From sequence record OL825705.1: a stretch of DNA of 64,000 bases, one strand, 5' to 3'. A program made the position numbers and the translations under genes. The notes beneath the pieces were generated by a model, which worked only from the letters and a program-made list of their open reading frames with translations, had not been told where the DNA came from and searched no databases. This DNA comes from Escherichia phage vB_EcoM_DE7. Shown one piece after another: positions 1 through 64,000 of the stretch (positions within the stretch are counted from its first letter, which is position 1; each line of letters starts with the position of its first letter).

Positions 1-1469
1 CTTAAAAGCCCTTTATAAAGCTTTCTAGGGGCTTAAAAGAGCCTTAAAAGAATCTTATAAGGGTGTAAGCTTTATTATCTCGTTAGTTATCTTATTGGTA
101 TTGCTATCAATCCCTAGTGAACTACTAAAAAGGGCTTGCTAGTGTCTTAAAAGTATGTTATAGGGGCTTAAAAGTAGCTTAAAAGTTACGTAAAAGGGGC
201 TATAAAGTTACGTAAATGCTAGCCCCCTTAACATTTTCTTAACAATTTCTTAACAATCCCTACATAGTTATACTTTTAAGGCACTTGTTAGCAACTTGTT
301 AGCCCCTTGTTAAATCTCTGTTAAAACCATGTAAAAGCCTTGTAAGAGCCTTTGACATAGCCTTTAAAGCTCCTGTAAAGCACTATAAAGAGCTTTCTAC
401 ATAGTCGGGGTGTAATTACTAGGAAGGGACTTAAAAGAGCTTACAAGGAGCTATAGAGAGCTTTTAAAAGGTATGTTTAGAGAATCACTAAGATGGAAAA
501 GGGAACGATAAGAAAAGAGTAGTGACCATGTTAATAGCTTGTTAAAAAGGTTAAACACTTGTTAGGAACTTGTTAATTATCTTAACAAAATAACTCTTAA
601 AAATTAACTTGTTAGCTCTTGTTAGTCAACTGTTAAGCCTCTGTAAAGACCATGTAGCAACTGTTAAGGAACTGTTACCCTCTTGTTAAAACTGTTAAGA
701 ATCTGTTAATACCTCTGAAGAGATGTTAAGAGGTTGTAGTAACTGTTAAGAGATTGTTAAGGATATTTTAAAATTCTGCAAAGGGGATGTTACAGGGATG
801 TTAAGGGTTACCAAGCAGATATACATCATGAGGTAGATTCTACCGAATCAACTCTACAGATATTTTTGAGTTCCTTCAAAGACCCTAAAAAATGACTTGA
901 CAACTCTATTTTATAAAAAAATTAAAATTCTGAATAATTACCTATACAGTCTTCTAAAAATACAGGCATAAACAGGCTTATAAGATACCTTGTTAGTACC
1001 GTGTTAGACCTTGTGAGATAAGGTCTGTAAAGATATTCCTGTTAAGTTTGTTAAAACAGTCTATATAGAGGCTTAGTATTTCCTAGTGAACACCTATAGA
1101 GAGTATCATAGCTGACATAATGGGTTACTGTTAAGTAACACAGGTAACCTAGAGATTAAGAGGTGTATAGGGGCTTCTAAGAGGCTATAGAGAGATGGTT
1201 AAGGTGATTGTATAGGTTGTTAAGAGGGCTTGTTAGAAGGCTTGTTAGAGGGCTATTTAGAAGGTTTATACAGAGGGCTATTAAGACCACTAGATAGTTA
1301 CTAAGATACTATATAGTACTATATAACTATATATAGAGAGTAAGCTTAAGAAGGTTGCTAAGAAGGGTAGATATTTTATTCACAGATGATGGTGACCCAG
1401 AGGTTGGGACAACCGATAAAATTTTATAAAAATTAAAAAGCCCCCAATTAAGGAGGCTCTTAAGATATT
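1..1469. repeat. Non-coding repeat-dense region with short dispersed motifs (CTTAAAAG, YTGTTAAG/TTGTTAG, AAGTTACGTAAA x2, ACTATATA x3); candidate origin, terminus or regulatory hub
   Basis: No ORF of 60 aa or more on either strand; dozens of 7-12 bp motif copies visible by eye. Confidence 0.6.
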
Positions 1470-2063
1470 TTAAATCAGTGTTTCCAGAACTGTCTTCAGT
1501 GATGACTTGGTTGTCTGATAAAAATGAGTAAATCCATTGTTGTTATCAAATACCAGCATCATGATATCATCTCCATTAATTGGGTACACTCGGATATCAT
1601 AGTAAAACCCATTAAAGACAGCAGAACCATTACAGAATGCTCTAAAGTCATCTACTGAGATATACTCTTCGTGACCTGTGATTTTTATACAAACACCTTT
1701 ACTCGGTCTCTTAGGGTTGATATCTTCCATCACAGACATACTCTGTCCACCAAGAGATACCATAGTGACCACTTTACGGTTCTTCTGTCTAAAGTACATC
1801 TTAACTTTCTGCAAAGTGTCTTCATAGAACGGATAAGACCTCTCTACAAAGATTCCTTCAAGTGGCTCTTTACCATTTTCAACTTCTCTGTTATGCCGTA
1901 CTTCAAAGATAATTTGTTGGAACCAGTCAAGATTTTCTTCGGAGAGTGCTTCCCGAATATCAGCCCAATCAAGTACTAGGTAGTTGCCTTCAACTTCTTT
2001 TAAGTTATCTTTTTTCATATCTATCACACCATTATCGTAAAACTTGGTAGTCTGGTACTGCAA
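1470..2063 (-). CDS. hypothetical protein (197 aa)
   Basis: Intact ORF, first gene of leftward cluster; no recognisable motif. Confidence 0.5.
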   Translation of the reverse strand: MQYQTTKFYDNGVIDMKKDNLKEVEGNYLVLDWADIREALSEENLDWFQQIIFEVRHNREVENGKEPLEGIFVERSYPFYEDTLQKVKMYFRQKNRKVVTMVSLGGQSMSVMEDINPKRPSKGVCIKITGHEEYISVDDFRAFCNGSAVFNGFYYDIRVYPINGDDIMMLVFDNNNGFTHFYQTTKSSLKTVLETLI

Positions 2064-2496
2064 ACTTGTTGTTGTTGTTCTTAATGAGGTCTTCTTCTGT
2101 TACTAAGAATGTAAGACCACACAAGTGTGTATATCTGCTGTCATACTCGAATACTTTAAGTAAGTATTTACCATCATGATAAACAGATTCTACTACACCT
2201 TTTGCAACAATCTTTCCAGTCTTGAAGTCTTTAAGAGGGTATACATTACCAACTTTAGGAACTGTTTTCATCTCAGGTTCTTTTAGCTTCTCACTAGCTT
2301 CTACATCACCTAGTAAGTTAGAACTTCCAAAAGCTCTGAATCTCATATAAGCTTCTGAGCATTCCCAGATAAAACAATGTACAAGAACCTTAGCAGCATG
2401 TCTTGAGCAATTCAACTCATCACAGATTTCTTTGTACATTTCATCTTTAGTTGAGTTGTTAAGCATTGCTTTTTGAACAACTTCTTTAATTTTCAT
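2032..2496 (-). CDS. hypothetical protein (154 aa)
   Basis: Intact ORF, same strand as neighbours, short overlap with downstream gene. Confidence 0.5.
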   Translation of the reverse strand: MKIKEVVQKAMLNNSTKDEMYKEICDELNCSRHAAKVLVHCFIWECSEAYMRFRAFGSSNLLGDVEASEKLKEPEMKTVPKVGNVYPLKDFKTGKIVAKGVVESVYHDGKYLLKVFEYDSRYTHLCGLTFLVTEEDLIKNNNNKFAVPDYQVLR

Positions 2497-2549
2497 TTCG
2501 CTACCTTCTAAGTTCCTATAAAGGGGCTATCAAGTAACCCCTTAAGTCA

Positions 2550-2774
2550 TTACTCAGACTTTTCAGTCTTCTTATCAGATTTCTTACTAGTCTTCTTCTC
2601 AGCTTTCTGCTCAGGTTCCTTCTCAGAAGTTTCCTTGATAATCATATCAAGAAGCTCTGATAAGTCACTCTTCAGCAGTGTAACAGGCTGCTCATTGTAG
2701 AAGTTTTTGTCAAGATAAACTTTGAACTCTTCAATAGAAGGAAATCCAAAAATTGGTACAGGTGTCTTAATCAT
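2550..2774 (-). CDS. hypothetical protein (74 aa) with Lys/Glu-rich C-terminal tail
   Basis: ORF ends ...KEPEQKAEKKTSKKSDKKTEKSE. Confidence 0.4.
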   Translation of the reverse strand: MIKTPVPIFGFPSIEEFKVYLDKNFYNEQPVTLLKSDLSELLDMIIKETSEKEPEQKAEKKTSKKSDKKTEKSE

Positions 2775-2850
2775 TACTTAGTTTCTCCATAGGCATCTTT
2801 TAAGATTGCCTTGTTAATCATTTCAGCGATTGCAAAACGAACACATACAG

Positions 2851-3384
2851 CTATAATTGTAGGTTGCATTCTTTACTTACCTCTTCCAGTTTAACCTCAG
2901 AGTTCTTGAGTCGTTTCTTATGAACTCTGAATCTTAGTAGTGAAATGATGATACCAGCTAAAGGAACAGCATACAAGTACCAAACATCATATACCTTTGC
3001 AGTAATCTGTGTAATGGTCAAGTCTTGAGCTATGTAGCTGATTGCTGATACGGCTAGTAATGTTGCTAAGAAGAAAACCAGTACCATTACCGTACTTAAA
3101 CAACCTCTGGCATGGTGTTCGTGCTTAATGCACTTATTCTTTTCGTCAACAACCCTGTTGTAGTCGTTTGTAAAGTCTCTGTAGAAAGCTTTCAAGTATT
3201 CTTGACTGTAGCCTTCAAAGCAACCTGTACCGTACCAATAATCACCACCAAAGTGTGCTATGATACCGGTATCTCCATTTGGTTTGGTTACTCTTAAAGA
3301 GACGTGATGACCAGTCTTCTGGTAGTCTATTTTATATCTTTCTTCGTAAATCATTTCCCAACCCCTCTCAATCGTTTGCTCCAC
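2851..3384 (-). CDS. putative membrane protein (177 aa)
   Basis: Long hydrophobic segments (VMVLVFFLATLLAVSAISYIA, VPLAGIIISLL). Confidence 0.45.
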   Translation of the reverse strand: MEQTIERGWEMIYEERYKIDYQKTGHHVSLRVTKPNGDTGIIAHFGGDYWYGTGCFEGYSQEYLKAFYRDFTNDYNRVVDEKNKCIKHEHHARGCLSTVMVLVFFLATLLAVSAISYIAQDLTITQITAKVYDVWYLYAVPLAGIIISLLRFRVHKKRLKNSEVKLEEVSKECNLQL

Positions 3385-3584
3385 TCAAGGTCAACAAGTC
3401 TTTGCAGGACTTTCCCTCTAGGTGTTACACCTTTTAAATCTGCATCGTAGCAACGGTAAAAGTCACCTTCAGCGTGTTTACCATAGCATTTTCTGATATT
3501 CTGACTTCTACGGTATTGTTCTAATAGAGACAGTCTGTAGTAATCTTCAACTGTAGTTAGTTTTTTCATTCTTTCACCACGCAT
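3351..3584 (-). CDS. hypothetical protein (77 aa)
   Basis: ORF in gene-dense leftward cluster. Confidence 0.35.
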   Translation of the reverse strand: MRGERMKKLTTVEDYYRLSLLEQYRRSQNIRKCYGKHAEGDFYRCYDADLKGVTPRGKVLQRLVDLEWSKRLRGVGK

Positions 3585-3652
3585 CTTCTTAAGAAACTAA
3601 AAAGGGAACTACCTCTCGATAGCTCCCATCATAGTTAACATTGTATATTCGG

Positions 3653-4234
3653 TCAAGAGTATTTTTTAGGCAGTAATGCGCTTCTCTTGTTGCTCTCTTC
3701 ACTCAATAGTGCGATAAAATCGTCACCTTTGCCTTTCCACGGGCTGAATGAAGGGATATGTTCACGAATGGCTTCAATCACTGTCTTCAGTGCTGTATTT
3801 TTCATCCACCAGTCAGAATCTGCTGATGCTACAACATAGTACCCGCCATCATCGGTAAGGATTGGCTCTGAGATACACGGTGAAATCAGAGTGGTGATAA
3901 TTGAACCATTGTTCATGTAGTATGTGCGCTTCATAACCTTTTCAAGAAGCTTGTGAAGGTCACCAAACAGTGTTACAAGCTCTTTGTGGTCAATGTCTTT
4001 TTCGAGATTTGCTCGATACTTCAAAAGTGCAGCATCAACTTCTCTGTCATTAAACTTGAAGTACTGAACTTCCTCAACAAGACAAACACTGATGTTGTTG
4101 ACATTCATAGTCAACTTGCAGACTTTTGCAGGAGAATTGATATTTGGTTGAAAAAGTGCAATACACCCTTCAATGTTTCCAAAATGTTGTACTAATGTCA
4201 CTTGTGGAGTGATACTCTGTTGCTCTTCGGACAT
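3653..4234 (-). CDS. hypothetical protein (193 aa)
   Basis: Intact ORF, no recognisable motif. Confidence 0.5.
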   Translation of the reverse strand: MSEEQQSITPQVTLVQHFGNIEGCIALFQPNINSPAKVCKLTMNVNNISVCLVEEVQYFKFNDREVDAALLKYRANLEKDIDHKELVTLFGDLHKLLEKVMKRTYYMNNGSIITTLISPCISEPILTDDGGYYVVASADSDWWMKNTALKTVIEAIREHIPSFSPWKGKGDDFIALLSEESNKRSALLPKKYS

Positions 4235-4578
4235 TACAGTTTCCTCATTAAATACTTTTTAAGTTGTGTGTTAGGTTTCTCAAAAACTTCTATAGAAGAT
4301 ATCTTGACAGATTCACCACGCATACCTGTATGTTTGAATATATAGTACTCTAACATCCCTATATACTTTGCTGGTAAGTCATGCTTGACATACACCGTTA
4401 CAGAATCTTCAAATTCAACAACCTTTGTACCATCTTTGTAGTTAAACTCTTTAGGATGGTTATAGTTGTCAATATCGTACATTAAAAAGAGTCTTTTCCG
4501 TTGCATATCAAGCTTATTGGTTAAAGACTCTTTGATATCTGAGAAGTTTTTGTACACTGTGACATGGAGCTTACTCAT
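4234..4578 (-). CDS. hypothetical protein (114 aa)
   Basis: Intact ORF, start abuts stop of upstream gene. Confidence 0.45.
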   Translation of the reverse strand: MSKLHVTVYKNFSDIKESLTNKLDMQRKRLFLMYDIDNYNHPKEFNYKDGTKVVEFEDSVTVYVKHDLPAKYIGMLEYYIFKHTGMRGESVKISSIEVFEKPNTQLKKYLMRKL

Positions 4579-4864
4579 CGTTAAACTCTCTGACGAAGAA
4601 ATAATTGACTTTATTATTACCTACCATAAGGTCAAAGCAGGTATTCTCAAAAGGTTTGTTGTAGGCATCATATGAGGTGTATGTATCAGCTACTTGTTTA
4701 GTGTTGAGCTTTTTACTTGATGGATTTAAGAGGCCACCATACAGTTTCTTGATAGCCTCTTCTACAACAGACCAGATAATTTCGTCAGTAATTTCTTCGT
4801 ACAGGTCAAGTTCACGCTCTAGTGAGAAGTCACAAATAGGGAAAATAACCTGTACTTTACTCAT
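4571..4864 (-). CDS. hypothetical protein (97 aa)
   Basis: Intact ORF, overlapping start/stop with neighbours. Confidence 0.45.
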   Translation of the reverse strand: MSKVQVIFPICDFSLERELDLYEEITDEIIWSVVEEAIKKLYGGLLNPSSKKLNTKQVADTYTSYDAYNKPFENTCFDLMVGNNKVNYFFVREFNDE

Positions 4865-5259
4865 TAACGAATAACCTGTGTGACTTGAATTGCTTCAGTT
4901 ACGGACAATTCACCTACTTTCTCTTCTTTGATAAAAGTGAAGGTGAGTTCAACAGGTTCTTCCTCTTCTTGCTCAACCGGAATACCGTTAAGCTCATCAA
5001 AGATTGATTGGGTAGTCCAGTCTTCCCCACCATCTGGATAGTGGATGGCATAAAGAGGGAACTCTAAATTATACCAAGCAAAAACAGGGCAACCATCTGC
5101 ATCATCTCGGCATCTGTGGAGATATGTGTTTGTACCTTCAAAATGCAAATGGAGATTCCCATTCTTCTCAAAGATGAGAGCATCTTGCAGGTCTAGTTCC
5201 TCATTTTCGCTGTAACGGCTAACATCGACTTTAACGTGAATATGACTGTTATTATTCAT
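4864..5259 (-). CDS. hypothetical protein (131 aa)
   Basis: Intact ORF; acidic, Cys/His-containing. Confidence 0.45.
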   Translation of the reverse strand: MNNNSHIHVKVDVSRYSENEELDLQDALIFEKNGNLHLHFEGTNTYLHRCRDDADGCPVFAWYNLEFPLYAIHYPDGGEDWTTQSIFDELNGIPVEQEEEEPVELTFTFIKEEKVGELSVTEAIQVTQVIR

Positions 5260-5650
5260 AAAAACCTCTCTCTGCTTGTTCGATTTTTGCTTTTAGAACT
5301 TCACACCTTTCAATGTGATATCTGGCTTCATTCTCATGTGTCGCCAAAGTTCTTTCAAGAATGGTTTTATAGTAACCTGAAAGTTGCTCTCTTGTCAATG
5401 GGTTCTCTGAAATAATATCAAGACCACTTTCACCTAGTGTATTAAACTGCCCATGCTCATTTACATGGTAAGTCTCAAACTTGAATAAACCGTTATTAGC
5501 AGCCTCAATAGGTGAGAGTTCAACCAACTCAACAGTAAACATTGTATGCACTCTATCACCAACTGTAACAATGTTACTTCCAATGATGCGTACAAGTGAA
5601 CCATTACGAGTGTACTTAAAAGTCCCAAAGTCACTAGCCCAAAGCTTCAT
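5252..5650 (-). CDS. hypothetical protein (about 132 aa; start moved to internal ATG)
   Basis: ATG at 5650 preceded by AAGGAG-type RBS (minus strand); the longer track ORF would run through the terminator hairpin. Confidence 0.45.
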   Translation of the reverse strand: MKLWASDFGTFKYTRNGSLVRIIGSNIVTVGDRVHTMFTVELVELSPIEAANNGLFKFETYHVNEHGQFNTLGESGLDIISENPLTREQLSGYYKTILERTLATHENEARYHIERCEVLKAKIEQAERGFYE

Positions 5651-5664
5651 AGTTTTTCTCCTTA

Positions 5665-5692
5665 GAAAATAAAAAAGGCTCCCGAAGGAGCC
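5665..5692 (-). terminator. rho-independent terminator downstream of endolysin gene
   Basis: GGCTCC-CGAA-GGAGCC hairpin followed by T-run on minus strand. Confidence 0.65.
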
Positions 5693-5702
5693 TATGAAGA
5701 TA

Positions 5703-6167
5703 TTACTTTGGGTATACACTGTCAAGATAAATGTCAGCTTCCATTCTACGTCTGTTTTTCAGACCGTTTGAAGTGACCTTCTTACCTTTGACTGTAACCT
5801 TGTTCCACCACTGCATAGCTTCTGCACAACCTACCTTGTTACCAGCATTGTGGCGCTTGATAAATGTAGAATCCTGCATAGCTGTGATACCGATGTTGTA
5901 TGTTTCACTTACAAGTGCATCGAACTCATTCTGAGAAGTTGGAACCTTGATAGCTTTATTCACTGCTGCAACAAACTTCTCAACATCTGCGAGAAGATAA
6001 TGTTCAGCTTGTTCAGCAGTAATTTTCATACCCATCTTAACAGGTTTTCCGTCAATACGGATTGTACCATACCCAATTGTTGGGATTCCGGCAGAGTCTT
6101 CGTAAGCCTCTAACTTCAGACCTTCAAAGAACTTAATAGCCTCTAAACCTTTTCTTGAGAGTTGCAT
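5703..6167 (-). CDS. endolysin, GH24 (T4/lambda-type) lysozyme
   Basis: N-terminal LEAIKFFEGLKLEAYEDSAGIPTIGYGT matches lysozyme catalytic region. Confidence 0.8.
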   Translation of the reverse strand: MQLSRKGLEAIKFFEGLKLEAYEDSAGIPTIGYGTIRIDGKPVKMGMKITAEQAEHYLLADVEKFVAAVNKAIKVPTSQNEFDALVSETYNIGITAMQDSTFIKRHNAGNKVGCAEAMQWWNKVTVKGKKVTSNGLKNRRRMEADIYLDSVYPK

Positions 6168-7300
6168 TATGCCTCCCCTGTTGGGTTAACTGTAACTGTT
6201 GCTACATTAGACGTTACAGAGCCACCTGCACCAGTAACTACACAGGTGTAGCTTCCTGCATCAGCAGCAGTTGCACCTTCTTTGGTATAAGTTGCAGTAG
6301 TTGCGTCTAGGATGTTTTCCTCACCCTTCTTCCACTGATAACCTGTCGCACCAGTAGCCACAACACTTAGTGTCAAGGTATCACCTTCAGTGATTTCTTG
6401 ATTGGTTGGCTGCTGAGTGATAACTGGCAAAGCATTTACCGTGATTGTTGCAGGGTTAGAAGTAACAGAACCTCCAGCACCAGTTACAACACAAGTATAG
6501 GAACCTGCATCTGCTGGCAGTGCACCAGACTTGCTATAGGTAGCGTTTGTAGCTGAAGGGATGTCAGAGCCATCTTTCTTCCACTGGTAACCTGTTGCAC
6601 CTGTTGCAGTCACTGATAGACTGATGTTTCCACCTTCATTAATGGTCTGGCTAGAAGGTTGCTGTGTAATCACAGGCAGTGCGTTCACAGTAACTGTTGC
6701 TGCATCTGAGGTGACACTTGTTCCACCCTCTCCAGATACAACACAAGTGTATGAACCAGCATCAGAAGGTGCTACGGATTGTTTTGTGTAAGTTGCAGAA
6801 GTGGCACTGGGGATGTCCTCACCATCCTTCTTCCACTGATATCCAGTGGCGTTAGTTGCTAGAACACTTAAAGTAAGTGTGCCACCCTCATTGACTGTTT
6901 GGCCTGTTGGTTGCTGAGTAATTGCTGGTGGCTTAATAGCATCCTTCAGCTTAGCATTCAACATTGAGAACGGCTTAACTCTTGCCAACCATTCACAATA
7001 CACTGTGTCAACGTCTTTACCATTGATGATTGCATACTGTAAATCCATGAAGAAATCAGCAGTTCTCATCTGTGCACCAACACTGTAAAGGAGTTCATCA
7101 CTAAAAGGAACTTTGTAGTCTGGTTTGTAGTCAAACTTCGCAACCTCTGCAATATCAGCTTCAGGCCAATATGAGCTATAGGTGAGTGGTAAAATAGCTT
7201 CTTGATATGTTCTAAAATCATATCTCTTACCAGCCTTTACATTTGCAACGAAACCTTTTACAAATTCTTTGAAGTCTGGGTAAGTCTTTGCTTTAATCAT
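6167..7300 (-). CDS. protein with N-terminal domain plus three tandem Ig-like domains (377 aa)
   Basis: Three about 80-aa repeats each with ITQQP...GATGYQWKKDG...AGSYTCVV...VTVN motifs. Confidence 0.6.
   Translation of the reverse strand: MIKAKTYPDFKEFVKGFVANVKAGKRYDFRTYQEAILPLTYSSYWPEADIAEVAKFDYKPDYKVPFSDELLYSVGAQMRTADFFMDLQYAIINGKDVDTVYCEWLARVKPFSMLNAKLKDAIKPPAITQQPTGQTVNEGGTLTLSVLATNATGYQWKKDGEDIPSATSATYTKQSVAPSDAGSYTCVVSGEGGTSVTSDAATVTVNALPVITQQPSSQTINEGGNISLSVTATGATGYQWKKDGSDIPSATNATYSKSGALPADAGSYTCVVTGAGGSVTSNPATITVNALPVITQQPTNQEITEGDTLTLSVVATGATGYQWKKGEENILDATTATYTKEGATAADAGSYTCVVTGAGGSVTSNVATVTVNPTGEA
6175..6950 (-). repeat. Three tandem about 240 bp coding repeats (Ig-like domains)
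   Basis: Repeated protein motifs; nucleotide repeats visible (e.g. ccactggtaacctgt...). Confidence 0.6.
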
Positions 7301-7668
7301 TTCTTTTTAGCCTCTAAACGTGCGTTTAATCTAAAATAGCCTTTGTGTTGTGGAGACACATCACTAACAACAATACCTTCAACTTTATAACCCTTACCAA
7401 TTACATACTGGATATCCATAAGAAACGTACCAAGCCCAACAATGTGGAACATTGGGTACAATAACTTATCGGAATCTGGGAGATTAATATCTGGGATGTA
7501 GGTAGGTTGTTTACTAGTTGGTGTGATATCTTCTTCAGGCCATTTGCTAAGTCTCCATGTTAAAGGTGATGCAATAACATCGTTAAGATTATATCTCTCA
7601 CCTTTCTCCACAGAATTAATATAGGATTGTAGGAAGCAATAAAAGTCTTTTGCACTCTTAGCCTTCAT
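7297..7668 (-). CDS. hypothetical protein (123 aa), paralogous to the N-terminal domain of the Ig-like protein
   Basis: MKAKSAKDF...KWPEEDI...LLYP...FLMDIQYVI parallels MIKAKTYPDF...YWPEADI...LLYS...FFMDLQYAI. Confidence 0.55.
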   Translation of the reverse strand: MKAKSAKDFYCFLQSYINSVEKGERYNLNDVIASPLTWRLSKWPEEDITPTSKQPTYIPDINLPDSDKLLYPMFHIVGLGTFLMDIQYVIGKGYKVEGIVVSDVSPQHKGYFRLNARLEAKKK

Positions 7669-7715
7669 TAAATATCCTTATAAATAGATAAAGGGGCATT
7701 AGCCCCTGTTTATAC

Positions 7716-8306
7716 TTAAGCTTTTGTCTTAAGTAAGTTCTTAAGCTTTTTGAGATTCATGCTCTCGTCAAACTTAAAACCAAATCCATTGACATAATCA
7801 ATGAACTCGGATTTCTTGCTAAGTGATAATGCGTAGCTCATATCAAAGTTATTACTTGTTTCTGCGTCTGGACTAGAGTTCACATCAAATGAAATTTCTG
7901 TAGGCTCTTGCTTGCTACTTCTCATATTATCAATCAATAGACAGGTGTAGTTCGCTGGATAGAAGTTAACACTCCCATCAACATACCCATACTTATTATT
8001 GTGAATAAGGCTGGAAAATACCTTAAGAAATGTTTCTGAGTCGTGGCATACAAGTTTGAATTGACTGCATTCCCCAAGAGCCACTAAAGAGTAAGGGCTT
8101 TCACTATCAATGTCGTAGTTTGGATTTGATGTTGTAACCGTCACACGCATCAAGTTATTAGCAATAGTCTTCTGCTTGAAAGAATTTGGGACATAGTGAA
8201 GACCTCTATCACACTGATTAACTAACTCTTTAAGTAGGTCATTTGCATATGGTGAATTAATTGATACAGAGCCATCACTATTATAATTAAAACTTACTGT
8301 TAACAT
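7716..8306 (-). CDS. hypothetical protein (196 aa)
   Basis: Intact ORF. Confidence 0.5.
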   Translation of the reverse strand: MLTVSFNYNSDGSVSINSPYANDLLKELVNQCDRGLHYVPNSFKQKTIANNLMRVTVTTSNPNYDIDSESPYSLVALGECSQFKLVCHDSETFLKVFSSLIHNNKYGYVDGSVNFYPANYTCLLIDNMRSSKQEPTEISFDVNSSPDAETSNNFDMSYALSLSKKSEFIDYVNGFGFKFDESMNLKKLKNLLKTKA

Positions 8307-8533
8307 TTTTCAGTTCTCCTGCGATTTATGATTTTGCTGCAATAGAGAAACGAAGTAAACTCACTGGAAGAAACCATTAAGTGTTGTTCACTAGATTGAG
8401 CCATTGCCCTGAAATACATTCCAGTCAAAGCATCATAGTGACTATTCTTTCCAATTGAGATTATATAGCCATGACTCTTTGCAGTTTTATATAAATCTAT
8501 AATATCTGCGATTTCTAATTGGGAACTACACAT
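8300..8533 (-). CDS. hypothetical protein (77 aa)
   Basis: ORF directly downstream of divergent promoter region. Confidence 0.35.
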   Translation of the reverse strand: MCSSQLEIADIIDLYKTAKSHGYIISIGKNSHYDALTGMYFRAMAQSSEQHLMVSSSEFTSFLYCSKIINRRRTEKC

Positions 8534-8768
8534 AGATAATCCTCTTGTCTTCTGTAATTTTGAAAGAACAGGTACAGACCAATTTCAGAGGATGAATAGT
8601 AGAGTGACTCTACCCTTTTTGATTCCTTACAGTGATTGGTATTTTTACCTTTCTTCGGGTTGTTTGATTTTCTCATTAAGTCTCCTTTGTAGAACAAGGC
8701 AGACCTACAGCTTTAAGTAAGATGGTACAGTAATCCATACAACAAGTCAAGAACTATTACAAGTTAAA

Positions 8769-8816
8769 AAAGTTGTTGACAAAGGACTTGACAAGGTGTA
8801 GGCTTATAAATACTTA
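8769..8816. promoter_or_regulatory. Divergent promoter region with tandem TTGACA element (GTTGACAAAGGACTTGACAAGGTGT)
   Basis: AT-rich upstream tract, two TTGACA hexamers 12 bp apart; near-identical element at 50052-50080. Confidence 0.45.
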
Positions 8817-8925
8817 GAAGATAACTTAAAAGGTTCCTCTAAAAAGGCTATTTAAACAGATATCTTTCTGGATATCTATCTTTTATCTTAAAAGCCTTTT
8901 AAGAGGTCTTATAAGAGGCATACCA

Positions 8926-9297
8926 ATGAAAAACAGAACAAACAAAGGCCAGTTTAAAAAAGGCCAGTCTGGAAACCCATCTGGAAGACCAAAAGGCTCT
9001 CGTAACAAAAGCTCTCTCGTAAAAGCTCAGCTGACCATTGATAATTCTGCTGAGTTTGCTGCAAAGTTGTTTGAGGCAATTGTTACAAGGGACGCTGCTA
9101 AGCTTGCAGAGTTCGGTTTGACGACTGACGATGTAAACCTGAAGTCAATGATGGAAGCTGGTAAAACTATCATGACCCACTCAGCAGGTGAGATGAAAGC
9201 AATTGCAGCAGACACTAAGAAGACCCCTGATAACGGTGGTCAGTCTCAGACAGATAACAAACCAACGTTCTCTGCTGTAGCGACTCTCAAAAAATAA
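8926..9297 (+). CDS. hypothetical basic protein with KGQSGNPSGRPKG motif (123 aa)
   Basis: ATG with AAGAGG RBS; Gly/Pro/basic N-terminal motif; function unknown. Confidence 0.5.
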   Translation: MKNRTNKGQFKKGQSGNPSGRPKGSRNKSSLVKAQLTIDNSAEFAAKLFEAIVTRDAAKLAEFGLTTDDVNLKSMMEAGKTIMTHSAGEMKAIAADTKKTPDNGGQSQTDNKPTFSAVATLKK

Positions 9298-9309
9298 TTT
9301 TAAAAGGTG

Positions 9310-9339
9310 TTGACAGACTCTACAAAGTTGCTCTAAAGT
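9310..9339 (+). promoter_or_regulatory. sigma70-like promoter (TTGACA-N18-TAAAGT)
   Basis: Hexamers with AAAAG upstream tract, before the vWA gene. Confidence 0.4.
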
Positions 9340-9378
9340 CTGTCACATCAAACAACAAATGAGAGAAGAGAGTAAAAT

Positions 9379-16446: not shown

Positions 16447-16508
16447 TGCCCTGCTATAAGTATTCTTCCTTTCGCTACCGAAGAGTATTTTTAGACAGGG
16501 CTTTTTTA
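16447..16508 (+). terminator. putative terminator/structured element closing the tRNA array
   Basis: GCCCTG...CAGGGC outer stem with inner hairpin, followed by TTTTTT. Confidence 0.45.
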
Positions 16509-16572
16509 CAGAGTTATACTTTATAAGAAGACTTATACAGTATGTCTCTGACGTACATTGTGGTTTCTCCTT

Positions 16573-16597
16573 GACGGTCTCTGTACCGTCTTTTTTA
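16573..16597 (+). terminator. rho-independent terminator
   Basis: GACGGT-CTCTGT-ACCGTC hairpin followed by TTTTTT. Confidence 0.65.
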
Positions 16598-16632
16598 AGG
16601 GGAAACATAATTAATTATTTGGAGAAAACATA

Positions 16633-16833
16633 ATGAGTGAGAACGTTTATAAAGAACTTTATGAAGCTAACAAAAAGCTGGAATTTATGCAGAACACTAT
16701 CATGGCAATTGCAGACAGATTATCTGTAGCAACAGGTATTGATATTCAAGAAGCGTCTATGGATGCACTTCTTGATGCTGTTGATGCTAAATTCGAAGTT
16801 AAGAAAGAAGAGACTGCTACAGACTCTGAATAA
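16633..16833 (+). CDS. hypothetical small acidic protein (66 aa) upstream of terminase
   Basis: ATG with GGAGAA RBS. Confidence 0.45.
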   Translation: MSENVYKELYEANKKLEFMQNTIMAIADRLSVATGIDIQEASMDALLDAVDAKFEVKKEETATDSE

Positions 16834-16854
16834 TTCTATTTGCGGAGGTGCTTA

Positions 16855-18456
16855 ATGGATTTAAATGCTGTTAAGCAGAAGCGAGTGGAAGATGTTAGGA
16901 AAGTCCTAGCTGGAGAGTTGGGGCTTTCTGATGAAGTAAAAGAAATTATTAAATCATTCGGTAAAGACCCCTCTAAATTCCTTCCAACTCAAATTCTGAC
17001 TTTATTAAGATACACACCAGACCAAGTTAGACTTATCTTCAAATTGATGACTGATAAGAATTATGTAGCCCCTCAACCGGGTTCTCAAGAGGTCTTTTTA
17101 AATACTAATGCTGACTTGGTTTTATATGGTGGTGCTGCTGGTGCTGGTAAAACTGCTGCATTGTTAATGGACTCTTTAAGGTTTATTGAAGACCCTAACT
17201 ATAATGCTGTATATTTTCGTAGAAATACAACACAGTTACAAGGTGGTTTATGGCCTGCTGCAAAGAAACTATTTGGTAAGTTTGGTGGGGTTCCTCACGA
17301 GCAGAAGATGACTATCACATTCCCTTCTGGGGCAACTATTAAGTTCACCTACCTAGAACTTGAAAAGCACGCTGAAGGTCATCAGGGTATTGAATACTCA
17401 GCTATCTACTTTGACGAAGGCACACACTTCTCTGCTTCACAGATTTCATACCTACAGACCCGTCTACGTTCTGGTGCTGAAGGTGATTCATACATGAAGA
17501 TTTCTATGAACCCAGATAGAGACCACTTCATTTATGATTGGGTAGAGCCATTCTTAGATGAAGAAGGTTACCCAGACCCTGAGAAATGTGGTCGTATTCG
17601 TTGGTATGTTATGAATGATGGTGTGATGGTTTCTGATTGGGAGAGAGACAAGATTCTTGAAATGTTCCCTCTTGAGATTCCTCAGACATACACCTTCATC
17701 TCTGGTACGATTGATGATAACCCAATTCTTGACTTCTTAGAGCCTAAATATCGTGGTAAGTTGGAAAACAACACACCTGTAAACGTTGCAAGACTTCGTT
17801 TCGGTAACTGGAAGGCTCGTGCAGAAGGTTCAAACTATTGGCAAAGACAATGGTGTGAGATTGTTGATTCACTACCAGAAGATGTGTTTGATGTCAGAGC
17901 ATGGGACTTAGCAGCGACTTTACCATCCGAAATTAACCCTAACCCAGACTGGACAGCGGGTGTTAAGATGGGTAAATCTAAAAAAGACGGTTGCTATTAT
18001 ATCATTGATGTAGTAAGATTTAGAGATAGACCCTCTGGAGTCGAAACACAAATTAATTTGACTGCTGAAAGTGACGGTAAGCGAACTGGTATTTTTATCC
18101 CTCAAGACCCAGGCGCTGCTGGTAAATCCTATGCAACATCCCTCATCAGGAAACTTGCCGAGAAAGGTTATCGCGCAAGAGCTAAACCAACAAATAAAGA
18201 TAAAGTTACCCGCTTTGCGGGATTTTCTGCTGCTTCTGAAGCTGGACTTGTAAAAGTCTTGAGAGGTAGTTGGAACGAAGCTTATTTCCAAGAACTTGAA
18301 GGTTTTTGTGGTGATGGCAAAACTAAAGATGACCAAGTGGATGCTACCAGTGATGCTTTCAACAGTCTTAATGAAGTTAAATTATTCAAGCCACCATCAA
18401 TGGGTGCTCACACAGACTTAGTGAGAGGAAACCCATATGAGGGGCTTAGACGTTGA
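16855..18456 (+). CDS. terL: terminase large subunit
   Basis: Walker A LYGGAAGAGKT, ATPase then nuclease-domain layout; ATG at 16855 preceded by GGAGG. Confidence 0.8.
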   Translation: MDLNAVKQKRVEDVRKVLAGELGLSDEVKEIIKSFGKDPSKFLPTQILTLLRYTPDQVRLIFKLMTDKNYVAPQPGSQEVFLNTNADLVLYGGAAGAGKTAALLMDSLRFIEDPNYNAVYFRRNTTQLQGGLWPAAKKLFGKFGGVPHEQKMTITFPSGATIKFTYLELEKHAEGHQGIEYSAIYFDEGTHFSASQISYLQTRLRSGAEGDSYMKISMNPDRDHFIYDWVEPFLDEEGYPDPEKCGRIRWYVMNDGVMVSDWERDKILEMFPLEIPQTYTFISGTIDDNPILDFLEPKYRGKLENNTPVNVARLRFGNWKARAEGSNYWQRQWCEIVDSLPEDVFDVRAWDLAATLPSEINPNPDWTAGVKMGKSKKDGCYYIIDVVRFRDRPSGVETQINLTAESDGKRTGIFIPQDPGAAGKSYATSLIRKLAEKGYRARAKPTNKDKVTRFAGFSAASEAGLVKVLRGSWNEAYFQELEGFCGDGKTKDDQVDATSDAFNSLNEVKLFKPPSMGAHTDLVRGNPYEGLRR

Positions 18457-18472
18457 TAGCTAGGTGAGAAGA

Positions 18473-19939
18473 ATGGCAGATATTACAGAAACACAAGAAA
18501 GCTTACCACCATTTAGAATGGGTGAAGTAGGTTCTTTGGGTCTGAAGGTTAAGAATGGAAGAATCTATGAAGAACCTCGTCAGGCACTAAGGTTCCCTGA
18601 AAGTATTAAAACTTTCCAATTAATGATGCGTGACCCTGCTGTAGCAGCATCTGTAAATATTATTAAGATGTTTGTCAGAAAAGTCAACTGGAGATTCGTA
18701 CCTCCAAAGGGAAAAGAGCAAGACCCTAAAATGCTTGAAAGAGCAGACTTCTTTAATTCTTTAATGGATGACATGGAGCATGATTGGGCAGATTTTATTA
18801 ACTCTGTAATGTCATTCTGCACTTATGGGTTCTGTGTTAACGAAAAGGTTTATAAGAAACGTCAGGGTAAAAAAGGAAAGTACCAGTCAAAATTTGATGA
18901 TGGTCTAATTGGGTGGGCTAAATTACCAATTAGAAACCAGTCAACACTTGATAAGTGGTATTTTGACGAAGACTTTAGAAAAGTTACTGGTGTCAGACAA
19001 AATCTAAGAAATGTTTCACATATTGCTGGAGCAATTAATCTTGGAGAAAGACCACTAACAAGAAAACTTCCACGAGCTAAATTCATGCTGTTTAAGTATG
19101 ATGATGAGTATGGTAACCCAGAAGGTCGTTCACCATTACTTAATGCTTATGTACCGTGGAAGTATAAAGTACAGATTGAAGAGTATGAAGCTGTTGGTGT
19201 TTCAAGAGACTTAGTAGGTATGCCAAAGATTGGTTTACCACCAGATTATCTGGATGAAAATGCAGAACCTGAAAAGAAAGCTTTCGTACAATACTGCAAA
19301 ACTGTTGTTAATGATATGATTGCTAACGACAGAGCAGGTTTAATCTGGCCTAGATATATCGACCCAGATACTAAAGAGGATATTTTTGAGTTCTCATTAG
19401 TTTCTAGACAGGGTGCTAAAGCATACGATACAGGCTCTATTATTGACAGATATTCTAAGCAGATTATGATGGCATTTATGTCAGATGTTCTTGCTATGGG
19501 TCAGTCAAAATATGGTTCATTCTCTCTTGCAGATTCTAAGACAAGCTTATTAGCAATGTCAGTAGATATTCTGCTGAAGCAAATTAAGAACGTAATTAAC
19601 CGTGACTTAGTTGCACAGACTTATGCTCTTAATATGTGGGATGATGAAGAACATGTGCAAATCACATATGATGATATCGAAACTCCAGACCTTGAAGCAA
19701 TTGGCTCTTATATTCAGAAGACTGTTGCAGTAGGTGCTTTGGAAGTTGACAAAGAGCTATCTAACAAACTTAGAGAGCATATTGGTCTTCCTCCTGCTGA
19801 TGAGTCTCAGCCAGTATCTGAAAAGCTTTCTCCGAATAGCCAAAGCCGTTCAGGAGATGGTTATAAGACCGCTGGAGAAGGTACTGCAAAGACACCTTCA
19901 GCGAAAGACCCAAGCACAGCAAATAAGGCAAATAAATAA
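18473..19939 (+). CDS. portal protein
   Basis: About 490 aa ORF immediately after terL, acidic/basic C-terminus; position and size typical. Confidence 0.65.
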   Translation: MADITETQESLPPFRMGEVGSLGLKVKNGRIYEEPRQALRFPESIKTFQLMMRDPAVAASVNIIKMFVRKVNWRFVPPKGKEQDPKMLERADFFNSLMDDMEHDWADFINSVMSFCTYGFCVNEKVYKKRQGKKGKYQSKFDDGLIGWAKLPIRNQSTLDKWYFDEDFRKVTGVRQNLRNVSHIAGAINLGERPLTRKLPRAKFMLFKYDDEYGNPEGRSPLLNAYVPWKYKVQIEEYEAVGVSRDLVGMPKIGLPPDYLDENAEPEKKAFVQYCKTVVNDMIANDRAGLIWPRYIDPDTKEDIFEFSLVSRQGAKAYDTGSIIDRYSKQIMMAFMSDVLAMGQSKYGSFSLADSKTSLLAMSVDILLKQIKNVINRDLVAQTYALNMWDDEEHVQITYDDIETPDLEAIGSYIQKTVAVGALEVDKELSNKLREHIGLPPADESQPVSEKLSPNSQSRSGDGYKTAGEGTAKTPSAKDPSTANKANK

Positions 19940-20439
19940 TGGCTGAAGTTATCTCTATTTCAAATGCTACACGAGTGCATTCGTATAGAGGTGTCCTTAT
20001 CATTACTGATAAGCTATCTGTAGAGGCTGGCTCAAGGGTCAGCCTTTCAGGTTATGTTAGTGATGGTGGAGTCTCTGACGTTTTCACTATTTGCAGGTTA
20101 CTTGATGCACCAATGAGTGGAAAACCGTTTATTTCAGGAAATTGTAGTGAAATTGTTAAAATTCCATTTGACAGTTCATGCCTTTTGGGTGTAAAGTTAT
20201 ATAACTGCGAGAATAAACGTATCAATGTTAATAGCATTGAAGCCGCTTTCATTACCCTCGACACTGCATTTCAATCTCCAATGACAGTTAATAAAGAAAC
20301 AAACAGACTTGAATACATTTTTTCACAAAATGATTACAAAGTACTTGTCAAAGGTAAAGTATATGATATGATTGTAAATGTGGTAGATGAATCTGGTAAC
20401 CATTCAACAGTCCTTAAACAAAAAGTAAGGTTTAATTAA
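19939..20439 (+). CDS. hypothetical head-module protein (166 aa)
   Basis: Intact ORF, start overlaps portal stop. Confidence 0.45.
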   Translation: MAEVISISNATRVHSYRGVLIITDKLSVEAGSRVSLSGYVSDGGVSDVFTICRLLDAPMSGKPFISGNCSEIVKIPFDSSCLLGVKLYNCENKRINVNSIEAAFITLDTAFQSPMTVNKETNRLEYIFSQNDYKVLVKGKVYDMIVNVVDESGNHSTVLKQKVRFN

Positions 20440-20771
20440 TGGGAACATTAACTATTGATGGTAAGAATAAAATCCTCGCCACGCTAACCCCAACGACTAT
20501 TATTTTACACAATGTAGACCCAACGGCAGACCCTACAGCAAATAAGGTTACTCAGCCAGTGGCTATTTATTTTTCTGAACCGGATAATGGCTTAATTGCC
20601 TCAGAAGACACAGTTAATATTACTGTTCCAGCTTCTGCAACGGTCTCACACTATAGCTTGTGGGATGCTAACGATAAATGCGTGGCAACTGGTGCTCTTA
20701 GCAAACCTCAATTCTTTGCTGAAGAAGGTATCTATGTTATCTCTTCAGTCTCTGTAGATTTAAACAAATAG
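20439..20771 (+). CDS. hypothetical head-module protein (110 aa)
   Basis: Intact ORF, ATGA-type overlap with upstream gene. Confidence 0.45.
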   Translation: MGTLTIDGKNKILATLTPTTIILHNVDPTADPTANKVTQPVAIYFSEPDNGLIASEDTVNITVPASATVSHYSLWDANDKCVATGALSKPQFFAEEGIYVISSVSVDLNK

Positions 20772-20782
20772 GGTGAGTAAAA

Positions 20783-22129
20783 ATGAGTTCGAATATCTTC
20801 AGACTTGCTGATAGATTATTCAACCAACCTTTACTAGCCACTGAATCATTAGCTCACTCAGCAGCAACTTATGTGAATAACAGATTGCTGGGTGATGTCC
20901 AAGCAGCAGTAAACTTTGATAAACCCAAAGGTGAAGCAAGAAGTCTTTTAAAAGTAAAAGATGACATTGCTATTATCCCTATTATGGGTGGTTTAACTCA
21001 TCGTATGACATTCATTGATGCAATGTGTACAGGTGGTCTAAGCTCTTATGAAGGTTTACGTAGAGGCTTTGACGAAGCTTTAGCAGATGAGTCAATTAAG
21101 ACTATTGTTCTGCATATTGATTCTGGTGGTGGTGAAGCTTCAGGTTGCTTTGAATTAGCACGTCACATCATGGCTTCAAGAGGCCAAAAGAAAATTATTG
21201 CTTATGTAGATGAGTTCGCTTGTTCCGCTGCATATGCTCTTGCATCTTCTGCTGAAGAAATTATCGCATCACCAGATGCAGATGTTGGCTCTATTGGTGT
21301 AATCATGGTTCATCAGGAATTAACTAAGGCATTTGAAAAGAATGGCGTAACAATTAACGTCATCAAAGCTGGTGAGTTTAAAGGTATGGGTTCACCATTC
21401 CAAGCACTTTCAGAAGAAAGCAAAGAAAGACTTCAAAAGAGAATTAATGATACCTACGCAACCTTTACAGGTTTTGTAGCTGAATCTCGTAATCTCTCTG
21501 AAGAAGCTGTAAAGAATACTGAGGCGAATGTTTATTCTGCTCAGGAAGCTCTTGAACTTGGTTTAATTAATTCAATCATGTCTCAAGATGATTTCTTAAA
21601 TTACTTACAAGGTTCTGAAGAGGCTCCTGTAAGTTTAAACGTTAACAATTCAGGTGAAGAAATGACTGAACAAGAAAAGCAAGAACTAGAAGCTTTGCGT
21701 CTTCAGGTTGCTCAAATGAAAGCTAAAGAACAGGAAGCTGCTTTGTCAGATTTGACTAATAAGATTTCTGCTTCTGCTGAAGCTTTTGGATTTGATGCAA
21801 AAGAAGCTGCAACGACTATTTTAGGTGCTGGTCTTGATAACCCTCTGAGTGTTCTGTTTATGAATGCTATGGAAGGTGCTAACCAGAAACTTAATGAAAC
21901 TATCGCATCCCATGCTTCTGCAATGGAAGAAAAAGAATCAGAGATTACCAAGCTGAAAGAAACTGCTGGTGCTGTTCTTGAACATTCCAACGCTATGGAA
22001 GAAATGGGTAATGACGGCGAAGCTGATTTGGTTGAAGAAGAAAAAGAACCAGCTAAGAATGCTTCCGAAGACACCGCTGAACAACGCAAACTGGCTCTCC
22101 AGAATGCTCTAAAATCTCTTATTAAATAA
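20783..22129 (+). CDS. prohead protease (S49/ClpP-like) fused to coiled-coil scaffold domain
   Basis: IIPIMGG...IVLHIDSGGGEASG...AYVDEFACSAAYALAS protease core; C-terminal half Ala/Glu/Lys-rich helical. Confidence 0.7.
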   Translation: MSSNIFRLADRLFNQPLLATESLAHSAATYVNNRLLGDVQAAVNFDKPKGEARSLLKVKDDIAIIPIMGGLTHRMTFIDAMCTGGLSSYEGLRRGFDEALADESIKTIVLHIDSGGGEASGCFELARHIMASRGQKKIIAYVDEFACSAAYALASSAEEIIASPDADVGSIGVIMVHQELTKAFEKNGVTINVIKAGEFKGMGSPFQALSEESKERLQKRINDTYATFTGFVAESRNLSEEAVKNTEANVYSAQEALELGLINSIMSQDDFLNYLQGSEEAPVSLNVNNSGEEMTEQEKQELEALRLQVAQMKAKEQEAALSDLTNKISASAEAFGFDAKEAATTILGAGLDNPLSVLFMNAMEGANQKLNETIASHASAMEEKESEITKLKETAGAVLEHSNAMEEMGNDGEADLVEEEKEPAKNASEDTAEQRKLALQNALKSLIK

Positions 22130-22140
22130 GGAACACAATA

Positions 22141-22518
22141 ATGGCATATGAAGGTTTTACTAAGCTAGGTAAAAGAGAACCTCTGAATGATATCATTCTT
22201 TGGGAACAGATTACCCCAACAGGTCACTCTCGTAAAGAGTACACTCCAGTTGCTTCAACAGAATACCGTGTAGGTGAAGTTCTGAAAGCAGATGGTACTA
22301 AAGTTGCAGCAGGGGAAGAAACTCAGGCTGATTCTGTATGTATCGTTAATTTTTATGCAGACCTGCAACTGTCTTACCACGGTCAGTTGAAAGTTGTTGG
22401 TATTTACCGCGACGCAGAACTGAAAGACATGCTTACTCTTGAGTCTGGTGTTAATGCTGAGAACGTCAAGAAAGCTCTGGCTGCTAAAGGTATTGATTTC
22501 GTACCAACTGGCCTGTAA
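22141..22518 (+). CDS. putative head decoration protein (125 aa)
   Basis: Small ORF between protease/scaffold and major capsid, as for lambda gpD; by position only. Confidence 0.4.
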   Translation: MAYEGFTKLGKREPLNDIILWEQITPTGHSRKEYTPVASTEYRVGEVLKADGTKVAAGEETQADSVCIVNFYADLQLSYHGQLKVVGIYRDAELKDMLTLESGVNAENVKKALAAKGIDFVPTGL

Positions 22519-22551
22519 TAACAATAATAAGACATTCTGGAGAATTTTACA

Positions 22552-23655
22552 ATGTTGACTAATTCTGAAAAAAGCAGATTTTTCCTTGCTGACCTGACTG
22601 GTGAAGTCCAGTCTATCCCAAATACTTATGGGTATATTTCCAACTTAGGTCTGTTCCGTTCAGCACCAATCACCCAAACTACTTTCCTTATGGACTTGAC
22701 TGATTGGGATGTTAGCTTGCTTGATGCAGTAGACCGTGATAGCCGTAAAGCAGAGACTAGCGCACCTGAGCGTGTTCGTCAAATCAGCTTCCCAATGATG
22801 TACTTCAAAGAAGTTGAAAGCATCACTCCTGATGAAATTCAGGGTGTACGTCAGCCAGGCACTGCAAACGAGCTTACTACTGAAGCTGTAGTACGTGCTA
22901 AGAAGCTGATGAAGATTCGTACCAAGTTTGATATTACTCGTGAGTTCCTGTTTATGCAAGCTCTGAAGGGTAAAGTTGTCGATGCTCGTGGTACTCTGTA
23001 CGCTGACCTGTACAAGCAGTTCGATGTTGAGAAGAAGACTGTTTACTTCGACCTTGACAACCCTAATGCTGATATCGACGCTTCTATTGAAGAACTGCGT
23101 ATGCACATGGAAGACGAAGCGAAGACTGGCACTGTAATCAACGGTGAAGAAATTCACGTAGTTGTTGACCGTGTGTTCTTCAGCAAGCTGACTAAACATC
23201 CTAAGATTCGTGACGCTTATCTTGCACAGCAGACTCCGCTGGCTTGGCAACAGATTACTGGTTCTCTGAGAACTGGTGGTACTGACGGCGTTCAGGCTCA
23301 CATGAACACTTTCTACTACGGTGGTGTTAAGTTTGTCCAGTACAACGGTAAGTTCAAAGACAAGCGTGGTAAGGTTCACACTCTGGTGAGCATTGATGGT
23401 GCAGCAGCAACTGTTGGTGTTGGTCATGCCTTCCCTAACGTTTCTATGCTGGGTGAAGCAAACAACATCTTCGAAGTGGCTTATGGTCCATGTCCTAAGA
23501 TGGGTTACGCAAATACACTTGGTCAGGAACTGTACGTATTCGAATACGAAAAAGACCGTGACGAAGGTATTGACTTCGAAGCTCACTCTTACATGCTGCC
23601 ATACTGTACTCGTCCTCAGTTGCTGGTAGATGTTCGTGCTGACGCCAAAGACTAA
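22552..23655 (+). CDS. major capsid protein (lambda gpE-like)
   Basis: 367 aa ORF, strongly biased codon usage, position after protease/scaffold and decoration gene. Confidence 0.7.
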   Translation: MLTNSEKSRFFLADLTGEVQSIPNTYGYISNLGLFRSAPITQTTFLMDLTDWDVSLLDAVDRDSRKAETSAPERVRQISFPMMYFKEVESITPDEIQGVRQPGTANELTTEAVVRAKKLMKIRTKFDITREFLFMQALKGKVVDARGTLYADLYKQFDVEKKTVYFDLDNPNADIDASIEELRMHMEDEAKTGTVINGEEIHVVVDRVFFSKLTKHPKIRDAYLAQQTPLAWQQITGSLRTGGTDGVQAHMNTFYYGGVKFVQYNGKFKDKRGKVHTLVSIDGAAATVGVGHAFPNVSMLGEANNIFEVAYGPCPKMGYANTLGQELYVFEYEKDRDEGIDFEAHSYMLPYCTRPQLLVDVRADAKD

Positions 23656-23676
23656 TATTCTTAAGGAGGGTTATGA

Positions 23677-24126
23677 ATGTGTTATACAGGCGACCCAGCC
23701 AATAACCCTCTTGATAGAGTAAGAATCCTCTGCACAGACACCAATAATGATGAAATTCTTATTGAGCAGTCTGTGCTAGAGTGGTTCTATCTAGAATCTG
23801 GAAAGGATGAAAAGAAAGCAGCCATCAAAGCTCTTAAATATTTACTCTTTCAAGTAGCCAAGATGGGAGATGAGAAGGTTGGTGGTGTTTATTTACGTAA
23901 CTCTTCCAGATTCAAATCTCTGAAAGCTGTTTATGATGACCTTGTTAAAAGCTCTGTTTCAGGACTGCCCTATGCAGGTGGTATTAACCAGTGCGACATT
24001 GACATGCGTCGTCAGAATCCTTGCTCTGTCAAGAAATACACAGAATATGGTGATGCTGCCAGATACGAAGGCAGAGATTACTGCAACCGTGTTAATGGCG
24101 TATTTATTATCGAGCGAGATGAATAA
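23677..24126 (+). CDS. putative head-tail joining protein (149 aa)
   Basis: Position after capsid gene. Confidence 0.35.
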   Translation: MCYTGDPANNPLDRVRILCTDTNNDEILIEQSVLEWFYLESGKDEKKAAIKALKYLLFQVAKMGDEKVGGVYLRNSSRFKSLKAVYDDLVKSSVSGLPYAGGINQCDIDMRRQNPCSVKKYTEYGDAARYEGRDYCNRVNGVFIIERDE

Positions 24127-24608
24127 TGGTTAAAAGGGTTATTCACCCCGCTAGAGCAAAATTAGTCGGGGCTATGAAGAACTTGCAAACGGCTAATGCT
24201 CAAGTTGGGTATTTTCAAGAACAAGGTCAACATAGCTCTGGTTTTTCTTATCCTGCTTTAATGTATTTACAAGAAGTTATTGGGGTTCCTTCAGCTTCTG
24301 GTAAAGTATATCGTAGGTTGTTTGAAATCACTATGATGCTAAACAGACAGACCTTGTTAGAGCAGACTAAGAAGAATCTATATAAGCAACTTAGCAGTCT
24401 CAACACAGACCCTTCAAATACCTTAGAAGCATTTGCAAAGAATGCTCAAAAGGCAATTAAAAGAGGTTTTGGTAATTCTGCTATCCTCCCTCCTAACGCA
24501 CCTTCCACAGTCAAGAAAAAAGGCTTTAATGCACCTCTTGTTGAGACAGGTGACTTAAGGGAGAACCTTGCTTATAAAATTTCTACTAAGAAGGGTATTA
24601 AAAAATGA
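24126..24608 (+). CDS. putative head completion/adaptor protein (160 aa)
   Basis: Position; start overlaps upstream stop. Confidence 0.35.
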   Translation: MVKRVIHPARAKLVGAMKNLQTANAQVGYFQEQGQHSSGFSYPALMYLQEVIGVPSASGKVYRRLFEITMMLNRQTLLEQTKKNLYKQLSSLNTDPSNTLEAFAKNAQKAIKRGFGNSAILPPNAPSTVKKKGFNAPLVETGDLRENLAYKISTKKGIKK

Positions 24609-25006
24609 GACTCTTAAATAGACACAGCTTTGTAGTAAAGCGTAAAGTCTCTGAAGACGGTTATTATAATGATGATGGTGATTGGGTAGCTTCACAAAAT
24701 ATTGTAGAGGTTAACTGTAAAGGTAATATCCAGCCATATATCAAAGGTTCTGTAAAGAATGGTACACAGATTGCTTTACCGGAAGGTATTAGACTTACCG
24801 ATACAAGAATCCTGTATACTACATATAAACTTAGAACTTCAGATGATGTAGAGTGGAATGAGTCTGACATTGTTATGATTGATGGTCATGAGTATGAAGT
24901 ATTTATGACTATGGATTGGTCACAGCAATTAGCCCATACGTCCCATTATGAATATATCATTATTAGAAGGGATAAAATGAATGCAGTTAGAAACAGCAGA
25001 ACTTGA
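24605..25006 (+). CDS. putative tail completion protein (133 aa)
   Basis: Position; overlapping start/stop. Confidence 0.35.
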   Translation: MRLLNRHSFVVKRKVSEDGYYNDDGDWVASQNIVEVNCKGNIQPYIKGSVKNGTQIALPEGIRLTDTRILYTTYKLRTSDDVEWNESDIVMIDGHEYEVFMTMDWSQQLAHTSHYEYIIIRRDKMNAVRNSRT

Positions 25007-25580
25007 AAAAGGTCTAGTTAGAACCTTAGTGGATGTTATTGGTCACAGACTAGCTCGTGATAAGAATAATAGACCAAACGTAATTAGAGCTTACCCTTCT
25101 GATAACTCAAATGACAAAGGTTTAAAACCTGACCAGCCATTTATTACCGTATATTGTCAAGATGCTGCAACACCTTATGGTTGGGTTCTTGATAAGTTTG
25201 TTGAGGATGATGTAGTTTGCTACAGAATTGCTTTTCAGATTCCAGTGTTAATTATGGTGAATGGTAAAGGTGCTCACAGTATTATGCTTGAGCTTAAACA
25301 ACGATTAGAGATGAGTTCAGTCAGAGATTTAATCCTTGAAGAAACAGGAGCTACAGTACTAGACACTGGAGCAATCCCTAATGATTATACTTATCTCAAT
25401 ACAGATTTCGAAAATTCTGCACCTCTTGTTGTAACTCTTGTAAAAAACTCAGTCCTGAAAGATGAGCGTGGAAGTATTATTGAGCGTGTCATTGTTGATG
25501 GTGAGTTAGTTTATGAAGAAGGACAAGAGCCACCAGAATATATTATCCATCTAGATGTAGACTCCAAAGGGGTAAAATAA
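24981..25580 (+). CDS. putative neck/tail terminator protein (199 aa)
   Basis: Position immediately upstream of sheath gene. Confidence 0.35.
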   Translation: MQLETAELEKGLVRTLVDVIGHRLARDKNNRPNVIRAYPSDNSNDKGLKPDQPFITVYCQDAATPYGWVLDKFVEDDVVCYRIAFQIPVLIMVNGKGAHSIMLELKQRLEMSSVRDLILEETGATVLDTGAIPNDYTYLNTDFENSAPLVVTLVKNSVLKDERGSIIERVIVDGELVYEEGQEPPEYIIHLDVDSKGVK

Positions 25581-26933
25581 ATGTGGAATCCAATTGTTAA
25601 TGTAGATATTACATTGAACACCGCAGGAACTACAAGAGAAGGTTTTGGTTTACCACTATTCTTAGCTTCAACAGATAACTTTGAAGAAAGAGTACGTGGC
25701 TACACTTCCTTAACTGAAGTTGCTGAAGATTTCGATGAGAATACTGCTGCATATAAGGCTGCTAAACAACTTTGGAGTCAGACTCCTAAAGTAACTCAGC
25801 TTTATATTGGTAGACGTGCTATGCAGTACACTGTATCAATTCCTGATGCCGTTACCGAAAGTACAGACTACTCGATTACTGTAGCTGCTGGCGGTGGAAT
25901 TTCTCAACCATACCAGTATACAGCGCAAGACTCAGACACTGCTGAAGTAGTGTTGCAACAGTTTAAAACACAGATTGAAGCTGACCCAACAATCAAAGAT
26001 AAGGTTTCTGTGAACGTAACTGGTAGTGGTGCTTCTACCACAATGGTTATTACCAAAGCTGGTGATAATGACTTTGTGAAGGTAACAACTACAGCACAGA
26101 CTGTATATATCGCAAGTACAACTGCTGATACAGCATCAACTGCTCTGGCAGCTATTGAAGCTTATTCTACTGACTGGTATTTCATCGCAGCAGAAGACAG
26201 AACTCAACAGTTTGTCTTAGCAATGGCTTCTGAGATTCAGGCTCGTAAGAAAATCTTCTTCACTGCTAACTCTGATGTAGCAGCACTGCAAGGTACAGAA
26301 TTAAACAGTGCAAATGATGTTCCAGCACAGCTTGCTAAGAACATGTACACCCGTACAGTTTGCTTGTGGCATCACACAGCAGCAGAAGACTATCCAGAGA
26401 TGGCATACATTGCTTATGGTGCTCCATATGATGCAGGGTCAATTGCTTGGGGTAATGCTCAGTTAACTGGTGTAGCTGCTTCTCTGCAGCCATCTAATCA
26501 CAGACCTTTGACAAGTATTCAGAAGTCAGCTTTAGATGCACGTCACTGTAACTTTATTGACCTTGATGGTGGTGTTCCAGTGGTTCGTAGAGGGATTACT
26601 TCTGGTGGGGAATGGGTTGATATCATCCGTGGTGTTGACTGGTTAGAATCAGACCTGAAAACTTCTCTGAGAGACTTGCTAATTAACCAGAAGGGTGGTA
26701 AGATTACTTATGATGATACTGGTATTACCCGTATTCGTCAAGTCATTGAAACCTCTCTGCAAAGAGCAGTCAACAGAAACTTCCTGTCATCTTACACAGT
26801 TAATGTTCCTAAAGCCTCTCAAGTTGCTTTAGCAGACAAGAAAGCTCGTATCCTGAAAGATGTTACCTTCGCAGGTGTCTTAGCAGGTGCTATCTTGGAT
26901 GTTGACTTGAAAGGTACAGTGGCTTACGAATAA
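25581..26933 (+). CDS. tail sheath protein
   Basis: 450 aa ORF directly followed by tube, chaperone pair and tape measure (canonical contractile-tail order). Confidence 0.6.
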   Translation: MWNPIVNVDITLNTAGTTREGFGLPLFLASTDNFEERVRGYTSLTEVAEDFDENTAAYKAAKQLWSQTPKVTQLYIGRRAMQYTVSIPDAVTESTDYSITVAAGGGISQPYQYTAQDSDTAEVVLQQFKTQIEADPTIKDKVSVNVTGSGASTTMVITKAGDNDFVKVTTTAQTVYIASTTADTASTALAAIEAYSTDWYFIAAEDRTQQFVLAMASEIQARKKIFFTANSDVAALQGTELNSANDVPAQLAKNMYTRTVCLWHHTAAEDYPEMAYIAYGAPYDAGSIAWGNAQLTGVAASLQPSNHRPLTSIQKSALDARHCNFIDLDGGVPVVRRGITSGGEWVDIIRGVDWLESDLKTSLRDLLINQKGGKITYDDTGITRIRQVIETSLQRAVNRNFLSSYTVNVPKASQVALADKKARILKDVTFAGVLAGAILDVDLKGTVAYE

Positions 26934-26948
26934 TAGAGGTAAATTGGA

Positions 26949-27395
26949 ATGGCTATGTATCAGCAATATTCCCCTAAAGACGTTGTATGTAGCTGGAATG
27001 GTATTGCCATTGAAGGCTTTGCTCCAGACTCATTCTTACGTCTACAGAGAACATCACCACTTATCACACCAGTTGTTGGTGCAGGTGGTCAAGTTGCTCT
27101 GACAAGAAATGCAGACAAGACAGGTACTATTGAGATTGAGCTAATGCAGACTTCTCTCTCTAATCAGATGCTTTCTGCAATTCAAGCTAAACAAGACAAT
27201 ATGGAACTTGAAGAAGATATCTCTTCTAACTTCGTAATCTACGACCCATCAGGCTCTGTTCTGGCAACTGGTATTAACGCTTGGTTGCAGGAATTACCAC
27301 AGATTGAACTTGGTCGTGACCAGAACTCTAAAACTTGGATTTTTGGTTGTGAGAAGCTAGACTACACTTCTACAATTCCAGCGTCAAGTGTTTAA
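26949..27395 (+). CDS. tail tube protein
   Basis: 148 aa ORF after sheath; strong terminator follows. Confidence 0.55.
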   Translation: MAMYQQYSPKDVVCSWNGIAIEGFAPDSFLRLQRTSPLITPVVGAGGQVALTRNADKTGTIEIELMQTSLSNQMLSAIQAKQDNMELEEDISSNFVIYDPSGSVLATGINAWLQELPQIELGRDQNSKTWIFGCEKLDYTSTIPASSV

Positions 27396-27406
27396 TATAT
27401 CCTATA

Positions 27407-27440
27407 AGGGGGAGACTTTAAAAGGTCTTCCCCTTTTTTG
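27407..27440 (+). terminator. rho-independent terminator after tail tube gene
   Basis: AAGGGGGAGAC-loop-GTCTTCCCCTT hairpin followed by TTTTTT. Confidence 0.8.
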
Positions 27441-27468
27441 TTTCTTTTAAAAGTATTAAGGAATCACA

Positions 27469-27867
27469 ATGAAAACAGAATCTAGAGTAATTAATGGCAA
27501 GAAAGTAAATATCATTCTGCTTGGGGCAAGAGATGGTATTAAGATGTCTATGAAGTTGGGTAAAATTGTTGTTCCAACTTTTGCACAGATGCTATCAAGT
27601 CTGACTGATAAAGATAAGAAAGAAGCTCCAATGGTTCCATTTAAAGAACTTGTTGAAGCTTGTTTTGACAGAATTGAAGAAATTAACCTTGAAGAAATGG
27701 CTACCCTATTATTTCAAGGGGCAACTGTTGATGACTTCCCACTTAATATTGATACATACTTCCAAGCAAACTATGGTGAATTTATTGATTACTTAGCATT
27801 TGCGCTGGAGGCAAATTTCGGAAGTTTTTTCGAAGCAAGCATTTTCAAAAGCCTAACTTCTCAGTAA
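27469..27867 (+). CDS. tail assembly chaperone (G-like)
   Basis: Acidic 132 aa ORF before tape measure; contains slippery T-TTT-TTC near 3' end. Confidence 0.6.
   Translation: MKTESRVINGKKVNIILLGARDGIKMSMKLGKIVVPTFAQMLSSLTDKDKKEAPMVPFKELVEACFDRIEEINLEEMATLLFQGATVDDFPLNIDTYFQANYGEFIDYLAFALEANFGSFFEASIFKSLTSQ
27825..27831 (+). promoter_or_regulatory. candidate -1 programmed frameshift slippery heptamer (T TTT TTC)
   Basis: X-XXY-YYZ heptamer 34 nt before the chaperone stop; the -1 frame is open into the next ORF. Confidence 0.5.
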
Positions 27868-27869
27868 AC

Positions 27870-28108
27870 ATGGGTAACACTCTACAGACACCACTAACTG
27901 ATGCTGCTGTAGAGGCAACCTATGAAGAAGCAGACGAGATGAAATTTGTGCTTGCTATTTATGGTATGGAAGGGTGTAAAGAAACACTTGACCAACTCTT
28001 TGCTATGACATTCTCTGATTTATTATCATTGAGACAATTCCTTGAAATTCAGAGGTCGTATAAAGAGGAAATTGCTTACAACGAACTTAGAAGAGCAGGA
28101 AAAATGTA

Positions 28109-28109
<1 letters not shown>
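27870..28109 (+). CDS. tail assembly chaperone frameshift extension (GT-like)
   Basis: In -1 frame relative to 27469-27867, no stop between slippery site and this ORF. Confidence 0.5.
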
Positions 28110-36143
<8,034 letters not shown>

Positions 36144-36145
36144 TA

Positions 36146-37333
36146 ATGGCAGTAGGTGAAATTCAAATTAGTGCCTTGCCTCAAGCAGCCTTACCAATTG
36201 ACCTTAGTGATATCTTCCATCTTAAGCAGGGTATTGAGGATAAGAGGTGTACTCTTGAGCAATTACTTGCTCCACACTCAAGCCTAAAAAATAACCCTCA
36301 TGGTGTTACTAAAACACAAATTGGTTTAGATAATGTTATTAATGCTCTTCAGTTAGTCGCTGCAAATAACTTATCAGATATTGTTAATGTAGCTGAGGCA
36401 AGAGCAAATCTACAGATTATGTCTTCAGAAGAGGTTAATAACCTTGTTCAGCAACATATCAAGGACAAGAGTAACCCACACAATACAACTAAGGCACAGG
36501 TTGGTTTAAGTAATGTTCAGAACTGGACAACATCTAACCTGTATAATGAAGATGCAGATAAGTATGCTACAGCAAGAGCAGTAAATAATTTGTACAAGGC
36601 TGTTCAGGCTTCTTATCCAGTAGGTACTATCCATCTTTCTATGAACTCTGCAAACCCTTCTACATACTTAATTTGTGGAGGTACTTGGGAGTTGGTTTCA
36701 AAAGGTAGGGCATTGGTTGGCTATGACTCTGATACAAGGCCAGCAGGTTCTGTATTTGGTGCTTCGACTGTCACTTTGTCAGTTAATAACATGCCTCAAC
36801 ACTCCCACTCTGTATCTCTTGGTGGTGGTGGTCACACTCATAATGCAACTGTTTCAATCTCAGCTTTTGATTATGGAACTAAGACTACCAACTCTTTTGA
36901 CTATGGAACAAAGACCACTAACACAACTGGTAACCACAATCACGTTGGTAGTGGGTCAACAAGTGCTGCTGGTGCTCACAACCACAGATTGACTTATGAA
37001 GCAGGTGGTGGTCTGTCGGAAAGACCTGCAATGGTTTGGTCTACAAGGAATGACCAATCGTGGTACTCATCAGATGCTGTCTGCGAAGTCGCTGGCTCGC
37101 ACACCCACTCTTTTAGCGTTACCACTAATACAACTGGTAACCATAATCATACGGTGGGTATTGGTGCTCATAGTCATACAGTTGGTATTGGTTCACATAC
37201 GCACAACGGTACTGTGACAGTTTCTTCTTCTGAGCATACACATAGCGGAAACACTAATAGTGTTGGTGGTGGGCAAGCTTTCAACATTGAGCAGCCATCC
37301 TTCGTACTGTATGTATGGCAGAGAACAGCTTAA
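36146..37333 (+). CDS. tail fiber protein with C-terminal His-rich HxH repeat domain
   Basis: Repeated HxH motifs (GNHNHVGSG...[40 protein letters not shown]). Confidence 0.7.
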   Translation: MAVGEIQISALPQAALPIDLSDIFHLKQGIEDKRCTLEQLLAPHSSLKNNPHGVTKTQIGLDNVINALQLVAANNLSDIVNVAEARANLQIMSSEEVNNLVQQHIKDKSNPHNTTKAQVGLSNVQNWTTSNLYNEDADKYATARAVNNLYKAVQASYPVGTIHLSMNSANPSTYLICGGTWELVSKGRALVGYDSDTRPAGSVFGASTVTLSVNNMPQHSHSVSLGGGGHTHNATVSISAFDYGTKTTNSFDYGTKTTNTTGNHNHVGSGSTSAAGAHNHRLTYEAGGGLSERPAMVWSTRNDQSWYSSDAVCEVAGSHTHSFSVTTNTTGNHNHTVGIGAHSHTVGIGSHTHNGTVTVSSSEHTHSGNTNSVGGGQAFNIEQPSFVLYVWQRTA

Positions 37334-37379
37334 TTTCTTTACAGGGGCTTTATAGCCCCTTTTAAGAGGAAAATTTATA

Positions 37380-39755
37380 ATGGCAGATTACAAGTTGAGT
37401 GAATTAAACTCAATCGACACAATCCGTTCAGACGACCTTCTTCATGTCAGAGTTAAAAAGAGACCTGAAATGCTGGGTGATGAAGACCGTCGAATGACCT
37501 ATCAAGACTTCTTAGCGTCTTTTAAACTTGAAAGATTTGTTCAGATTGCTGGTAGTAATATGACAGGTGACTTAGGGATTGTTAAGCTACTTTATGGCGG
37601 TAAGGCAGTATTTGACCCAACAGACTCTTCTGAGATTAGTATTGGGGATGTTTTAAAGACTTTTAAAATTAACGCAAATGGTCTTAAACTAACTATTGCA
37701 GATGCTTCAAGGTCGGCAACTGTTTACCATACTCTGAATAAACCAAGTCCTAATGAGCTTGGGATGAGAACTAATGAACAGAATGATGCAAGGTATGCAA
37801 GGCTAAGCGTTGGTAATACATTTAAAGCTAAACAGATTATCACAGTAGATGGTGAAGCATTAGCACTTAAAAATACTTCTGATATGCCATCTTTATATAT
37901 TAGAGGTAAAGATTCAGGAGATAGATTAAAGTGGTACGTTGGATTTAACACAGAAAATAAACTTGGTTTATCTAATAGTGTTACTGGTACAACACTACTA
38001 TTAGATGATACCGGTATTAACTCAAATAAAAATCTAAATATCACTGGTCAGGTTAAACCCTCTGATTGGTCTAACTTAGATGCTAGATATTTTACTCAGA
38101 CAGTAGCTAATCAGAGATTTGCACAGTTAGCTGGGAATAACACTTTTAGTGGCACTAATACGTTTAAAAAAGATGTTATCTTTAACTCAGATGTTCCGGT
38201 TGTTCTTAAGAACTTAACAGCTAATAAACCATTGTATATTCAGGGTAAGGATTACCAGAATACTAGTTTGTGGTTTGTTGGTAAGGGTGGAACTGGTACT
38301 GAGATTAAATTTTATAACTATGCGACTGATACAGTTTTAGAGTTGTCTGAGACGGCTAGATTTAATAAAACTTTGAAGGTTACTGGACAGGTTCAACCGT
38401 CTGATTGGGCTAACATTGACTCTAGATACATTCCAGCAGCAACTTTAAGTACTCTTGCAAAAATTAATGCTAAGAATACTTTTTCTCAAGGTCAGATTAT
38501 TAAGGTTGACGGAGAGGGTATTAGACTTCAGGGGGTAAATGATACTGGTGGTTTGTTCTTGCGAGGTTATACTTCTGATGGTACTAAGAAGTGGTTTATG
38601 GGTACTAATGCTTCAGGTAACTTCACTATCAGGGAGATGGTGCTAGGCACTGAACTGTCTCTTAGGGAGAACTATATCCAGTTTAATAAGAATGTAACAA
38701 TTAATGGGCAGGTTCAACCATCCGACTGGGCTAACCTAGATGCTAGATACTATACAGGTTCAGCAGCAAATGCCAGATATATGTATGCGGAAAGAACTGG
38801 TGAAGGTGCTGATGAGGGTGCTATTGCTTGGAATGCTAAGACAGGAGTATATAATGTCAAGACGGGAGCCGCATCATCAAATCTTGTACTTCAGTTCTAT
38901 CAGGGGTCGGGGTCTATCCCATCTACGCCATCTGCGCAGCTAAGATTTAAATGGGCGAATGGTGGTATGTGGTATAGGACATCAAGAGATGGTAATGGCT
39001 TTGAGAAAGGTTGGTCTATGGTGTACACAACTGCACAGAAGCCAACCCCTTCAGATATTGGTGCATATACTAAAGCAGAAACTGACCAGAAAATTGCAAC
39101 AGCAATTAGTGACTCTACAGACCTGAATAAAATCTATCCAGTAGGTATTGTAACGTGGTTTAACAGTAATGTTAACCCTAATACAGCACTCCCTGGTCTA
39201 ACTTGGACGTACCTGAATAATGGTGTTGGCAGAACTATTAGAATTGCAGCAGCAAATGGTTCAGATGTTGCTACAACTGGTGGTTCAGATTCTGTAACGT
39301 TATCTGTTGGTAACTTACCTTCACACACACACAGTTTCTCTGCTACCACTTCATCATTTGATTATGGTACGAAGGGCACTAATAGTACTGGTGGACATAC
39401 TCACTCTGTAAGTGGTACAACAAGTGCTGCTGGTAACCATGCTCACCACTTAGGTCTACTATTGGTTAATGGCGGTGATGCTCAGTACGGATATACCACT
39501 ATTGGTAACAGCAAGACAAGAACTCTTGACTGGCTTGATAGAAGAGATAACAAGTTCCCTAACACTAACACAACTGGTAACCATACACACACATGGTCTG
39601 GTACTACAAGCGGTGCTGGTAACCATTCCCACTCTGTAGGCATTGGTGCTCACAGCCACACAGTTAGTGGTAACACTGGTAGTACAGGTTCTGGTTCAGC
39701 ATTTAGTGTTACTAACCAGTTCTATAAGTTAATGGCTTGGGTAAGAACTGCTTAA
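37380..39755 (+). CDS. tail fiber protein (791 aa) with three internal repeats and C-terminal His-rich HxH domain
   Basis: Repeats containing GQV(K/Q)PSDW(S/A)N(L/I)D(A/S)RY; C-terminal HxH motifs paralleling 36146-37333. Confidence 0.7.
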
Positions 39756-39834
39756 TCCCTTGTTGACTGATTGTTAAGATGGTGTTAATATTCTTTATGG
39801 GTATTCTCACCATCTTGGCTGATGAGGTGATTAA

Positions 39835-40032
39835 ATGCCTACAATCCTAGCAATTCTTCTAAAAAATCTAGGTAGCTTCTTCTGGAAACTCATTTTATCC
39901 CTTCTAAGTGAATACATGATTGAGAAAGTGTTCTTTAGGCTTGCAAGATACCTTGCGAGTAAAACAGACACACCTATTGATGATGAGTTCGTAGATAACT
40001 TAGAAAAAGCTTTTAAGGGGGAGAATAAATGA
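39835..40032 (+). CDS. small membrane protein (65 aa)
   Basis: N-terminal TM helix; overlaps next ORF start. Confidence 0.4.
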   Translation: MPTILAILLKNLGSFFWKLILSLLSEYMIEKVFFRLARYLASKTDTPIDDEFVDNLEKAFKGENK

Positions 40033-40400
40033 AGTGGCTAGAGGAGGCTTTTAAAAATAATATTGGTGCAATTGTAGTTGGTATTCTTAGTGTTATTGGG
40101 ATGTATACCACCATGCAAGTTTCGGAAGGTAAACAAGAAGTGTCTATCACAACAAAATTACAGCAGTTAGATAATTATTCCAAAAGTAATTATTCAGCTA
40201 TTCGTGATTTACAGTCTGATATGAGGCTGCTTCAGCTAGGGATGGAGAACCAGAAAGTCCAGTTAGAGAATGTTAAGGGTGAGAACGCAAAACTTACTAA
40301 AACCCTTGATAAATTCTCTGACAGTGTGAACAATCTGGCTCAATCAGTATCAGCCCTCCAAGCTATTACTGAAAAGAACACAAAGAATACTGAAAAGTAA
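40029..40400 (+). CDS. membrane-anchored coiled-coil protein (123 aa)
   Basis: TM helix IGAIVVGILSVIGMYTT followed by helical heptad-like region. Confidence 0.4.
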   Translation: MKWLEEAFKNNIGAIVVGILSVIGMYTTMQVSEGKQEVSITTKLQQLDNYSKSNYSAIRDLQSDMRLLQLGMENQKVQLENVKGENAKLTKTLDKFSDSVNNLAQSVSALQAITEKNTKNTEK

Positions 40401-40405
40401 AATTT

Positions 40406-40438
40406 AAGGCTCCTTTTTACGGGAGCCTTTTTTGTTTT
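40406..40438. terminator. bidirectional rho-independent terminator between convergent gene blocks
   Basis: AAGGCTCC-TTTTTAC-GGGAGCCTT hairpin flanked by A-run and T-run. Confidence 0.75.
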
Positions 40439-41336
40439 ACTTACCTACTGACAAAGGTGCTTCAATCTTTCCTGCATGTTGGTAATTGTTAATACCACCA
40501 ATAAAGTCACTTGCAGTGAGATGTTTTAAGTCACTTAAAGTGTTAAGTGGGATACCAATCTCAAAAGTTGGTGCATGGAACTCTTCATTGTTCATCAGTT
40601 CATAAACCTGCTTCATATGATTCTGATAAATCTGAGTATCCCCAAAGACACCTATCAAGTACCGTGGAGTGTATCCAGTCATCTTACAAAGAACTTCCAG
40701 AATAAAACCATAAGATGCAATATTAAACGGAAGTCCTAAAAAGGTGTCTACTGAACGCTGATACCATTGTAAGTCAACTTCACCCTCGTTAGTAATATAA
40801 ATCTGAAACAGAACATGACAAGGTGCTAGAGCCATTGAGTTTGCTGCAATATCTGCTGCATTCCAAGCATTAACAAGCATGTAACGGTCTGTGATATCAC
40901 CTTTCATCTTCGTTACTAAGGCCTCTAGTTGGTCTACAACACAACCGTTATGACCTTCAAAGTTTCTCCACTGAACCCCATAAATTCTTCCACCTGCATC
41001 TTCTAACCAATCTTGTTCAGAAGAGTAATTAGAGCTTAACCAGCGTTTAAAATCATCTGACCAGATTGTCCAACGTTCTCCGTCATTTTCATCCCAAGTA
41101 CGGTAACGGAGTTCACCAAGCTTATTCTCACCGTTCAGGAACCATAAAGCTTCCCCAATAACTTGCCGTGTAAACACCTGTTTAGATGTTAAGAGAGGGA
41201 AACCAGTTCGCATATCAAAACGAAACTGAGGTGGAGCAAATGCAGAGATAACATCTCCAGTTCGTGTAGTACGCAGTTCACCGACGGATAAAACATGGTT
41301 CAGGATATTTTTGTAACTTGAATCTGCTTGTGACAT
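40437..41336 (-). CDS. thyA: thymidylate synthase
   Basis: Catalytic ALAPCH Cys motif, QRSVDTFLGLPFNIASY, YQHAGKIEAPLSV; intact. Confidence 0.9.
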   Translation of the reverse strand: MSQADSSYKNILNHVLSVGELRTTRTGDVISAFAPPQFRFDMRTGFPLLTSKQVFTRQVIGEALWFLNGENKLGELRYRTWDENDGERWTIWSDDFKRWLSSNYSSEQDWLEDAGGRIYGVQWRNFEGHNGCVVDQLEALVTKMKGDITDRYMLVNAWNAADIAANSMALAPCHVLFQIYITNEGEVDLQWYQRSVDTFLGLPFNIASYGFILEVLCKMTGYTPRYLIGVFGDTQIYQNHMKQVYELMNNEEFHAPTFEIGIPLNTLSDLKHLTASDFIGGINNYQHAGKIEAPLSVGK

Positions 41337-41337
41337 A

Positions 41338-41883
41338 TTAAAAGTGTCCTTTTACTTGTGGAACATAAATTTCAAAAGTTGCTTTACCATCCTCTGATGG
41401 TTTTGACTGTACCTTTGTAAATACATGGTTATCATACAGCTTCTCAAAGAAGTTTTCAAAAGGTAAATACACAGTGGCCTCTTCAGTAACTTTATGGAAA
41501 ACTGTATGGAACACTACACCAGCATACGGTAAAGCATTGACAAGGACACCTGCACCACCAATTACAAAGACATCTTCATCAATAGAGCTATCAAGATACT
41601 TCAAAAATGCTCCAAATGACTCTTTACTGGCTTTAGCATACATTACATCATCTTTGCCAAAGTCTATGCCTAAGTATGGTACAGAATTTGTTAAGATGAG
41701 GTTTGCACGTTCTGGTAAAGGTTTACTACCCAGAGTCTTAAAAGTCTCATTCCCCATCACTACTAAGTTATTTTTAGTGAGTCTCTTAAACTCTTGCATG
41801 TCCTGTTTATGTCGAGGCCACGGCATACCAGTTGGAGTACCAAACTCACCATTTTCACCACTTGCAAAGATTAATTTAATCAT
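41338..41883 (-). CDS. folA: dihydrofolate reductase
   Basis: IFASGENGEFG...MPWP and VIGGAGV motifs; directly upstream of thyA. Confidence 0.8.
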   Translation of the reverse strand: MIKLIFASGENGEFGTPTGMPWPRHKQDMQEFKRLTKNNLVVMGNETFKTLGSKPLPERANLILTNSVPYLGIDFGKDDVMYAKASKESFGAFLKYLDSSIDEDVFVIGGAGVLVNALPYAGVVFHTVFHKVTEEATVYLPFENFFEKLYDNHVFTKVQSKPSEDGKATFEIYVPQVKGHF

Positions 41884-42140
41884 TTTGTAAACCCTTTCTT
41901 AATGAACCAGTTGATAACAGTCTTCACAGCTTTATTGCTATGGTAGATTAAGTGTGGTGTAGGTTGGTATGAACCATAAGCCCAGAAAGCAATGATTTCA
42001 CTACACCCTGTACACCTTGTGCTCTCTTCAGCAATATGACCGTTGACTATTTCACTCACCTCACCTTGCAAGTCTGTACACCCACAATGTGGACAACGTA
42101 TAGGTGCTCCATCAGACTCATAGCAGTGTTCAATTTTCAT
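41880..42140 (-). CDS. small zinc-ribbon protein (86 aa)
   Basis: CPHCGC...CTGC paired Cys motifs. Confidence 0.45.
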   Translation of the reverse strand: MKIEHCYESDGAPIRCPHCGCTDLQGEVSEIVNGHIAEESTRCTGCSEIIAFWAYGSYQPTPHLIYHSNKAVKTVINWFIKKGFTK

Positions 42141-42662
42141 CTATTTAACCTCAAAAACTGGCTCAAGAACCAATATAAAGTCTACACAGTCATCTTCTTC
42201 ATCCAGAATACCATCAAAGTTCTTAGGAACGAAGTCGAAGAGGCTCATAACAAAACAGTCAGAAGTAACCCTTATAGTGCCTCCCATATTCTCTACAGTC
42301 AACACTGTACGGCTTTCTTTTACCTCTCGCAGAAGATTGCTCACAAAGTCATCTAAGAAGTACTTCATCAGTGACTTAAAGCCTTTAGGGTAATCTGTAC
42401 CAGAGTATGTTTCAATCTGAGGTACAAGCTTAACATTTATACTAGTCTTTGTTAAGAATGTGCTAGAGAACATGCTATCAGGTAGCTTACAAACAGTCTT
42501 TCCAGTACCTTCATGTTCAATCTCAACAAAACCAGCTTCATCACCACACGTGACTATTTTAAAAGATGCTTCATTCTCATACTGTGAAGCCATAAACTTT
42601 TTAAGCATCACTTTAAGGAAGTCTGCATGAGCATCTTGTAAGTAGATATCAATCATAGTCAA
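42141..42662 (-). CDS. hypothetical protein (173 aa)
   Basis: Intact ORF. Confidence 0.45.
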   Translation of the reverse strand: MTMIDIYLQDAHADFLKVMLKKFMASQYENEASFKIVTCGDEAGFVEIEHEGTGKTVCKLPDSMFSSTFLTKTSINVKLVPQIETYSGTDYPKGFKSLMKYFLDDFVSNLLREVKESRTVLTVENMGGTIRVTSDCFVMSLFDFVPKNFDGILDEEDDCVDFILVLEPVFEVK

Positions 42663-42669
42663 TCACCTA

Positions 42670-43029
42670 TTATGGGAACAGACACTTGATGTCATCATTT
42701 TTGAAAACAAAACTTGTGTAATTGTGACCGTCAACATCCAGCCAAACAGCCTGAACATCTACACCATCAAGATTGTGGTAAAGCTCTTTGATGAAGTGGT
42801 CTTTTACAATCTGACTACTAGTGGTTTCCAGCTTAATGTTTGAGATTGCTGAACCTACAGCCATATAGCCCATGACACGTTTCTTTTCAGTATGCTTAAT
42901 CTTACCATCTTTGTAAGCCATAATGAGATTGGAAAGAATCTTCACACCATAATACTTTTCAAGGTGAGTAGGTACACCATAAAAGCCTAATGCAAAGTTT
43001 TCAGAGTGGATAATGTTTTCACGTTTCAT
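42670..43029 (-). CDS. hypothetical protein (119 aa)
   Basis: Intact ORF. Confidence 0.45.
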   Translation of the reverse strand: MKRENIIHSENFALGFYGVPTHLEKYYGVKILSNLIMAYKDGKIKHTEKKRVMGYMAVGSAISNIKLETTSSQIVKDHFIKELYHNLDGVDVQAVWLDVDGHNYTSFVFKNDDIKCLFP

Positions 43030-43030
43030 A

Positions 43031-43360
43031 TTAATCTGCCAGCCTTAAATTAAAATTAACACCAAATTTTTCGCATACTTCCAACATATACTCAAGGGAG
43101 ACATTACCAGTGAGGTGGATTATGTTGGATACACGAGCCTGAGAGATACCACAAATTTTAGCAACTTGCTCTTGAGAAAGACCTCTGGATTTAATCTCTC
43201 TCTTAAAACGATGTGCAACGAAATCTCTCATTTCGTCTACATCCATTGGACAAATATAACTTTCCATTTCAGCCTCTCTGTCAGCCTCCCAATCATCTTG
43301 TGGAGCATAAGGGTCAAAAACCTCATTCATCTTTCTTCTTCCGTTTTCGTGAAGTGTCAA
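43031..43360 (-). CDS. helix-turn-helix DNA-binding protein (XRE-like); alternative start at 43330
   Basis: LSQEQVAKICGISQARVSNIIH helix-turn-helix signature. Confidence 0.55.
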   Translation of the reverse strand: MTLHENGRRKMNEVFDPYAPQDDWEADREAEMESYICPMDVDEMRDFVAHRFKREIKSRGLSQEQVAKICGISQARVSNIIHLTGNVSLEYMLEVCEKFGVNFNLRLAD

Positions 43361-43535
43361 TCAATGAATCTATGTTTGTAGCCCTAACCTTTTCACGTTC
43401 ATCGTTAAGATAATCATCAAGAGCCTTTTCAATCTGTGAATCATCTTGACAGATAACTGTAAAGACTGTAAAGCCATCTGTATCATCAATTATCTTACCA
43501 TAACCGCTTCTGGGATGTAACTTTTTAAGAGCCAT
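43323..43535 (-). CDS. hypothetical protein (70 aa)
   Basis: ORF ending in basic tail RKRKKKDE. Confidence 0.4.
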   Translation of the reverse strand: MALKKLHPRSGYGKIIDDTDGFTVFTVICQDDSQIEKALDDYLNDEREKVRATNIDSLIDTSRKRKKKDE

Positions 43536-43536
43536 A

Positions 43537-43920
43537 TCAAATACCTGTGCAGCTTCTGTTTTCTAAGAAATACTCAACACCATACATAGCTTTTTGCATC
43601 AAATCTTCTTTAAACTGGATACGATGATTAAGCATAGCCTGTACATCAATATCATCATGGTGTTTCTCTTTAATATTTGCAGATTGCAGGAAATACTCTG
43701 CAAGAACACGATACTGATAGTCAGTTACCTTATCAGTCATCTCTGTTAAAGACTCTTCAGAGATTGGTTTAAGCAACTCACCATTAGATAGCGCAACACC
43801 TTTTACAATCTGGCAAGTATCTTCTGGAACACCTGATAAGTCCACATTTGGGAGTTCTGTTGCATTGACTGGTAAATTCATTGCCATAACCATTGCAGCA
43901 GCTAATAAAATCTTTTTCAT
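43537..43920 (-). CDS. putative secreted/periplasmic protein (127 aa)
   Basis: N-terminal signal peptide MKKILLAAAMVMAMNLPVNA. Confidence 0.5.
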   Translation of the reverse strand: MKKILLAAAMVMAMNLPVNATELPNVDLSGVPEDTCQIVKGVALSNGELLKPISEESLTEMTDKVTDYQYRVLAEYFLQSANIKEKHHDDIDVQAMLNHRIQFKEDLMQKAMYGVEYFLENRSCTGI

Positions 43921-44047
43921 AATGACCTCAAAGTTATATTAAATTTTATATTACATTGAGTATAAAAAATAAGCTATAACACCTGACTTGTCAACAGATT
44001 TTATAGCTTACTTGGCAGATTTTTTATAAGGCTACTGCCATCCTTCC

Positions 44048-44110
44048 ATACCAAACCACACCAAACCCTGCCAAACCAGAGCCTACTAGACCATACCGAA
44101 CCAAACATCA
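44048..44110. repeat. Short degenerate tandem repeat ACCAAACC / CCAAACC in intergenic region
   Basis: ccataccaaaccacaccaaaccctgccaaacc...ccataccgaaccaaac. Confidence 0.5.
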
Positions 44111-44209
44111 CTTAAGAACCTTTTAAAAGTGTTTTTAAGTGATGCTGGTGAGTACCCGTTGGTTTATGCTGCTCAGTATACTCACCAAATTTTCTATGTC
44201 AACAACTTT

Positions 44210-45310
44210 TTATTCGTAGTCTCGAATAACTAACCCAACAGGGAACTGTAAAGAACCTTTACGAGTCATCTTCTGGAACTGAACCGTTAAAGGCTTCCCG
44301 ATAAACTCTTCAGGATGCTCAGCAAGATACTGTTTCTTCTCATGAGTAGTCTTCCATGAGACATCTACAAAGACGTTAGGGAGAGTCTCTACAACGAACT
44401 TGCCATGACCACGTTTATCGGTCTTGACACCAGTCACTTTAAACTCTTCAGTGTGCATCTTCTTGTGCTTAATCAAGAAGTATGAACGGTGACAACACTC
44501 ATAGAAGGAGTCTTCAGAGATTGAACGGTACATTGCACCTTCAAACTTAGCTTCAACCCACTTATCATGGGCTTCATCAAACTCTTCCCAAGAGTTAACA
44601 CGACGAGACTTAACAGGGACAACTTTACAGCCATCTCTGAAATCATTCAATGGTGAAGTCTCAATAATATCTCTACGCTCAGGCCACGTCATAGTGCTGT
44701 CACAGATATCGTACCAGTAGAACTGGAGTAGATGTCGGTCTGGATTGTCAGCATTCTTAATCATAGACACAATATCTTCTAAGTCCCAACCATGAGCATA
44801 AATCTCACCATCAAAGTCTTCGACTTGTGGATGCAATTTAAGCAACAAAAGCAAATCTGGGATTAGTTCTGCTGGGACGTTGTAAACAGTATTCTCACGA
44901 GAATAAGCCGTGAAACTAACTGAATCAGCGTCTCTTGAAATTCTACAACGAACACCATCAAGTTTTGGTTGAGCATCAGCAGGGAACCTCAAATACTTTG
45001 CGTGACTAACCTTTGCAGCATCATGAGCAAGCTGTACACCTACCTTCTCAGTGTTCTGTGCAGACTCTTTTGTGTAAGCATAGCCTTTACGGTCAACCTG
45101 CTTTTTATACTTAGCAGAAACTTCAAAGAGAGCTTGCTGTTCAGCGTTACGCTCATTCTTTTTACCGATGTTTTTAGGTTCTGCTGTATACTCTTCAAAC
45201 ATCATCTTGCCATTTTCTTTACCATAGGTTGTGATAACTTTGTCACCTACAGCAACGCATGACCAGACGTTAAAAGAGCCGTCTTTATTTTGTTTGTATA
45301 GAATTGTCAT
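44210..45310 (-). CDS. ATP-dependent DNA ligase
   Basis: Adenylation motif PKLDGVRC (KxDG); start set to ATG at 45310 with RBS. Confidence 0.7.
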   Translation of the reverse strand: MTILYKQNKDGSFNVWSCVAVGDKVITTYGKENGKMMFEEYTAEPKNIGKKNERNAEQQALFEVSAKYKKQVDRKGYAYTKESAQNTEKVGVQLAHDAAKVSHAKYLRFPADAQPKLDGVRCRISRDADSVSFTAYSRENTVYNVPAELIPDLLLLLKLHPQVEDFDGEIYAHGWDLEDIVSMIKNADNPDRHLLQFYWYDICDSTMTWPERRDIIETSPLNDFRDGCKVVPVKSRRVNSWEEFDEAHDKWVEAKFEGAMYRSISEDSFYECCHRSYFLIKHKKMHTEEFKVTGVKTDKRGHGKFVVETLPNVFVDVSWKTTHEKKQYLAEHPEEFIGKPLTVQFQKMTRKGSLQFPVGLVIRDYE

Positions 45311-45503
45311 TTTTAACCTCTGAGTGATACCAAGTGTTGCAAGCATTACATGCGTAAAGCTCTAAGTCATTTTTATCTGGTTTATGGAAACAGTTTGACC
45401 CGCAACGACACCTGAATAGCTTACCATCAACACGAAGAATGAATGTTTCAAGCTCACCATCTTCTGTAAGAACTGCGTTCTTAAATTTATCTTCTACAGT
45501 CAT
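45285..45503 (-). CDS. small zinc-ribbon protein (72 aa)
   Basis: CRCGSNC...CNAC Cys pairs. Confidence 0.4.
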   Translation of the reverse strand: MTVEDKFKNAVLTEDGELETFILRVDGKLFRCRCGSNCFHKPDKNDLELYACNACNTWYHSEVKNDNSIQTK

Positions 45504-45706
45504 TTTCTCTTACCACCAATCTCTACGTCGATAACCTGAACATCACTAGCAACATCAAACTTGTGAATGATGCTTTCCACAGTGTAAGTCCAACCCTCGA
45601 TTCTAACCAACTCACCTTCTCGTGGGACGATTGGGTTACGTTGAGCTACGGTTGTAGTGGAGTGAATAACATCATAACAGTAGATATAGTTTACTAGGAC
45701 TTCCAT
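45500..45706 (-). CDS. hypothetical protein (68 aa)
   Basis: Intact ORF with overlapping stop/start. Confidence 0.4.
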   Translation of the reverse strand: MEVLVNYIYCYDVIHSTTTVAQRNPIVPREGELVRIEGWTYTVESIIHKFDVASDVQVIDVEIGGKRK

Positions 45707-45985
45707 ACCTTTTCCTTAAAATGATAAGTCAACACTGATACGTTCACCCTTAAGGACTCCTGTGCGGTCTCTTGCAATCTTACCGTCAACAATAAGGATA
45801 TGCGCAGACTTTAAAGATTCACTATTAAAACCTTTTACGAACTTACTAGGCATCACCACAATAAGCATCTCTTGAATCAACTATGGAGTATAGCAATTGT
45901 CGTGAAGTTGCTGAATAACGTCTGCAAGTGTCATATAACCTCCTATATAAGATATTGTATAAGGTACTCTTCCATGAGCACCTTG

Positions 45986-46501
45986 TCAAGATAGTTTTGC
46001 AAACTCTCCGTGGAGTTTCACAGCAGCTTCACAGTAAGCTTTATGGGCTTCTTCTTCTGTTGTGTACGTCCCGATATGTATAGTCTTACCATTATGGTTA
46101 ATCTGGGCTTTCCACTTACCAGACTTACTTCTACTTGTACCTTTTAAGTTTTTTGATGTTCTAGGTTGCCTCCTATTAGACATGTTCTGTTCTTTTGTGG
46201 CCTCTCTAAGATTGTCCCAAGCATTATTCAAACCGTTCCCGTCTTTGTGGTCAATATGATTGTCAGGCCACTTACCTGTCATCCAGAACCAAGCAATTCG
46301 GTGATTGCCTGTCCTGTATCCTAAAATCTGGGTTTGCATATACACACCAGACCTTGTGCGCTTGATTGTACCAGCCTGTCTTCCAATCACCACCCTACTG
46401 CTATGTGGAGGTCTGCCAATCCAAGTCAAGACCCCTGTTTCGGGGTCGTAGTCTAACCAAGATTTTAACTGTTCATGTGTGAATCCACAATCTCTCATCA
46501 A
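45986..46501 (-). CDS. free-standing HNH homing endonuclease with AP2-type DNA-binding domain
   Basis: HIDHKDGNGLNNAWDNL HNH core; C-terminal SKSGKWKAQINHNGKTIHIGTYTTEEEAHKAY AP2-like. Confidence 0.7.
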   Translation of the reverse strand: MMRDCGFTHEQLKSWLDYDPETGVLTWIGRPPHSSRVVIGRQAGTIKRTRSGVYMQTQILGYRTGNHRIAWFWMTGKWPDNHIDHKDGNGLNNAWDNLREATKEQNMSNRRQPRTSKNLKGTSRSKSGKWKAQINHNGKTIHIGTYTTEEEAHKAYCEAAVKLHGEFAKLS

Positions 46502-47054
46502 TGTACCTCATACCACGATTTACCAACCTTTGCTGTACCAGTTACAAGTGTTTCTTTCCTCAAACCTAAGTTTTTTGAAGCTTGTCCATACATCCAGTCA
46601 GCAATTGCTTTCATATCATGTGTCATACCCTCTGGACATTCCCAACTATTTTCATCGTGATATGCCAGAAGTAACCTTGCTCCGATAGCTGGTTTTCGAG
46701 CATTCAGTTTTGTCAGACCATCTTCACAGGCTTTTCTTGCTGCTAGGTTGATGGCCTCATTCTGAATCTGTGCTTCCGAACTCATCAGGAGGTAGTTCAG
46801 TAGTTTATGTGGAGATTTGCACCATATCCATGCTCCAGCGACCCTGATATAACCACCTTTAGCAATTGAAGAATTCTTCCCAAAAACCTCTTCCAGAGCC
46901 TTTTTAGACGCCTTAAAATCGGCTTCTAAGCTATCAAGTAACTTCTTAATCTTTGGCAGACGCATATAGTAGGTCTGCTTAGTCAATGCACCTTCCTCTG
47001 TAGAAGCTGCCTTAATGGTTTTGGCAAACTTCTCATCACCTGCACCGAACAATA
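46498..47054 (-). CDS. DNA polymerase (family A, T7-type), 3' exon
   Basis: Begins in motif B (LFGAGDEKFAKTI), contains motif C AYHDE and C-terminal GKSWYEVH. Confidence 0.7.
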
Positions 47055-47856
47055 CATCTGGTCAATACACTCGCAAGGTGTACCAGTTCTCTTATGAACT
47101 TCTCCGCATTTCTACGGAGTGTCGGACTATATCACGTAGTAGTTATACTACCGTTGCACTTGGGAATGGTCATTAGCTTACCACCCTACTCTACTCAGTT
47201 CATACATTAAGTATGCTTTTCGATAGTCTCTGAACGTTTCTCTGTTAGGAATCTCTATAGTTATATCATTTGCTTAGATAGTCAATTGCTCTTTGCATGT
47301 TATCAACACTATCTGCAAGCAACCCCAAAGCTCTGTTGCAATTGTGGCATAACATACCTCTTACCTTTCCGGTTTTATGGTCATGGTCAACAACAAGTTT
47401 AGCCTTGTGTCGTGAGCCATTCATGATAAAACCTTCACCGCCACAAATTTGACATTTGTAATCACAGTCACGGAGTAGGGCTTCAACCTCTTCTCTTTCC
47501 AATCCATATGTTCTTAGGTAGTAATTCTTAACTCTACCTTTCTCACCGCAATGTGACGAACAATAAACTTGCCTTGCTGTTCTCGGCATGAACACATTCT
47601 CACAACTAGGACATTTCTTAGTAAGAACCCTGTGTTCCGCCCTTCTGTCAAATTTTAACACACAACTTCTGCACCGTTTTTGATTGTATTGGTACGGTTT
47701 AAACTCCGTGCCACACTCAGTGCATAATCTCTCTTCGTAACCTGCCATTGTCTCTCTCCTTTGTTTTAGGAGTCCTAACAGAGACTTCGCTGCTGATTAC
47801 CATATCTTTACAGACTTAGGCTTCCAGCAATTCACAACGTTTTACATGCGCCACTG
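47055..47856 (-). mobile_element. putative group I intron within DNA polymerase gene, carrying HNH endonuclease ORF
   Basis: 802 bp insertion within motif B codons; 5' exon ends in U, insertion ends in G; in-frame stops prevent read-through. Confidence 0.6.
47266..47748 (-). CDS. HNH homing endonuclease (intron-encoded)
   Basis: Zn-finger Cys pairs plus VVDHDHKTGKVRGMLCHNCN HNH motif. Confidence 0.7.
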   Translation of the reverse strand: MAGYEERLCTECGTEFKPYQYNQKRCRSCVLKFDRRAEHRVLTKKCPSCENVFMPRTARQVYCSSHCGEKGRVKNYYLRTYGLEREEVEALLRDCDYKCQICGGEGFIMNGSRHKAKLVVDHDHKTGKVRGMLCHNCNRALGLLADSVDNMQRAIDYLSK

Positions 47857-50032
47857 ACGCATAAATGCCATTTTTGCTCTTCTTACGACCTTTTGTAATC
47901 TCGTGAAGAAGTTCCTCATCCTGTGTCTCCCTGCAACGAACAATATCCTCTTCTTTGTTAAGACCAAAGTAAATACTGTTCAGTGTATGCGCATCAGTCC
48001 CTGTGTAGACTTCATAGAGGTCATTTTCAGCATCATAACGCAGATACTTGTCAGTTTCTGGGTTAAGATACTTGTCAAGATGTTTACAGTAGTATCTACC
48101 ATCATCTTGCTTAGTGAACTCTACTGACTCTTTACCCTCAGTTACCGCTTTAGTGAAGTCTTCATCACCCATAAAGTTACAAAGAAGAACTAGCTGGGCT
48201 GAGTTCTGGTCAACAGAAACAATGTTAGTCCCCTCTTCACAAATCCACACCTCCCTCATAGGTGCTCCATAGACAGCAGCGCCAGACGGTACGTTTACAA
48301 TACCATATTGAGTCATACGTCCAGTTGAAGTACCAAATACCATTGCACCAGCACTAAGGCGACCATCAGGACGAATCTGGTTCAACCAACCTTTTTCATC
48401 ATCCTTTGAGTTCTCAATAGTTCTGCGTCGGTGCATCAAAGTATAGTATTTAGCAATCTTCTGTCCAAGCTCACCTTCAATCGTATCATAAGATGATTCA
48501 GTAAGTTTTGGTGAAGTACGGATTAAACAAGGTTCAAGTAAATCTGTGTACTTCTTCACAGACCAGTTATGTTCAATGTACTGGACACCTTCATGTTCAA
48601 CATAACTCAAACCACACCGTTCCACCATCTCATCCCACTTAGGATGCTTTGTAATCATCTTTTTGTTGTCTTTGAAACGACAAACTTTGACAGGACGACC
48701 ATCTGAGTCTTTCTTATAGTTCCAGTCATCTGGAATCCAACCAACTGATTTCAAGTAGTCTTTAACAACCGCTACCTGAGTCATACGAGAAACTTCGAAC
48801 TCAATTGGTGTATATGGTGCATCAATCAAACCTGTGTAGCGACTTGACTCAAGCTCAAAGTGGTTAACAACATGACTGTTATAGTACTTCACAGTTTTTA
48901 CTGTTTTTACTGGCTTCCAGTCTTTGCATTTCTTACCAATCTTTGCATTCAACTCATTGCAAATTGCACGAGCATCCTTCATTGCTACAAAACCTTCCTT
49001 GTACTCTTCACCAGTTACAGAGTTGGTTGGTGTATAGCAATTCCGTTTTTCAATGTTAAAAATCTTTGTAGTTGGCTTACCAAATGGCTTGATTTCATAT
49101 GTCTGCATTTCACCGTTACGTACCTGCTGACGATACTTTGTCTTAGGGTACTTGGTAATTCTCTTCAGTCCATCTGCATGACCAAATGCTTCAACATACT
49201 CATTCCAAGCTTTTGCAAACTCTTCTCCAGTGACTTTACCTTTGGTTTTAATAGTCGGAGGTAGATGTGGTTCAACCTCTGAAGCAAGCTCATTAGTCAA
49301 CTTGTCAAGTTCCTTTACATGAAACTCCATAAGTTCTTTATCAGCTTTCCAACCATTGATAGCCTGTTGACTCATCCAGAAAGATGTTTCTTTAGCTCGC
49401 ATATAGGTTTCATAGGTGTCTACGCCACACTTCTTTAACTTCAGATATTCATTATCCAGTGCACGTTTAGTTTTGGCGTTAATACGGATATCCTCTACAA
49501 CACGAGTGAAGATTTCTGCATTCCACACACCCCAATGTTCAATCTCTGGTTTACGTACACCAACACGAGCACCCCATGCAGCCAAGCCATGAGCACCTTT
49601 GTAGCCCTTTGGAGTTGGTCTATCCATCCACTGAACACGAGACTGGATAAGAGAATCCTGAAAGAAATTACTCCACGGCTTACACTTTGGATTATCAAAG
49701 TTCCACAAATCAGGTGCAATGTGATTGAAAACCCACCAGTCATATCCCAGACCATTATGGATGCAAAGTCGTTTTGCCTTTAACGCAAACTCAACACCTT
49801 CACGCAAACCACCCTTGATGTACTTGGTATACTTGTGACCGAGGATAGGTTCATCTGTAAAGACCCATACAGGTGGCTCTTCATCGTCAGACTTATAGTC
49901 TGCGAAAGCCATTACGTGCACTTTAGTGAACTCAAGGAGTAAACCATCAGTTTCTGTATCACCAACTAAATGTAAGTTTTTAAAATCTACGTTTTCCATT
50001 TCTACTCCCTCTAAATCATTAACCTCATACAT
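47857..50032 (-). CDS. DNA polymerase (family A, T7-type), 5' exon
   Basis: Exonuclease motif VGDTETDG, motif A SVDQNSAQLVLL, start of motif B RKKSKNGIYA. Confidence 0.7.
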
Positions 50033-50051
50033 TACTGCAAAAAATTATAAA

Positions 50052-50080
50052 AAGCAAGTTGACAATGTACTTGACAAGGT
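50052..50080. promoter_or_regulatory. Divergent promoter region with tandem TTGACA element (GTTGACAATGTACTTGACAAGGTGT)
   Basis: Near-identical to the element at 8773-8800. Confidence 0.45.
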
Positions 50081-50255
50081 GTTAATCTTTGCGAAGTGGG
50101 TTTTTACTTAAAAGGTTACTTAACAGTTTAACTATACAGATACTTTAAAACTCTTAAAAGATTATTTAATAGCTTTTAAAAAGCTTTAAAGTATAACGTA
50201 TAGAATACGTTAAGATAAAAGATTAAAACTTAATAGTTACTTAAAAGAGGCTTAC

Positions 50256-50678
50256 ATGCAGAAAATGTTTGTTCACCCAGACATAGCTGACTTTGTTAGA
50301 GCTTTGCAGAAGTTGGAAGAACTTGACATTGCTGCTCAACGGGAATATGCTCACCATCACAGGAGAATGGTTGATATACAACATGAAATAGAGTTGTCTG
50401 AAAACTATGAAGATGACTTAAAATGCTCTGTATTTGAGCATATGAAAGATGTTGCTACAGCGAGACGTAAAGCTAAAGACACAGTTGCTTTACTAGATTC
50501 TCTTAAAAAGAAGTTGCAAAGTGGTACAGACCTGTGTAATCTAGCGTCACTGATTAATGATGTTGAAACTTCTTGGGATAGACATTACTATCCACGTTCT
50601 GAAAAGACACTTGACTTTTCTTCATCCGAAAACTTAAAATGCTCTAGAAAGAAACTTAACCAACTGAGAGAGAAATAA
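50256..50678 (+). CDS. hypothetical protein (140 aa)
   Basis: Intact ORF, first gene of rightward replication block. Confidence 0.5.
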   Translation: MQKMFVHPDIADFVRALQKLEELDIAAQREYAHHHRRMVDIQHEIELSENYEDDLKCSVFEHMKDVATARRKAKDTVALLDSLKKKLQSGTDLCNLASLINDVETSWDRHYYPRSEKTLDFSSSENLKCSRKKLNQLREK

Positions 50679-50679
50679 T

Positions 50680-51492
50680 ATGAACACTACTGTAGACCAG
50701 ATGCTTAAAGAAAAAGGTGTTGACGAAGCATTCTTAATCAATGCCGTAGAAAGCATGGCTATGATTCTTCGTGGAAACAACTATACAGAACAGTTTATGC
50801 CTGCAAGCTATAACTTGCCTAAAGACAAGTCTGATAACGGTGCTTTTGCAGAACAGGTTAATATGATGCTGTGTGACAAAAAGCTTGCCTTAGCATCTAT
50901 TGTTGTAGGTGTTGATGCTCTTGCAGAGTTCATTTTTTATGAGATGCAGAAAAATGACTATATTGCCATGACACCTGAAGAAAAAGACTCGCTACTACTC
51001 TTAGATAATAATGAGCTAGTTGACCTGTTAATTTCGTCAACGAGTGCTGTTATGGCTGCTCTTGAGAAGCGAATGGAAGAGAAGCTTTCACGGTATGAAA
51101 AACTTGATTGGGGTGTAGAAGAGTTAAACCCACGAATCAAAGAGATTATCCAGCAAACTAAAGACTCTTTAGCAGAAGCTGTGAAAGATGATTCTGTAGC
51201 TGATGTAGAACCACTACAGGTTAAGGTTGCTCTGATGATTCCTGCTATCTCTACGATGATGAATATCGTTGCACTAATCCAACTTTCACAGATGATGGGT
51301 ACAAGCATTGAGTTCATTGAGAGCATGACTGGTGGTGTGAGTATGCAAGCCATCAATGATGTTTTGGTAAGCATCGGTGCTTCAATCATTGAAGAGAAGC
51401 TTCGCATTAACTTCGGTGATGATTTTGTTAAGCAAATTTCAGCTATGGCTGAAAAAGAACACTCACAGATTACCAGTGACCAACTGCACTAA
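50680..51492 (+). CDS. hypothetical protein (270 aa)
   Basis: Intact ORF. Confidence 0.5.
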   Translation: MNTTVDQMLKEKGVDEAFLINAVESMAMILRGNNYTEQFMPASYNLPKDKSDNGAFAEQVNMMLCDKKLALASIVVGVDALAEFIFYEMQKNDYIAMTPEEKDSLLLLDNNELVDLLISSTSAVMAALEKRMEEKLSRYEKLDWGVEELNPRIKEIIQQTKDSLAEAVKDDSVADVEPLQVKVALMIPAISTMMNIVALIQLSQMMGTSIEFIESMTGGVSMQAINDVLVSIGASIIEEKLRINFGDDFVKQISAMAEKEHSQITSDQLH

Positions 51493-51510
51493 ATCTTTAT
51501 AAATCTTACA

Positions 51511-51535
51511 AGCCTCCTTAGTTGGGGGCTTTTTA
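51511..51535 (+). terminator. rho-independent terminator
   Basis: AGCCTCC-TTAGTT-GGGGGCT hairpin followed by TTTTT. Confidence 0.65.
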
Positions 51536-51553
51536 GTAATTAAGGGAGACAAA

Positions 51554-52297
51554 ATGAGTGATATTATCGCATTTACTGGAAAGGCACGTTCTGGAAAAGA
51601 TACCTCATGCTCTATTGTTAAGAATATCCTAGAAGATGAGTATGGCTACAATGTTGCAGTAATGGCCTATGCAGACAACCTTAAGCTATCTGCATCAAAG
51701 ATATTTGACTTGACATGGAATGACCTGTACGGCGAAACTAAAGAGACTCCACAGGTTTTTGATTTATCATACTCTGAACTTATGTTTAAAGTTACAGAAG
51801 CTATGGAGTTTACCTTCAAAGGTGAACGTTATCATACGGACTTTAAACTTATGTCAGAGTTAACCGGACGATTAATCATGGAGCTTAAGAAGGTTGCTAA
51901 ACCGACTCTATTAACACGTCTGGGATTTAGTAAAAAGTATAAATTCTCATCAAGACAGATTCAACAGATTTGGGGTACTGAAGTTATCCGTAAAGTTATG
52001 GGTGACAAATTCTGGGCTAAAGACCTCGAAAAACGAATGGCAAATTTCTTTGACGTTTGCTCACTTAGAAATCAAGATGGTGTTGTTTTAATCAGTGACT
52101 TAAGGTTTGACTCTGAAGCTGAGTGGTTGAGCAGATTTGCACACCAAATTATTGAAGTAAAAAGAGACAATGTGGATAAGGTTTCATCACATGTTTCAGA
52201 AAATGGGATTTCTACCAAATATGCGCGTGACATTATCCATAATAATGGTACTCTTGCAGACCTTGAAAGCAAGTTAAGAGCTATCCTGAAAATTTAA
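51554..52297 (+). CDS. deoxynucleoside monophosphate kinase (T4 gp1-like)
   Basis: N-terminal P-loop FTGKARSGKDT, like T4 dNMP kinase SGVKRSGKDT. Confidence 0.6.
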   Translation: MSDIIAFTGKARSGKDTSCSIVKNILEDEYGYNVAVMAYADNLKLSASKIFDLTWNDLYGETKETPQVFDLSYSELMFKVTEAMEFTFKGERYHTDFKLMSELTGRLIMELKKVAKPTLLTRLGFSKKYKFSSRQIQQIWGTEVIRKVMGDKFWAKDLEKRMANFFDVCSLRNQDGVVLISDLRFDSEAEWLSRFAHQIIEVKRDNVDKVSSHVSENGISTKYARDIIHNNGTLADLESKLRAILKI

Positions 52298-52305
52298 AAG
52301 AGAGA

Positions 52306-52506
52306 ATGAAGATGAGAGTAAAAGATAATTTCAAAGTTATTGACCATCGTTTAGTGGAACTCTCATCTCTTTCCAATGAGGTAATGATTGAACGTCTTAA
52401 GAGAGTTGAATCACGAAGGAAAGAGATTGCAGATGAAATTCATGAACTGGACAAGATTGAAAACGGGTTGAAGGCAGAACTACAACGAAGAGGTGCTAAT
52501 GTCTAA
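52306..52506 (+). CDS. hypothetical protein (66 aa)
   Basis: Small ORF overlapping primase start. Confidence 0.35.
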   Translation: MKMRVKDNFKVIDHRLVELSSLSNEVMIERLKRVESRRKEIADEIHELDKIENGLKAELQRRGANV

Positions 52507-54484
52507 AGGTCGTAAATTGAAAGAGGCTGGTCAGTTTATTGGTCATTGTGCATGTCCACGTTGTGGTTCATCAGATGCTGGTTCAATCTACCACCATGAC
52601 GATGATTCTTATTCGATGACTTGTTTTAGCTGTAACAAAGGTTTCCCAGAGTGGGATTTTGATAAAGGACAAATCGTGAGCACTTATTCTACTGGTTCAG
52701 ATAATAAAAACCGTACTTTCCGTGGAATGGGTTTAGATGATGTAAAAGAAAACCTAGAAGCGATGGACTTGAAAGACAGGAAGATTCCTGCAAAAGTTCT
52801 TGAACGCTTAGGTATCAAGGTTGACATTGATAGTGATGGTGAAATTGATGCACATTTCTATCCAACTTACAAACGTAATGAAGATGGCAAGTTAGAACAT
52901 GTTGGCTACCGTGTTCGTCACCGTTACCCAGAAGACCATCCAAAAGAACACCTACGTGGTAAGCTAAAAGACTTTTCAGGTGGTGTTGGAGATATTAAAG
53001 GTGAACTGGCAATGTTCGGTTCATGGATTGCTCCAGAAGGTGGAAACCGACTGTTCATCTGGGAAGGTGAGATGGAATGTGCGACAGCTATCTACATGAC
53101 TTCTTTGGCGATTAAAGATAAGTCTCGTCGTAAGAATTACTGTCACGTATCTGTTCCATCAGGTGCAAACATCAAGTCTATCAAAGACAACTATCAGTAC
53201 ATCACATCATTTGATGAGATTTACTTGTGCTTTGATAACGATGAAGCAGGTGCTAAAGCTACCAAAGAGGCTGCTGGTATCCTACCTATTGAGAAGGTTC
53301 GTTTATTCCAGTATCCAGAAGGTGTAAAAGACCTTAATGAATGGTGGACAAAGTTCTATAAAGAGAAAGACACAGTTCTGGAAGGATTTAAGCAGCGTAT
53401 CTACAATGCACCTCGTTACTGCCCTGCTGGTATCAAGAACTTTGCAGACGGTTTTGAGGCAATGAAGAATCGTGGTCAGATTCCATTGATTCCTTTCCCA
53501 GAGTCTTTCGGGGATTTGAACAGGCTGACTTATGGTGGTTATGGTTTAGGTGAGATTACAACTATTGCAGCACCATCTTCAGTAGGTAAGTCAGCTTACA
53601 CTCGTGAGATGATTTATTCAGCTTGGAAAGAAACTGATTATAATATCGGTGTAATTCCTGTAGAAGATACTTACGAAGAGTTGATGGAGATGCTCTGTGC
53701 AATCCACCTGAGTAAACAGATTTCTGAGATTCCTTATGATGAACGGGATTGGGATGAACTAAAAGGAGCACACGCAGAGCTTTCTAAAGGTCGTCGTATC
53801 CATATCGTCGACCATCAAGGGGCAATTGACCAAGATAACCTGCTAGAGTTTGTTGACTATCTTGTTAACAGCTTAGACTGTAAGATTATCATTCTTGACC
53901 CTATTACGTTGGCTCTGTCACGTTCTGATACGGATGAAGAGGAAGTTTTGTCTGAGCTATTGCGTCGTTGCAAACGCTACCAGTATGCGCAGGTAAACGT
54001 GTGTCACGTTCGTAAGAGTGCAGGTGGTCAGAAAGCCAACTCTGAAGGTGGAGATATCTCTGAAGAGGATATTAAGGGTTCTGGTGCATACTTCCAGATT
54101 TCCATGAACAACATTCTGTTAATGCGTAACAAGGTTGACCCAGACCCTGTTAAGAAAAACTTGACAAAAATCAAGTTAACTAAGTGTCGTCGTCATGGTA
54201 AGTCAACAGGTATTGCTGGTCATACTTGGTACAATCCAGATACAGGACGTCTTATCAAAGCTTCTGGATGTGGTGTTGATATTGATGGTGCAGCAGAAAA
54301 TATTCGTCAACAGTTTGGTATTGGTGAAGCTGAAGACCATTACGATGACTCTTTACCTCATTATGAGGATGAAGTGTTTGACCGTGAGACTGGTGAAGTC
54401 TATACTGAAGAACAGCGTCAAAGCTCAACGATTCCACCTGTATTAAGTGAGGATGCAGATGACTGCCCGTTTGAAACTGAGTGA
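52493..54484 (+). CDS. DNA primase/helicase (T7 gp4-like)
   Basis: Zinc ribbon CxxC...CxxC, TOPRIM YLCFDNDEAG, helicase Walker A AAPSSVGKS. Confidence 0.8.
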   Translation: MLMSKGRKLKEAGQFIGHCACPRCGSSDAGSIYHHDDDSYSMTCFSCNKGFPEWDFDKGQIVSTYSTGSDNKNRTFRGMGLDDVKENLEAMDLKDRKIPAKVLERLGIKVDIDSDGEIDAHFYPTYKRNEDGKLEHVGYRVRHRYPEDHPKEHLRGKLKDFSGGVGDIKGELAMFGSWIAPEGGNRLFIWEGEMECATAIYMTSLAIKDKSRRKNYCHVSVPSGANIKSIKDNYQYITSFDEIYLCFDNDEAGAKATKEAAGILPIEKVRLFQYPEGVKDLNEWWTKFYKEKDTVLEGFKQRIYNAPRYCPAGIKNFADGFEAMKNRGQIPLIPFPESFGDLNRLTYGGYGLGEITTIAAPSSVGKSAYTREMIYSAWKETDYNIGVIPVEDTYEELMEMLCAIHLSKQISEIPYDERDWDELKGAHAELSKGRRIHIVDHQGAIDQDNLLEFVDYLVNSLDCKIIILDPITLALSRSDTDEEEVLSELLRRCKRYQYAQVNVCHVRKSAGGQKANSEGGDISEEDIKGSGAYFQISMNNILLMRNKVDPDPVKKNLTKIKLTKCRRHGKSTGIAGHTWYNPDTGRLIKASGCGVDIDGAAENIRQQFGIGEAEDHYDDSLPHYEDEVFDRETGEVYTEEQRQSSTIPPVLSEDADDCPFETE

Positions 54485-54892
54485 TAGTTATAAAAGAGAG
54501 GGGTTCATACCCTTCTTTGAAGAAAAAAGTTTAAATAAATTTCAGGAAGAGTGTTTGACAAAGATTGATAGGTTCTATAGAATGCTTCTCATGAAATGCG
54601 ATGGGGAGGTTGCTATAAAAGAAGATTCCTACCAAAGCACGATTACAGTCATCATTACACTGCCTCAGCATAATATTAGTTGGCTGTTTATAATTAAAGA
54701 AAATGTGTTTGAATATCAAGTATATCGGAGAATATCATGAAACACTCTAAAGCATTTGAAAAAGTTTTTGGGATTCCTTAAAAGCCACTGCTGGCAAACC
54801 AGCAAAATACTATGAAGAGAAGCGTGTAAGAACTGGAAAAACTGCACGCAAAGCCGCTTCTAAAGATAAGCACAACTTCCAGTAATTAATGT

Positions 54893-54921
54893 TTGACAAT
54901 AGAGTATCAACAAATTAGAAT
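54893..54921 (+). promoter_or_regulatory. sigma70-like promoter (TTGACA-N17-TAGAAT)
   Basis: Hexamers about 40 nt upstream of SSB gene. Confidence 0.45.
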
Positions 54922-54957
54922 TGGTACTCTTCATAAATTGAGATAGAGGTTTAAATA

Positions 54958-55815
54958 ATGTCTAAAGTTGTTAAAATGAAAGCTCCGGTAGAGAAGTACA
55001 ACGGTACTGAACGTCAAACTCTGCGTTACCTTCTGAAAGATGTTTGGTTTTATTACCTGAACACTTCACCACGTCCGGGAAAAGGTAAATCCATTGATAA
55101 GAAATTCCCAGGAAAAGACTGCAACTATAGTGTTTCAATTCTGGCAGAAGATGGTAACAAGCTGTTTAAAGAGTTCACTAAGTCTAAGAAAAACCCAGAA
55201 GGTTGGGATAAAGTTACTACTGAAGCAGTTGATGCAGATGACTTTGAAGAGAAGTTTGGTTGCAAACCACCATTTGAAGCAGACACTTACTACATCTTGA
55301 AAGTAAGTCGTGCAGCAGCTTATAAGGATGGTGCTGTGTGGACAGCTAAACAGTCATTCCCTGTAATGCTGATTGAAGAAGTAAATGGTAAGCGTGTAGC
55401 TGTTAAACAGCCGATGAAGAAAATCAAAGCTCAAGCATCTGACAAACATGAAGATGACAAGAACTATGATGTAATTCATCCAGATATCGCAGTCGGTAAC
55501 GGTTCTTTTGGTAGTGTGATTCTTTCTACTCACTTCTACACTTTTGAGAACAATGTTCTGACAAAACCTATTCAGGAACAGTTTATCATTGATACCCTTG
55601 TACCTTACACTGGTGGTAACGGTGCTAACGGTGAACCTGAACTGGATGAAGACGAACTTGCTATGCTTGGTCTTGATGGTGTTGAAGATAACGGTGAAAT
55701 CAATGAAGAAGACGCAAAAGACCACAAACCTTCTAATGATTCTGATGATGGTGACGATGAAGACTTGCCAGACCCAGATGACGAAGAAGATGAAGACTTC
55801 GATACAGAAGACTAA
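54958..55815 (+). CDS. single-stranded DNA-binding protein (T7 gp2.5-like) with acidic C-terminal tail
   Basis: C-terminus DDGDDEDLPDPDDEEDEDFDTED; position between primase-helicase and exonuclease. Confidence 0.55.
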   Translation: MSKVVKMKAPVEKYNGTERQTLRYLLKDVWFYYLNTSPRPGKGKSIDKKFPGKDCNYSVSILAEDGNKLFKEFTKSKKNPEGWDKVTTEAVDADDFEEKFGCKPPFEADTYYILKVSRAAAYKDGAVWTAKQSFPVMLIEEVNGKRVAVKQPMKKIKAQASDKHEDDKNYDVIHPDIAVGNGSFGSVILSTHFYTFENNVLTKPIQEQFIIDTLVPYTGGNGANGEPELDEDELAMLGLDGVEDNGEINEEDAKDHKPSNDSDDGDDEDLPDPDDEEDEDFDTED

Positions 55816-55834
55816 TCTCTAAAAGTTACTTTAA

Positions 55835-55861
55835 AGCCCTGTACTTAGTATGGGGCTTTTT
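55835..55861 (+). terminator. putative rho-independent terminator after SSB gene
   Basis: AGCCCT...GGGGCT hairpin followed by TTTTT. Confidence 0.5.
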
Positions 55862-55877
55862 CATATGGAGAGTCACA

Positions 55878-56918
55878 ATGGAGAAGTATACACTAACAAA
55901 ACTTCCCGATTCAGTTACACATGTCTTTATTGACTCTGACAGTATTGCCTATAAAGGTGCTTGTGTAGTTGAGAAAGCAAAATATAAGTATGTCAATAAA
56001 CTCACAGCAGAAGAATCTGAACCATTTGATAATGCAAAAGATGCTGCAAGATGGTTAGCAGACCAGAGAATCTTTGTAGAAGAGCTTGGCCTAGCATTTG
56101 ATGAAGATGAATGGGAAAGACAGACTTGGAAAGAAGCTAAGAGTGAAAAAGAAGCTATCATGGCTACTCAGCAGGTTCTTCAGGAATGGCTTAAGGTTGT
56201 TGGTAAAGAAAGAACTTGGGTAGGTTACTTGACAGAGAAGGGTGTACATAAACATAAAGACATTAAAGGTCTTGAACACCAATATCAAGGTAACCGTAAA
56301 GATGCTGTCACACCAACACACTTAGTTGCTTGTCGTGAATATCTTTTATCCAGACCAGAGTTCAAATTGATTCTTGATGGATTTGAAGCTGACTCTATCG
56401 TTATTGCTAAAGCTGAAAAGATGGGAAAAAAGGCTGCCTTAATGAGTATTGATAAAGACCTTCGCCAAGCTGAAGGTACTTACTGCATTGATATGACCTA
56501 TGAAAAATCACCTTTAATTTTCATTGCTGATAACAACGTTGGTGAAATTTGGGATTGTCCAATAAAATCGACACCAAAAGCTAAGAAGACAGTTGGTGTA
56601 GGTTTTAAATTTCTTTGTTATCAAGCTGTGGCTGGTGATAATGCGGATAATTACTTTGGTTTAAAGGGTGTTGGCAAAGCTGCTGTGATGAAGGCTCTTG
56701 AGGGGAAAACAACTTACAAAGAGTGTCTTGATGCAATTTACGAGCTATATGCTAAGAAAGACTCCTATACTTATGTATCATGGGATGGTCAAACAATTAC
56801 CAGAACACCTTTAGAATTAATGCAGCAACACTTTTTCTTAGCTTATCAGGAAAGAAATAAGAAAGATGATTTTACTTTTAAGAAATATAATTGGGAGCCA
56901 TGTATGAATGAAGATTAA
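55878..56918 (+). CDS. putative 5'-3' exonuclease / flap endonuclease
   Basis: N-terminal VFIDSDSIAYKGA resembles FEN-family motif; position in replication block. Confidence 0.45.
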   Translation: MEKYTLTKLPDSVTHVFIDSDSIAYKGACVVEKAKYKYVNKLTAEESEPFDNAKDAARWLADQRIFVEELGLAFDEDEWERQTWKEAKSEKEAIMATQQVLQEWLKVVGKERTWVGYLTEKGVHKHKDIKGLEHQYQGNRKDAVTPTHLVACREYLLSRPEFKLILDGFEADSIVIAKAEKMGKKAALMSIDKDLRQAEGTYCIDMTYEKSPLIFIADNNVGEIWDCPIKSTPKAKKTVGVGFKFLCYQAVAGDNADNYFGLKGVGKAAVMKALEGKTTYKECLDAIYELYAKKDSYTYVSWDGQTITRTPLELMQQHFFLAYQERNKKDDFTFKKYNWEPCMNED

Positions 56919-57405
56919 AGGATTTGGCAATTGCCCTACCTATGGTCATTGGGTATCTTTATGTGGGGAAGTTGACCCCACTAAACATTTTGGATTTGTC
57001 TATTTAGTACACTGTAAGAAGACTGGACAATATTATATAGGAAAAAAACAGTTTAACAGTGTTACCAAAAGAAAAGTTGCTGGGAAGACTCGGAAGAAGA
57101 TAGTCACTAAGGAAAGTGATTGGATGACTTATGAGACTTCTTCTGAGTATATTAAAAAAGATATTGAGAGCTTTGGAAAAGAATTTTTTGACTTTTACAT
57201 TATCCAAACCTACTACACGAAAGGTGGTCTAGTTTATGGTGAAGCAAACCTTCAACATAAATTCGATGTAATGACAAAAAGGATTGACTCTAAGCTCAGA
57301 CTCTTCTACAATGCCAATATTGCAGCAATTAAGTTTATCACTAAAGAAACTTATGAAGATGCTGAAAAAAGAATCCATAAGGTAATGAAAGCGAATTGTG
57401 CTTGA
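56908..57405 (+). CDS. GIY-YIG domain protein (putative homing endonuclease)
   Basis: FGFVYLVHCKKTGQYYIGKK fits GIY-(10-11 aa)-YIG motif. Confidence 0.5.
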   Translation: MKIKGFGNCPTYGHWVSLCGEVDPTKHFGFVYLVHCKKTGQYYIGKKQFNSVTKRKVAGKTRKKIVTKESDWMTYETSSEYIKKDIESFGKEFFDFYIIQTYYTKGGLVYGEANLQHKFDVMTKRIDSKLRLFYNANIAAIKFITKETYEDAEKRIHKVMKANCA

Positions 57406-57411
57406 TAACTA

Positions 57412-57675
57412 TTGAGAGAGAATAAAATGTTTAACAAAAGTAAAGCTGTGAGTTATGTAGCAAAGGTTGACAGCAAGATTGAAGAACTTGAGCGCATTCT
57501 TGCAAATGCCAGAGAGTCAGTAATTAAAGAAGTTGAAGCTGTTGAATCTCAAATGCAGCACCTAATGCTCAAACGTCAAGAGTTACGTGAGCATCTGGAA
57601 TATATTGAAACACGAGAGCTAAAGGTTAACAGATATTTTAAGGAGTCCGAATGTTTAACTCAAGAGAATCAGTAA
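57412..57675 (+). CDS. hypothetical coiled-coil protein (87 aa)
   Basis: Intact ORF. Confidence 0.4.
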   Translation: MRENKMFNKSKAVSYVAKVDSKIEELERILANARESVIKEVEAVESQMQHLMLKRQELREHLEYIETRELKVNRYFKESECLTQENQ

Positions 57676-58406
57676 AAAACTGGAATCTTCGTTGCGGAAA
57701 CACCCAAAAGCAACCTTACAGTGGTGAGTATTGGGAATCTTTGAAATCCCAGTCTCTGTGTATGCTTGAAGAAGCAAAAGAGCTTGTAAAAGCAATTGAA
57801 GAGAAAGACCCCATTGAGACATTGGATGCTCAGGCAGATTTGCAATATGTTCTTGACGGTTTGATTTACCTGTCACAACATGACCATAACGGTGCTATGA
57901 AAGCTGTTTGCCATAATAATGACCTGAAGTACACAGACGACTATGAAGAAGCTTTAAAACGTCTTGCAGATATTGAGAAGCGTACTGGTCAAGAGTGTAT
58001 CATCAGAATGTCAGTAGTTGATGGTAAAGAATGGTATGCGATTGTCCGTGCAGCCGATGGGAAGATTATGAAGCAATCAAATCTCCCTAAAGTACAGCTT
58101 GGTGAATACATTGTAGAGCTTGAAAGCCAAGAACTTTTTGTGGTAGTATCTGAGACATGCGTTATCTGCAAAGGTATTGTAGGTAGCTTAAAGGATTTGG
58201 GTGTAGATGGTTTTGTAGAAGTTAATCCAATTACCTCTAAAGCAGATAAAGATTTCTGTAAAGAGAATGGACTATGGATTGCAGATATTGTTTACTACGA
58301 TGGTGAGCAGTTCCATGTAACCTCATACCCGAAACTGAATTATGATGCTAATAACCTGAAGTGCTGGTTAAAAGGGGTTGGTTATAATGGATTCACAGAA
58401 CATTAA
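57651..58406 (+). CDS. putative MazG-like nucleotide pyrophosphohydrolase domain protein
   Basis: LEEAKELVKAIEEKD...DLQYVLDGLIYL resembles MazG EExxE and hydrophobic motifs; weak. Confidence 0.35.
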   Translation: MFNSRESVKNWNLRCGNTQKQPYSGEYWESLKSQSLCMLEEAKELVKAIEEKDPIETLDAQADLQYVLDGLIYLSQHDHNGAMKAVCHNNDLKYTDDYEEALKRLADIEKRTGQECIIRMSVVDGKEWYAIVRAADGKIMKQSNLPKVQLGEYIVELESQELFVVVSETCVICKGIVGSLKDLGVDGFVEVNPITSKADKDFCKENGLWIADIVYYDGEQFHVTSYPKLNYDANNLKCWLKGVGYNGFTEH

Positions 58407-58710
58407 TAAAGAAGGTGTGGCTCAGAAGAGCCACTTTTCAAACTACAATATCTCTATGACGGTATTTATGAATGACCCGTTACTTGAGAAGTATGGTGAG
58501 ACTCCAGATACACTTCTGGATAATGAACAAGTTTTAAAAGCAGTCCTGTACAAATATGGGATTGATATCGAGAAAGAGTATTCCTTTGAAATCTGCCTAC
58601 ACAGAAATACTTTTGGGAAAGTTGTGATGGCTCCACTCTTCATGGGTGTAGAAAGAACTGACTATGGTTGGTTATATCTAAAAAGAAACTTGGAGAAATA
58701 CCGTGTCTAA
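58378..58710 (+). CDS. hypothetical protein (110 aa)
   Basis: Intact ORF. Confidence 0.4.
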   Translation: MVIMDSQNINKEGVAQKSHFSNYNISMTVFMNDPLLEKYGETPDTLLDNEQVLKAVLYKYGIDIEKEYSFEICLHRNTFGKVVMAPLFMGVERTDYGWLYLKRNLEKYRV

Positions 58711-59041
58711 AGCAAAAAAGTTATCTTATGATGACATTGTCTCAGGTGCTAAGTTAGGTGTGGACAGTATCTGGCAAGACGTTAAGCACGGAGACACAGT
58801 TATGTACTGTGATGACCGAAGAGGAAGAAGTGCAATCTTGTTTGGAAGAATTGTTTGCAAGATACGAGGTAATTACGTTGTTGCAGACATGGATGTGAAC
58901 GTTACACAAAAACTTGAAACAATTATGGATGCTAGTGCACCATTATGGTTCTCCCTGAATTGTATGCACACTTCTTCAGTCACAAAAGTAAGTGATAAGT
59001 TTTACGATATGTGGCAGAATGAGCAAATTTTCAAGATTTAA
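58703..59041 (+). CDS. hypothetical protein (112 aa)
   Basis: Intact ORF. Confidence 0.4.
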   Translation: MSKAKKLSYDDIVSGAKLGVDSIWQDVKHGDTVMYCDDRRGRSAILFGRIVCKIRGNYVVADMDVNVTQKLETIMDASAPLWFSLNCMHTSSVTKVSDKFYDMWQNEQIFKI

Positions 59042-59047
59042 ACTAGG

Positions 59048-59069
59048 GAGCCTCTTCGGAGGCTCTTTT
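59048..59069 (+). terminator. rho-independent terminator before nrdA
   Basis: GAGCCTC-TTCG-GAGGCTC hairpin followed by TTTT. Confidence 0.7.
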
Positions 59070-59087
59070 CATCTGTAGGATTCAAAA

Positions 59088-61322
59088 ATGATTAAGACAA
59101 TTAAAAAATCAAACGGTACAGTAGTAAACTTTGACCCAGAAAGACTGAATAAGTGGGCATCATGGGCAGACAAGCGTGGAATTATCTGGTCAGAAGTCAC
59201 TATGGAAGCTATGAAACGTGTCTATGAGGGTTGCACTACAAAAGAGATGCACCAAGCCATGATTGATGTTTGTGTTGATAAGCAAACTCAAGAGTACTCA
59301 GACATGGCTGGGCGGCTACTTCTGGGGATTATCTACAAAGAAGCCTTTGGAGGCTTTACTAAGGTTCCTACGCTGGTTACCTTCGTTAAAAATATGGAGA
59401 GAGCAGGACTTTGGGAGAAGATGGACTATTCTCAGGAAGAGCTTGAATATCTGCAAGGGTACATTGTGCACTCAAAAGATATCTCTTACGGTTATGCAGT
59501 CCTGAAACAGTTCAGAGACAAGTATGGTATCCGTGATATTAAAACGGGAAGACTTTTTGAGTCACCACAATTTATGTTTATAGGTATGGCTATGAAAGCC
59601 TTTGAGAAGCAACCAAAGCACCGTAGACTGCAAGATGTTATCAAGCTGTACACTTACCTATCTGACCTGAAGATTAATGCCCCTACGCCTTATCTGAATG
59701 GTTTAAGAGCTACTAAATCAGGTTATGCGTCATGCTGTTTGATTAAGGCAAATGATACTGCTGAGTCTCTAGGTATTGCCGCAAAGGTTGCCTATGACAT
59801 GACCACAAAGCAAGCCGGTATTGGGATGCTGATGGAGACTCGCACTATTGGTGATGGTATCCGTCAAAACACTATTGAGCACATGGGTAAACTACCTTAT
59901 TACAAGCTTGTACGTTCATCTGTAGAGGCAAACAAACAGAAGAGCCGTGGTGGTTCAGCTAACAACTTCTACACCGCTCTAGACCCGCAGATTGAAGATT
60001 TACTGCGTTTGAAGCACCCTACAACGGTTCCTTCGAAACGTATTAACGAGATGGACTACTCATTTGGTACAAATGATTATTTCTGGCAGTGTGTTCAATA
60101 TGATACAGACTGGTTGCTATTCTCTTACAAGGATGCACCAAAACTCTATGACATGTTCTACACAGCATCTGCTGATGAGTTTGCTATGGCAGTTGGTCAT
60201 GCAGTACATTCAGGTGTTAAGCACAGACGGGTGAAGGCTCGTGAAATTGCTAAACTGTTTATCCAGCAGCGTTATGCAACAGGTCGTGTGTATCCATTCT
60301 TCACGAATAATGCAAACACACATACACCATTTAAAGAACCTTTGAAGATGTCAAATCTTTGTATGGAAATTGTGTTGCCAGTGTACGGCTTTGAGAAAGA
60401 GACAGACCTTTACAGAGATGATGCTGTGAAAGAGGATGGTGAGGTAGCTCTTTGCTTCCTAGCTAGTTTGGTTGCAGGGAGAATTTCAGAAGATGAATAC
60501 GCTGACGTTGCTTATTATGCTCTTGCAATGGTTGACTCCGTTATTGACCTTATGGATTATCCGTATCCGTCGATGCGCAACCATGTTCAGAAGCGTCGTT
60601 CTGTTGGGATTGGCCTTACAAATGTGGCTCATTACCTTGCGAAGAACTACGTGAACTACTCTTCACGAGCAGGTAAGACAAAACTTCATGAGCTTGCTGA
60701 AATGCACTCTTACTACTTACACGAAGCTTCTTTAAGACTTGCTAAAGAACGTGGTGTACCTGAGTATATGCAGTTCACTAAGTATCCTGAAGGTTGGGTT
60801 CCTCCGAAAACAGCTAACAGTAAGATTGATGAGAAGCATGATGCAAAACTTCGTTATGATTGGGATGACTTAGCACAGCGTATTAAAGAAAATGGTGGAA
60901 TCCGTAACTCTGTATTAGAAGCTTACATGCCTAATGAGAGTTCTTCACTGGCAACTAATACGACAAACGGCTTGTACCCAATTCGTGACTTTATTTTAAC
61001 TAAAAAGTCTGCAACTGGTAACGTACTGTTTATTGTTCCAGACTACGAAGAGTTGAAGTATGTCTATGAAATTGCTTGGGATATTGACACCTTTGACCTG
61101 ATTGATTGTTATGCAATTGTTCAAAAGTTCACTGGTCAAGCTATCTCTTCAGATTTCTATGTTGACTATGCAAAGTCTAAGAAGGTATCATTGTCTCAAG
61201 CTTTGAAGTACATGATTTATGCCAACTCAGTAGGTATGAAAACCATGTACTACCTTAACAGTCGCATTGGTGTAGGTAAATCTGCACTGCAAGATGCTTA
61301 TTGCGAGGGTTGTGGTGTTTAG
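59088..61322 (+). CDS. nrdA: ribonucleoside-diphosphate reductase, large (alpha) subunit, class I
   Basis: 744 aa, N-terminal ATP-cone-like segment, C-terminal ...DAYCEGCGV Cys pair; followed by nrdB. Confidence 0.8.
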   Translation: MIKTIKKSNGTVVNFDPERLNKWASWADKRGIIWSEVTMEAMKRVYEGCTTKEMHQAMIDVCVDKQTQEYSDMAGRLLLGIIYKEAFGGFTKVPTLVTFVKNMERAGLWEKMDYSQEELEYLQGYIVHSKDISYGYAVLKQFRDKYGIRDIKTGRLFESPQFMFIGMAMKAFEKQPKHRRLQDVIKLYTYLSDLKINAPTPYLNGLRATKSGYASCCLIKANDTAESLGIAAKVAYDMTTKQAGIGMLMETRTIGDGIRQNTIEHMGKLPYYKLVRSSVEANKQKSRGGSANNFYTALDPQIEDLLRLKHPTTVPSKRINEMDYSFGTNDYFWQCVQYDTDWLLFSYKDAPKLYDMFYTASADEFAMAVGHAVHSGVKHRRVKAREIAKLFIQQRYATGRVYPFFTNNANTHTPFKEPLKMSNLCMEIVLPVYGFEKETDLYRDDAVKEDGEVALCFLASLVAGRISEDEYADVAYYALAMVDSVIDLMDYPYPSMRNHVQKRRSVGIGLTNVAHYLAKNYVNYSSRAGKTKLHELAEMHSYYLHEASLRLAKERGVPEYMQFTKYPEGWVPPKTANSKIDEKHDAKLRYDWDDLAQRIKENGGIRNSVLEAYMPNESSSLATNTTNGLYPIRDFILTKKSATGNVLFIVPDYEELKYVYEIAWDIDTFDLIDCYAIVQKFTGQAISSDFYVDYAKSKKVSLSQALKYMIYANSVGMKTMYYLNSRIGVGKSALQDAYCEGCGV

Positions 61323-61377
61323 TTTTAATAACTATGAGGGTCGTAAAAGACCCTCTAAAATTAACTTTGGAGAAACT

Positions 61378-61584
61378 ATGAAAGACTTAATAGAAAAACA
61401 TGAGCGGCCAATATACTTGCTCTACAAACCCCGCAAAACATTGTACTATGTGAGCAGCACAGGCATCATGATAAAGCAGAATGATGACTTATGGGTCACT
61501 GGTGTCTCTTACATCTCTACAGCAGATGGTAAAATCTATGCAAGACCTTATGACATGTTTAACAAAGAAATTGGGAAGTTTTAG
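61378..61584 (+). CDS. hypothetical small protein between nrdA and nrdB (68 aa)
   Basis: ATG with GGAGAA RBS. Confidence 0.4.
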   Translation: MKDLIEKHERPIYLLYKPRKTLYYVSSTGIMIKQNDDLWVTGVSYISTADGKIYARPYDMFNKEIGKF

Positions 61585-61630
61585 ACAGAAAACAAGCCTT
61601 AGAGATGATAAAGAAAGGAGAAATCACACT

Positions 61631-62704
61631 ATGATTAACCAACACCCAATCTTTTTAGGTGGTGAGAGAAAGACGTTTGACTCACTTAATAAACACTACC
61701 CAAAAATCTTTGAACTATATAAACAACAAAAAGCACAAGACTGGTCAGAAGATGAGTTCCCTTTTGAACAATCACGTCTTGATTTTGAGAGTGTACCAGC
61801 ATCAATGTCAGGTGTAATGCTTGAGATTCTTAAGTGGCAGTGGGAAGCAGATACCCAAGTTGCTAAGAGTTTAGCGTTTGCCTTTGCGCCATTCATCTCT
61901 GATGACATTTATGCAACTGCAATTATGAAGCAGTCTGAGATTGAAAACCTACATGCTCTTACTTATTCGGAGATTGTAAGGCAATGTATTAAAAACCCTG
62001 AAACAATCTTAGATGAGATTAACCAGAACATTGCTGTACAAGACCGATTAAAAACTGTGAATCGTGTTCTTGAAGAATTACTGGATGAAGGCATAAACTA
62101 TCGTCTGAGTTATGTCCGTGACTCGCTTCTGGACAAAGACCCTTTACACTTCCATAAAGTGATTCTAAAAGGTCTATTTGCAGTGACTGCGCTTGAAGGC
62201 ATTTCTTTTATGGCATCCTTTGCATGTACTTTTGCACTTGATGCTCAAGATAAATTTCAAGGTATTGCTCAAGCTGTCCAGAAAATTATGCTTGATGAAA
62301 TCCTTCACACTAAAATTGATATTGAAGTTTTAAAAGAAACTTTAAGAGATGATGAGTGGCAAAAAGCTTTCCAACAAATTCTTCCAGAGATTAAAGTAAT
62401 CTTAGATGAAGTAGTTGAAAGTGAAGAGAAATGGTCGTATTATATCTTCTCCGAAGGACGTGCTGTAGTTGGGTTAAATACAAAGCTTCTTCATGAGTGG
62501 GTTTACTATAATGCTGCCCCACTGTATGATATGTTTGGCATTCCCAGAGATTTTGTAGCTCCTAAAGAACCACCTTTGAAGTATATGATTAAGAAGATGG
62601 AAATTGATAAAGAGCAGAATGCTAATCAGGAGCAACAGAACGGTGCGTATCTATTGAATACTGTTGTAGATGATTTGAATAGTGGATTTTTAGAGGTTCC
62701 TTAA
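61631..62704 (+). CDS. nrdB: ribonucleoside-diphosphate reductase, small (beta) subunit
   Basis: Ferritin-like helices with E/H iron ligands; ATG at 61631 preceded by AAAGGAG. Confidence 0.75.
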   Translation: MINQHPIFLGGERKTFDSLNKHYPKIFELYKQQKAQDWSEDEFPFEQSRLDFESVPASMSGVMLEILKWQWEADTQVAKSLAFAFAPFISDDIYATAIMKQSEIENLHALTYSEIVRQCIKNPETILDEINQNIAVQDRLKTVNRVLEELLDEGINYRLSYVRDSLLDKDPLHFHKVILKGLFAVTALEGISFMASFACTFALDAQDKFQGIAQAVQKIMLDEILHTKIDIEVLKETLRDDEWQKAFQQILPEIKVILDEVVESEEKWSYYIFSEGRAVVGLNTKLLHEWVYYNAAPLYDMFGIPRDFVAPKEPPLKYMIKKMEIDKEQNANQEQQNGAYLLNTVVDDLNSGFLEVP

Positions 62705-62946
62705 TGACTTATGTAATTTACTCCAAAACTGGATGCCCTCAGTGTGAGACTGCAAAGAATTTTGCAAAAGCTCGTGGTATTGACCATGTTGTGAGAATGT
62801 TAGGGCAGGATTATGAACTGCCAGACCTGATGGATATTGCACAGATGCCAGTTCGTCAGATGCCATTCATCATGAAAACTGATGGTCAAAACCTAGAGCC
62901 TGTTGGAACGCTACAGAATTTTATGGCAGAGGTGAATAATGCTTAA
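62704..62946 (+). CDS. nrdH: glutaredoxin-like protein NrdH
   Basis: N-terminal CPQC redox motif; ATGA overlap with nrdB stop. Confidence 0.7.
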   Translation: MTYVIYSKTGCPQCETAKNFAKARGIDHVVRMLGQDYELPDLMDIAQMPVRQMPFIMKTDGQNLEPVGTLQNFMAEVNNA

Positions 62947-63145
62947 ACGCCTTTGGGAAGGTTTGGTTGTTGATGCACCAGCTATTGTGATTGGTATGCT
63001 TGTTGTTAACCTATTTACTGATTTTGAACAAGGTTCATTGTTTGGAGCCATGTTACTATGGGTTATCTTTGAAATATTAGAAATACAGCTAGGCATCACT
63101 GAAAAACTAAGAGAACTCTTTTCAAAGTTTTCTAAAAAGATTTAA
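62939..63145 (+). CDS. small membrane protein (68 aa)
   Basis: Two hydrophobic helices. Confidence 0.4.
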   Translation: MLKRLWEGLVVDAPAIVIGMLVVNLFTDFEQGSLFGAMLLWVIFEILEIQLGITEKLRELFSKFSKKI

Positions 63146-63151
63146 AATGAA

Positions 63152-63175
63152 AGGGTCTCTTCGGAGACCTTTTTA
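63152..63175 (+). terminator. rho-independent terminator
   Basis: GGGTCTC-TTCG-GAGACC hairpin followed by TTTTT. Confidence 0.7.
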
Positions 63176-63193
63176 GCATGTAAAGGGGCAATA

Positions 63194-64000
63194 ATGAACA
63201 AAGTACAGATTATTAAAAAGAATGGCTCACTTGAAGAACCGGATATCAAAAAAGTTTTAACAGCAGTAACTAAGTCAGCTAACAGGGTTGGTTATAAAGA
63301 ACTCCCACCAGATGTTATCCAAGCTCTTGAGTCAGCATTTATGAGGATTCTGGTAAAATCCACTAAGCAGAATAACTTGCTCATCTCGGTAAATGATATC
63401 CACAGTATCGTTGAAGGTGCTTTGGCAGAAGTCAATCACGAGATTTATGAGTCTTACTCAACATATAGAAATTACCGTAAAGAGGTTGCTCAAAATTGGG
63501 ATGAACTTTACCAAAAGACCAGAGACACGCTCTTCTTAGGTGACCGTGAAAATGCTAACTTTGACAGTAGTTTAATTTCTACAAAAGGTTCAATTATTCG
63601 TGGTTATCTGACTAAAGAAATCTTTAAACAGTACCATTTAACACCAGAGGAACTTGAAGCCATTGAAAAAGGGTTTATCTACATCCATGACTTAAGAGAC
63701 CTAATTTTTGGTGGTATTAACTGTTGCCTGTTCGACATTGGTAAAGTACTGAAAGGTGGCTTTGAAATGTCTGGCATCGAATACTGTGAACCTAAGTCTG
63801 TGCTGTCAGCCTTACAGGTTATTGGTGATGTAGTTCTTTCAGCAACTGCACAGCAATTTGGTGGCTTTACTTTAGCAGAGATTGATAAGGTGCTTGTACC
63901 GTATGCTAAGAAGTCTCTACGCTATCATGCTGAGAAAGCAGCATCTTATGGTATCCCTAAAGAACATTACCATAATTATGTCATGGAGCAGCTACAGATT
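63194..64000 (+). CDS. nrdD: anaerobic ribonucleoside-triphosphate reductase (partial; continues beyond window)
   Basis: ATG at 63194 with RBS; N-terminal ATP-cone-like region; ORF open to window end. Confidence 0.6.
   Translation, partial: MNKVQIIKKNGSLEEPDIKKVLTAVTKSANRVGYKELPPDVIQALESAFMRILVKSTKQNNLLISVNDIHSIVEGALAEVNHEIYESYSTYRNYRKEVAQNWDELYQKTRDTLFLGDRENANFDSSLISTKGSIIRGYLTKEIFKQYHLTPEELEAIEKGFIYIHDLRDLIFGGINCCLFDIGKVLKGGFEMSGIEYCEPKSVLSALQVIGDVVLSATAQQFGGFTLAEIDKVLVPYAKKSLRYHAEKAASYGIPKEHYHNYVMEQLQI

Follow-up and report, generated by a model that had tools for sequence, protein, structure and literature searches.

Phased repeat arrays in and around the probable direct terminal repeat of a Felix O1-like phage are candidate recognition sites for genome packaging

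What function could be served by 1,469 bp of phage DNA that carry no gene and are crowded with short repeats? This is the question raised by positions 1-1469 of the window, that is, the whole stretch of 64,000 nucleotides from Escherichia phage vB_EcoM_DE7 (OL825705.1) that was analysed. A preliminary description of this DNA offered three possible answers: an iteron-type replication origin, a packaging or terminus region, or a dense array of binding sites. The answer that we favour, to which we give, as a whole, a probability of roughly 0.6, is that this is the genome-end (concatemer-junction) region and that its arrays serve in genome-end recognition for packaging. The identity of the feature is ordinary: it is the direct terminal repeat (DTR) region of Felixounavirus, which has been annotated already in a few relatives. 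What is new here are the inverted elements at the borders of the repeat, the switch in motif polarity and the subfamily-wide phased arrays, which are an instance of a T7-type layout. Our literature search showed that DTRs have been reported in the family and found no description of motif arrays or inverted border elements; the PhageMaP paper on Bas63 mentions intergenic insertions, and we found nothing in it on the genome-end region.

A gene-free gap and its phased motifs

The window comes from a Felixounavirus (a Felix O1-like myovirus), and its positions 1-1500 match 254 phage records at 76-92% identity. Region 1-1469 makes up most of a 1.6-1.75-kb gap, common to Felixounavirus, Suspvirus and Mooglevirus, that lies between two convergent, terminator-bounded gene blocks. 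The gap is truncated by the start of the window; in relatives, it reaches ~270 bp further left, to a plus-strand block of small early-type genes that ends in two GC hairpins, with a T run after the second, and whose members next to the gap are annotated as hypothetical proteins. To its right is a minus-strand block, which is closed by an intrinsic terminator at 1436-1461 (minus strand; AAGAGCCTCC-TTAATT-GGGGGCTTTT, then a T run). Transcription coming from either side would halt at these terminators before the region. The two minus-strand ORFs that adjoin the region (1470-2063 and 2032-2496) have matches in PHROGs, all of them to families of unknown function, and none in Pfam, while a search for more distant relatives of the locus found homologues of the first ORF confined to the same three genera. 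A Felix O1-type junction was also seen at 135802-136727 of GU169904.1 (Staphylococcus phage SA1, a 147-kb record), over the full query and at 86% identity, which probably reflects a chimeric or contaminated assembly.

Could the region encode small proteins or a structured RNA? In some records, 'hypothetical proteins' of 37-60 aa are indeed annotated here, which is what speaks for such a product. Yet the longest ORFs in region 1-1469 are of 35 and 37 aa, both with GTG starts, so that the earlier statement that there is no ORF of at least 60 codons can be tightened to not even one of at least 40 codons. Five of the 12 genomes compared are without any ORF of at least 40 aa in the gap, and the ORFs of the remainder lie at non-matching positions; the possibility, raised at the outset as a potential refutation, that homologous regions encode proteins therefore falls away, there being no conserved ORF in the gap of these 12 genomes. 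Moreover, indels track the repeat unit (11, 12, 22 or 44 bp) and not codons, Rfam returned no family (the best E value, 0.11, is at noise level and falls on the terminator) and ARAGORN found no tRNA. A coding or RNA product, which we regard as scarcely credible, was thus rejected, and annotators should not fill this 1.7-kb 'empty' gap with small hypothetical ORFs.

What fills the region instead is a set of recurring motifs, and the repeats that had been noticed by eye are real and far beyond chance. The sequence TGTTA(A/G) occurs 27 times between 286 and 1243, preceded by C or T in 23 of these copies, and TTGTTAG eight times in 1-1469, in keeping with the many copies of (C/T)TGTTA(A/G) and TTGTTAG first noted. 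The eight or so copies of CTTAAAAG announced for 1-470 turn out to be seven exact copies (at 1, 32, 43, 146, 167, 178 and 430) and a reverse one (at 273). The palindrome CTTTATAAAG is where it was said to be (11-20), ACTATATA does occur three times (at 1308, 1318 and 1326) and AAGTTACGTAAA twice on the plus strand (at 183 and 205), the original spacing of 11 bp for the latter being approximate, with 22 bp from start to start and 10 nt between the copies. Most motifs are variants, with an AT-rich centre, of one general 8-mer, CTNNNNAG, among them CTTAAAAG, CTTGTTAG, CTGTTAAG, CTGTAAAG, CTATAAAG and others.

The excess of these motifs was measured against 2000 first-order Markov simulations of the region. 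There are 57 copies of CTNNNNAG in 1-1469 versus 10.3 +/- 3.1 expected, 27 of TGTTAR versus 2.0 +/- 1.4 (with a maximum of 8 in any simulation), seven of CTTAAAAG versus 0.21, and eight of TTGTTAG versus 0.29, which disposes of the objection, foreseen in the preliminary description, that the motifs might be no more frequent than base composition predicts. The same picture emerges from a comparison with the other 62.5 kb of the window, in which the density is 1.0/kb for TGTTAR (18/kb in the region) and 0.13/kb for CTTAAAAG (4.8/kb in the region), and a scan of the 64-kb window revealed no other 300-bp stretch with a comparable motif density. The arrays are also phased on the DNA helix: 12 of 29 intervals between TGTTA cores are of exactly 11 bp, 21 of 56 intervals between CTNNNNAG copies are of 10-12 bp, and the periods reported by Tandem Repeats Finder for the region are mostly of 11-12 bp. 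Finally, they are strongly polar, with TGTTA on the plus strand 30 times and its complement TAACA five times.

The direct terminal repeat

Comparison with the genome ends of relatives, which had been proposed as a check, found DTR borders at 222 and 812, and it is the terminus part of the earlier proposal that is upheld by this match to exactly 222-812. We consider it very probable, on the strength of ends transferred from relatives' records, that this 591-bp segment is the DTR, which in a mature genome would begin with GCCCCCTTAACAT and finish with ATGTTAAGGGTTACC. Bases 1-581 of Pr103Blw (MW481326.1), annotated as 'short direct terminal repeat region', align with it end to end. The record of NBEco005 opens and closes with the same 651 bp, that of Mooglevirus HP1 with an annotated repeat of 570 bp, and both map to 222-812. 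Judged by such homology, one sequence would be found at both ends of the virion DNA, the end-duplications of NBEco005, HP1, Pr103Blw and Erwinia phage M7 all mapping to 222-812. These Ounavirinae repeats (581 bp in Pr103Blw, 570 bp in HP1, 651 bp in NBEco005 and 444 bp in M7) are the same element, of which the window has a single copy, as would be seen at a concatemer junction or after an assembler had collapsed two copies.

This is in line with published work on the family. PhageTerm results have been reported for relatives (PMC8303462, PMC11737134), including two 581-bp terminal repeats in Pr103Blw (PMC8303462), direct repeats at both termini were described for HP1 (PMC9120918), and for Mooglevirus KMM2, too, a Nanopore assembly had a DTR at its end. 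As for Felix O1, short terminal repeats were inferred from its genome size (PMC3185647). The ends of relatives derive mostly from PhageTerm or from assemblies.

The termini appear fixed and sequence-specific among independent isolates. The borders of Pr103Blw, NBEco005 and HP1 are identical, the window differing by one base, a T for C at 808; the left border reads ...ACGTAAATGCTA / GCCCCCTTAACAT... and the right border ...GTTAAGGG(C/T)TACC / AAGCAGATATACA..., where the slash marks the end of the repeat. Of 60 records sampled evenly from the 251 that match, eight have a DTR border as their exact start, in either orientation: D4, H12, SeKF_63, Pr103Blw and HP1 at the left border, and ECP2307, SPJ41 and NBEco004, in reverse orientation, at the right border. 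The 281 matching places are spread over 251 records, ~30 of which have more than one, as expected if both copies of the DTR had been deposited. BPS15Q2 (NC_031939.1) is an outlier: the first base of its record lies 14 bp upstream of the consensus border, no second copy of the DTR closes the record, and its deposited ends probably differ from the physical ones. The practical outcome is a set of true ends (GCCCCCTTAACAT ... GTTAAGGGCTACC) for ~250 Felix O1-like genomes (254 matching records), a group in which many phages serve in the typing and biocontrol of Salmonella and E. coli.

Anatomy and conservation of the arrays

Upstream of the DTR, in what would be unique sequence at the right end of mature DNA, 1-221 is an array of CTTAAAAG-type CTNNNNAG 8-mers on the plus strand, often GGGGCTTAAAAG, spaced by 10-12 bp; in relatives, it extends ~270 bp to the left of the window, up to the terminators of the plus-strand early genes. 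The two AAGTTACGTAAA units, with a period of 22 bp (183-216, plus strand), come directly before the left border and number from one to four among relatives. The number of repeat units varies elsewhere too, since one 11-bp GGGGCTTAAAA unit of the window (27-37) is extra and found otherwise only in HK3, a 23-nt insertion (94-116) is private to the window, and in phage ph2-2 the left DTR border is preceded by AAGTTACGTAAAAG units that amount to 44 extra bp.

Polarity changes at the left border itself. The left border element (225-256, minus strand) consists of CCCTTAACAT followed by two more TTAACA, so that the first 35 bp of the DTR contain three TTAACA (at 228, 239 and 250, i.e. 11 bp apart), which are the TGTTAA motif inverted. 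From there on, forward TGTTA(A/G) arrays occupy 286-807 (plus strand), with 21 TGTTA cores mostly 9-11 or 20 bp apart, and within this span is a central palindrome, TTGTTAA-TTATC-TTAACAA (570-588), that lies in the sole 30-bp block 100% identical in Suspvirus and Mooglevirus. The right border element, ATGTTAAGGGTTACC (798-812, plus strand), mirrors the left one, its first 10 nt being an inverted copy of the CCCTTAACAT at 225-234. Copies of CCCTTAACAT thus stand at 225-234 (plus strand) and 798-807 (minus strand), and there are three in 64 kb versus 0.16 expected. The symmetry is imperfect, as the distance from TTAACAT out to the end of the DTR is 6 bp on the left and 8 bp on the right. The third exact CCCTTAACAT, at 40270-40279 (minus strand), is far from the genome-end region and probably due to chance.

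Just beyond the right border is the block AAGCAGATATACATC (813-827, plus strand), of which AGATATACA is kept even in M7. It is followed by a hairpin insertion, ATGAGGTAGATTCTACCGAATCA (828-850, plus strand; 23 nt as matched, in a 24-column alignment gap), which is present in some close relatives and absent at the same site in others. It is probably a small mobile palindromic element, outside the conserved machinery, because its presence varies among relatives. It is single-copy, the search for further copies in the 64-kb window having found none. Similar inserts were seen in nataliec, SUSP1, Moogle and HP1 (loci L006 and L013), and look-alikes of the form ATGAGATAGA(A/T)TCTATCGAATCC occur elsewhere in the gap of other genomes. 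Next comes a conserved AT-rich block that is promoter-like (865-935, plus strand), with TTGACA at 897-902 and TAAAAT at 923-928, the 20-nt spacer being off-consensus; a sigma-70 promoter scan did not call this block, and the scan was uninformative for the region (10 sites versus 7.0 +/- 2.7 in shuffles). Arrays downstream of the DTR (977-1290, plus strand) consist of CTTGTTAG, CTGTTAAG, CTATAGAG, AGRGGCTTGTTAG and 12-bp units AG(A/G)GGCTTGTTAG, one of which (1223-1234) is extra in the window when compared with relatives. The last element is a cluster of ACTATATA / CTATATAG palindromes (1307-1335), kept in four of four sampled genomes of other genera.

How well is this layout conserved? Between the window and four genomes of Suspvirus and Mooglevirus, identity within the DTR is 94.8% at TGTTA/TAACA cores versus 69.4% at the other positions, a contrast that is partly inflated because aligners anchor on repeats; the same contrast among close relatives is 98.6% versus 86.8%. 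Alignment-free counts are steady in all 12 genomes, with 19-30 TGTTAR and 58-70 CTNNNNAG. While the neighbouring protein falls to 47% identity in Moogle, DTR DNA holds 77-79%. In the Kolesnikvirus M7, whose sequence is barely alignable, the exact 444-bp end repeat has the same layout: TAACA copies in its left half, 11 TGTTAR (of the TGTTAAG type) towards its right, AGATATACA just past its right border and, in the upstream flank, a phased array made of 15 copies of a different 8-mer, CTTCTAAG. As far as these comparisons go, the architecture of the DTR is older than sequence similarity, which argues for protein-binding sites over slippage debris.

Such debris would be all there is if the repeats had no function and had arisen by slippage of replication in a spacer devoid of genes, with the border sequences the one part that matters. 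Polymorphism in unit number is certainly common, and indels of 11, 12, 22 and 44 bp are frequent among relatives (12 genomes compared), but slippage would not leave cores 95% conserved and spacers 69% across genera, nor array positions and orientation kept in four genera, Kolesnikvirus included, nor non-coding DNA better conserved than the adjacent gene. We find this explanation highly improbable. The 'dense array of binding sites' of the preliminary description, for its part, gains indirect support from helical phasing and from cores that are better conserved than spacers, both of which suggest that the motifs may be bound by a protein.

Predicted role in packaging

How might such arrays work? 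In replicated concatemers, neighbouring genomes would share one copy of the DTR, with 1-221 being the last unique bases of the right end of one genome and 813-1469 the first unique bases of the left end of the next. A sequence-specific DNA-binding partner would direct the large terminase (TerL) to both borders, the inverted border elements presenting the same site on opposite strands, and TerL would cut between 221 and 222 and between 812 and 813. The DTR would then be duplicated by strand-displacement synthesis, as has been proposed for the terminal repeat of T7. The TGTTAAG-type motifs of the DTR and the CTTAAAAG-type motifs of the flanks, ~11 bp apart, would form a binding track on one face of the helix for the partner or for another end-binding protein. 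TerL, which would make these cuts, is encoded at 16840-18456 (plus strand; Pfam Terminase_6N, 8.7e-43, and Terminase_6C, 4.4e-33), a gene annotated as terminase large subunit in Pr103Blw. Binding of a protein to the arrays, the identity of that protein and the chemistry of cutting are all features that we infer, and we see the odds that the arrays have the predicted role in packaging recognition as about even.

The closest analogue is bacteriophage T7, which has a short exact direct terminal repeat, fixed ends and a gene-free junction. Its 160-bp repeat is followed by 12 one-orientation copies of C(C/A/T)TAAAG 13 bp apart, and more copies are found inside the repeat and in the other flank; the flanking repeats were reportedly called SRL and SRR by Dunn and Studier in 1983. 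Common to both phages are one-orientation arrays of 7-8-bp AT-rich motifs ending in AAAG, about one helical turn apart, on both flanks and inside the repeat, the flanking arrays being represented here by the CTNNNNAG copies at 1-221 and 977-1290. The analogy is structural, as there is no sequence homology, and there are several other differences: (i) the phage studied here is a myovirus with a Terminase_6-type TerL, (ii) its repeat is of 591 bp versus 160 bp and houses most motif copies, (iii) it has a second motif family, TGTTAAG, which flips orientation at the left border and (iv) its period is 11 bp versus 13 bp. The function of the T7 flanking arrays is, to our knowledge, unproven, and the analogy therefore does not establish function. 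It does mean that there is now a second, independent system in which the role of the long-known arrays beside the T7 terminal repeat can be addressed.

Other packaging systems are more distant. The hexamers of P1 pac, the R sites of lambda cosB and the pacL/pacR boxes of SPP1 are short repeats bound by a recognition subunit, and they resemble the present arrays in that several short repeats flank a terminase cut site. However, theirs are 3-7 repeats within 100-200 bp, in cos or headful packaging, whereas here dozens of repeats are spread over 1.5 kb and the two cuts are fixed, with 591 bp between them.

Iteron origins and ParR-parC centromeres (11-bp iterons) also have phased direct repeats, on which a protein filament could assemble cooperatively; the present locus differs from them by having no adjacent initiator or partition genes, by belonging to a lytic phage and by an array polarity tied to the genome ends. 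The arrays could be the iterons of a replication origin in or beside the DTR, to which an initiator binds to melt the AT-rich block at ~865-935. This idea would account for the many phased direct repeats next to a conserved AT-rich block and for a site shielded from transcription, and T7 has secondary origins near its genome ends. It fares less well on specifics: next to the region there is no gene for an initiator or for replication, and the genes that are there encode small proteins of unknown function; the cores are of 8 bp at an 11-bp period versus 17-22 bp for iterons; and DnaA boxes are not enriched (8 versus 10.4 expected in the window), with a single one, TTATTCACA at 1376, in the region. 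In addition, the switch in array polarity coincides exactly with the DTR borders, which points to end processing. An origin, the first of the functions considered initially, is thus left with no specific support and is, in our view, quite unlikely.

A different possibility is that the arrays dock a protein, of the phage or of its host, that protects the ends, controls ejection or silences transcription, and not the packaging enzyme. The DNA that enters the cell first and the DNA that enters it last would both carry arrays, their AT-rich cores suit minor-groove binders, and the terminal repeat of T5, with its repeat-rich injection-stop region, is comparable in spirit. Outside the genome ends, CTTAAAAG-type motifs are found again in two sets of leaders, those of the divergent promoter regions at ~8.8 and ~50.1 kb, which suggests a general DNA-binding regulator and means that this motif family may have a transcription-related rather than a packaging role. 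Set against this are the absence of support for two-step ejection in this family, TGTTAR arrays that occur nowhere else in the 64 kb and the marking of both cut sites by inverted motif copies, and we deem this reading unlikely. The two promoter regions (8760-8925 and 50060-50255) share tandem boxes, GTTGACAA-N5-CTTGACAAGGTGT. Behind these boxes come leaders of 130-190 nt in which CTTAAAAG-type motifs are phased and the final motif overlaps the ribosome-binding site (CTTAAAAGAGG..ATG).

A candidate recognition protein

If the arrays serve in packaging, as we favour, which protein might read them? No annotation of a small terminase (TerS) was found in the family, and none was identified in the Felix O1 paper (PMC3185647). 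The arrays are concrete, conserved candidate recognition sites for a packaging system without a known small terminase. A candidate for this small terminase-like recognition subunit, and we infer its role, is a 123-aa DUF5681 protein (8926-9297, plus strand), which may be the subunit reported missing in Felix O1. Its gene, the first after a divergent promoter, is 7.5 kb upstream of that of TerL, from which it is separated by a Ro60-like gene and a tRNA cluster; in a distant metagenomic relative (loci L024/L025), the DUF5681 gene overlaps the start of the TerL gene, which is the canonical TerS position.

The protein has an invariant, AT-hook-like motif, GNPxGRPKGS(R/K)NK, and its GRPKGS(R/K)NK arm matches nine of 12 residues of an HMGA1 AT-hook in BLASTP. 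The resemblance rests on this 12-residue match because the Pfam AT_hook model was not reported for the protein even at E 10. Searches of NCBIfam and of PDB sequences with the protein returned nothing. Its AF2 model is a helical hairpin of moderate confidence (pLDDT 68), for which the best Foldseek matches in the PDB have E > 2, the TerS of P74-26 and G20c coming up only at E 6.3. One scheme would make the arrays the docking track of a DUF5681 small terminase, an oligomer of which would place its AT-hook arms in successive minor grooves ~11 bp apart, while the inverted border copies would set both cuts. We regard this as doubtful; if true, it would mean terminase recognition by AT-hooks and not by helix-turn-helix domains.

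The gene next to it (9379-10794, plus strand) encodes a Ro60/TROVE-like protein (DUF2828 and DUF7788; 'RNA-binding protein' in PHROGs) and lies directly upstream of the tRNA cluster, an arrangement of a Ro60-like gene beside a tRNA cluster that has been noted for gp130 of Bas63 in the PhageMaP preprint.

What the first reader, a model, noticed from the sequence alone, without database searches (positions are those of the whole stretch)
1470..5650. Leftward cluster of ten small genes of unknown function next to the repeat region
Ten consecutive, tightly packed ORFs of 74-197 aa, many with overlapping stops and starts, have no recognisable motifs. They are transcribed from the divergent promoter region at about 8700. 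Such blocks in lytic phages often encode host-takeover or anti-defence proteins, but nothing in the sequence identifies a specific function.
Basis: inference. Interest (0 to 1): 0.4.

Follow-up and report, generated by a model that had tools for sequence, protein, structure and literature searches.

The report
Conserved unknown-function gene block, Felix-O1-like phage
The ten small leftward genes are real, conserved, non-structural genes of a Felix-O1-like coliphage (DE7) that form two separate operons beside the physical end of the genome; their functions are still unknown, so the finding is correct but ordinary.

Summary
The window is Escherichia phage vB_EcoM_DE7 (Felixounavirus). The ten ORFs exist as described, and there is an eleventh of 31 aa. 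All are under purifying selection and are syntenic in about 250 sequenced Ounavirinae. In Bas63 they are gp112-gp122. No Pfam, NCBIfam, PADLOC or PDB-sequence match is significant. All eleven PHROG families are labelled 'unknown function'.

New points from this work:
- The block is not one transcript from ~8700. Three intrinsic terminators intervene, and two conserved sigma70-type promoters, each abutting a terminator stem, define operon A (g10-g6) and operon B (g5-g1).
- g8-g7-g6 is an ancient, translationally coupled, highly constrained trio. It is kept in order even in Yersinia and Pectobacterium relatives.
- Operon B is plastic. It has insertion hot spots and domains shared with T4-, T7- and N4-like phages. 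It encodes a two-TM membrane protein and a protein whose C-terminal domain is predicted to have a Whirly-like fold, which is typical of ssDNA/RNA binders.
- The label 'D-alanyl-D-alanine carboxypeptidase' given to g9 homologues in some records is unsupported.
- The block ends about 650 bp from the direct terminal repeat.

Published Bas63 knockouts show host-dependent need for the g3 and g4 homologues. No gene of the block is among that paper's named or validated anti-defence counters. Interest is modest.

The parts
1470..2018 (-). g1, 182 aa (= Bas63 gp112). It has an N-terminal helical domain (about residues 10-87), which is also found in a T4-like phage protein. Its C-terminal domain (residues 80-182) is predicted to have a Whirly-like (beta4-alpha)x2 fold.
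2032..2496 (-). g2, 154 aa (= gp113). The N-terminal 50 aa read like a helix-turn-helix (my reading of the sequence, not a tool result) and are shared with small ORFs of Klebsiella T7-like and N4-like phages. The C-terminal half is variable.
   Evidence: (phrog_9565). Alignment A4.
2550..2774 (-). g3, 74 aa (= gp114). It has a conserved 45-aa N-terminal part and a Lys/Glu-rich tail. The Bas63 homologue is conditionally important in E. coli S17-1.
   Evidence: PMC11482910.
It is conserved in three genera.
   Evidence: (phrog_6279, E 2.7e-23).
2851..3354 (-). g4, 167 aa (= gp116). It is a membrane protein with a soluble N-terminal domain, two hydrophobic helices (about residues 86-108 and 128-150) and a conserved charged C-terminus. 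Residues 45-81 match the GpsB/DivIVA N-terminal motif weakly.
   Evidence: hydropathy 2.46. (annotated as membrane protein).. (GpsB, E 0.02). PMC11482910.
3351..3584 (-). g5, 77 aa (72 aa from the conserved ATG at 3569) (= gp117). It is basic (pI 9.9) and is the first gene of operon B.
3604..3656 (-). Terminator of operon A fused to the promoter of operon B: TTGACC-N17-TATGAT, followed directly by the hairpin GGGAGCTATC-GAGA-GGTAGTTCCC and T5. The -35 overlaps the g6 stop codon.
   Evidence: The hexamers and hairpin are invariant and the spacer variable in 10 phages of 3 genera..
3653..4234 (-). g6, 193 aa (= gp118). It is the last gene of operon A and a member of the ancient trio. Its family is tiny, with invariant G, WW and PW motifs.
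   Evidence: 19 clusters, all Ounavirinae. (15 representatives among 1.84 billion).. AF2 pLDDT 69 with no fold match.
4234..4578 (-). g7, 114 aa, basic (pI 9.3) (= gp119). Member of the trio.
   Evidence: (homologues in Yersinia P778 and Pectobacterium Arno18, adjacent to the g6 homologue). (dN/dS 0.02-0.03).
4571..4864 (-). g8, 97 aa, acidic (pI 4.5) (= gp120). Member of the trio.
   Evidence: (homologue in P778)..
4864..5259 (-). g9, 131 aa, acidic (= gp121). Some records label its homologue 'D-alanyl-D-alanine carboxypeptidase'. That label has no support.
   Evidence: the label. (no peptidase match).
5252..5650 (-). g10, 132 aa (= gp122). It is the first gene of operon A and has a Gly/Val-rich N-terminal half and a charged C-terminal third (my reading: beta-rich then helical).
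5670..5725 (-). Terminator after the endolysin fused to the promoter of operon A: TTGACA-N17-TATCTT, 4 nt, then the hairpin GGCTCC-TTCG-GGAGCC and T6.
1436..1461 (-). Intrinsic terminator that closes operon B.
   Evidence: Annotated in relatives.
220..814 (.). Context: the equivalent of the direct terminal repeat (the physical genome ends). It is bracketed by inverted, 11-bp-phased TGTTAA arrays.
   Evidence: 87% identity to the annotated DTR of UAB_69. DTR of 608 bp shown experimentally for UAB_Phi87: PMC4837284. Repeats.

Best explanation
The block is a conserved, non-structural accessory region of Ounavirinae phages. It lies between two late-type genes (the Hex-Dec decoration protein and the endolysin) and the physical end of the genome. 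It consists of two insulated operons.

Transcription. Each operon starts at a sigma70-type promoter whose -10 element abuts the stem of the preceding intrinsic terminator. Upstream transcripts should therefore stop at the hairpin. Transcripts started locally would begin inside the hairpin's 5' arm and escape termination.

Operon A (g10-g9-g8-g7-g6). It encodes five soluble, translationally coupled proteins. The trio g8 (acidic), g7 (basic) and g6 is the ancient core. I infer that they act together, most likely as a hetero-oligomeric cytoplasmic complex, in an intracellular step of the infection cycle that every member of the subfamily needs.

Operon B (g5-g4-g3b-g3-g2-g1). It is a plastic set of host-interaction proteins. 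It includes an inner-membrane protein (g4), small charged proteins (g5, g3) and two likely nucleic-acid binders (g2 with an HTH-like N-domain, g1 with a Whirly-like C-domain). These tune infection in a host-dependent way.

Shown: the genes, their conservation and selection, the operon signals, the domain sharing, the predicted fold of g1, and the absence of these proteins from the listed virion proteins.

Inferred: the complex formation, the nucleic-acid binding, the timing of expression, and every biochemical function.
For: Genes and constraint:
-. dN/dS is 0.02-0.42. g6-g8 are lowest, at 0.02-0.11 within the genus.

Two operons:
- Terminator-like hairpins lie at 5693-5676, 3627-3604 and 1461-1436, and promoter-like sites at 5725-5697 and 3656-3628.
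- In 10 phages of 3 genera the -35 and -10 hexamers and the hairpins are invariant while the 17-18 nt spacer varies.
- Five of 46 terminator-like hairpins in the window have an abutting promoter-like site, against 0-1 in shifted controls. The two in this block score highest.

Coupling:
- Start/stop overlaps of 1 or 8 nt run all through operon A.

Ancient trio:
- g6 and g7 homologues are adjacent and in the same order in Yersinia phage P778 and Pectobacterium phage Arno18. A g8 homologue is also present in P778. g1-g5, g9 and g10 are not detectable there.

Plasticity of operon B:
- Relatives carry extra genes between g6 and g5 and between g3 and g2.
- The g1 N-domain occurs in a T4-like phage next to Vs.1 and PhoH.
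- The g2 N-domain occurs in Klebsiella T7-likes between the ligase and a 699-nt gene, and in N4-likes.

g1 fold:
- The AF2 model has pLDDT 82, and above 90 over residues 80-182.

Non-structural:
- The Bas63 virion has at least 23 gene products. Of the two capsid decoration proteins, one (Hex-Dec) is encoded more than 10 kb outside the structural module, and no other out-of-module virion gene is mentioned in the passages read (PMC12609058).
- The visible rows of the Sf14 virion protein table go from gp20 (the Hex-Dec homologue) to gp29 and above, with nothing from this block (PMC11821841).

Host dependence:
- gp114 (g3) and gp116 (g4) are more essential in S17-1 (PMC11482910).
Against: - No transcript data exist for any Felixounavirus, so the promoters, terminators and timing are predictions.
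- The -35 of the operon A promoter lies inside the endolysin coding sequence, so its conservation may be due to coding.
- Complex formation of g8-g7-g6 rests only on synteny, coupling and constraint.
- The g6 model is mediocre (pLDDT 69) and matches no fold.
- I could not read the per-gene Bas63 fitness values for gp112-gp122, because no supplement is held.
Confidence: 0.5

Rival explanations
1. Anti-defence island. The small proteins are independent inhibitors of host immune systems, expressed early.
For: - They are small, soluble, charged proteins of unknown function, and operon B has insertion hot spots.
- Domains are shared with early regions of T4-like and T7-like phages.
- The g3 and g4 homologues are conditionally essential on one host (PMC11482910).
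- Bas63 carries proven counter-defence genes elsewhere, including gp130, which lies only about 4 kb away.
Against: - None of gp112-gp122 is named among the counters or triggers for the 12 defence systems analysed.
- g6-g8 are strongly constrained and deeply conserved, unlike typical arms-race genes.
- There are no matches in PADLOC or Pfam.
- Early timing is not shown.
Confidence: 0.2
2. Core late or DNA-end function. Operon A, especially g8-g7-g6, works in genome-end processing, replication initiation or packaging at the adjacent terminal repeat, or as non-virion assembly chaperones. It would be co-regulated with the neighbouring late genes.
For: - The block directly follows Hex-Dec and the endolysin, and ends 650 bp from the DTR equivalent.
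- TGTTAA arrays in the gap are 13-fold enriched. TGTTAA is the top hexamer in six of the eight gaps examined, including distant Arno18, and second or third in the others. That is the same phyletic depth as the g6-g7 pair.
- g7 is basic.
- Constraint is strong.
Against: - No DNA-binding or enzyme motif is found in g6, g7 or g8.
- Co-occurrence of the genes and the repeats is expected anyway in related genomes.
- Terminators insulate the operon from the late genes.
Confidence: 0.2
3. Lysis accessory cassette. g4 (two TM helices), g3b and their neighbours act as holin, antiholin or lysis regulators for the nearby endolysin.
For: - g4 has two hydrophobic helices and a charged C-terminus.
- The endolysin is 2.3 kb upstream.
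- The Bas63 authors speculated about a lysis role for gp116.
Against: - The Bas63 spanins are annotated elsewhere, at gp89-gp90, and the paper places lysis proteins such as holins in the ~46-66 kb segment.
- g4 has an 85-aa soluble N-domain that is atypical for holins.
- Two terminators separate it from the endolysin.
- The other ten proteins are soluble.
Confidence: 0.07

Closest known systems
Bas63 (JohannRWettstein) gp112-gp122 and Felix O1 ORF54-ORF73: the same genes in studied relatives
   Same: The gene order is identical one-for-one, at 84-100% amino-acid identity. All are annotated as hypothetical. Genome-wide knockout fitness data exist for Bas63 (PMC11482910).
   Different: Nothing substantive. 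Bas63, like DE7, lacks the extra genes that Felix O1, UAB_69, SUSP2 and Mooglevirus carry at the two insertion hot spots.
Clusters of non-essential small genes of T4 (such as the vs/regB region) and the T7 gene 1.4-2 region
   Same: They are tightly packed small ORFs with overlapping stops and starts, mostly dispensable, read by host RNA polymerase from sigma70-type promoters. Two domains are literally shared: the g1 N-domain with Maroon gp148 next to Vs.1, and the g2 N-domain with a 60-aa ORF between the ligase and a 699-nt gene of Klebsiella T7-likes. The position of that ORF relative to T7 genes is my own reading.
   Different: Early timing is not shown here. Operon A is far more conserved than typical T4 accessory genes, and it lies downstream of late-type genes.
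T5 pre-early (first-step-transfer) region
   Same: It is a block of small genes next to a direct terminal repeat at one physical end of the genome, with predicted strong host-type promoters.
   Different: The genes lie outside the repeat and are transcribed towards the end. There is no sequence similarity. The polarity of DNA entry in Felixounavirus is unknown, and no two-step transfer is known.
Whirly / MRP1-MRP2 / PUR-alpha / SsgB fold group (for the g1 C-domain only)
   Different: Identity is 6-14% and there is no Pfam Whirly, SsgA or PurA match. The plant Whirly KGKAAL motif is absent from the sequence. The oligomeric state and ligand are unknown.

Membership tests
VanY / peptidase M15 D-alanyl-D-alanine carboxypeptidase (label on g9 homologues in ekra, warpig and the BPS17 phages) | Significant match to a VanY or Peptidase_M15 profile | tested here: not met
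   g9 has no Pfam or NCBIfam match at E <= 1. No such family appears among hits of three divergent g9 orthologues at E <= 0.05. The profile search of PDB sequences found nothing at E <= 1.
VanY / peptidase M15 D-alanyl-D-alanine carboxypeptidase | Zn-binding His / Asp / His triad (the SxHxxGxAxD and ExxH type motifs, from my own knowledge) | tested here: not met
   I read alignment A6 directly. The only invariant His is H73, in the AxHYPDGxEDW stretch. No SxHxxGxAxD or ExxH pattern is present.
Pfam DUF5092 (g6) | Score at or above the gathering threshold (27 bits) | tested here: not met
   The score is 20.4 bits, E 5.5e-4. Three orthologues also match below threshold, best E 5.9e-5.
Pfam DUF5092 (g6) | Remote members of the g6 family also match the model | tested here: inconclusive
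   Only 2 of 14 family members match at E <= 0.01, the window protein and one other. At least ten of the eleven remote homologues found by the exhaustive search do not.
Whirly-like fold group (g1 C-domain) | Topology of two beta4-alpha repeats | tested here: met
Whirly-like fold group (g1 C-domain) | Sequence-level homology to the Pfam Whirly, SsgA or PurA families | tested here: not met
   None of the 36 family members matches these families at E <= 1. The PDB profile search was empty.
Whirly-like fold group (g1 C-domain) | Binding of single-stranded DNA or RNA; oligomerisation | not testable with these tools
   This needs EMSA or fluorescence anisotropy and SEC-MALS on purified protein.
DivIVA / GpsB N-terminal domain (g4 residues 45-81) | Significant profile match to the DivIVA/GpsB lipid- and PBP-binding domain | tested here: inconclusive
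   The profile of 5 orthologues hits three GpsB chains at E 0.021-0.023 over 36 residues, sharing GY..E...AF..D...DY. No Pfam DivIVA match is listed.
Phage counter-defence genes as defined experimentally in Bas63 (PhageMaP) | The knockout becomes less fit only in the presence of a defence system, and this is validated clonally | not tested
   The counters named in the paper are g77, g79, g80, g84, g85 and g130. gp112-gp122 are not mentioned in that context. The per-gene tables were not available.
Holin / lysis cassette (g4, g3b) | Small membrane protein encoded with the endolysin and spanins in one lysis cassette | tested here: not met
   Spanins are annotated at bas63_0089-0090, about 12 kb away. 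Two terminators lie between the endolysin and g4. g4 carries an 85-aa soluble N-domain.
T5-type pre-early terminal block | Located at a physical genome end next to or inside the terminal repeat | tested here: met
   The DTR equivalent is window 220-814 and g1 ends at 1470. The DTR was shown experimentally in UAB_Phi87 (PMC4837284).
T5-type pre-early terminal block | First DNA to enter the cell, expressed before the rest, causing host shut-off | not testable with these tools
   No data on entry polarity or timing exist for Felixounavirus in the literature I searched.

The most novel reading that the evidence does not exclude
The deeply conserved, translationally coupled trio g8-g7-g6 is a dedicated protein complex that recognises the inverted, 11-bp-phased TGTTAA arrays bracketing the direct terminal repeat 650 bp away. 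It would act in generating or protecting the genome ends, or in starting replication there. The Whirly-like g1 and HTH-like g2 of operon B may assist. This would be a previously undescribed terminus-handling system specific to Ounavirinae.
Probability: 0.1. Interest if true: 0.6.

Novelty: already known. Interest (0 to 1): 0.3.

Why it matters
Felix-O1-like phages are widely used for Salmonella and E. coli typing, biocontrol and therapy, yet about two thirds of their genes have no assigned function. This block makes up about 5% of the genome and is present in every sequenced member.

Knowing that it is two insulated operons turns an undifferentiated list of hypothetical proteins into a few testable units. 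One operon holds an ancient three-gene core. The other is a plastic set containing a membrane protein and likely nucleic-acid binders.

The work also removes a misleading enzyme label (D-Ala-D-Ala carboxypeptidase) that is spreading through GenBank records. None of this is surprising to a specialist. It refines the annotation of already catalogued genes and does not reveal a new kind of system.

Tried and rejected
1. A concatenate of the five operon A proteins was sent to the 5.8-billion-protein search. It returned no hits. This was a method failure, because the single proteins are in the collection. One search was wasted.
2. DUF5092 for g6. The matches are consistent but below threshold, and the remote family members do not share them. 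I did not adopt it.
3. SNAD1/deaminase, Sda, CsoS2_M, 8xMP, DUF7565 and AriAB hits are all isolated, short and below cut-off. I treated them as chance.
4. The D-Ala-D-Ala carboxypeptidase label for g9 is rejected.
5. Paralogy among the ten proteins: there is none (all-against-all BLASTP).
7. BFVD fold search for g1 found only its own orthologue.
8. The AFDB library was not available.
9. Rfam on 1-9500 found no RNA family.
10. Transcriptome or timing data for Felixounavirus: none found.
11. PhageMaP per-gene fitness tables are not held.
12. I considered a T7 Gp2-like RNA polymerase inhibitor for the g2 N-domain, because its Klebsiella-phage homologue sits where I would expect gene 2. The sequence does not resemble T7 Gp2 as I recall it, so I dropped the idea.
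13. One redundant megablast was run by mistake.

Full report
**Identity of the window.** Megablast of the first 9 kb finds 255 phage records, nearly all Felixounavirus or related Ounavirinae of E. coli, Salmonella, Shigella and Citrobacter. The best hit is 94.8% identical. All ten predicted proteins are identical to GenBank proteins UKH49230-UKH49240 of Escherichia phage vB_EcoM_DE7, where each is called 'hypothetical protein'. The surroundings fit this genus:
- endolysin at 5703-6167
- Ig-repeat protein at 6167-7300
- a 471-aa gene at 9379-10794 at the position of Bas63 gp130, annotated vWFA or RNA-binding protein in relatives and described as Ro60-like in PMC11482910
- 24 tRNA genes from 10960 onwards

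**Check of the observation.** The starts I chose from the candidate starts and their upstream sequences give products identical to the DE7 GenBank proteins, and the relatives annotate the same gene lengths:

| Gene | Coordinates | Length |
|---|---|---|
| g1 | 1470-2018 | 182 aa |
| g2 | 2032-2496 | 154 aa |
| g3 | 2550-2774 | 74 aa |
| g4 | 2851-3354 | 167 aa |
| g5 | 3351-3584 | 77 aa (72 aa from the conserved ATG at 3569) |
| g6 | 3653-4234 | 193 aa |
| g7 | 4234-4578 | 114 aa |
| g8 | 4571-4864 | 97 aa |
| g9 | 4864-5259 | 131 aa |
| g10 | 5252-5650 | 132 aa |

Stops and starts overlap by 8, 1, 8 and 1 nt in g10-g6, and by 4, 19 and 1 nt in g5-g3. One gene was missed: a 31-aa ORF at 2774-2869. 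It is annotated in Bas63, UAB_69, SUSP2 and Mordin, has its own PHROG, and is 64-100% identical across three genera.

The ORFs are real genes. All eleven keep their order and length in Felixounavirus, Suspvirus and Mooglevirus at 46-76% amino-acid identity between genera. Pairwise dN/dS is 0.02-0.42, mostly below 0.25.

**Homology searches.**
- Pfam, NCBIfam and PADLOC give nothing above threshold for any of the ten proteins.
- Scanning three divergent orthologues of most of the genes, plus the extra genes of relatives, adds nothing.
- Each protein matches one PHROG of 'unknown function'.
- Profiles of orthologues searched against all PDB chain sequences give no significant hit for g1, g2, g4, g6, g7, g8, g9 or g10.
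- The ten proteins are not paralogues of each other.
- The label 'D-alanyl-D-alanine carboxypeptidase' on g9 homologues in several records has no support from profiles or motifs. It appears to be a propagated annotation error.

**Transcription.** Leftward sigma70-like sites exist in the divergent region: TTGTCA-N18-AATAGT at 8782-8753 and TTGACT-N17-TACCAT at 8750-8722. However, four strong terminator-like hairpins with T-runs lie on the minus strand, at 7707-7692, 5693-5676, 3627-3604 and 1461-1436. Relatives annotate the same sites.

Directly after the endolysin stop codon the sequence reads TTGACA-N17-TATCTT, 4 nt, then GGCTCC-TTCG-GGAGCC-T6. Directly after g6 it reads TTGACC-N17-TATGAT, followed at once by GGGAGCTATC-GAGA-GGTAGTTCCC-T5.

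In an alignment of ten phages from three genera, the TTGAC, the TATGAT and the hairpin downstream of g6 are invariant, while the 17-18 nt spacer is freely variable. This is the pattern expected of a functional promoter. At the other site the hairpin and the TTGAC are invariant, and the -10 keeps the form TAnnTT. There the -35 lies in endolysin coding sequence, so the case is weaker.

Because the -10 element touches the terminator stem, a transcript started there would begin inside the 5' arm. It could not form the full hairpin, whereas incoming transcripts would be stopped. Window-wide, 5 of 46 terminator-like hairpins have such an abutting promoter, against 0-1 in shifted controls, and the two in this block score best.

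I conclude, as an inference, that the block is two insulated operons: A = g10-g6 and B = g5-g1. No transcript data for this genus were found.

**Operon A.** It is one-for-one conserved between its two terminators in all three genera. It is fully translationally coupled and holds the most constrained genes. Within the genus, dN/dS is 0.04-0.06 for g6, 0.02-0.03 for g7 and 0.03-0.11 for g8.

A word-indexed search of 5.8 billion proteins finds only 19 g6 clusters, all Ounavirinae. An exhaustive profile search of 1.84 billion representatives finds 15 proteins in total. They share invariant G, WW and P-W positions. One remote member is from Yersinia phage vB_YenM_P778. Others are in Pectobacterium phage Arno18 and Hafnia phages.

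In P778 and Arno18, profile HMMs detect g7 homologues immediately upstream of the g6 homologue, and a g8 homologue upstream of that in P778. g9, g10 and all of operon B are undetectable there. So g8-g7-g6 is an ancient, ordered trio, and a complex is the simplest reading.

**Operon B.** Relatives carry additional genes at two hot spots:
- between g6 and g5: Felix O1 ORF62, UAB_69 gp036, SUSP2 gp114, Mordin_99 (phrog_5380)
- between g3 and g2: AYO145A gp031, ASO1B_030/031, Mordin_104/105 (phrog_7193, phrog_9967)

All of these are of unknown function.

*g2.* Its first 50 residues read like a helix-turn-helix, and they recur in two other phage groups (this reading is mine, not a tool result):
- as a 60-aa ORF between the DNA ligase and a 699-nt gene (SSB-sized, by my reading) of Klebsiella T7-like phages
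- in N4-like Gamaleyavirus

*g4.* It has an 85-aa soluble domain, two hydrophobic helices and a conserved EEVSKECNL tail. Residues 45-81 match the GpsB/DivIVA N-terminal motif weakly (E 0.02). I treat this as a lead only.

*g3 and g5.* g3 carries a Lys/Glu-rich tail, and g5 is basic.

**Published experiments on the same genes.** Bas63 has the identical gene order, with gp112-gp122 equal to g1-g10 plus the 31-aa ORF. The PhageMaP knockout study (PMC11482910) reports the following:
- The 66-80 kb region, which contains this block, holds small hypothetical genes of varying essentiality.
- gp114 (g3) and gp116 (g4) are more essential in E. coli S17-1.

The counters and triggers that paper names lie elsewhere.

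Cryo-EM of Bas63 finds at least 23 virion gene products. Of the two capsid decoration proteins, one (Hex-Dec, which is window 6167-7300) is encoded more than 10 kb outside the structural module, and no other out-of-module virion gene is mentioned in the passages read (PMC12609058). The visible rows of the Sf14 virion protein table go from gp20 (the Hex-Dec homologue) to gp29 and above, with nothing from this block (PMC11821841). The ten proteins are therefore non-structural as far as current data go.

**Position in the genome.** Window 1-1435 has no ORF of 40 aa or more. It is filled with 11-bp-phased short repeats. Window 220-814 is 87% identical to the 618-bp DTR annotated in UAB_69. A 608-bp DTR was shown experimentally for the sister phage UAB_Phi87 (PMC4837284).

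The hexamer TGTTAA occurs 15.3 times per kb in the gap, against 1.2 per kb in coding DNA. It sits in opposite orientations near the two DTR borders. It is the top hexamer in six of the eight gaps examined, including Arno18, and second or third in the other two. The block is thus the last transcription unit before a physical genome end, and it is transcribed towards that end. Whether that end enters the cell first is unknown.

**Verdict.** The transcription claim needs correcting, and the anti-defence idea is neither supported nor excluded.

My best reading (confidence 0.5) is a two-operon, non-structural accessory region. It has a conserved core complex (g8-g7-g6 and their partners) and a plastic set of host-interaction proteins that includes likely nucleic-acid binders and a membrane protein.

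The rivals are an anti-defence island (0.2), a genome-end or late-function module (0.2) and a lysis accessory cassette (0.07). The genes are already catalogued in about 250 genomes and in a knockout screen, so novelty is low and interest modest (0.3). The most novel reading still open is that the trio handles the TGTTAA-flanked genome ends (probability about 0.1).

Noticed in passing
window 1-1435 (DTR equivalent 220-814): A gap with no ORF of 40 aa or more is packed with 11-bp-phased repeats built on TGTTAA(G)/CTTGTTA. The hexamer occurs 15.3 times per kb, against 1.2 per kb in coding DNA. It lies in opposite orientation near the two borders of the direct-terminal-repeat equivalent (TTAACA at 228-250; TGTTAA at 631-799). 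It is the top hexamer in six of the eight Ounavirinae gaps examined, including distant Pectobacterium phage Arno18. These are probably recognition arrays for end formation or replication.
   Followed up: partly
window 3604-3656 and 5670-5725 (minus strand): Sigma70-type promoters whose -10 hexamer abuts the stem of an intrinsic terminator, so that the predicted start site lies inside the hairpin. The hexamers and hairpins are conserved in three genera, with a variable spacer at the site downstream of g6. Three further, weaker examples lie at 63154, 28805 and 1461.
   Followed up: partly
window 7297-7668 versus 6167-7300: The 123-aa protein encoded just upstream of the Hex-Dec (Ig-repeat decoration) gene matches phrog_3995, the 'tail protein' family (E 2e-15). 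Read side by side, it resembles the N-terminal, capsid-binding end of Hex-Dec. It may be a truncated duplicate, or an alternative protein that binds the hexamer centre.
   Followed up: no
window 2497-2549 and 3585-3652: Two insertion hot spots. Relatives carry one to three extra genes of unknown function here (phrog_7193 and phrog_9967 between g3 and g2; phrog_5380 between g6 and g5). DE7 and Bas63 have the minimal version.
   Followed up: partly
window 9379-10794 and 10960-16410: A 471-aa gene (annotated vWFA or RNA-binding protein in relatives) sits at the position of Bas63 gp130, directly upstream of 24 tRNA genes. gp130 is described as Ro60-like and reported to counter the ppl defence system.
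   Followed up: no
public records seen through: Felixounavirus sequences appear under unrelated names: Staphylococcus phage SA1 (GU169904), Staphylococcus hyicus, Staphylococcus aureus and Methanobrevibacter gottschalkii protein records. These are most likely contamination or chimeric assemblies.
   Followed up: no
window 4234-4864 (g7 and g8): The 90%-identity clustering of the big protein collection puts g7 and g8 in one cluster. I read this as a sign that some assemblies may carry a fused g8-g7 reading frame, since the two genes overlap by 8 nt.
   Followed up: no
window 1470-2063: Upstream of the g1 start the frame stays open, and gene callers in Mooglevirus and Suspvirus give 203-227 aa products. 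The true N-terminus of g1 in those genera is uncertain.
   Followed up: no

What the first reader, a model, noticed from the sequence alone, without database searches (positions are those of the whole stretch)
6167..7668. Ig-like triple-repeat protein and a paralogous single-domain gene next to the endolysin
The 6167-7300 protein has a roughly 120-aa N-terminal domain followed by three tandem Ig-like domains (ITQQP...YQWKKDG...AGSYTCVV). The adjacent gene 7297-7668 encodes only a paralogue of the N-terminal domain. The gene lies in the lysis-adjacent cluster rather than the structural module, which is unusual for Ig-like phage proteins that normally decorate virions.
Basis: seen in the sequence. 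Interest (0 to 1): 0.5.

Follow-up and report, generated by a model that had tools for sequence, protein, structure and literature searches.

The report
Known capsid decoration protein plus anchor-only paralogue
The Ig-repeat gene is the already described Hoc-like capsid decoration protein of Felix O1-type phages, so it is ordinary; the small gene beside it is an old, conserved copy of the capsid-anchor domain alone, and none of the papers I could search describes it.

Summary
ORF 6167-7300 (-) encodes 377 aa: an N-terminal domain of about 122 aa plus three I-set Ig domains. ORF 7297-7668 (-) encodes a 123-aa paralogue of that N-terminal domain (35% identity, E 2e-17). A GH24 endolysin follows.

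The window is a Felixounavirus genome. The Ig protein is the orthologue of Bas63 Hex-Dec (PDB 9NCF, E 1e-268) and Sf14 gp20 (PDB 9C2D). Cryo-EM shows these as monomers plugged into the centres of the 60 pentamer-adjacent hexamers of the T=9 capsid. Mass spectrometry finds them in Sf14 and Felix O1 (gp36) virions. The gene's position outside the structural module is already published.

The paralogue is not mentioned in the papers I searched. It is a real gene:
- dN/dS is 0.13.
- It lies directly upstream of Hex-Dec in 29 of the 31 distinct relatives examined.
- It arose from one old duplication.
- Its Felix O1 orthologue (ORF37) is transcribed late.

It has replaced the capsid-anchoring Arg79 and Arg107. 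It is absent from the Felix O1 virion protein list and, by inference, from VpaE1's. One sublineage has lost it by decay. Its role is unknown; a transient role at the capsid during assembly is my best guess (about 0.35).

The parts
7692..7707 (-). Terminator-like GC hairpin followed by a T-rich tail, just upstream of the paralogue; it marks the start of the three-gene cassette.
   Evidence: Found by the scan. The sequence AGGGGCTAATGCCCCTTT is conserved in relatives, including those without the paralogue. The Felix O1 paper's terminator table lists a near-identical hairpin sequence.
7297..7668 (-). Gene for the 123-aa paralogue, which consists of the capsid-binding domain (CapBD) alone. It belongs to PHROG 4463 and corresponds to Felix O1 ORF37, Sf14 gp21 and Bas63 bas63_0125.
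   Evidence: - Family: PHROG 4463, E 1.9e-77.
- Paralogy: 35% identity to the Hex-Dec N-terminus, E 2e-17.
- Fold: the AF2 model (pLDDT 68) matches only 9c2d_S and 9ncf_S in the PDB, TM 0.61-0.62.
- Selection: dN/dS 0.13.
- Fixed difference: Gly78 (codon 7435-7437) is invariant where Hex-Dec has the invariant Arg79.
6929..7300 (-). Hex-Dec capsid-binding domain (CapBD), residues 1-124. The anchoring residues are Arg79 (codon 7064-7066) and Arg107 (codon 6980-6982).
   Evidence: Residues 1-299 are near-identical to 9ncf_S, and residues 1-371 align to 9c2d_S. R79 and R107 are invariant in 34 of 34 relatives. The Sf14 paper assigns these arginines to salt bridges with MCP Asp221.
6677..6928 (-). 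Ig-like (I-set) domain 1, residues 125-208.
   Evidence: Pfam Ig_3 best stretch at residues 124-189.
6428..6676 (-). Ig-like (I-set) domain 2, residues 209-291.
   Evidence: Pfam Ig_2 and I-set best stretches at residues 209-288.
6167..6427 (-). Ig-like (I-set) domain 3 (residues 292-377) plus the stop codon.
   Evidence: This unit aligns to the fourth Ig domain of Bas63 Hex-Dec.
5703..6167 (-). GH24 endolysin. Its start codon overlaps the Hex-Dec stop by 1 nt (TAATG).
   Evidence: PF00959, E 1.7e-40, and PHROG 7 endolysin. The junction sequence is shown.
5676..5693 (-). Terminator-like hairpin plus a T-run directly after the endolysin; it marks the end of the cassette.
22552..23655 (+). Major capsid protein gene (367 aa), the docking partner of Hex-Dec. 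Asp221 is present.
   Evidence: Found with a peptide from the Felix O1 MCP. Residue 221 is D within KIRDAYL. The role of Asp221 is taken from the Sf14 paper.

Best explanation
**Identity of the Ig protein.** The window is a Felix O1-like (Felixounavirus) phage genome. Gene 6167-7300 encodes the genus's Hoc-like hexamer decoration protein (Hex-Dec).

**How Hex-Dec works.** This is shown in close relatives and inferred here by orthology.
- It is made late in infection.
- Its N-terminal domain of about 120 aa plugs as a monomer into the centre of the 60 pentamer-adjacent hexamers of the T=9 capsid.
- Arg79 and Arg107 hold it there by salt bridges to Asp221 of the major capsid protein.
- The three acidic Ig domains project outward as a flexible fibre.
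- By analogy with T4 Hoc, the fibre probably adheres weakly to surfaces, glycans or cells.
- The number of Ig units varies from 1 to 4 between relatives, in steps of one 83-84-aa repeat. This window has 3.

**The paralogue.** Gene 7297-7668 is a translationally coupled upstream paralogue that keeps only the capsid-binding fold.
- It arose from one old tandem duplication.
- It is under purifying selection.
- It carries 25 fixed differences from Hex-Dec, including loss of both anchoring arginines.
- It is not on the published virion protein list of Felix O1 and, by inference, not on VpaE1's.

**My committed reading of the paralogue (probability about 0.35, inferred and not shown).** It is a non-virion or only transiently bound accessory protein. 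It still acts at capsomer centres during head assembly, for example on proheads or in competition with Hex-Dec, and so modulates where or when Hex-Dec docks. It is dispensable.
For: **Identity of the phage and of Hex-Dec**
- The region is 97% identical in DNA to Escherichia phage vB_EcoM-LTH02, and 224 Ounavirinae records cover at least 80% of it.
- Hex-Dec matches 9ncf_S at E 1e-268 and 9c2d_S at E 6e-172.
- The papers report binding at hexamer centres, the R79/R107-D221 salt bridges, detection by MS, and the gene's position outside the structural module.
- R79 and R107 are invariant in 34 of 34 sequences. D221 is present in this window's MCP.
- Felix O1 gp36 is the orthologue and was found in virions.
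- Hex-Dec lengths among relatives are 210, 294, 377 and 461 aa.

**The paralogue as a real, diverged gene**
- Paralogy: E 2e-17.
- Fold: the model matches only the two solved capsid-binding domains.
- Distribution: it lies directly upstream in 29 of the 31 distinct relatives examined, and the start/stop overlap is conserved.
- Selection: dN/dS is 0.13, against 0.044 for the Hex-Dec capsid-binding domain.
- Phylogeny: the paralogue clade and the Hex-Dec clade each have 200/200 bootstrap support, including a distant 87-kb phage that keeps the pair.
- More distant lineages, including one like Erwinia phage phiEa104, have a single anchor gene at the same locus.
- There are 25 fixed between-family differences and 30 shared invariant positions. 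The conservation profiles of the two families correlate (Spearman 0.32, p 5e-4).
- Mean pI is 8.0, against 5.5 for the Hex-Dec capsid-binding domain.
- Felix O1 ORF36 and ORF37 are both maximally transcribed late.
- ORF37 is absent from the Felix O1 virion MS list, although it yields 6-7 good tryptic peptides.
- The VpaE1 text reports only gp54, gp58 and gp68 as virion proteins beyond those of Felix O1. The paralogue's absence there is my inference.
Against: **For Hex-Dec:** nothing substantive. Virion presence and capsid binding are not shown for this exact phage, only for relatives that are about 90% or more identical in the binding domain.

**For the proposed role of the paralogue:**
- There is no direct evidence of any capsid or prohead binding.
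- Both cryo-EM studies report no density on the hexamers that Hex-Dec leaves free.
- Phages that have lost the paralogue (SP116, REP10, FGS030) still keep an intact Hex-Dec and form plaques. Hex-Dec therefore does not need it.
- Distant single-copy anchors with Big_2 display domains also lack Arg79. Loss of that residue alone therefore does not prove a changed target (alignment).
- The AF2 model is only of moderate confidence (pLDDT 68).
Confidence: 0.85

Rival explanations
1. One reading: the Ig-repeat protein sits in a lysis cluster because it has a separate, non-virion function, for example one related to lysis or the cell envelope.
For: The gene is flanked by terminator-like hairpins together with the endolysin and overlaps it by 1 nt. 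This synteny (anchor protein followed by lysozyme) is conserved even in distant lineages.
Against: Orthologues are resolved on capsids by cryo-EM and were found in virions by MS. The anchoring residues and their MCP partner are conserved here. Felix O1 RT-PCR places ORF36 with the late morphogenesis genes and places the endolysin ORF35 in the middle class.
Confidence: 0.03
2. The paralogue is a low-copy virion protein that caps the capsomers lying on symmetry axes (the 20 three-fold hexamers or the 11 pentamers). A monomer there is smeared by icosahedral averaging, and 11-20 copies of a 14-kDa protein could escape mass spectrometry.
For: The capsid-binding fold is retained. The residues that differ are exactly those that the Sf14 paper says fit only the quasi-three-fold hexamers. 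The pI is basic, opposite the acidic Asp221 ring. Hex-Dec leaves exactly these capsomers free.
Against: Both papers report no density on the other hexamers. The Sf14 paper describes protrusions in its 4.5 A asymmetric map and places this decoration protein only at the quasi-three-fold hexamers. The protein is not on the Felix O1 virion list, although the 9.7-kDa gp23 was detected there. By inference it is not in the VpaE1 virion proteome either.
Confidence: 0.15
3. The paralogue has taken on a new, non-capsid target (a host protein or a defence or counter-defence interaction) and merely re-uses the small fold.
For: There are 25 fixed differences, including both anchoring arginines. It evolves about three times faster than the Hex-Dec capsid-binding domain. 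It is not detected in virions. It is dispensable and has been lost in one sublineage. There is precedent for a capsid decoration protein with a second intracellular target: P4 Psu inhibits Rho (abstract listed).
Against: Its most conserved segments coincide with those of the Hex-Dec capsid-binding domain, and an invariant partner-facing block suits a slowly evolving partner such as the MCP. It has stayed tightly adjacent to, and coupled with, Hex-Dec through a long divergence. No known family or defence-related match was found.
Confidence: 0.25
4. The paralogue is a dedicated escort for Hex-Dec. It pairs with the Hex-Dec binding domain in the cytoplasm and prevents premature or wrong docking.
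For: The ATGA overlap implies coupled synthesis. The fold is pseudo-two-fold and could in principle pair with a like fold.
Against: Phages lacking the paralogue keep an intact Hex-Dec with 1-2 Ig domains. To my knowledge, Hoc and pb10 have no dedicated chaperone. No interaction has been tested.
Confidence: 0.12
5. The 123-codon ORF is a decaying, functionless duplicate or is not a gene at all.
For: It is dispensable: about 20 of 252 phage records have only the Hex-Dec copy. The four I examined share the same remnant, with the start codon lost and an internal deletion.
Against: dN/dS is 0.13 over 366 pairwise comparisons at dS about 0.8. The ORF is intact at 122-124 codons in all other relatives. 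It has long invariant blocks of its own. Felix O1 ORF37 is transcribed.
Confidence: 0.03

Closest known systems
Hex-Dec of Escherichia phage Bas63 (PDB 9NCF chain S) and gp20 of Shigella phage Sf14 (PDB 9C2D/9C3A chain S): Ounavirinae hexamer-centre decoration proteins
   Same: Direct orthologues of ORF 6167-7300. The N-terminal capsid-binding domain is near-identical, R79 and R107 are present, tandem I-set Ig domains follow, and the gene sits in the same place between the paralogue and the endolysin.
   Different: Only the number of Ig units differs: 3 here, 4 in Bas63 and 3 in Sf14. The range among the relatives I examined is 1-4. The Bas63 paper already describes this variation.
[quoted passage not shown]
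   Same: It works the same way. A monomer sits at the hexamer centre, a small capsid-binding domain carries a string of Ig-like domains, the surface is acidic, and the protein is non-essential. The PHROG 'Hoc-like' families match the Ig region.
   Different: The domain order is reversed, with Hoc's capsid-binding domain at the C-terminus. The Bas63 paper calls the binding domains topologically distinct with minimal sequence similarity. The resemblance is therefore analogous architecture plus shared Ig modules, not membership of the Hoc family.
T5 pb10 (gene N5) decoration protein
   Same: [quoted passage not shown] It binds hexamer centres. Its Ig domain matches residues 132-206 here (5lxk_A and 8zvi_a, E ~2.5e-12).
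   Different: pb10 has one Ig domain. There is no detectable similarity in the capsid-binding domain, because the PDB matches cover the Ig region only.
Single-copy anchor-plus-display proteins of more distant relatives (for example the Erwinia phage phiEa104 BIG2-domain protein, and metagenomic P0099-P0103)
   Same: They share the N-terminal anchor family (profile E 1e-4 to 2e-9; fold match TM 0.50). Where the contigs extend far enough, they occupy the same locus between the PHROG 4034-like gene and the lysozyme.
   Different: The display module is Big_2, another Ig type, or a K/S/E-rich tail. There is only one anchor gene per locus and no anchor-only paralogue.

Membership tests
Ounavirinae Hex-Dec / Sf14 gp20 decoration protein (tested for ORF 6167-7300) | The N-terminal capsid-binding domain is homologous to the solved chains. 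| tested here: met
   phmmer gives E 1e-268 to 9ncf_S (residues 1-299 aligned almost without change) and E 6e-172 to 9c2d_S.
Ounavirinae Hex-Dec / Sf14 gp20 decoration protein (tested for ORF 6167-7300) | The anchoring arginines R79 and R107 are present, together with the partner Asp221 in the major capsid protein. | tested here: met
   R79 and R107 are present and invariant in 34 of 34 relatives. The MCP at 22552-23655 has D221. The roles of these residues are taken from PMC11821841.
Ounavirinae Hex-Dec / Sf14 gp20 decoration protein (tested for ORF 6167-7300) | C-terminal tandem I-set Ig-like domains. | tested here: met
   Three stretches each of Ig_3, Ig_2 and I-set.
Ounavirinae Hex-Dec / Sf14 gp20 decoration protein (tested for ORF 6167-7300) | Physically present on virions at the centres of the pentamer-adjacent hexamers. 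| not testable with these tools
   This is shown for the orthologues by cryo-EM and by MS (Sf14; Felix O1 gp36). It is inferred here from about 90% or higher identity in the binding domain.
T4 Hoc family | A C-terminal Hoc-type capsid-binding domain preceded by Ig domains. | tested here: not met
   Here the binding domain is N-terminal. The Hoc-like PHROG matches cover only residues ~120-300. The Bas63 paper reports reversed order and a distinct topology.
Hex-Dec-type decoration protein (tested for the paralogue, ORF 7297-7668) | The capsid-binding-domain fold. | tested here: met
   35% identity over 121 aa, E 2e-17. The AF2 model matches only 9c2d_S and 9ncf_S, TM 0.61-0.62, probability 1.0. 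Model confidence is moderate (pLDDT 68).
Hex-Dec-type decoration protein (tested for the paralogue, ORF 7297-7668) | The anchoring arginines R79 and R107. | tested here: not met
   The aligned positions are an invariant Gly78 and a variable Gln/His/Asn/Lys107 in 31 of 31 paralogues.
Hex-Dec-type decoration protein (tested for the paralogue, ORF 7297-7668) | An outward display module (Ig or Big_2). | tested here: not met
   The protein ends 4-5 residues after the binding domain. It has no Pfam domain.
Hex-Dec-type decoration protein (tested for the paralogue, ORF 7297-7668) | Presence in purified virions. | not testable with these tools
   Published lists do not include it. The Felix O1 shotgun MS lists gp36 but not gp37. 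The VpaE1 text reports no such extra protein, but its Table S2 is held only as an image. The Sf14 paper does not mention gp21.
PHROG 4463 (unknown function) | A full-length profile match. | tested here: met
   E 1.9e-77, residues 1-123 against profile positions 1-123 of 123.

The most novel reading that the evidence does not exclude
The anchor-only paralogue is a display-less capsomer cap. It occupies capsomer centres that Hex-Dec cannot use, namely three-fold hexamers, pentamers or unexpanded prohead hexamers. In this way it sets, or complements, the selective 60-of-80 hexamer occupancy of Hex-Dec. It has been missed because a monomer on a symmetry axis is averaged away in icosahedral maps and because its copy number is low or its binding is transient.
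Probability: 0.15. Interest if true: 0.5.

Novelty: new member of a known kind. Interest (0 to 1): 0.27.

Why it matters
For the Ig protein there is little at stake. It confirms that the common database label 'tail protein' is wrong and that the gene encodes the published Hoc-like capsid decoration protein.

The paralogue is a small but clean open question. It is a conserved, late-expressed copy of a structurally solved capsid anchor. It has lost the display domains and the known anchoring residues, and it does not appear in published virion protein lists.

Working out its role would show how decoration-protein placement on T=9 capsids is controlled, or how a capsid-binding fold is put to a new use. 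It is also relevant to using the Hex-Dec anchor as a display scaffold on Felix O1-type phages used for therapy or diagnostics. The tools to test this already exist: cryo-EM maps, a Bas63 knockout library and the Sf14 MS data.

Tried and rejected
- **Tandem Repeats Finder** did not report the Ig repeat at DNA level. The units are only 64-70% identical, so I established the repeat at protein level instead.
- **T4 'Inh' lead.** A 'faint' Pfam Phage_Inh_N mark on a distant homologue of the upstream 196-aa gene suggested a link to T4 Inh. A direct scan at E<=1 of this and two homologues found nothing, so I dropped it.
- **Retron Ec67 lead.** The PhageMaP preprint reports Bas63 g123 as a trigger of retron Ec67, and I briefly suspected that g123 was the paralogue. 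The locus tags show that g123 is the endolysin, g124 is Hex-Dec and g125 is the paralogue. The paralogue is not discussed there, and no supplement is held.
- **VpaE1 virion MS table (Table S2)** is held only as an image. The paralogue's absence from VpaE1 virions is inferred from the main text.
- **Other papers.** The 2018 Shigella phage paper (PMC5874400) is not held. The wV8 proteome paper is uninformative on this point.
- **Word-indexed homologue searches** found only close relatives. The exhaustive profile search was needed to reach the distant single-copy anchors.
- **Link between paralogue loss and Ig copy number.** I considered this and rejected it. Phages with a 1-Ig Hex-Dec, such as EC6, keep the paralogue, and paralogue-less phages have 1-Ig or 2-Ig Hex-Dec.
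- **Heterodimer or capsid-complex prediction** was not attempted.
Full report
**1. Checking the observation**

ORF 6167-7300 gives 377 aa and ORF 7297-7668 gives 123 aa.

Pfam finds three consecutive Ig-type stretches in residues ~124-375: Ig_3 at E 1.6e-33, Ig_2 at E 4.2e-28 and I-set at E 1.3e-24. It finds nothing in residues 1-123 and nothing in the 123-aa protein.

The three Ig units are 83-86 aa long. They are 69-73% identical in protein and 64-70% identical in DNA. That level of DNA identity explains why Tandem Repeats Finder did not report them.

The 123-aa protein aligns end to end with residues 2-119 of the larger protein, at 35% identity and E 2e-17.

The next gene downstream, 5703-6167, is a GH24 phage lysozyme (PF00959, E 1.7e-40).

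The paralogue's stop codon overlaps the Hex-Dec start as ATGA. The Hex-Dec stop overlaps the endolysin start as TAATG.

Terminator-like hairpins lie just upstream of the paralogue (7707-7692) and just after the endolysin (5693-5676). The three genes therefore look like one cassette.

**2. What the Ig protein is**

The region is 97% identical to Escherichia phage vB_EcoM-LTH02. At least 80% of it is covered in 224 phage records, all Felix O1-like (Ounavirinae) apart from one anomalous record labelled Staphylococcus phage SA1.

A sequence search of the PDB gives E 1e-268 to 9ncf chain S, labelled 'immunoglobulin-like domain protein'. It gives E 6e-172 to 9c2d/9c3a chain S, labelled 'tail protein'.

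These chains are Hex-Dec of phage Bas63 (PMC12609058) and gp20 of phage Sf14 (PMC11821841). Both papers show the following:
- A monomer is plugged into the centre of the pentamer-adjacent hexamers of a T=9 capsid.
- In Sf14, Arg79 and Arg107 form salt bridges to Asp221 of three of the six capsid subunits.
- The Ig domains project outward and are too flexible to be resolved.

Sf14 gp20 was detected in particles by mass spectrometry. The Felix O1 orthologue is ORF36, a 294-aa 'tail protein' next to the lysin ORF35. It was found in CsCl-purified virions at 44% coverage.

In this window R79 and R107 are present, and they are invariant in 34 of 34 relatives. The window's own major capsid protein gene (22552-23655, + strand) has Asp221.

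The Bas63 paper makes three further points:
- This decoration gene lies more than 10 kb outside the structural module.
- It is widely mis-annotated as a tail protein.
- The number of Ig domains varies within the genus.

My own set of relatives shows Hex-Dec lengths of 210, 294, 377 and 461 aa, corresponding to 1-4 Ig units.

A knockout-library preprint reports that Bas63 g124 is dispensable on three K-12 hosts but more important on strain S17-1. The locus tags confirm that g124 is Hex-Dec.

The Ig protein is therefore an ordinary, already described virion decoration protein.

**3. Relation to Hoc and pb10**

The protein works like T4 Hoc and T5 pb10. All three combine a monomeric plug at the hexamer centre with Ig domains.

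It is not a member of the Hoc family. The domain order is reversed, and the published comparison finds the binding domains topologically distinct. The PHROG 'Hoc-like' matches and the PDB pb10 matches here cover only the Ig region.

**4. The paralogue**

Neither structural paper mentions the neighbouring gene. Searches for 'paralog', and in the Sf14 paper for gp21, returned no relevant passage. The gene belongs to PHROG 4463, of unknown function (E 1.9e-77).

*It is a real, constrained gene.*
- In the 31 distinct relatives examined it lies directly upstream of Hex-Dec as an intact ORF of 122-124 codons in 29 (31 of 34 sequences, counting the window and duplicate records). The start/stop overlap is conserved.
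- Pairwise dN/dS is 0.13. This compares with 0.044 for the Hex-Dec binding domain and 0.13 for Ig domain 1.
- Felix O1 ORF36 and ORF37 are both maximally transcribed late, together with morphogenesis genes.

*It keeps the fold.* The AlphaFold2 model has moderate confidence (pLDDT 68, pTM 0.68). In the PDB it matches only the two solved capsid-binding domains, at TM 0.61-0.62 and probability 1.0. Among predicted viral structures it matches its own orthologue, the Hex-Dec proteins and a BIG2-domain protein of Erwinia phage phiEa104.

**5. Evolutionary history of the anchor family**

An exhaustive profile search of 1.84 billion representative proteins found only 12 family representatives. They fall into three groups:
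- a paralogue clade;
- a Hex-Dec clade;
- a few distant proteins in which the same N-terminal anchor carries a Big_2 domain, another Ig-type domain, or a K/S/E-rich tail.

A distant 87-kb phage contig still has the full arrangement of paralogue, then Hex-Dec, then lysozyme.

The more distant lineages have only one anchor gene. Where the contigs extend far enough, it lies between the homologue of the upstream 196-aa gene and the lysozyme.

In a neighbour-joining tree the paralogue clade and the Hex-Dec clade each have 200/200 bootstrap support. This indicates one old tandem duplication. The order of branching relative to the single-copy lineages is not resolved.

**6. How the paralogue has diverged**

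- Of 119 aligned columns, 30 are invariant and identical in both families. These probably form the fold core.
- A further 25 columns are invariant within each family but differ between them. They include R79>G78, N93>K92, K95>Y94, W104>V104 and M113>R113.
- Arg107 aligns with a variable Gln/His/Asn/Lys.
- The paralogue has its own invariant block, YPMFHIVGLG, where Hex-Dec has the Arg79 loop.
- It is more basic, with mean pI 8.0 against 5.5.
- The conservation profiles of the two families are correlated (Spearman 0.32, p 5e-4).

One caution applies. Two distant single-copy anchors also lack Arg79 (alignment). One of them carries a Big_2-like display domain and is presumably a decoration protein. 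Loss of Arg79 therefore shows a changed binding mode on this phage's capsid protein. It does not prove that capsid binding is lost.

**7. Where the paralogue protein is, and whether it is needed**

It is not among the Felix O1 virion proteins, although it would yield 6-7 well-sized tryptic peptides and the 9.7-kDa gp23 was detected.

The VpaE1 virion proteome is described as adding only gp54, gp58 and gp68 to the Felix O1 set. The underlying table is held only as an image, so the paralogue's absence there is an inference.

Both cryo-EM studies see no density on the hexamers that Hex-Dec leaves empty.

About 20 of 252 phage records have only the Hex-Dec copy. The four I examined (SP116, Z31, REP10, FGS030) share the same remnant, with the start codon lost, small indels and an internal deletion of about 230 nt. 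This points to a single loss by decay. Three of the four keep an intact Hex-Dec with 1 or 2 Ig domains. Z31's Hex-Dec is split. The paralogue is therefore dispensable, and Hex-Dec does not depend on it.

**8. Most likely mechanism**

*Hex-Dec (confidence about 0.95, by orthology).* It is synthesised late. The N-terminal domain docks as a monomer into the 60 pentamer-adjacent hexamer centres through Arg79 and Arg107 to Asp221. Three acidic Ig domains (the Ig part has mean pI 4.5 across relatives) form an outward fibre with a Hoc-like adhesive or sensing role.

*The paralogue.* What is shown is paralogy, purifying selection, late transcription in Felix O1, absence from the Felix O1 virion list, and dispensability. 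What it does is inferred. My committed reading (about 0.35) is a non-virion or only transiently bound accessory protein that still acts at capsomer centres during head assembly. The rivals are:
- a new, non-capsid target (about 0.25);
- a low-copy cap on symmetry-axis capsomers that icosahedral averaging and MS would miss (about 0.15);
- an escort for Hex-Dec (about 0.12);
- a functionless duplicate (about 0.03).

**9. Verdict**

The finding is real, but its main element is already known and published. The unusual genomic position is a conserved and already noted feature of this phage group.

The only new element is the anchor-only paralogue: a small, well-defined open question that could be tested with existing maps, MS data and knockout libraries.

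- Interest: 0.27.
- Novelty: new member of a known kind.

Noticed in passing
window 10976-11410 (+), next to tRNA-Pro at 10960-11036: An ORF with an HNH endonuclease motif (PF01844, E 1.8e-4) sits between tRNA-Pro and tRNA-Met. The relative EF202P1 has tRNA-Glu(ttc) at this position. ARAGORN finds 24 tRNAs in the window but no tRNA-Glu, so a homing-endonuclease insertion may have displaced a tRNA gene.
   Followed up: partly
window 5703-6167 (-), endolysin: A knockout-library preprint (PMC11482910) reports that the Bas63 orthologue of this endolysin (g123, per locus tags) becomes 'more nonessential' in several defence backgrounds. It also reports that g123 is toxic only in cells carrying retron Ec67, which would make it a candidate retron trigger.
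   Followed up: partly
L002 2306-2497; L003, L045 and L046 at the equivalent positions: Phages SP116, Z31, REP10 and FGS030 carry the same decayed remnant of the paralogue, about 190 nt long. The start codon is lost, there is an internal deletion, and the 3' end is retained. In Z31 the Hex-Dec gene itself is split into ORFs of 134 and 55 aa.
   Followed up: yes
L039 5001-5462 (P0102); L036 869-1489 (P0099); L042 3182-3799 (P0103): Distant relatives carry the same N-terminal capsid anchor fused to other display modules: Big_2, another Ig type, or a K/S/E-rich low-complexity tail. Where the flanks are held, the locus is the same, between the homologue of the upstream 196-aa gene and the lysozyme. 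The anchor therefore behaves as a modular display scaffold.
   Followed up: partly
window 9379-10794 (+) and 8926-9297 (+): A DUF2828/DUF7788 protein (annotated 'RNA-binding protein' in relatives) and a DUF5681 protein are transcribed divergently from the cassette, just before the 24-tRNA cluster (10960-16410). This arrangement is conserved even in the distant lineages (L039, L042).
   Followed up: no
GenBank GU169904.1 (Staphylococcus phage SA1), positions 143190-143558: A record labelled as a 147-kb Staphylococcus phage contains a Felix O1-type paralogue and Hex-Dec at 86% protein identity. This probably reflects a chimeric or contaminated assembly.
   Followed up: no
window 7716-8306 (-): The 196-aa gene upstream of the cassette (PHROG 4034, unknown function) is syntenic with the anchor gene in every lineage examined, including those with a single anchor gene. 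It has no detectable family. A faint Phage_Inh_N mark on a distant homologue was not reproduced.
   Followed up: partly

Follow-up and report, generated by a model that had tools for sequence, protein, structure and literature searches.

What does a second -35 hexamer do when it stands inside the spacer of a phage promoter? The question is raised by the 64,000-nt stretch of DNA analysed here (the window), in which two intergenic regions each carry two closely spaced copies of TTGACA on the same strand. The window comes from a Felix O1-like myovirus of the genus Felixounavirus, with 97-98% identity to Salmonella phage BPS17L1, E. coli phage P54 and around 250 other records, and it contains 24 tRNA genes at a G+C content of about 39%. 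Felix O1 has long been used as a typing and biocontrol phage. It encodes no RNA polymerase of its own, and its genome paper (Whichard et al. 2010, PMC3185647) took the start of early transcription to lie between genes 96 and 97; how transcription starts in this region, and how it is controlled in time, was given as unexplained. The same paper predicted only one promoter here, 'P41', with the form TTGACA(N15)TATAGG from the first hexamer of the gp40/gp41 region, and reported nothing else homologous in the 40-41 or 96-97 regions.

The two elements, referred to below as site A (TTGACAAAGGACTTGACAAGGTGT, 8776-8799, plus strand) and site B (TTGACAATGTACTTGACAAGGTGT, 50059-50082, plus strand), are 24-mers with the common layout TTGACA-N6-TTGACA-AGGTGT. 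They share CTTGACAAGGTGT, and a repeat unit TTGACAA-G-- runs head to tail through them. Site A is flanked by gp40 (minus strand, start near 8676) and gp41 (plus strand, 8926), and site B by the DNA polymerase gene gp96 (minus strand, start near 49999) and gp97 (plus strand, 50256); together they correspond exactly to the pair of divergent regions on the Felix O1 map (gp40/gp41 and gp96/gp97). The first-pass annotation had already placed the elements between divergently transcribed genes and behind an A-tract, and both statements are confirmed, the tracts lying at 8766-8771 and 50049-50053. The strings that it quoted are both present, but its ranges (8773-8800 and 50052-50080) were off by a few bases. 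The arrangement of an A-tract with TTGACA that it claimed for other promoters was recovered at 9310, 10813, 10904 and 12733, but not at 54893, where the A-tract is missing.

When up to three mismatches are allowed, the 24-nt pattern occurs in the window only at sites A and B, against 0.07 occurrences expected. Same-strand pairs of TTGACA at 11-13 bp number two against 0.107 expected, and two or more such pairs appeared in 4 of 1000 dinucleotide shuffles; TTGACA alone shows no excess (68 versus 64.5). The tandem-hexamer observation is real and non-random. The first hexamer of each pair (hexamer 1) stands in the following setting.

8766-8771, plus strand: A-tract of site A, at about -45 to -40, placed like the proximal subsite of an UP element (from sequence and conservation)
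8776-8781, plus strand: hexamer 1 of site A, TTGACA, putative -35 box for rightward transcription (Felix O1 'P41'), the same in all 19 distinct sequences
8799-8804, plus strand: putative -10 box of site A, TAGGCT, 17-nt spacer from hexamer 1, predicted start near 8811
50049-50053, plus strand: A-tract of site B, upstream of hexamer 1; AAAAAGCAAG is invariant in 20 distinct sequences
50059-50064, plus strand: hexamer 1 of site B, TTGACA, putative -35 box of a rightward promoter, invariant in 20 distinct sequences
50080-50088, plus strand: putative extended -10 of site B, TGt TAATCT, 18-nt spacer from hexamer 1, predicted start near 50095

These features were followed through the same intergenic regions of other Ounavirinae and of IMG/VR contigs reached through the gp41 and gp97 proteins. 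Altogether 19 distinct sequences were aligned for site A, representing Felixounavirus, Mooglevirus, Suspvirus and Hafnia phage Zyzzx, and 20 for site B. A TAnnnT sequence follows hexamer 1 in every relative compared, at 17 nt for site A and at 18 nt for site B. At site A it takes the forms TAGGCT, TAGCCT, TAAGTT, TAGTGT and TACTCT, and the fixation of T-12, A-11 and T-7 around three free inner bases is the pattern expected of a working -10 box. At site B it is TAATCT, or TAGTCT in the case of Mordin, and is preceded by TG at -15/-14. A run of four to six A at about -45 to -40 is kept in all relatives at both sites, and at site A the bases that flank it vary. In Kolesnikvirus (Erwinia phages) and Pectobacterium phage Arno162, site B is occupied by a single TTGACA followed after 17 nt by TACATT or TAGGCT, while Yersinia phage P778 carries a back-to-back TGTCAA-gac-TTGACA at site A. 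Three attributes of a sigma70 promoter, namely a perfect TTGACA, TAnnnT at 17 or 18 nt and a conserved A-tract, are present at both sites. Because of this TAnnnT, its -10-like conservation, the A-tract and the single-hexamer promoter found at the same place in distant genera, we read hexamer 1 as the -35 box of a rightward sigma70-type host promoter, and we regard this reading as very probable. To this extent the host-polymerase promoters suggested by the first-pass annotation stand, but not in the form of two overlapping promoters, which is weighed below.

In the scheme that we propose, host sigma70 RNA polymerase would read each element as a rightward promoter, with the A-tract before hexamer 1 acting like an UP element and with a weak -10, which would be TAGGCT after a 17-nt spacer at site A or TGtTAATCT after an 18-nt spacer at site B. 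The site A promoter would head the unit of gp41, gp42 and the tRNA genes, and the site B promoter that of gp97 and the genes for replication and nucleotide metabolism. We infer the starts near 8811 and 50095 as well as the early timing. RT-PCR on Felix O1 placed the peak of ORFs 41, 42, 96 and 97 at 25 min and not at 5 min, a maximum that neither supports nor excludes early firing. The literature searched yielded neither mapped transcript 5' ends nor a transcript map for any member of Felixounavirus or Ounavirinae, and a generic consensus promoter scan of the window had no power (18 sites versus 20 +/- 5 in shuffles).

GenBank record MZ726792 marks a 'promoter' at both sites, at site A from the second hexamer (N15, AATACT) and at site B from hexamer 1. 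At site A, 'P41' of Felix O1 and MZ726792 describe the same DNA, and they differ in the hexamer as well as in the -10 box chosen. A leftward reading of the elements, with TTGTCA as the -35 box or with a layout like a pho box in which TATAAT (50049-50044) or, at site A, TAACTT would be a -10 at ten nt, was rejected, as these -10 sequences are not kept in SUSP1, Mordin, SUSP2 and the Moogle phages. A different candidate for leftward transcription came from the consensus scan and lies in the gp40/gp41 region.

8722-8750, minus strand: candidate leftward promoter for gp40-gp24, TTGACT, 17 nt, TACCAT, fully conserved in Felixounavirus, Mooglevirus and Suspvirus

The second hexamer (hexamer 2) lies within the spacer of each rightward promoter.

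8788-8793, plus strand: hexamer 2 of site A, TTGACA, spacer positions -23 to -18, the same in all 19 distinct sequences
50071-50076, plus strand: hexamer 2 of site B, TTGACA, in the spacer, invariant in 20 distinct sequences
8809-8814, plus strand: alternative -10 of site A, AATACT, 15 nt past hexamer 2, a possible weak second promoter

All 12 hexamer positions are invariant across the 19 site A and 20 site B sequences. Between the hexamers of site A all six bases vary (aaggac, aagtac, aagcac, ttcctc, agcctc, agggga, aatgac), and the corresponding bases of site B vary as well (atgtac, atgcac, atacac, attcac, aaccac, aagcac). The four bases ahead of the C that leads into hexamer 2 of site B occur as tgta, tgca, taca, tgcg, ttca, acca and agca, and of the five bases past hexamer 2 most vary among relatives. 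With a gap of 5, 6 or 7 between the hexamers, the -10 still lies 17 nt from hexamer 1, and for this reason an independent site fits better than one half of a rigid two-part operator. The substitution pattern shows that hexamer 2 is kept by selection. A -10 box for it is difficult to find: at site B there is no TAnnnT 15-19 nt past hexamer 2 in the window or in any relative compared, and at site A the AATACT becomes AACACT at 16 nt in the Moogle and Susp phages and is absent from the Hafnia phage.

The two elements are very probably promoters with a selected second -35 hexamer in the spacer, a tandem arrangement that is unrecognised in both existing annotations; no description of tandem -35 hexamers was found in the literature searched. 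Most of the finding is ordinary, comprising host-type promoters at expected places, of which one had been published as a prediction and both carry a promoter label in a single database record. What stands out is the second, strictly conserved -35 box within the spacer, which recurs at a third promoter and in an unrelated lineage.

This third doubled promoter is found in Felix O1 at 11269, outside the window, and reads aaaaaagtgTTGACA-ataCCCC-TTGACA-ttgg-TAACTT, with a gap of N7 between the hexamers and a spacer of 17 from hexamer 1. It is kept in VpaE1 and in Mooglevirus Maleficent. All three doubled promoters match the -10 consensus at 3/6 positions, compared with 4-5/6 in single-hexamer promoters of the same phage, in what is a small sample. 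The tandem site at Felix O1 11269 is enclosed by CCCC...GGGG. The TTGACA promoter at 10813 of the window (followed by TAATAT) similarly lies within a hairpin with a 12-bp stem (10805-10836), which resembles a bidirectional terminator (Felix O1 t42/t43). A further single-hexamer candidate is related to the tandem sites in sequence.

45961-45990, minus strand: single-hexamer promoter candidate, 11-mer TTGACAAGGTG, then 17 nt and TACCTT; the third exact match to CTTGACAAGGTG in the window

The 11-mer TTGACAAGGTG is common to this candidate and to hexamer 2 of both tandem sites, and an ORF for an HNH/AP2-type endonuclease (45961-46501, minus strand) ends at or inside the candidate promoter.

A scan of IMG/VR with the exact 24-mer pattern returned Felix-like sites, one chance coding match and contigs of uncultured T4-like phages. 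The coding match, in an unrelated phage, encodes LDKALDKV within an ORF and was discarded. For the T4-like contigs, an environmental sample of 80 loci was assembled by gp55 protein similarity alone and reduced to 62 distinct upstream regions. Tandem hexamers precede gene 55 in 57 of these regions (50 with TTGACA-N6-TTGACA and 7 with TTGACA-N5-TTGACA), and the exceptions carry TTGCCA or TTAACA as hexamer 2, which are typical -35 variants. Hexamer 1 is always 17 nt from a good -10 (TATAGT, TAAAGT, TACATT and others). The element is very strongly conserved and is located between a small gene after uvsW and gene 55, which encodes the late sigma factor, at approximately 20-80 nt upstream of gene 55 and antisense to the flanking genes. 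Its -10 is flanked by an inverted repeat (tGTGA-TACATT-TCACg, or GAG...CTC), and an RTGT motif is found near the predicted start. Owing to the antisense orientation and the inverted repeat around the -10, other constraints may act on the environmental element.

The majority consensus of the environmental set, ataaaaagttgTTGACAaagggcTTGACA..., is so similar to Felix site A that BLAST against 50,697 cultured phage genomes found matches at Felixounavirus site A and essentially nowhere else. Felix-like phages infect enterobacteria, and Synechococcus or Pelagibacter are the hosts of those cultured phages that are most closely related to the environmental lineage. Cultured cyanophages have TGTCAA-N3-TTGACA at the uvsW/gene 55 place, and S-RSM4 has an antisense TTGACA-17-TAGAAT. 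On this comparative evidence, a second -35 hexamer that appears to be under selection is present in two unrelated phage lineages. Since the hosts of the two lineages are presumably very different, this argues for, though it does not prove, a reader common to bacteria, such as sigma region 4, in preference to a lineage-specific protein. A GGTGT / GTGTAG motif common to the Felix-like and environmental elements was dismissed as a coincidence, because its position relative to the -10 differs.

The layout was also searched more widely, as TTGACA-N6-TTGACA-N5-TAnnnT or with -TATAAT, in IMG/VR and in 185,579 bacterial genomes, with at least 120 matches each. A control in which hexamer 2 was moved by 3 bp gave at least 120 matches as well, from 64 families versus 62 among the matches listed. 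Given the millions of consensus promoters in the databases and the equal yield of the control, such database-wide counts are expected by chance and are not usable as enrichment; the evidence for conservation was restricted to comparison within lineages, and database matches serve as examples only. These examples include matches at a tRNA gene, an rRNA-leader-like sequence, rplU and a metal-transporter lipoprotein of Streptococcus sanguinis. An orthologous membrane protein gene in MAGs of gut alphaproteobacteria is preceded by three successive TTGACA hexamers, spaced at 13 and 12 bp, and then by TATTTT; the hexamers are kept and the intervening bases vary.

For hexamer 2 we propose the role of a second docking site for sigma region 4 rather than of a second promoter. 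It would help host polymerase to be captured by, or to stay longer on, these two promoters (three in Felix O1), whose -10 boxes are poor; alternatively, it would let sigma4 shift by 12 bp, or one helical turn, and thereby modulate firing. We know of no part of RNA polymerase that reads positions -23 to -18 while sigma4 occupies the -35 box, and the proposed role therefore requires alternative or successive binding modes. The joint reading, in which sites A and B are rightward sigma70 promoters with hexamer 2 as an auxiliary site for sigma region 4, has in our estimate about an even chance of being correct. A bolder version holds that the spacer TTGACA is a working second sigma4 dock and defines a 'double -35' promoter class, under selection in unrelated phages for out-competing host promoters for polymerase at the start of infection or for a shift of sigma4 over one helical turn by a phage factor, which would silence the promoter; this is put forward tentatively and is on the doubtful side. 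The closest precedent is the late promoter PR' of phage lambda, in which a -35-like element binds sigma4 during loading of the antiterminator Q, later than or separately from normal -35 recognition (PMC6606751). Both cases have a second hexamer for sigma region 4 embedded in a phage promoter (PMC6606751), with the binding of sigma4 proposed here by analogy. In lambda PR' the hexamer works jointly with a Q-binding element and with a pause element that resembles a -10 and lies in the initial transcribed region. A -10-like element of the PR' type is absent 17 nt past hexamer 2, where TACTTA (site A), AAGTGG (site B) and TGTAGC or GTTCCC (environmental set) are found.

Other explanations would give hexamer 2 a different reader or none. 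It may, as the first-pass annotation also suggested for the paired hexamers, be the operator of a phage regulator, alone or together with hexamer 1, that switches the promoters as infection proceeds, and the window encodes one candidate.

43031-43360, minus strand: gp85 homologue, XRE/Cro-type HTH protein, candidate regulator (Pfam HTH_3, E 5e-10)

The gp85 protein is an ordinary XRE-type HTH by comparison with PDB and Pfam, and Felix O1 ORF85 is annotated as a 'transcriptional regulator', in a virulent phage. An operator would agree with the conservation of hexamer 2 without a -10 of its own, with the 9-bp palindrome CTTGACAAG (CTTG-a-CAAG) at both sites and with the temporal control left unexplained by the Felix O1 authors (PMC3185647). 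The flanking C and AG of this palindrome, however, vary (ATTGACAAGA, CTTGACAACG, CTTGACATAC) while the hexamer is conserved, and a gap of 5-7 bp between the hexamers is a poor fit to a dimer on fixed half-sites. Homologues of gp85 were found in 260 phage records (Escherichia, Salmonella, Shigella and Citrobacter phages), all from the tandem-form genera Felixounavirus, Mooglevirus and Suspvirus; there are none in the single-hexamer Erwinia, Pectobacterium and Yersinia relatives or in Hafnia relatives. This co-occurrence is inseparable from phylogeny, and Hafnia phage Zyzzx has the tandem form yet no detectable gp85 homologue. The T4-like lineage has the same layout as well, and no gp85 homologue was found in the partial genomes examined. 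An operator is the main rival, yet we consider it unlikely, and gp85 was rejected as the binding protein, its one point of support being a phyletic correlation confounded by relatedness. The overlapping promoters of the first-pass annotation, each with its own TTGACA and -10 and with starts about 12 bp apart, find a candidate at site A, where MZ726792 annotates a promoter with AATACT 15 nt past hexamer 2 (AACACT at 16 nt in the Moogle and Susp phages), and some environmental examples have TAGCCT or TAGGAT 18 nt past hexamer 2. A 15-nt spacer is poor for sigma70, however, and the site A candidate is lost in the Hafnia phage, while hexamer 2 of site B has no TAnnnT-like partner at 15-19 nt in any relative. 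In the environmental set TAnnnT occurs at 16-19 nt in 12 of 109, which is no excess over the 6, 13, 13 and 27 seen at control offsets. The claim of overlapping promoters finds no general support and is considered unlikely.

A functionless hexamer 2 would be the relic of a 12-bp duplication of the -35 module that was copied between sites and persists through low divergence. This is compatible with the head-to-tail repeat, with the CTTGACAAGGTGT that sites A and B have in common and with the presence of TTGACAAGGTG at a third promoter, as well as with the tandem hexamers expected by chance at any offset from millions of consensus promoters in databases. Against it, neighbouring positions are saturated with changes and yet 12 of 12 hexamer positions are fixed across four genera, the feature is found at three separate promoters of one genome versus about 0.1 expected pairs, and it is conserved independently in 57 of the 62 sequences of an unrelated lineage. 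We find a mere relic quite improbable. The promoters might also serve as replication origins in the manner of T4 oriF/oriG, with an R-loop in the leader priming DNA synthesis. Site B adjoins the gene for DNA polymerase, phased repeats of the CTTAAAAG type run through both AT-rich leaders, and the environmental counterpart is located just downstream of uvsW, the gene for the T4 R-loop helicase; however, GC skew merely tracks gene orientation and both leaders resemble ordinary structured 5' UTRs, and we consider an origin very unlikely. We rank these last three explanations (overlapping promoters, a duplication without function, a promoter of the origin type) as less likely, and an auxiliary sigma region-4 site is the reading that we carry forward.

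When compared with described systems, sites A and B share with sigma70 promoters that have an UP element (rrnB P1, the T5/T7 early promoters) the A-tract, TTGACA, the 17-18-nt spacer, TAnnnT and the orientation towards genes. They differ from these in the second perfect TTGACA in the spacer and in the weak -10 (3/6). The sites of lambda CII and P22 C1 and the pho box likewise have direct repeats in the -35 region, spaced by roughly one turn of the helix. In the CII and C1 sites, TTGC-N6-TTGC straddles a poor -35 box with a fixed 10-bp period, whereas the -35 box here is consensus and the period is 11-13 bp, which sets the elements apart from a CII-type site. In the pho box, the place of the -35 box is taken by two copies of the 7-bp repeat CTGTCAT, with a period of 11 bp, 10 bp upstream of a -10 on the same strand. 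The reverse strand of our elements reads TTGTCAA-N5-TTGTCAA, which does not correspond to a pho box; a -10 placed ten nt from the reverse-strand repeats (TATAAT, TAACTT) is confined to the window, and SUSP1, Mordin and SUSP2 have lost it. Cassettes of the T4 PeSL type pair an early promoter with a stem-loop and are repeated between small ORFs. The TTGACA promoters inside stem-loops at Felix O1 11269 and at 10805-10836 of the window resemble these cassettes, but sites A and B lack an enclosing inverted repeat and are defined by the doubled hexamer.

With these results, each of the rightward transcription units is given a well-supported host-type promoter at its head. Should the second -35 box influence polymerase capture, promoter escape or shut-off, strong or switchable promoters could be designed by a simple rule that transfers easily, and the doubled box would become a handle on early gene control in Ounavirinae. 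If hexamer 2 does nothing measurable, the finding shrinks to two ordinary promoters.

Downstream of the predicted starts, each promoter is followed by a leader and the first gene of its unit.

8858-8877, plus strand: palindrome in the gp41 leader, AGATATC, 6 nt, GATATCT (from sequence; conserved)
8926-9297, plus strand: gp41 (DUF5681), the first gene after site A, followed by gp42, an RNA-binding-like protein, and the tRNA cluster
50195-50211, plus strand: palindrome in the gp97 leader, AACGTAT, aga, ATACGTT (conserved)
50256-50678, plus strand: gp97, the first gene after site B

The palindrome of the gp97 leader is changed on both arms in Mordin, where it reads TATGTAT, aac, ATACATA. The predicted leaders fold better than shuffled sequences, with z-scores of -2.9 for 8811-8925 and -2.3 for 50096-50240. 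No Rfam family reached its gathering score: the matches in 8650-8950 were chance ones below threshold, and 49980-50280 gave no match. The N-terminal basic stretch of gp41, GQSGNPSGRPKGS, resembles an AT-hook, and the gene precedes the tRNA-terminase block of a phage group in which, for Felix O1, a small terminase subunit has not been recognised.

An CTTAAAAG / CTTAAnAG motif was noted at 8825, 8887, 50107, 50119, 50153, 50229, 50240 and 54777, roughly in an 11-12 bp phase. It occurs in the leaders after both tandem promoters and in the syntenic leaders of the Hafnia, Erwinia, Pectobacterium and Yersinia relatives. Short motifs with a similar period are also concentrated at the left end of the window, where positions 1-1400 form a region of about 1.4 kb without ORFs that corresponds to the convergent gap between Felix O1 ORF23 and ORF24. 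Arrays of CTTAAAAG, CTTAACAAT, CTTGTTAG, TGTTAAG and TTGTTAGAGGGC with an 11-12-bp period account for 19 Tandem Repeats Finder rows in this region, and proteins might bind to them in packaging, at an origin or as regulators.

Follow-up and report, generated by a model that had tools for sequence, protein, structure and literature searches.

[quoted passage not shown]

Close parallels to the arrangement considered here come from phages lambda and P2. Lambda slips on G_GGA_AAG, while in P2 (which has a contractile tail) a -1 shift on T_TTT_TTG, with an efficiency of about 10%, leads into an extension that lacks a start of its own. The P2 pair, gpE and gpE+E', was reportedly shown by fusion polypeptides and complementation (Christie, Temple et al. 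2002). The locus that we analyse, in a 64,000-nucleotide stretch of Escherichia phage vB_EcoM_DE7 (sequence record OL825705.1; hereafter the window), shares with P2 a T-rich heptamer, a (here predicted) -1 shift and an extension without its own start, but the protein families differ, and the P2 fusion was reportedly demonstrated by experiment whereas the present one is predicted from sequence. With lambda gpG/gpGT (Levin et al. [quoted passage not shown] Outside tail genes, E. coli dnaX and the IS911/IS3 cassettes offer a partial parallel: their heptamer is preceded, at 9-14 nt, by an internal Shine-Dalgarno-like stimulator (PMC5009743), for which the present locus has a candidate, but they add strong 3' stem-loops or pseudoknots, of which none was found here, and reach efficiencies of 15-50%. 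As for the heptamer itself, a survey of all 64 heptamers in E. coli counted H_HH.U_UU.Y with the most efficient ones (an effect of cognate re-pairing by the A-site tRNA), gave the tetramer hierarchy A_AA.G >> U_UU.C > U_UU.U and noted that U_UU.U_UU.C is in use by some IS elements (PMC4066793).

The frameshift is already known from annotations of sister phages, where it is an ordinary feature. Salmonella phages Mushroom (KP143762.1, same genus) and Meda (MH586731.1) carry a two-piece joined CDS of exactly the same span (the Meda record bears the note 'Tape measure chaperone frameshift product'), as do, with joined CDSs of their own, the Citrobacter Moogleviruses Moogle, Michonne, Mijalis, Mordin and Maleficent. 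The frameshift is mentioned in Citrobacter phage genome announcements (PMC4319497, PMC4591319, PMC5543628), that of Michonne specifying a shift into the -1 frame (PMC4591319). Gene, span, heptamer and junction in the Mushroom and Mooglevirus annotations, which are themselves predictions, are the same as in the window. The fusions that we derived independently equal the deposited proteins residue for residue, both for Mushroom (AJF40599.1/YP_009600435.1) and for Maleficent/Michonne (AKU44019.1/AYR00813.1/YP_009177317.1); the window's own fusion differs from that of Mushroom at two residues and is not in the protein collection. Most sister records, Felix O1 relatives included, list two separate genes, and the original Felix O1 genome paper makes no mention of a frameshift. 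[quoted passage not shown] That paper treats the same type of locus, with a poly-T signal in the same 3'-terminal part of TAC-N, and argues, as we do, from a -1 frame free of stops; the motif was given there as GTTTTT, whereas here it is resolved to the full register NNT_TTT_TTY, and we add codon-choice statistics, the Vequintavirinae, uncultured GC-rich relatives and an upstream Shine-Dalgarno (SD)-like element.

Gene order and overlapping reading frames

By its sequence, the window is that of a Felix O1-like myophage of the genus Felixounavirus (approximately 98% identity to many GenBank phages). Over the region 26900-28500, more than 200 GenBank Felixounavirus phages with Salmonella, E. coli and Shigella as hosts match it at 98-99% identity, Escherichia phage REP12 (98.7%) being one example. 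Along the plus strand the order of genes is sheath, tube, tail assembly chaperone (TAC), -1 ORF and tape measure. The sheath gene occupies 25581-26933 (phrog_205 'tail sheath', E 6e-123; PF11863), and the tube gene, directly upstream of the TAC gene, 26949-27395 (PF11681 KPP10_Orf10; phrog_280); the Sf14 homologue of the latter has been modelled as tail tube (PMC11821841). A terminator-like hairpin (27406-27443) separates the tube gene from ORF1. The tape measure protein gene (28109-30355, plus strand; Pfam TMP_3, E 1.4e-15; phrog_4036, 1511 bits) follows so closely that its ATG overlaps the stop codon of the predicted fusion (TAATG).

ORF1 (27469-27867, plus strand, zero frame, 132 aa), whose ATG is preceded by AAGGA, corresponds to the short form of the chaperone (TAC-N, the analogue of lambda gpG). 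It exceeds the gathering cutoff (22) of Pfam PF21822 Phage_TAC_15 with 70.9 bits (E 1.9e-19), its residues 9-124 aligning to positions 1-124 of the 127 in the profile, and it matches phrog_1613 'tail assembly chaperone' at E 7e-49. ORF2 as called (27870-28109, plus strand, 79 aa), which is the 3' part of the -1 continuation, matches phrog_4963, also 'tail assembly chaperone', at E 2.8e-55. The G/GT arrangement upstream of the tape measure gene, as put forward in the first-pass annotation, is thus borne out by synteny and by TAC families for both halves, the TAC gene lying between the tube and tape measure genes as in G/GT-type loci. Comparisons at the level of structure returned nothing significant: the best match of the TAC profile in the PDB had an E value of 0.13, and a Foldseek search with the AF2 model (pLDDT 75, pTM 0.67) gave 5ir0 as the best PDB match (E 0.5-0.8, TM 0.4-0.6).

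The slippery heptamer T_TTT_TTC lies at 27825-27831 on the plus strand, where the zero-frame codons are AGT (27823-27825), TTT (27826-27828) and TTC (27829-27831); given the ORF1 start at 27469 and the codon phase that results from it, the heptamer stands in X_XXY_YYZ register. Both its coordinates and its register agree with what had been proposed from the first reading of the sequence. Its closeness to the ORF1 stop also held, the distance from the heptamer end to TAA (27865-27867) being 33 nt and not 34 as first given, an immaterial correction. After a TGA at 27786, no stop interrupts the -1 frame between 27789 and the TAA at 28107-28109, so that it runs into the second ORF at 27870, as had been claimed; it reads FFRSKHFQKPNFSVNMGNTL... 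(also given as ...KFFRSKHFQKPNFSVNMGNTL...) and contains ORF2. Zero and -1 frames are both open over 76 nt (27789-27864, plus strand), which is the sole place for a productive -1 shift, and the +1 frame is closed in the window. The locus therefore has the overlapping ORFs, the open -1 frame and the in-register slippery sequence within the overlap that characterize G/GT-type genes. A -1 slip at the heptamer would yield a 213-aa fusion in which ORF1 residues 1-121 are followed by 92 new residues that replace the last 11; the -1 continuation (27831-28109, plus strand; 92 codons and TAA) would supply its C-terminal, 'T-like' part (TAC-C). The predicted GluC junction peptide of this fusion is ANFGSFFRSKHFQKPNFSVNMGNTLQTPLTDAAVE, the tryptic one (about 54 residues) being too long for routine mass spectrometry.

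Generic in-register X_XXY_YYZ sites are not rare, as 68 were counted over the 17,757 codons of the 71 gene-like ORFs of the window (0.38% per codon), so that the chance of at least one in the 26-codon overlap is roughly 10%. T_TTT_TTC occurs in register only this once in the window, however, and no heptamers but the two inside ORF1 lead into a -1 ORF of at least 40 codons. The second of these, A_AAT_TTC at 27813-27819, is likewise in register and was overlooked in the first-pass annotation.

Conservation of the site and of the -1 extension

Relatives were gathered in two ways. The GenBank set derives from a full-length tblastn search with ORF1 (319 phage records), from which one locus was taken per distinct lineage and in which the motif was not used for selection; it includes Felixounavirus (Mushroom, Meda), Mooglevirus (Maleficent), Suspvirus (SUSP1), Kolesnikvirus (phiEa21-4), Yersinia phage P778, Pectobacterium phage Wc4, and the Vequintavirinae A5-4 and Av-05 (approximately 28% identity). 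An in-register TTTTTTC inside the overlap of ORF1 and the -1 frame was present in 10 of 10 GenBank lineages, and the -1 extension continued for 76-93 residues past the ORF1 stop (94-126 codons from the heptamer). The IMG/VR set comprises 75 loci found by a scan with the family alignment. Because these loci were picked on a peptide motif that includes Ser/Cys-Phe-Phe, only their codon choice counts as independent evidence, and this choice was uniform: NNT_TTT_TTY was kept in 75 of 75, serine was encoded by AGT or TCT only (the other four codons were never used), the first phenylalanine always by TTT, and the second by TTC in 67 loci and by TTT in 8. Such switches between serine codon families, with the third-position T kept, are predicted by selection on the nucleotide run. 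The -1 frame was open for 71-107 codons in each of the 75 loci (71-126 codons over all relatives), and all loci checked had a closed +1 frame.

When loci were grouped at less than 60% identity, all 27 clusters kept NNT_TTT_TTY, several of them in genomes with 60-65% GC, in which TTT makes up a fraction of 0.14-0.35 of the phenylalanine codons and NNT 0.11-0.28 of those for serine. The probability that codon usage alone would give NNT TTT in all 27 is log10 P = -23.6, with clusters treated as independent, which phylogenetically they are not fully. Site and open -1 frame were kept in Ounavirinae, Vequintavirinae and environmental phages alike, at identities as low as approximately 23-30%, and the arrangement is thus conserved beyond what the protein sequence needs. 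Since the site is invariant in distant relatives, chance cannot account for it. Used as a query against protein databases, the 213-aa fusion retrieved only 132-aa proteins of the ORF1 type (60% query coverage), and no relative in that search had both halves in one uninterrupted frame.

The extension itself behaves as coding sequence. Differences by codon position of the -1 frame amount to 4/2/20 against SUSP1 and 6/4/26 against a second relative (L036), and their concentration at third positions indicates that the -1 extension is coding. The peptide just after the slip is likewise kept in the -1 frame, FFRSKHFQKP being identical in phiEa21-4 at an overall identity of approximately 40%.

These data bear on the possibility that no recoding takes place and that ORF1 and ORF2 are separate genes, as most GenBank records have them, the latter being started at the ATG at 27870-27872 (plus strand) by termination-reinitiation. 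That ATG is placed 2 nt past the ORF1 stop (TAA-AC-ATG), so some termination-reinitiation is possible in this phage, and particle mass spectrometry of the Mooglevirus Sf14 detected gp42 (FDI99_gp115, the ORF2 equivalent) and did not detect gp41 (the ORF1 equivalent; PMC11821841), from which it follows that the frame of the former is translated. The start codon, however, has no SD-like motif 5-13 nt upstream, is paired in a predicted hairpin (27869-27875 with 27918-27924) and is not conserved: it is ATA in a near-identical Felixounavirus contig (L027), and phiEa21-4, Wc4, P778 and most distant loci either lack an in-frame ATG or have their first one 30-73 codons downstream (in phiEa21-4 and Wc4 the GenBank annotators called no ORF2). 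Moreover, conservation of the -1 peptide begins at the heptamer, and separate genes leave the invariant NNT TTT TTY codon choice unexplained. We therefore consider independent translation of ORF2 improbable as the explanation of the locus. The downstream segment lacks a conserved start of its own, as is typical of G/GT-type pairs, and the ATG at 27870 is, to judge from the alignments, probably an internal methionine codon of the fusion. The conserved site, the open -1 frame and the unconserved ORF2 start together support the initial proposal of a likely programmed -1 frameshift that joins the two TAC ORFs.

Stimulatory elements and other routes to the fusion

A 3' stimulator was sought by folding windows of 49, 60, 100 and 121 nt, and nothing was found within approximately 40 nt of the heptamer. 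The 49-60 nt 3' of it had minimum free energies of -3.2 to -3.4 kcal/mol (z +0.8 to +1.2; for 60 nt specifically, -3.4 kcal/mol and z +1.2), no better than shuffled sequences. RNAalifold on nine Ounavirinae sequences gave a consensus of -0.39 kcal/mol with no compensatory pairs or covariation, and an Rfam scan of 27300-28300 brought no family near its gathering score, the weak matches falling on the terminator hairpin. A stable hairpin at 27880-27914 was considered as a stimulator and rejected, as it starts 48 nt downstream and is too distant from a ribosome at 27825-27831. Among distant relatives, some GC-rich ones have hairpins 7-9 nt downstream of the heptamer, only one of which beats its shuffles. 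This phage thus differs from systems stimulated by a 3' stem-loop or pseudoknot, and 3' structure appears to take no part in its frameshift.

On the 5' side, internal Shine-Dalgarno sequences stimulate -1 shifts when placed 9-14 nt upstream (PMC5009743), and the SD-like GGAGG at 27807-27811 (plus strand) lies 13 nt 5' of the heptamer, within that range. GGAGG derives from a Leu-Glu-Ala codon string. Of 52 distinct contexts, 47 have GAG as the glutamate codon of this string, and of 24 clusters 20 do, where the GAG/GAA usage of the individual loci would predict 10.2 (Poisson-binomial P = 1.7e-5, with clusters counted without phylogenetic correction); the structural genes of the window, by comparison, favour GAA over GAG by 137:64. 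Dual coding cannot explain this preference, since translation enters the -1 frame only at the slip (in SUSP1 this frame even has a stop upstream of it). The element is missing in four clusters, phiEa21-4 among them. Taking spacing and codon bias together, we regard GGAGG as a reasonable candidate for a 5' stimulator of the -1 shift. As no 3' structure was found, the efficiency of the shift may be low unless GGAGG helps.

The same fusion could in principle arise at the level of transcription, if RNA polymerase added an extra U on the T6 run and standard translation of the resulting message gave the S-F-F-R-S-K fusion. The product would be identical in sequence to that of ribosomal slippage, and for this reason a junction peptide cannot separate the two routes. 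A homopolymer is indeed present at the site in the 75 loci (T6 in 67, T7 in 8), UUUUUUU is under-represented in all frames of E. coli genes, possibly from slippage (PMC4066793), and the absence of a 3' stimulatory structure would fit as well. Documented cases of productive transcriptional slippage in bacteria, however, involve runs of about 9 A or T (PMC5009743), of which six fall short; selection on run length would favour TTT for the second phenylalanine, yet 67 of the 75 loci keep C, AT-rich genomes included; and an SD-like element enriched at the spacing of ribosomal stimulation has no role in transcription. Hence, we attach only a small probability to transcriptional slippage. A shift at the other heptamer, A_AAT_TTC, or at both sites can be dismissed as hardly credible: it is within the open overlap, 12 nt upstream, and leads into the same -1 ORF, but it is confined to the window and a few relatives, with AAC TTC in its place in most Felixounavirus, Mooglevirus and other lineages, tRNA-Asn in the P site would have to re-pair from AAU to the non-cognate AAA, and GGAGG would have a spacing of just 1 nt, against the 9-14 nt of the published range; it was rejected as a shift site because it is not conserved.

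Predicted mechanism and its meaning for tail assembly

Considering the evidence as a whole, we predict from the sequence comparisons that ribosomal -1 frameshifting takes place at 27825-27831 in the TAC gene, and assign to this reading a probability of roughly 0.85. A minority of the ribosomes on the TAC gene would slip back by one nucleotide on U_UUU_UUC, with the P-site tRNA-Phe re-pairing from UUU to UUU and the A-site tRNA-Phe from UUC to UUU, and would then continue in the -1 frame, beginning with CGA (27831) and ending at TAA (28107-28109). The products would be an abundant 132-aa TAC-N and a minor 213-aa fusion (TAC-NC), the short form being expected in large excess over the long one, as in lambda, in which the G:GT ratio is 30:1 (PMC5009743). 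On the model of lambda gpG/gpGT and P2 gpE/gpE+E', we expect the N-terminal part common to both products to coat or bind the tape measure protein, and the C-terminal, frameshift-encoded domain to bring in the tube protein and start its polymerisation around the tape measure. We infer these chaperone roles from family membership and synteny; the slippage itself, its efficiency and the stimulatory role of GGAGG are likewise predictions.

The Sf14 particle data sit less easily with this scheme. Detection of the ORF2 equivalent without the ORF1 equivalent is not predicted by a simple picture of an intact fusion, and while the lambda products are absent from virions, the Sf14 protein was found in particles (PMC11821841). 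We tentatively raise two further points, both rather doubtful at present: the frameshift may work without 3' RNA structure, boosted by the conserved internal SD-like GGAGG/GAGG 13 nt upstream, and its C-terminal part may also stay with the finished particle, unlike lambda gpGT, as the Sf14 mass spectrometry hints.

With the frameshift itself already annotated in sister phages, the additions made here are modest, and consist of the heptamer register and its invariance over 27 lineages, the lack of 3' structure in Felix O1-like phages and the enriched SD-like element. They have a practical side in annotation: most of the approximately 250 Felix O1-like genomes in GenBank, many of which belong to candidates for therapy or biocontrol, list the -1 segment separately (as a 79-aa 'hypothetical protein', 'head closure protein' or second chaperone), and a joined CDS would be proper. 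A single invariant heptamer with a possible SD-like stimulator also recommends the locus as a clean natural system in which to test structure-independent -1 frameshifting in bacteria. The general understanding of tail assembly chaperones is unchanged by these results; either of the two tentative points, if true, would modestly refine the TAC paradigm as it applies to Felix O1-like, rV5-like and related myophages.

Sequence elements around the ORF2 start

The main slippery site (T_TTT_TTC, 27825-27831) is preceded in the open overlap by a second in-register heptamer, A_AAT_TTC (27813-27819, plus strand), lying 12 nt upstream; it is found in the window, while most relatives carry AAC TTC instead. 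Downstream, within the part of the fusion that is encoded by the -1 frame, a stable plus-strand hairpin (CUCUACAG...CUGUAGAG, 27880-27914) begins 48 nt 3' of the main heptamer, a distance that is too great for a frameshift stimulator, and this role was thus ruled out. The 40-nt hairpin segment folds with -13 kcal/mol, and it is enclosed by an outer helix on the same strand (27869-27875 / 27918-27924) in which the ORF2 ATG (27870) is paired; for the whole 100-nt window that includes both elements we obtained -24.5 kcal/mol (z -2.2). The hairpin is kept in Mooglevirus and Suspvirus, where CCG:CGG is exchanged for CCA:UGG at synonymous Pro/Asp positions, and an equivalent is absent from P778 and phiEa21-4.

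In a near-identical Felixounavirus contig (L027, IMGVR_UViG_3300045988_004167) the ORF2 ATG (27870-27872 in the window) is replaced by ATA, so in this contig the supposed start of ORF2 has been knocked out by nature.

Protein products, possible structural relatives and database labels

Mass spectrometry of Shigella phage Sf14 particles (locus L088; NC_042075.1, 701-1338) detected gp42 (FDI99_gp115), the equivalent of ORF2, and did not detect gp41, the equivalent of ORF1 (PMC11821841). The presence of gp42 is unexpected for a chaperone, which should be missing from virions, and its recovery without gp41 is also surprising for an intact fusion, since the latter would yield ORF1 peptides as well.

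Among solved structures, only 5ir0 (the protein 'ORF19' from a PICI-like element in Vibrio cholerae) was common to the sequence-profile and fold searches performed with the ORF1 protein (27469-27864), with matches that were not significant (sequence-profile E 0.72; in Foldseek, probability 0.66-0.75 and TM at most 0.63). These non-significant matches may hint that the satellite protein is TAC-like.

The deposited sequence of 'Campylobacter phage A132' (MG065664.1) is Felix O1-like (98% identity, matched to window 26900-28500), and genome assemblies labelled as Staphylococcus hyicus and E. coli contain chaperone proteins of identical sequence; such entries probably reflect mislabelled hosts, or assemblies contaminated by phage. 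In some records, the chaperone genes are named 'head closure protein' or 'tape-measure protein'.

Possible expression signals flanking the chaperone genes

The gap between the tube and chaperone genes holds a strong intrinsic-terminator-like hairpin (27406-27443, plus strand; 13-bp stem AAGGGGGAGACTT/AAGGTCTTCCCCTT, followed by TTTTTGTTT), and in the record of Salmonella phage Meda a terminator is annotated at the matching position. At the other end of the locus, the -1 frame stop overlaps the tape measure start (ATGTAATGG, 28105-28111, plus strand; TAA 28107-28109, ATG 28109-28111), an arrangement conserved in Felixounavirus, Mooglevirus, Suspvirus and P778, and an AGGA motif (28097-28100) lies upstream of this ATG. 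The overlap points to coupled translation, with synthesis of the tape measure protein linked to the small number of ribosomes in the -1 frame, or to the AGGA motif. The upstream hairpin may attenuate transcription and, in this way, hold the levels of the tail assembly chaperone (TAC) and the tape measure protein below those of the sheath and tube.

What the first reader, a model, noticed from the sequence alone, without database searches (positions are those of the whole stretch)
36146..39755. Two tail fiber genes share a C-terminal His-rich HxH module; the larger one has an internal triplication
Both proteins end with arrays of HxH motifs (GNHNH, GSHTHS, GAHSHTVGIG) and similar termini (...YVWQRTA and ...MAWVRTA). 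Such motifs are known from metal-binding receptor-binding tips of T4 fibers. In 37380-39755 a roughly 105-aa unit containing GQV(K/Q)PSDW(S/A)N(L/I)D(A/S)RY is repeated three times. The shared module is a plausible substrate for recombination and host-range change.
Basis: partly seen in the sequence, partly recalled or inferred. Interest (0 to 1): 0.5.

Follow-up and report, generated by a model that had tools for sequence, protein, structure and literature searches.

The report
Felix O1-type phage tail fibre pair
These are the short and long tail fibre genes of a Felix O1-like phage, both ending in the histidine-rich receptor-binding tip known from phage T4; this architecture is already published for the genus, so the finding is real but ordinary.

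Summary
ORF 36146-37333 (395 aa) and ORF 37380-39755 (791 aa) share a homologous C-terminal module (37% identity, E 3e-28). It carries 9 and 6 HxH motifs, which no shuffle reached. Both match the solved T4 gp37 receptor-binding tip (2XGF; E 3e-26 and 2e-21). The larger protein holds three homologous 107-113 aa units (33-41% identity; profile E 1e-37 to 1e-49), which Pfam calls gp37_trimer x3.

The window is a Felixounavirus. The two upstream genes match Bas63 baseplate chains in PDB 9NDY, so these are the short (STF) and long (LTF) tail fibres. The shared gp37-like tip was reported in 2015 (VpaE1). The HxH needles and repeated shaft domains were reported in 2025 (Bas63 cryo-EM).

Recombination between the two paralogous tips is not supported: DNA patches are at most 81 nt at about 75% identity, and no STF/LTF tip pair exceeds 53% identity. 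What the data show is allelic cassette exchange between phages. Breakpoints lie in the conserved His boxes and in the repeat linkers. In relatives, repeat cores also move between positions 1 and 3.

Verdict: already known, low interest.

The parts
34978..35841 (+). Baseplate wedge protein 1. Context gene that anchors the synteny with Bas63.
   Evidence: E 1e-181 to PDB 9NDY chain 'Wedge protein 1 (gp024)', matching query residues 3-287. The real start is probably the ATG at codon 3.
35841..36143 (+). LTF platform protein (100 aa), the attachment point of the long fibre on the baseplate.
   Evidence: E 1.2e-63 over its full length to PDB 9NDY 'LTF platform protein (gp025)'. Also phrog_4141.
36146..37333 (+). 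Short tail fibre (STF) gene, 395 aa. Positional counterpart of Bas63 gp26.
   Evidence: ORF. phrog_2097 tail fiber, E 2e-137. Pfam Gp10_C 67 bits. PDB 2XGF E 3e-26. Lies directly after the gp024/gp025 homologues.
36146..36613 (+). STF N-terminal part (aa 1-156): baseplate-binding region plus helical segments. Contains two copies of the motif NPHxxTKxQxGLxNV (aa 50-64 = 36293-36337; aa 110-124 = 36473-36517).
   Evidence: 69-85% conserved among 72 homologues. Motif copies located. Helices predicted at aa 67-106 and 138-156.
36614..36790 (+). STF collar domain (aa 157-215), T4 gp10 C-terminal / gp37 collar type.
   Evidence: Pfam PF21939, stretch aa 154-261. Aligns with T4 gp10 chains 2FKK and 5HX2 and with the 2XGF collar. 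This part of the model has pLDDT 83-89.
36791..36985 (+). STF needle, descending arm (aa 216-280), with HxH at aa 219, 230, 264 and 278. Includes a 30-nt tandem duplication (36864-36922) that encodes FDYGTKTTN twice.
   Evidence: The HxH at 230, 264 and 278 align with T4 HxH motifs. The one at 219 has no T4 counterpart (alignment).
36986..37099 (+). STF head domain (aa 281-318), the hypervariable putative receptor-contact tip.
   Evidence: Only 26-33% conserved, with indels, among 72 homologues. DNA identity is 33-47% to Alf5 and REP8 but 83-100% to LF82P2, P54 and LMP34. pLDDT below 50.
37100..37330 (+). STF needle, ascending arm (aa 319-369; HxH at 319, 333, 342, 351, 364) and the C-terminal strand that returns to the collar (aa 370-395). 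Includes a 27-nt tandem duplication (37142-37199) that encodes HxHTVGIG units.
   Evidence: The HxH at 319-351 align with four T4 HxH motifs and the one at 364 is extra. The C-terminal 15 residues are 80% conserved.
37380..39755 (+). Long tail fibre (LTF) gene, 791 aa. Positional counterpart of Bas63 gp27.
   Evidence: ORF. phrog_4277 over its full length, 1269 bits. Pfam gp37_trimer x3, gp37_C and Gp10_C. PDB 2XGF E 2e-21 and 8JU3 E 4e-22.
37380..37799 (+). LTF conserved N-terminal region (aa 1-140), the presumed baseplate-binding domain.
   Evidence: 88-100% conserved among 119 homologues. At least 90% identical in 205 of 259 phage records.
37770..38093 (+). LTF repeat unit 1 (aa 131-238): variable beta core (aa 141-220) plus conserved linker [15 protein letters not shown] (aa 223-237).
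   Evidence: The core is 34-50% conserved and the linker 87%. None of the five compared genomes carries this core (54-73% nt identity).
38094..38432 (+). LTF repeat unit 2 (aa 239-351): variable core (aa 258-335) plus linker [15 protein letters not shown] (aa 336-350).
   Evidence: The core is shared only with LF82P2 (79-91% nt identity), bounded by linkers 1 and 2.
38433..38753 (+). LTF repeat unit 3 (aa 352-458): variable core (aa 361-440) plus linker [15 protein letters not shown] (aa 443-457).
   Evidence: The core is shared only with Alf5 (93-94% nt identity). A profile of this region also matches the T7 gp17 fibre (4A0T, E 2e-5).
38754..39059 (+). LTF gp37_C-type domain (aa 459-560), a fourth exchangeable module just above the collar.
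   Evidence: Pfam PF12604, 58.5 bits. Mu fibre S, 8JU3, E 4e-22. 31-62% conserved. Replaced by a larger domain that gives no PF12604 hit in the 851-854 aa variants.
39060..39314 (+). LTF collar domain (aa 561-645).
   Evidence: Pfam PF21939, 27.0 bits, exactly at the cutoff. 93-100% conserved. 94-99% identical even in phages whose needle differs.
39315..39449 (+). LTF needle, descending arm (aa 646-690): HxH at 649, 673 and 687 (HAHH). Contains a run of 21 residues identical to T4 gp37 ([21 protein letters not shown]).
   Evidence: and the alignment.
39450..39581 (+). LTF head domain (aa 691-734), variable across the genus.
   Evidence: 13-47% nt identity to Alf5 and REP8, but 80-100% to LF82P2, P54 and LMP34. 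Across the phage collection only 112 of 330 matching records cover at least 80% of the tip query.
39582..39752 (+). LTF needle, ascending arm (HxH at aa 735, 749, 758) and the C-terminal return strand (...[11 protein letters not shown]).

Best explanation
The two genes encode the short (STF) and long (LTF) tail fibres of a Felixounavirus, a Felix O1-like myophage. They sit directly after the baseplate wedge and LTF-platform genes.

Each fibre is presumably a homotrimer. Its C-terminus forms a T4 gp37-type receptor-binding tip with three parts:
- a collar domain;
- a six-stranded needle, in which the chain runs down one arm and back up the other;
- a small head at the turn.

Each HxH motif, contributed by all three chains, would give six histidines that coordinate one metal ion (Fe2+ in T4) on the needle axis. 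That predicts up to 9 sites in the STF and 6 in the LTF. The metal stack rivets the needle together. The variable head, and possibly other variable modules, contact LPS.

The LTF carries four further modules between its conserved N-terminal anchor and the tip: three homologous beta-domain units and a gp37_C-type domain.

Diversity arises by homologous recombination between phages. Conserved segments (the repeat linkers, the collar and the His boxes) serve as crossover sites. Anciently diverged variable cassettes (three repeat cores, the gp37_C-type domain and the two heads) are reassorted.

Shown here: homology, domain layout, the mosaic pattern and its breakpoints.
Inferred from T4 and Bas63: trimerisation, metal binding, and which module binds the receptor.
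For: Identity of the genome:
- 236 phage records match, nearly all Felixounavirus or Felix O1-like.
- The upstream genes match Bas63 baseplate chains gp024 and gp025 in PDB 9NDY.

Tip homology:
- STF aa 146-367 aligns to 2XGF at E 3e-26. Seven of its HxH motifs are in register with the seven T4 motifs, and two more lie at the collar-proximal ends.
- LTF aa 642-771 aligns to 2XGF at E 2e-21. Five motifs are in register, one is offset, and the seventh T4 motif is absent.
- Both proteins hit the Pfam collar domain.

Variable head between conserved arms.

Repeats: Pfam gp37_trimer x3, 176 bits; hhalign E 1e-37 to 1e-49.

Mosaicism:
- Each module has its own nearest relative among five genomes. Identity switches fall at the linkers and in the His boxes.
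- 70 distinct module combinations occur among 120 LTFs. All four combinations of two variant types (a sign of recombination) are found for every pair of the four internal modules.
- Where two phages share a cassette, dN/dS is 0.0-0.4. Where they carry different cassettes, dS exceeds 1. The cassettes are therefore old alleles that have been reassorted, not products of hypermutation.

Literature:
- PMC12609058 (Bas63 cryo-EM) describes the STF gp26 and LTF gp27, both with a gp37-like collar, HxH needle and head, and five beta-helix repeat domains in the LTF.
- PMC4690856 (VpaE1) reports that both fibre C-termini are homologous to the T4 gp37 adhesin and that the middle of the LTF is highly variable.
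Against: - No trimer or metal site could be modelled here. AlphaFold2 monomers were poor (pLDDT 66 and 49), and the STF model gave no significant fold match.
- The LTF collar hit sits exactly at the Pfam cutoff (27.0 against 27).
- The receptor-contact role of the head is taken from T4. In Bas63 the STF head is seen docked on the sheath. Host-range-associated variants in one Felixounavirus LTF were reported at aa 497 and 534 (PMC6669636). If the numbering is comparable, that is the gp37_C-type domain, not the tip.
- My set of 120 LTF homologues is biased towards proteins that share this window's tip (searches compared).
- I could not compare directly with the Bas63 gp26/gp27 sequences.
Confidence: 0.88

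Rival explanations
1. The His-rich regions are unrelated low-complexity sequence that resemble each other by composition alone.
For: The regions are rich in G, S, T and H. BLAST's low-complexity filter may have truncated some tblastn matches.
Against: - Composition-adjusted BLASTP gives E 3e-28 over about 240 residues, including the non-His collar and the C-terminal strand.
- Both proteins match 2XGF independently, with HxH motifs in register.
- Shuffles never reach the observed HxH counts.
- The HxH histidines are invariant or nearly invariant in 51- and 63-sequence alignments.
Confidence: 0.01
2. One reading: the two tips within one genome recombine with each other (gene conversion between the STF and LTF), and this moves receptor specificity from one fibre to the other.
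For: The modules are homologous and lie 2.4 kb apart in the same orientation. Short patches of 73-78% nt identity exist, with a 21-nt exact match. Phage recombinases can use short homologies (general knowledge).
Against: - The tips are only 37% identical in protein within this genome.
- Across 121 x 121 tips the best STF-orthologue to LTF pair is 53% identical.
- A direct-repeat crossover would delete the N-terminal 580 aa of the LTF and is not seen in any of the six loci examined.
- The two tips differ in needle length, with 9 against 6 HxH motifs.
Confidence: 0.05
3. Host range of the long fibre is set mainly by the shaft cassettes (the three repeat cores and the gp37_C-type domain), which act as lateral glycan-binding sites. 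The HxH tip head plays a lesser part. This is compatible with the main architecture and differs only in where the receptor binds.
For: - The cores and the gp37_C-type domain are the most variable parts among LTFs that share this tip (25-50% conserved, against 93-100% for the tip).
- They reassort freely.
- The gp37_C-type domain is swapped for a larger module with no PF12604 hit in the 851-854 aa variants.
- Reported LTF variants at aa 497 and 534 after host challenge (PMC6669636).
- The Sf14 authors raise binding proximal to the tip, though for the shorter fibre gp52 (PMC11821841).
- The Bas63 authors call the variability of the repeats unexpected (PMC12609058).
Against: - The LTF head is also variable across the genus.
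- Variation in shaft domains could instead reflect escape from neutralising or defence factors, or neutral drift of surface residues. Within a cassette, dN/dS is low.
- No binding data exist.
- Residue numbering in PMC6669636 was not verified against this protein.
Confidence: 0.3

Closest known systems
Bas63 (Escherichia phage JohannRWettstein) STF gp26 and LTF gp27; cryo-EM, Sci Adv 2025, PMC12609058; baseplate PDB 9NDY
   Same: - Same genus and same gene order (wedge 1, LTF platform, STF, LTF).
- Both fibres end in a T4 gp37-like collar, HxH needle and head.
- The LTF has 6 HxH motifs, one with an extra adjacent histidine.
- The LTF shaft consists of repeated beta domains separated by short helical linkers.
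- The tips and the repeat domains are the variable parts.
   Different: - The STF here has 9 HxH motifs, against 7 reported for Bas63. Nine is the commonest count in my sample (52 of 73).
- The extra histidine is HxHH here (H687, H689, H690), against HHxH in Bas63.
- The paper counts five beta-helix domains. Only three are detectably homologous by sequence here.
- I made no direct sequence comparison with gp26 and gp27.
T4 gp37 receptor-binding tip (PDB 2XGF; Bartual et al. 2010, as cited in PMC12609058)
   Same: - Collar, needle and head layout, with HxH motifs on both arms of the needle.
- 21 consecutive residues are identical between the LTF and gp37.
- The tandemly duplicated HxHxVGIG units also occur in T4.
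   Different: - The needle has 9 (STF) or 6 (LTF) motifs instead of 7.
- The fibre is a single polypeptide attached directly to the baseplate, not the distal end of a four-protein fibre (gp34 to gp37).
- No gp38-like gene is adjacent.
- The heads show no similarity to the T4 head.
VpaE1 gp74 and gp75 (Felix O1-like coliphage; Viruses 2015, PMC4690856)
   Same: Two adjacent fibre genes whose C-termini (aa 146-362 and aa 584-780) are homologous to the T4 gp37 adhesin. Conserved N-termini. The middle of the long fibre is noted as highly variable.
   Different: That paper gave no domain-level or repeat analysis. The VpaE1 LTF shares only the collar with this window's tip (aa 1-102 of the tip query at 97% identity, then it diverges, H56).
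T4 gp34 C-terminal rod (4UXE, 5NXF), T7 gp17 (4A0T) and Mu fibre protein S (8JU3)
   Same: Shaft beta domains and the gp37_C-type domain. Foldseek of the LTF monomer model gives 8JU3 E 2e-6, gp34 E 5e-4 and T7 gp17 E 2e-3. Sequence profiles hit 8JU3 and 4A0T.
   Different: The model is of low confidence (pLDDT 49), so the fold matches are only suggestive. Identities are 14-28%.

Membership tests
T4 gp37-type receptor-binding tip (2XGF: collar, needle, head) | Significant sequence similarity that spans the collar and both arms of the needle | tested here: met
   STF aa 146-367 against 2XGF residues 18-228, E 3e-26. LTF aa 642-771 against residues 100-219, E 2e-21. The LTF collar is covered by Pfam rather than by 2XGF.
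T4 gp37-type receptor-binding tip (2XGF: collar, needle, head) | Collar domain of the gp10 C-terminal / tail-collar type, N-terminal to the needle | tested here: met
   PF21939 Gp10_C: STF 67.1 bits (cutoff 27); LTF 27.0 bits, exactly at the cutoff. The STF also hits T4 gp10 chains 2FKK and 5HX2.
T4 gp37-type receptor-binding tip (2XGF: collar, needle, head) | HxH motifs on the descending and ascending arms, in register with the seven T4 motifs | tested here: met
   STF: seven in register plus two extra (aa 219 and 364). LTF: five in register, one offset, and the seventh T4 motif missing (alignments; counts).
T4 gp37-type receptor-binding tip (2XGF: collar, needle, head) | A variable head domain inserted between the two arms | tested here: met
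   STF aa 281-318 is 26-33% conserved, with indels. LTF aa 691-734 is replaced in Alf5 and REP8.
T4 gp37-type receptor-binding tip (2XGF: collar, needle, head) | Homotrimeric six-stranded needle with octahedrally coordinated Fe ions | not testable with these tools
   Only monomer AlphaFold2 was available. The STF model shows a long beta hairpin (aa 222-272 and 321-369) but has pTM 0.28, and Foldseek found no significant hit.
T4 gp37-type receptor-binding tip (2XGF: collar, needle, head) | Folding that depends on the chaperones gp57A and gp38 | not tested
   The ORFs immediately downstream (65 and 123 aa) hit only PHROG families of unknown function. The rest of the window was not screened for chaperones.
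Felixounavirus STF/LTF pair (Bas63 gp26/gp27) | Position directly downstream of wedge protein 1 and the LTF platform protein | tested here: met
   E 1e-181 to 9NDY gp024 and E 1e-63 to 9NDY gp025 for the two preceding ORFs. The same order is seen in five annotated relatives.
Felixounavirus STF/LTF pair (Bas63 gp26/gp27) | Direct sequence orthology to Bas63 gp26 and gp27 | not tested
   The fibre chains are not in the PDB sequence set. My guess at the Bas63 accession returned a different phage.
Pfam PF20744 gp37_trimer repeats | Score above the gathering threshold, in multiple copies | tested here: met
   176 bits against a cutoff of 21.7, in three stretches. The units are mutually homologous.
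Pfam PF12604 gp37_C | Score above the gathering threshold | tested here: met
   58.5 bits against a cutoff of 22.5, at aa 480-580. The same region matches Mu fibre S (8JU3) at E 4e-22.

The most novel reading that the evidence does not exclude
The long fibre may be a combinatorial, multivalent adhesin. On this reading its three repeat cores and the gp37_C-type domain are lateral receptor-binding (glycan-binding) cassettes. They are shuffled between phages and even between repeat positions. A position-1 core in some phages is 91% identical to a position-3 core in others, and one relative carries near-duplicate cores at positions 1 and 3 (88% nt identity). The conserved GQVxPSDWxNxDxRY linkers would act as built-in crossover sites. 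Host range in Felixounavirus would then be encoded along the shaft at least as much as in the HxH tip.
Probability: 0.25. Interest if true: 0.5.

Novelty: already known. Interest (0 to 1): 0.15.

Why it matters
Felix O1-like phages are used for Salmonella typing and for biocontrol of Salmonella and E. coli, so knowing which fibre modules set host range has practical value.

The architecture flagged here is already in the literature. The shared T4 gp37-like tip was reported in 2015 for VpaE1. The HxH needles and the repeated shaft domains were shown in 2025 in the Bas63 cryo-EM work. The finding adds no new biology.

What this analysis adds for the locus:
- Module boundaries in window coordinates.
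- Evidence that crossover points lie in the His boxes and the repeat linkers.
- Evidence that the cassettes are old alleles under purifying selection.
- The observation that, in relatives, repeat cores can move between positions 1 and 3.

That map could guide the design of chimeric fibres.

Tried and rejected
1. AlphaFold2 monomer of the STF (63-sequence alignment) gave pLDDT 66 and pTM 0.28. Foldseek against the PDB gave nothing below E 0.17. A monomer of an intertwined trimer is uninformative.
2. AlphaFold2 monomer of the LTF gave pLDDT 49. Only the three repeat cores reach 70-88. Foldseek hits to Mu S, T4 gp34 and T7 gp17 are weak. They are mixed with OspA single-layer beta-sheet matches, probably artefacts of a monomer modelled as extended beta-sheet.
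3. Tandem Repeats Finder does not detect the 339/321-nt triplication. It finds only two small duplications in the STF needle.
4. I looked for a fourth or fifth sequence-level repeat. LTF aa 40-140 and aa 459-565 show no profile similarity to the three units. The paper's five domains may be similar only in structure.
5. My guess at the Bas63 GenBank accession (MZ501108) returned Bas27, a T5-like phage. I abandoned the direct comparison with gp26 and gp27.
6. A literature search for 'His boxes' + gp37 + recombination found nothing in the held library. The parallel with Tetart et al. (J Mol Biol, 1996 and 1998) therefore rests on my own knowledge.
7. My first impression that the LTF tip is conserved (93-100%) was an artefact of using the top-scoring homologues. 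An unbiased tblastn shows that many genus members keep only the collar.
8. Hypermutation as the source of cassette diversity is rejected. dS is saturated between different cassettes, and dN/dS is low within a cassette.
Full report
**What is in the sequence.** The quoted motifs and termini are all present. The smaller protein has nine HxH motifs, all between aa 219 and 364. The larger has six, between aa 649 and 758, and one of them is HAHH. None of 5000 composition-preserving shuffles of the C-terminal segments reached these counts (means 1.6 and 1.0). Composition-adjusted BLASTP aligns aa 157-395 of the smaller protein with aa 586-791 of the larger at 37% identity, E 3e-28. The alignment includes histidine-poor parts: the YPVG...W collar and the C-terminal strand. 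The stated refutation, unrelated low-complexity sequence, therefore fails.

**The triplication.** The motif GQV(K/Q)PSDW(S/A)N(L/I)D(A/S)RY occurs at aa 223, 336 and 443 of the larger protein, with spacings of 113 and 107 aa. The three units are 33-41% identical pairwise. As profiles they match each other at E 1e-37 to 1e-49. Pfam recognises them as three copies of PF20744 gp37_trimer, at 176 bits. Their DNA has diverged: only the 65-69 nt linkers still align, at 77-80%, and Tandem Repeats Finder misses the array.

**What it is.** The region matches 236 phage records, almost all of them Felix O1-like (Felixounavirus). No record covers the whole query at more than 95% identity. The two ORFs upstream match chains of the Bas63 baseplate structure 9NDY: wedge protein 1 (gp024, E 1e-181) and LTF platform protein (gp025, E 1e-63). 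By synteny the two genes correspond to Bas63 gp26, the short tail fibre (STF), and gp27, the long tail fibre (LTF).

Both proteins match the crystal structure of the T4 gp37 receptor-binding tip (2XGF), at E 3e-26 and 2e-21. Both carry the gp10-type collar domain, although the LTF sits exactly at the Pfam cutoff.
- In the STF alignment, seven HxH motifs are in register with the seven T4 motifs. Two more, at aa 219 and 364, extend the needle at its collar end.
- In the LTF, five motifs are in register, one is offset, and the last T4 motif is missing.
- The LTF shares a run of 21 residues identical to T4 gp37.

The LTF also has a gp37_C domain (PF12604) at aa 480-580, which matches the Mu fibre protein S (8JU3).

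**How it most likely works.** In T4, each HxH motif from the three chains of the trimer supplies six histidines that bind one iron ion on the needle axis, and the head at the turn of the chain contacts the receptor. This is stated in PMC12609058, citing Bartual et al. 2010. By homology the STF would hold up to nine such sites and the LTF six. This step is inferred and could not be tested. AlphaFold2 monomers were poor. The STF model does show a long beta hairpin (aa 222-272 and 321-369) with an unconfident head, but Foldseek found nothing significant. In the LTF model only the three repeat cores are confident (pLDDT 70-88). They are separated by low-confidence helical linkers at the conserved motifs. 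Weak fold matches point to Mu S, T4 gp34 and T7 gp17 (the profile hit to T7 gp17 is).

**Where the variation lies.** Among 72 full-length STF homologues, the N-terminus, collar and needle arms are 60-85% conserved. The head (aa 281-320) is only 26-33% conserved and has indels. Among the 119 best LTF homologues, the pattern is:
- N-terminus (aa 1-140): 88-100% conserved.
- Collar and tip (aa 561-791): 81-100% conserved, mostly above 93%.
- Repeat cores: 25-50% conserved.
- gp37_C-type domain: 31-62% conserved.
- Linkers: 78-87% conserved.

That set is biased towards this window's tip. In an unbiased tblastn, many genus members keep only the collar at 94-99% and then diverge. The LTF needle and head are therefore also variable genus-wide, as the Bas63 paper reports.

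**Mosaic structure.** DNA comparison with five genomes shows that each module has its own nearest relative:
- Core 1 is shared with none of the five.
- Core 2 is shared only with LF82P2.
- Core 3 and the gp37_C-type domain are shared only with Alf5.
- Both heads are shared with LF82P2, P54 and LMP34, but not with Alf5 or REP8.

Identity switches occur at the repeat linkers. Within the needles they fall in the conserved FDYGTK...GxHxH and [16 protein letters not shown] boxes.

Among 120 LTFs there are 70 different module combinations. All four combinations of two variant types, a sign of recombination, occur for every pair of the four internal modules. Where two phages share a cassette, dN/dS is 0.0-0.4. 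Where they carry different cassettes, dS exceeds 1. The diversity is therefore reassortment of old alleles, not rapid mutation. This matches the recombination-at-His-boxes model proposed for T-even gp37 (Tetart et al., from my own knowledge; not found in the held library).

Exchange between the two paralogous tips is not supported.
- DNA similarity between them is confined to patches of at most 81 nt at 73-78% identity. The longest exact match is 21 nt.
- The best STF-orthologue to LTF tip pair across both homologue sets is 53% identical.

The conserved boxes serve allelic exchange between phages instead.

**A side result in relatives.** Repeat cores can change position. The position-1 core of P0168 is 91% identical to the position-3 core of P0138. 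In one metagenomic relative (L007), cores 1 and 3 of the same gene are 88% identical over 277 nt. Core 2 never crosses positions; its best cross-position identity is 51%. In the window itself the three cores are old and distinct.

**Comparison with what is known.** The VpaE1 paper (2015, PMC4690856) already reported three things: both fibre proteins of Felix O1-like phages are homologous in their C-termini to the T4 gp37 adhesin, the N-termini are conserved, and the middle of the long fibre is highly variable. The Bas63 cryo-EM paper (2025, PMC12609058) describes both fibres with collar, HxH needle and head (seven motifs in the STF; six plus an extra histidine in the LTF). It also describes repeated beta-helix domains in the LTF and variability in the tips and repeats. 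The Sf14 paper (PMC11821841) reports a long T4 gp37-like distal tip for the related genus.

Differences here are minor:
- Nine HxH motifs in the STF, which is the commonest count in my sample (52 of 73).
- HxHH rather than HHxH for the extra histidine in the LTF.
- Three, rather than five, repeats detectable by sequence.

**Verdict.** The only mildly new points are the cassette map with its breakpoints and the movement of repeat cores between positions in relatives. Whether the shaft cassettes bind receptor remains open. Reported host-challenge variants at LTF aa 497 and 534 (PMC6669636) hint at the gp37_C-type domain, but I did not verify that the residue numbering matches this protein.

Noticed in passing
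Relatives: P0168 u1 vs P0138 u3; L007 2501-4879 (units at aa 131-237 and 353-459): Repeat cores of the long fibre move between positions 1 and 3. The pair in different phages is 91% identical in protein. Within one metagenomic relative, units 1 and 3 of the same gene are 88% identical over 277 nt, which suggests recent gene conversion or duplication within the gene. Core 2 never crosses positions.
   Followed up: partly
window 36864-36922 and 37142-37199: Two small tandem duplications lie inside the STF needle. One is 30 nt x2 and encodes FDYGTKTTN twice. The other is 27 nt x2.1 and encodes HxHTVGIG units. Each copy of the second adds an HxH site, so needle length appears to change by unit duplication.
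   Followed up: partly
window 36293-36337 and 36473-36517: The STF N-terminal part carries two copies of the motif NPHxxTKxQxGLxNV (aa 50-64 and 110-124). Many otherwise unrelated PHROG tail families hit just this short stretch. It looks like a widely shared fibre motif.
   Followed up: no
Relatives P0123, P0210, P0234 (851-854 aa), aligned to window LTF aa 459-560 (38754-39059): Some long fibres carry a larger module, with no PF12604 hit and about 60 extra residues, in place of the gp37_C-type domain. They keep the same repeats and tip. This makes the position a fourth exchangeable cassette slot.
   Followed up: partly
window 39835-40032 and 40029-40400; terminator-like hairpin 40406-40429: Two small ORFs follow the long fibre gene. 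Both hit only PHROG families of unknown function. The 65-aa one has a hydrophobic N-terminus, and its homologue in L007 carries PF26925 Phage_PM2_Gpl. The 123-aa one is annotated as holin in phage P54. A hairpin that reads as a terminator on both strands separates them from the convergent thymidylate synthase gene. No fibre chaperone is evident next to the fibre genes.
   Followed up: partly
window 34978-34984: The mechanical ORF for wedge protein 1 starts at a GTG that overlaps the preceding gene. The Bas63 chain (285 aa) aligns from residue 3, so the true start is probably the ATG at 34984.
   Followed up: no
L002 (PV390658.1, Escherichia phage vB_EcoM_P54): The GenBank taxonomy line places this 88-kb phage in Straboviridae / Tequatrovirus. 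Its fibre locus is 90-100% identical to this Felixounavirus window and has the same gene order, so the record looks misclassified.
   Followed up: no
P0001/P0185 (both on an 88,295-bp contig) and P0012/P0151 (both on an 86,868-bp contig): STF proteins 96-98% identical to the window's appear to sit on the same contigs as LTF proteins only 69-70% identical. This suggests the two fibre genes assort independently.
   Followed up: no
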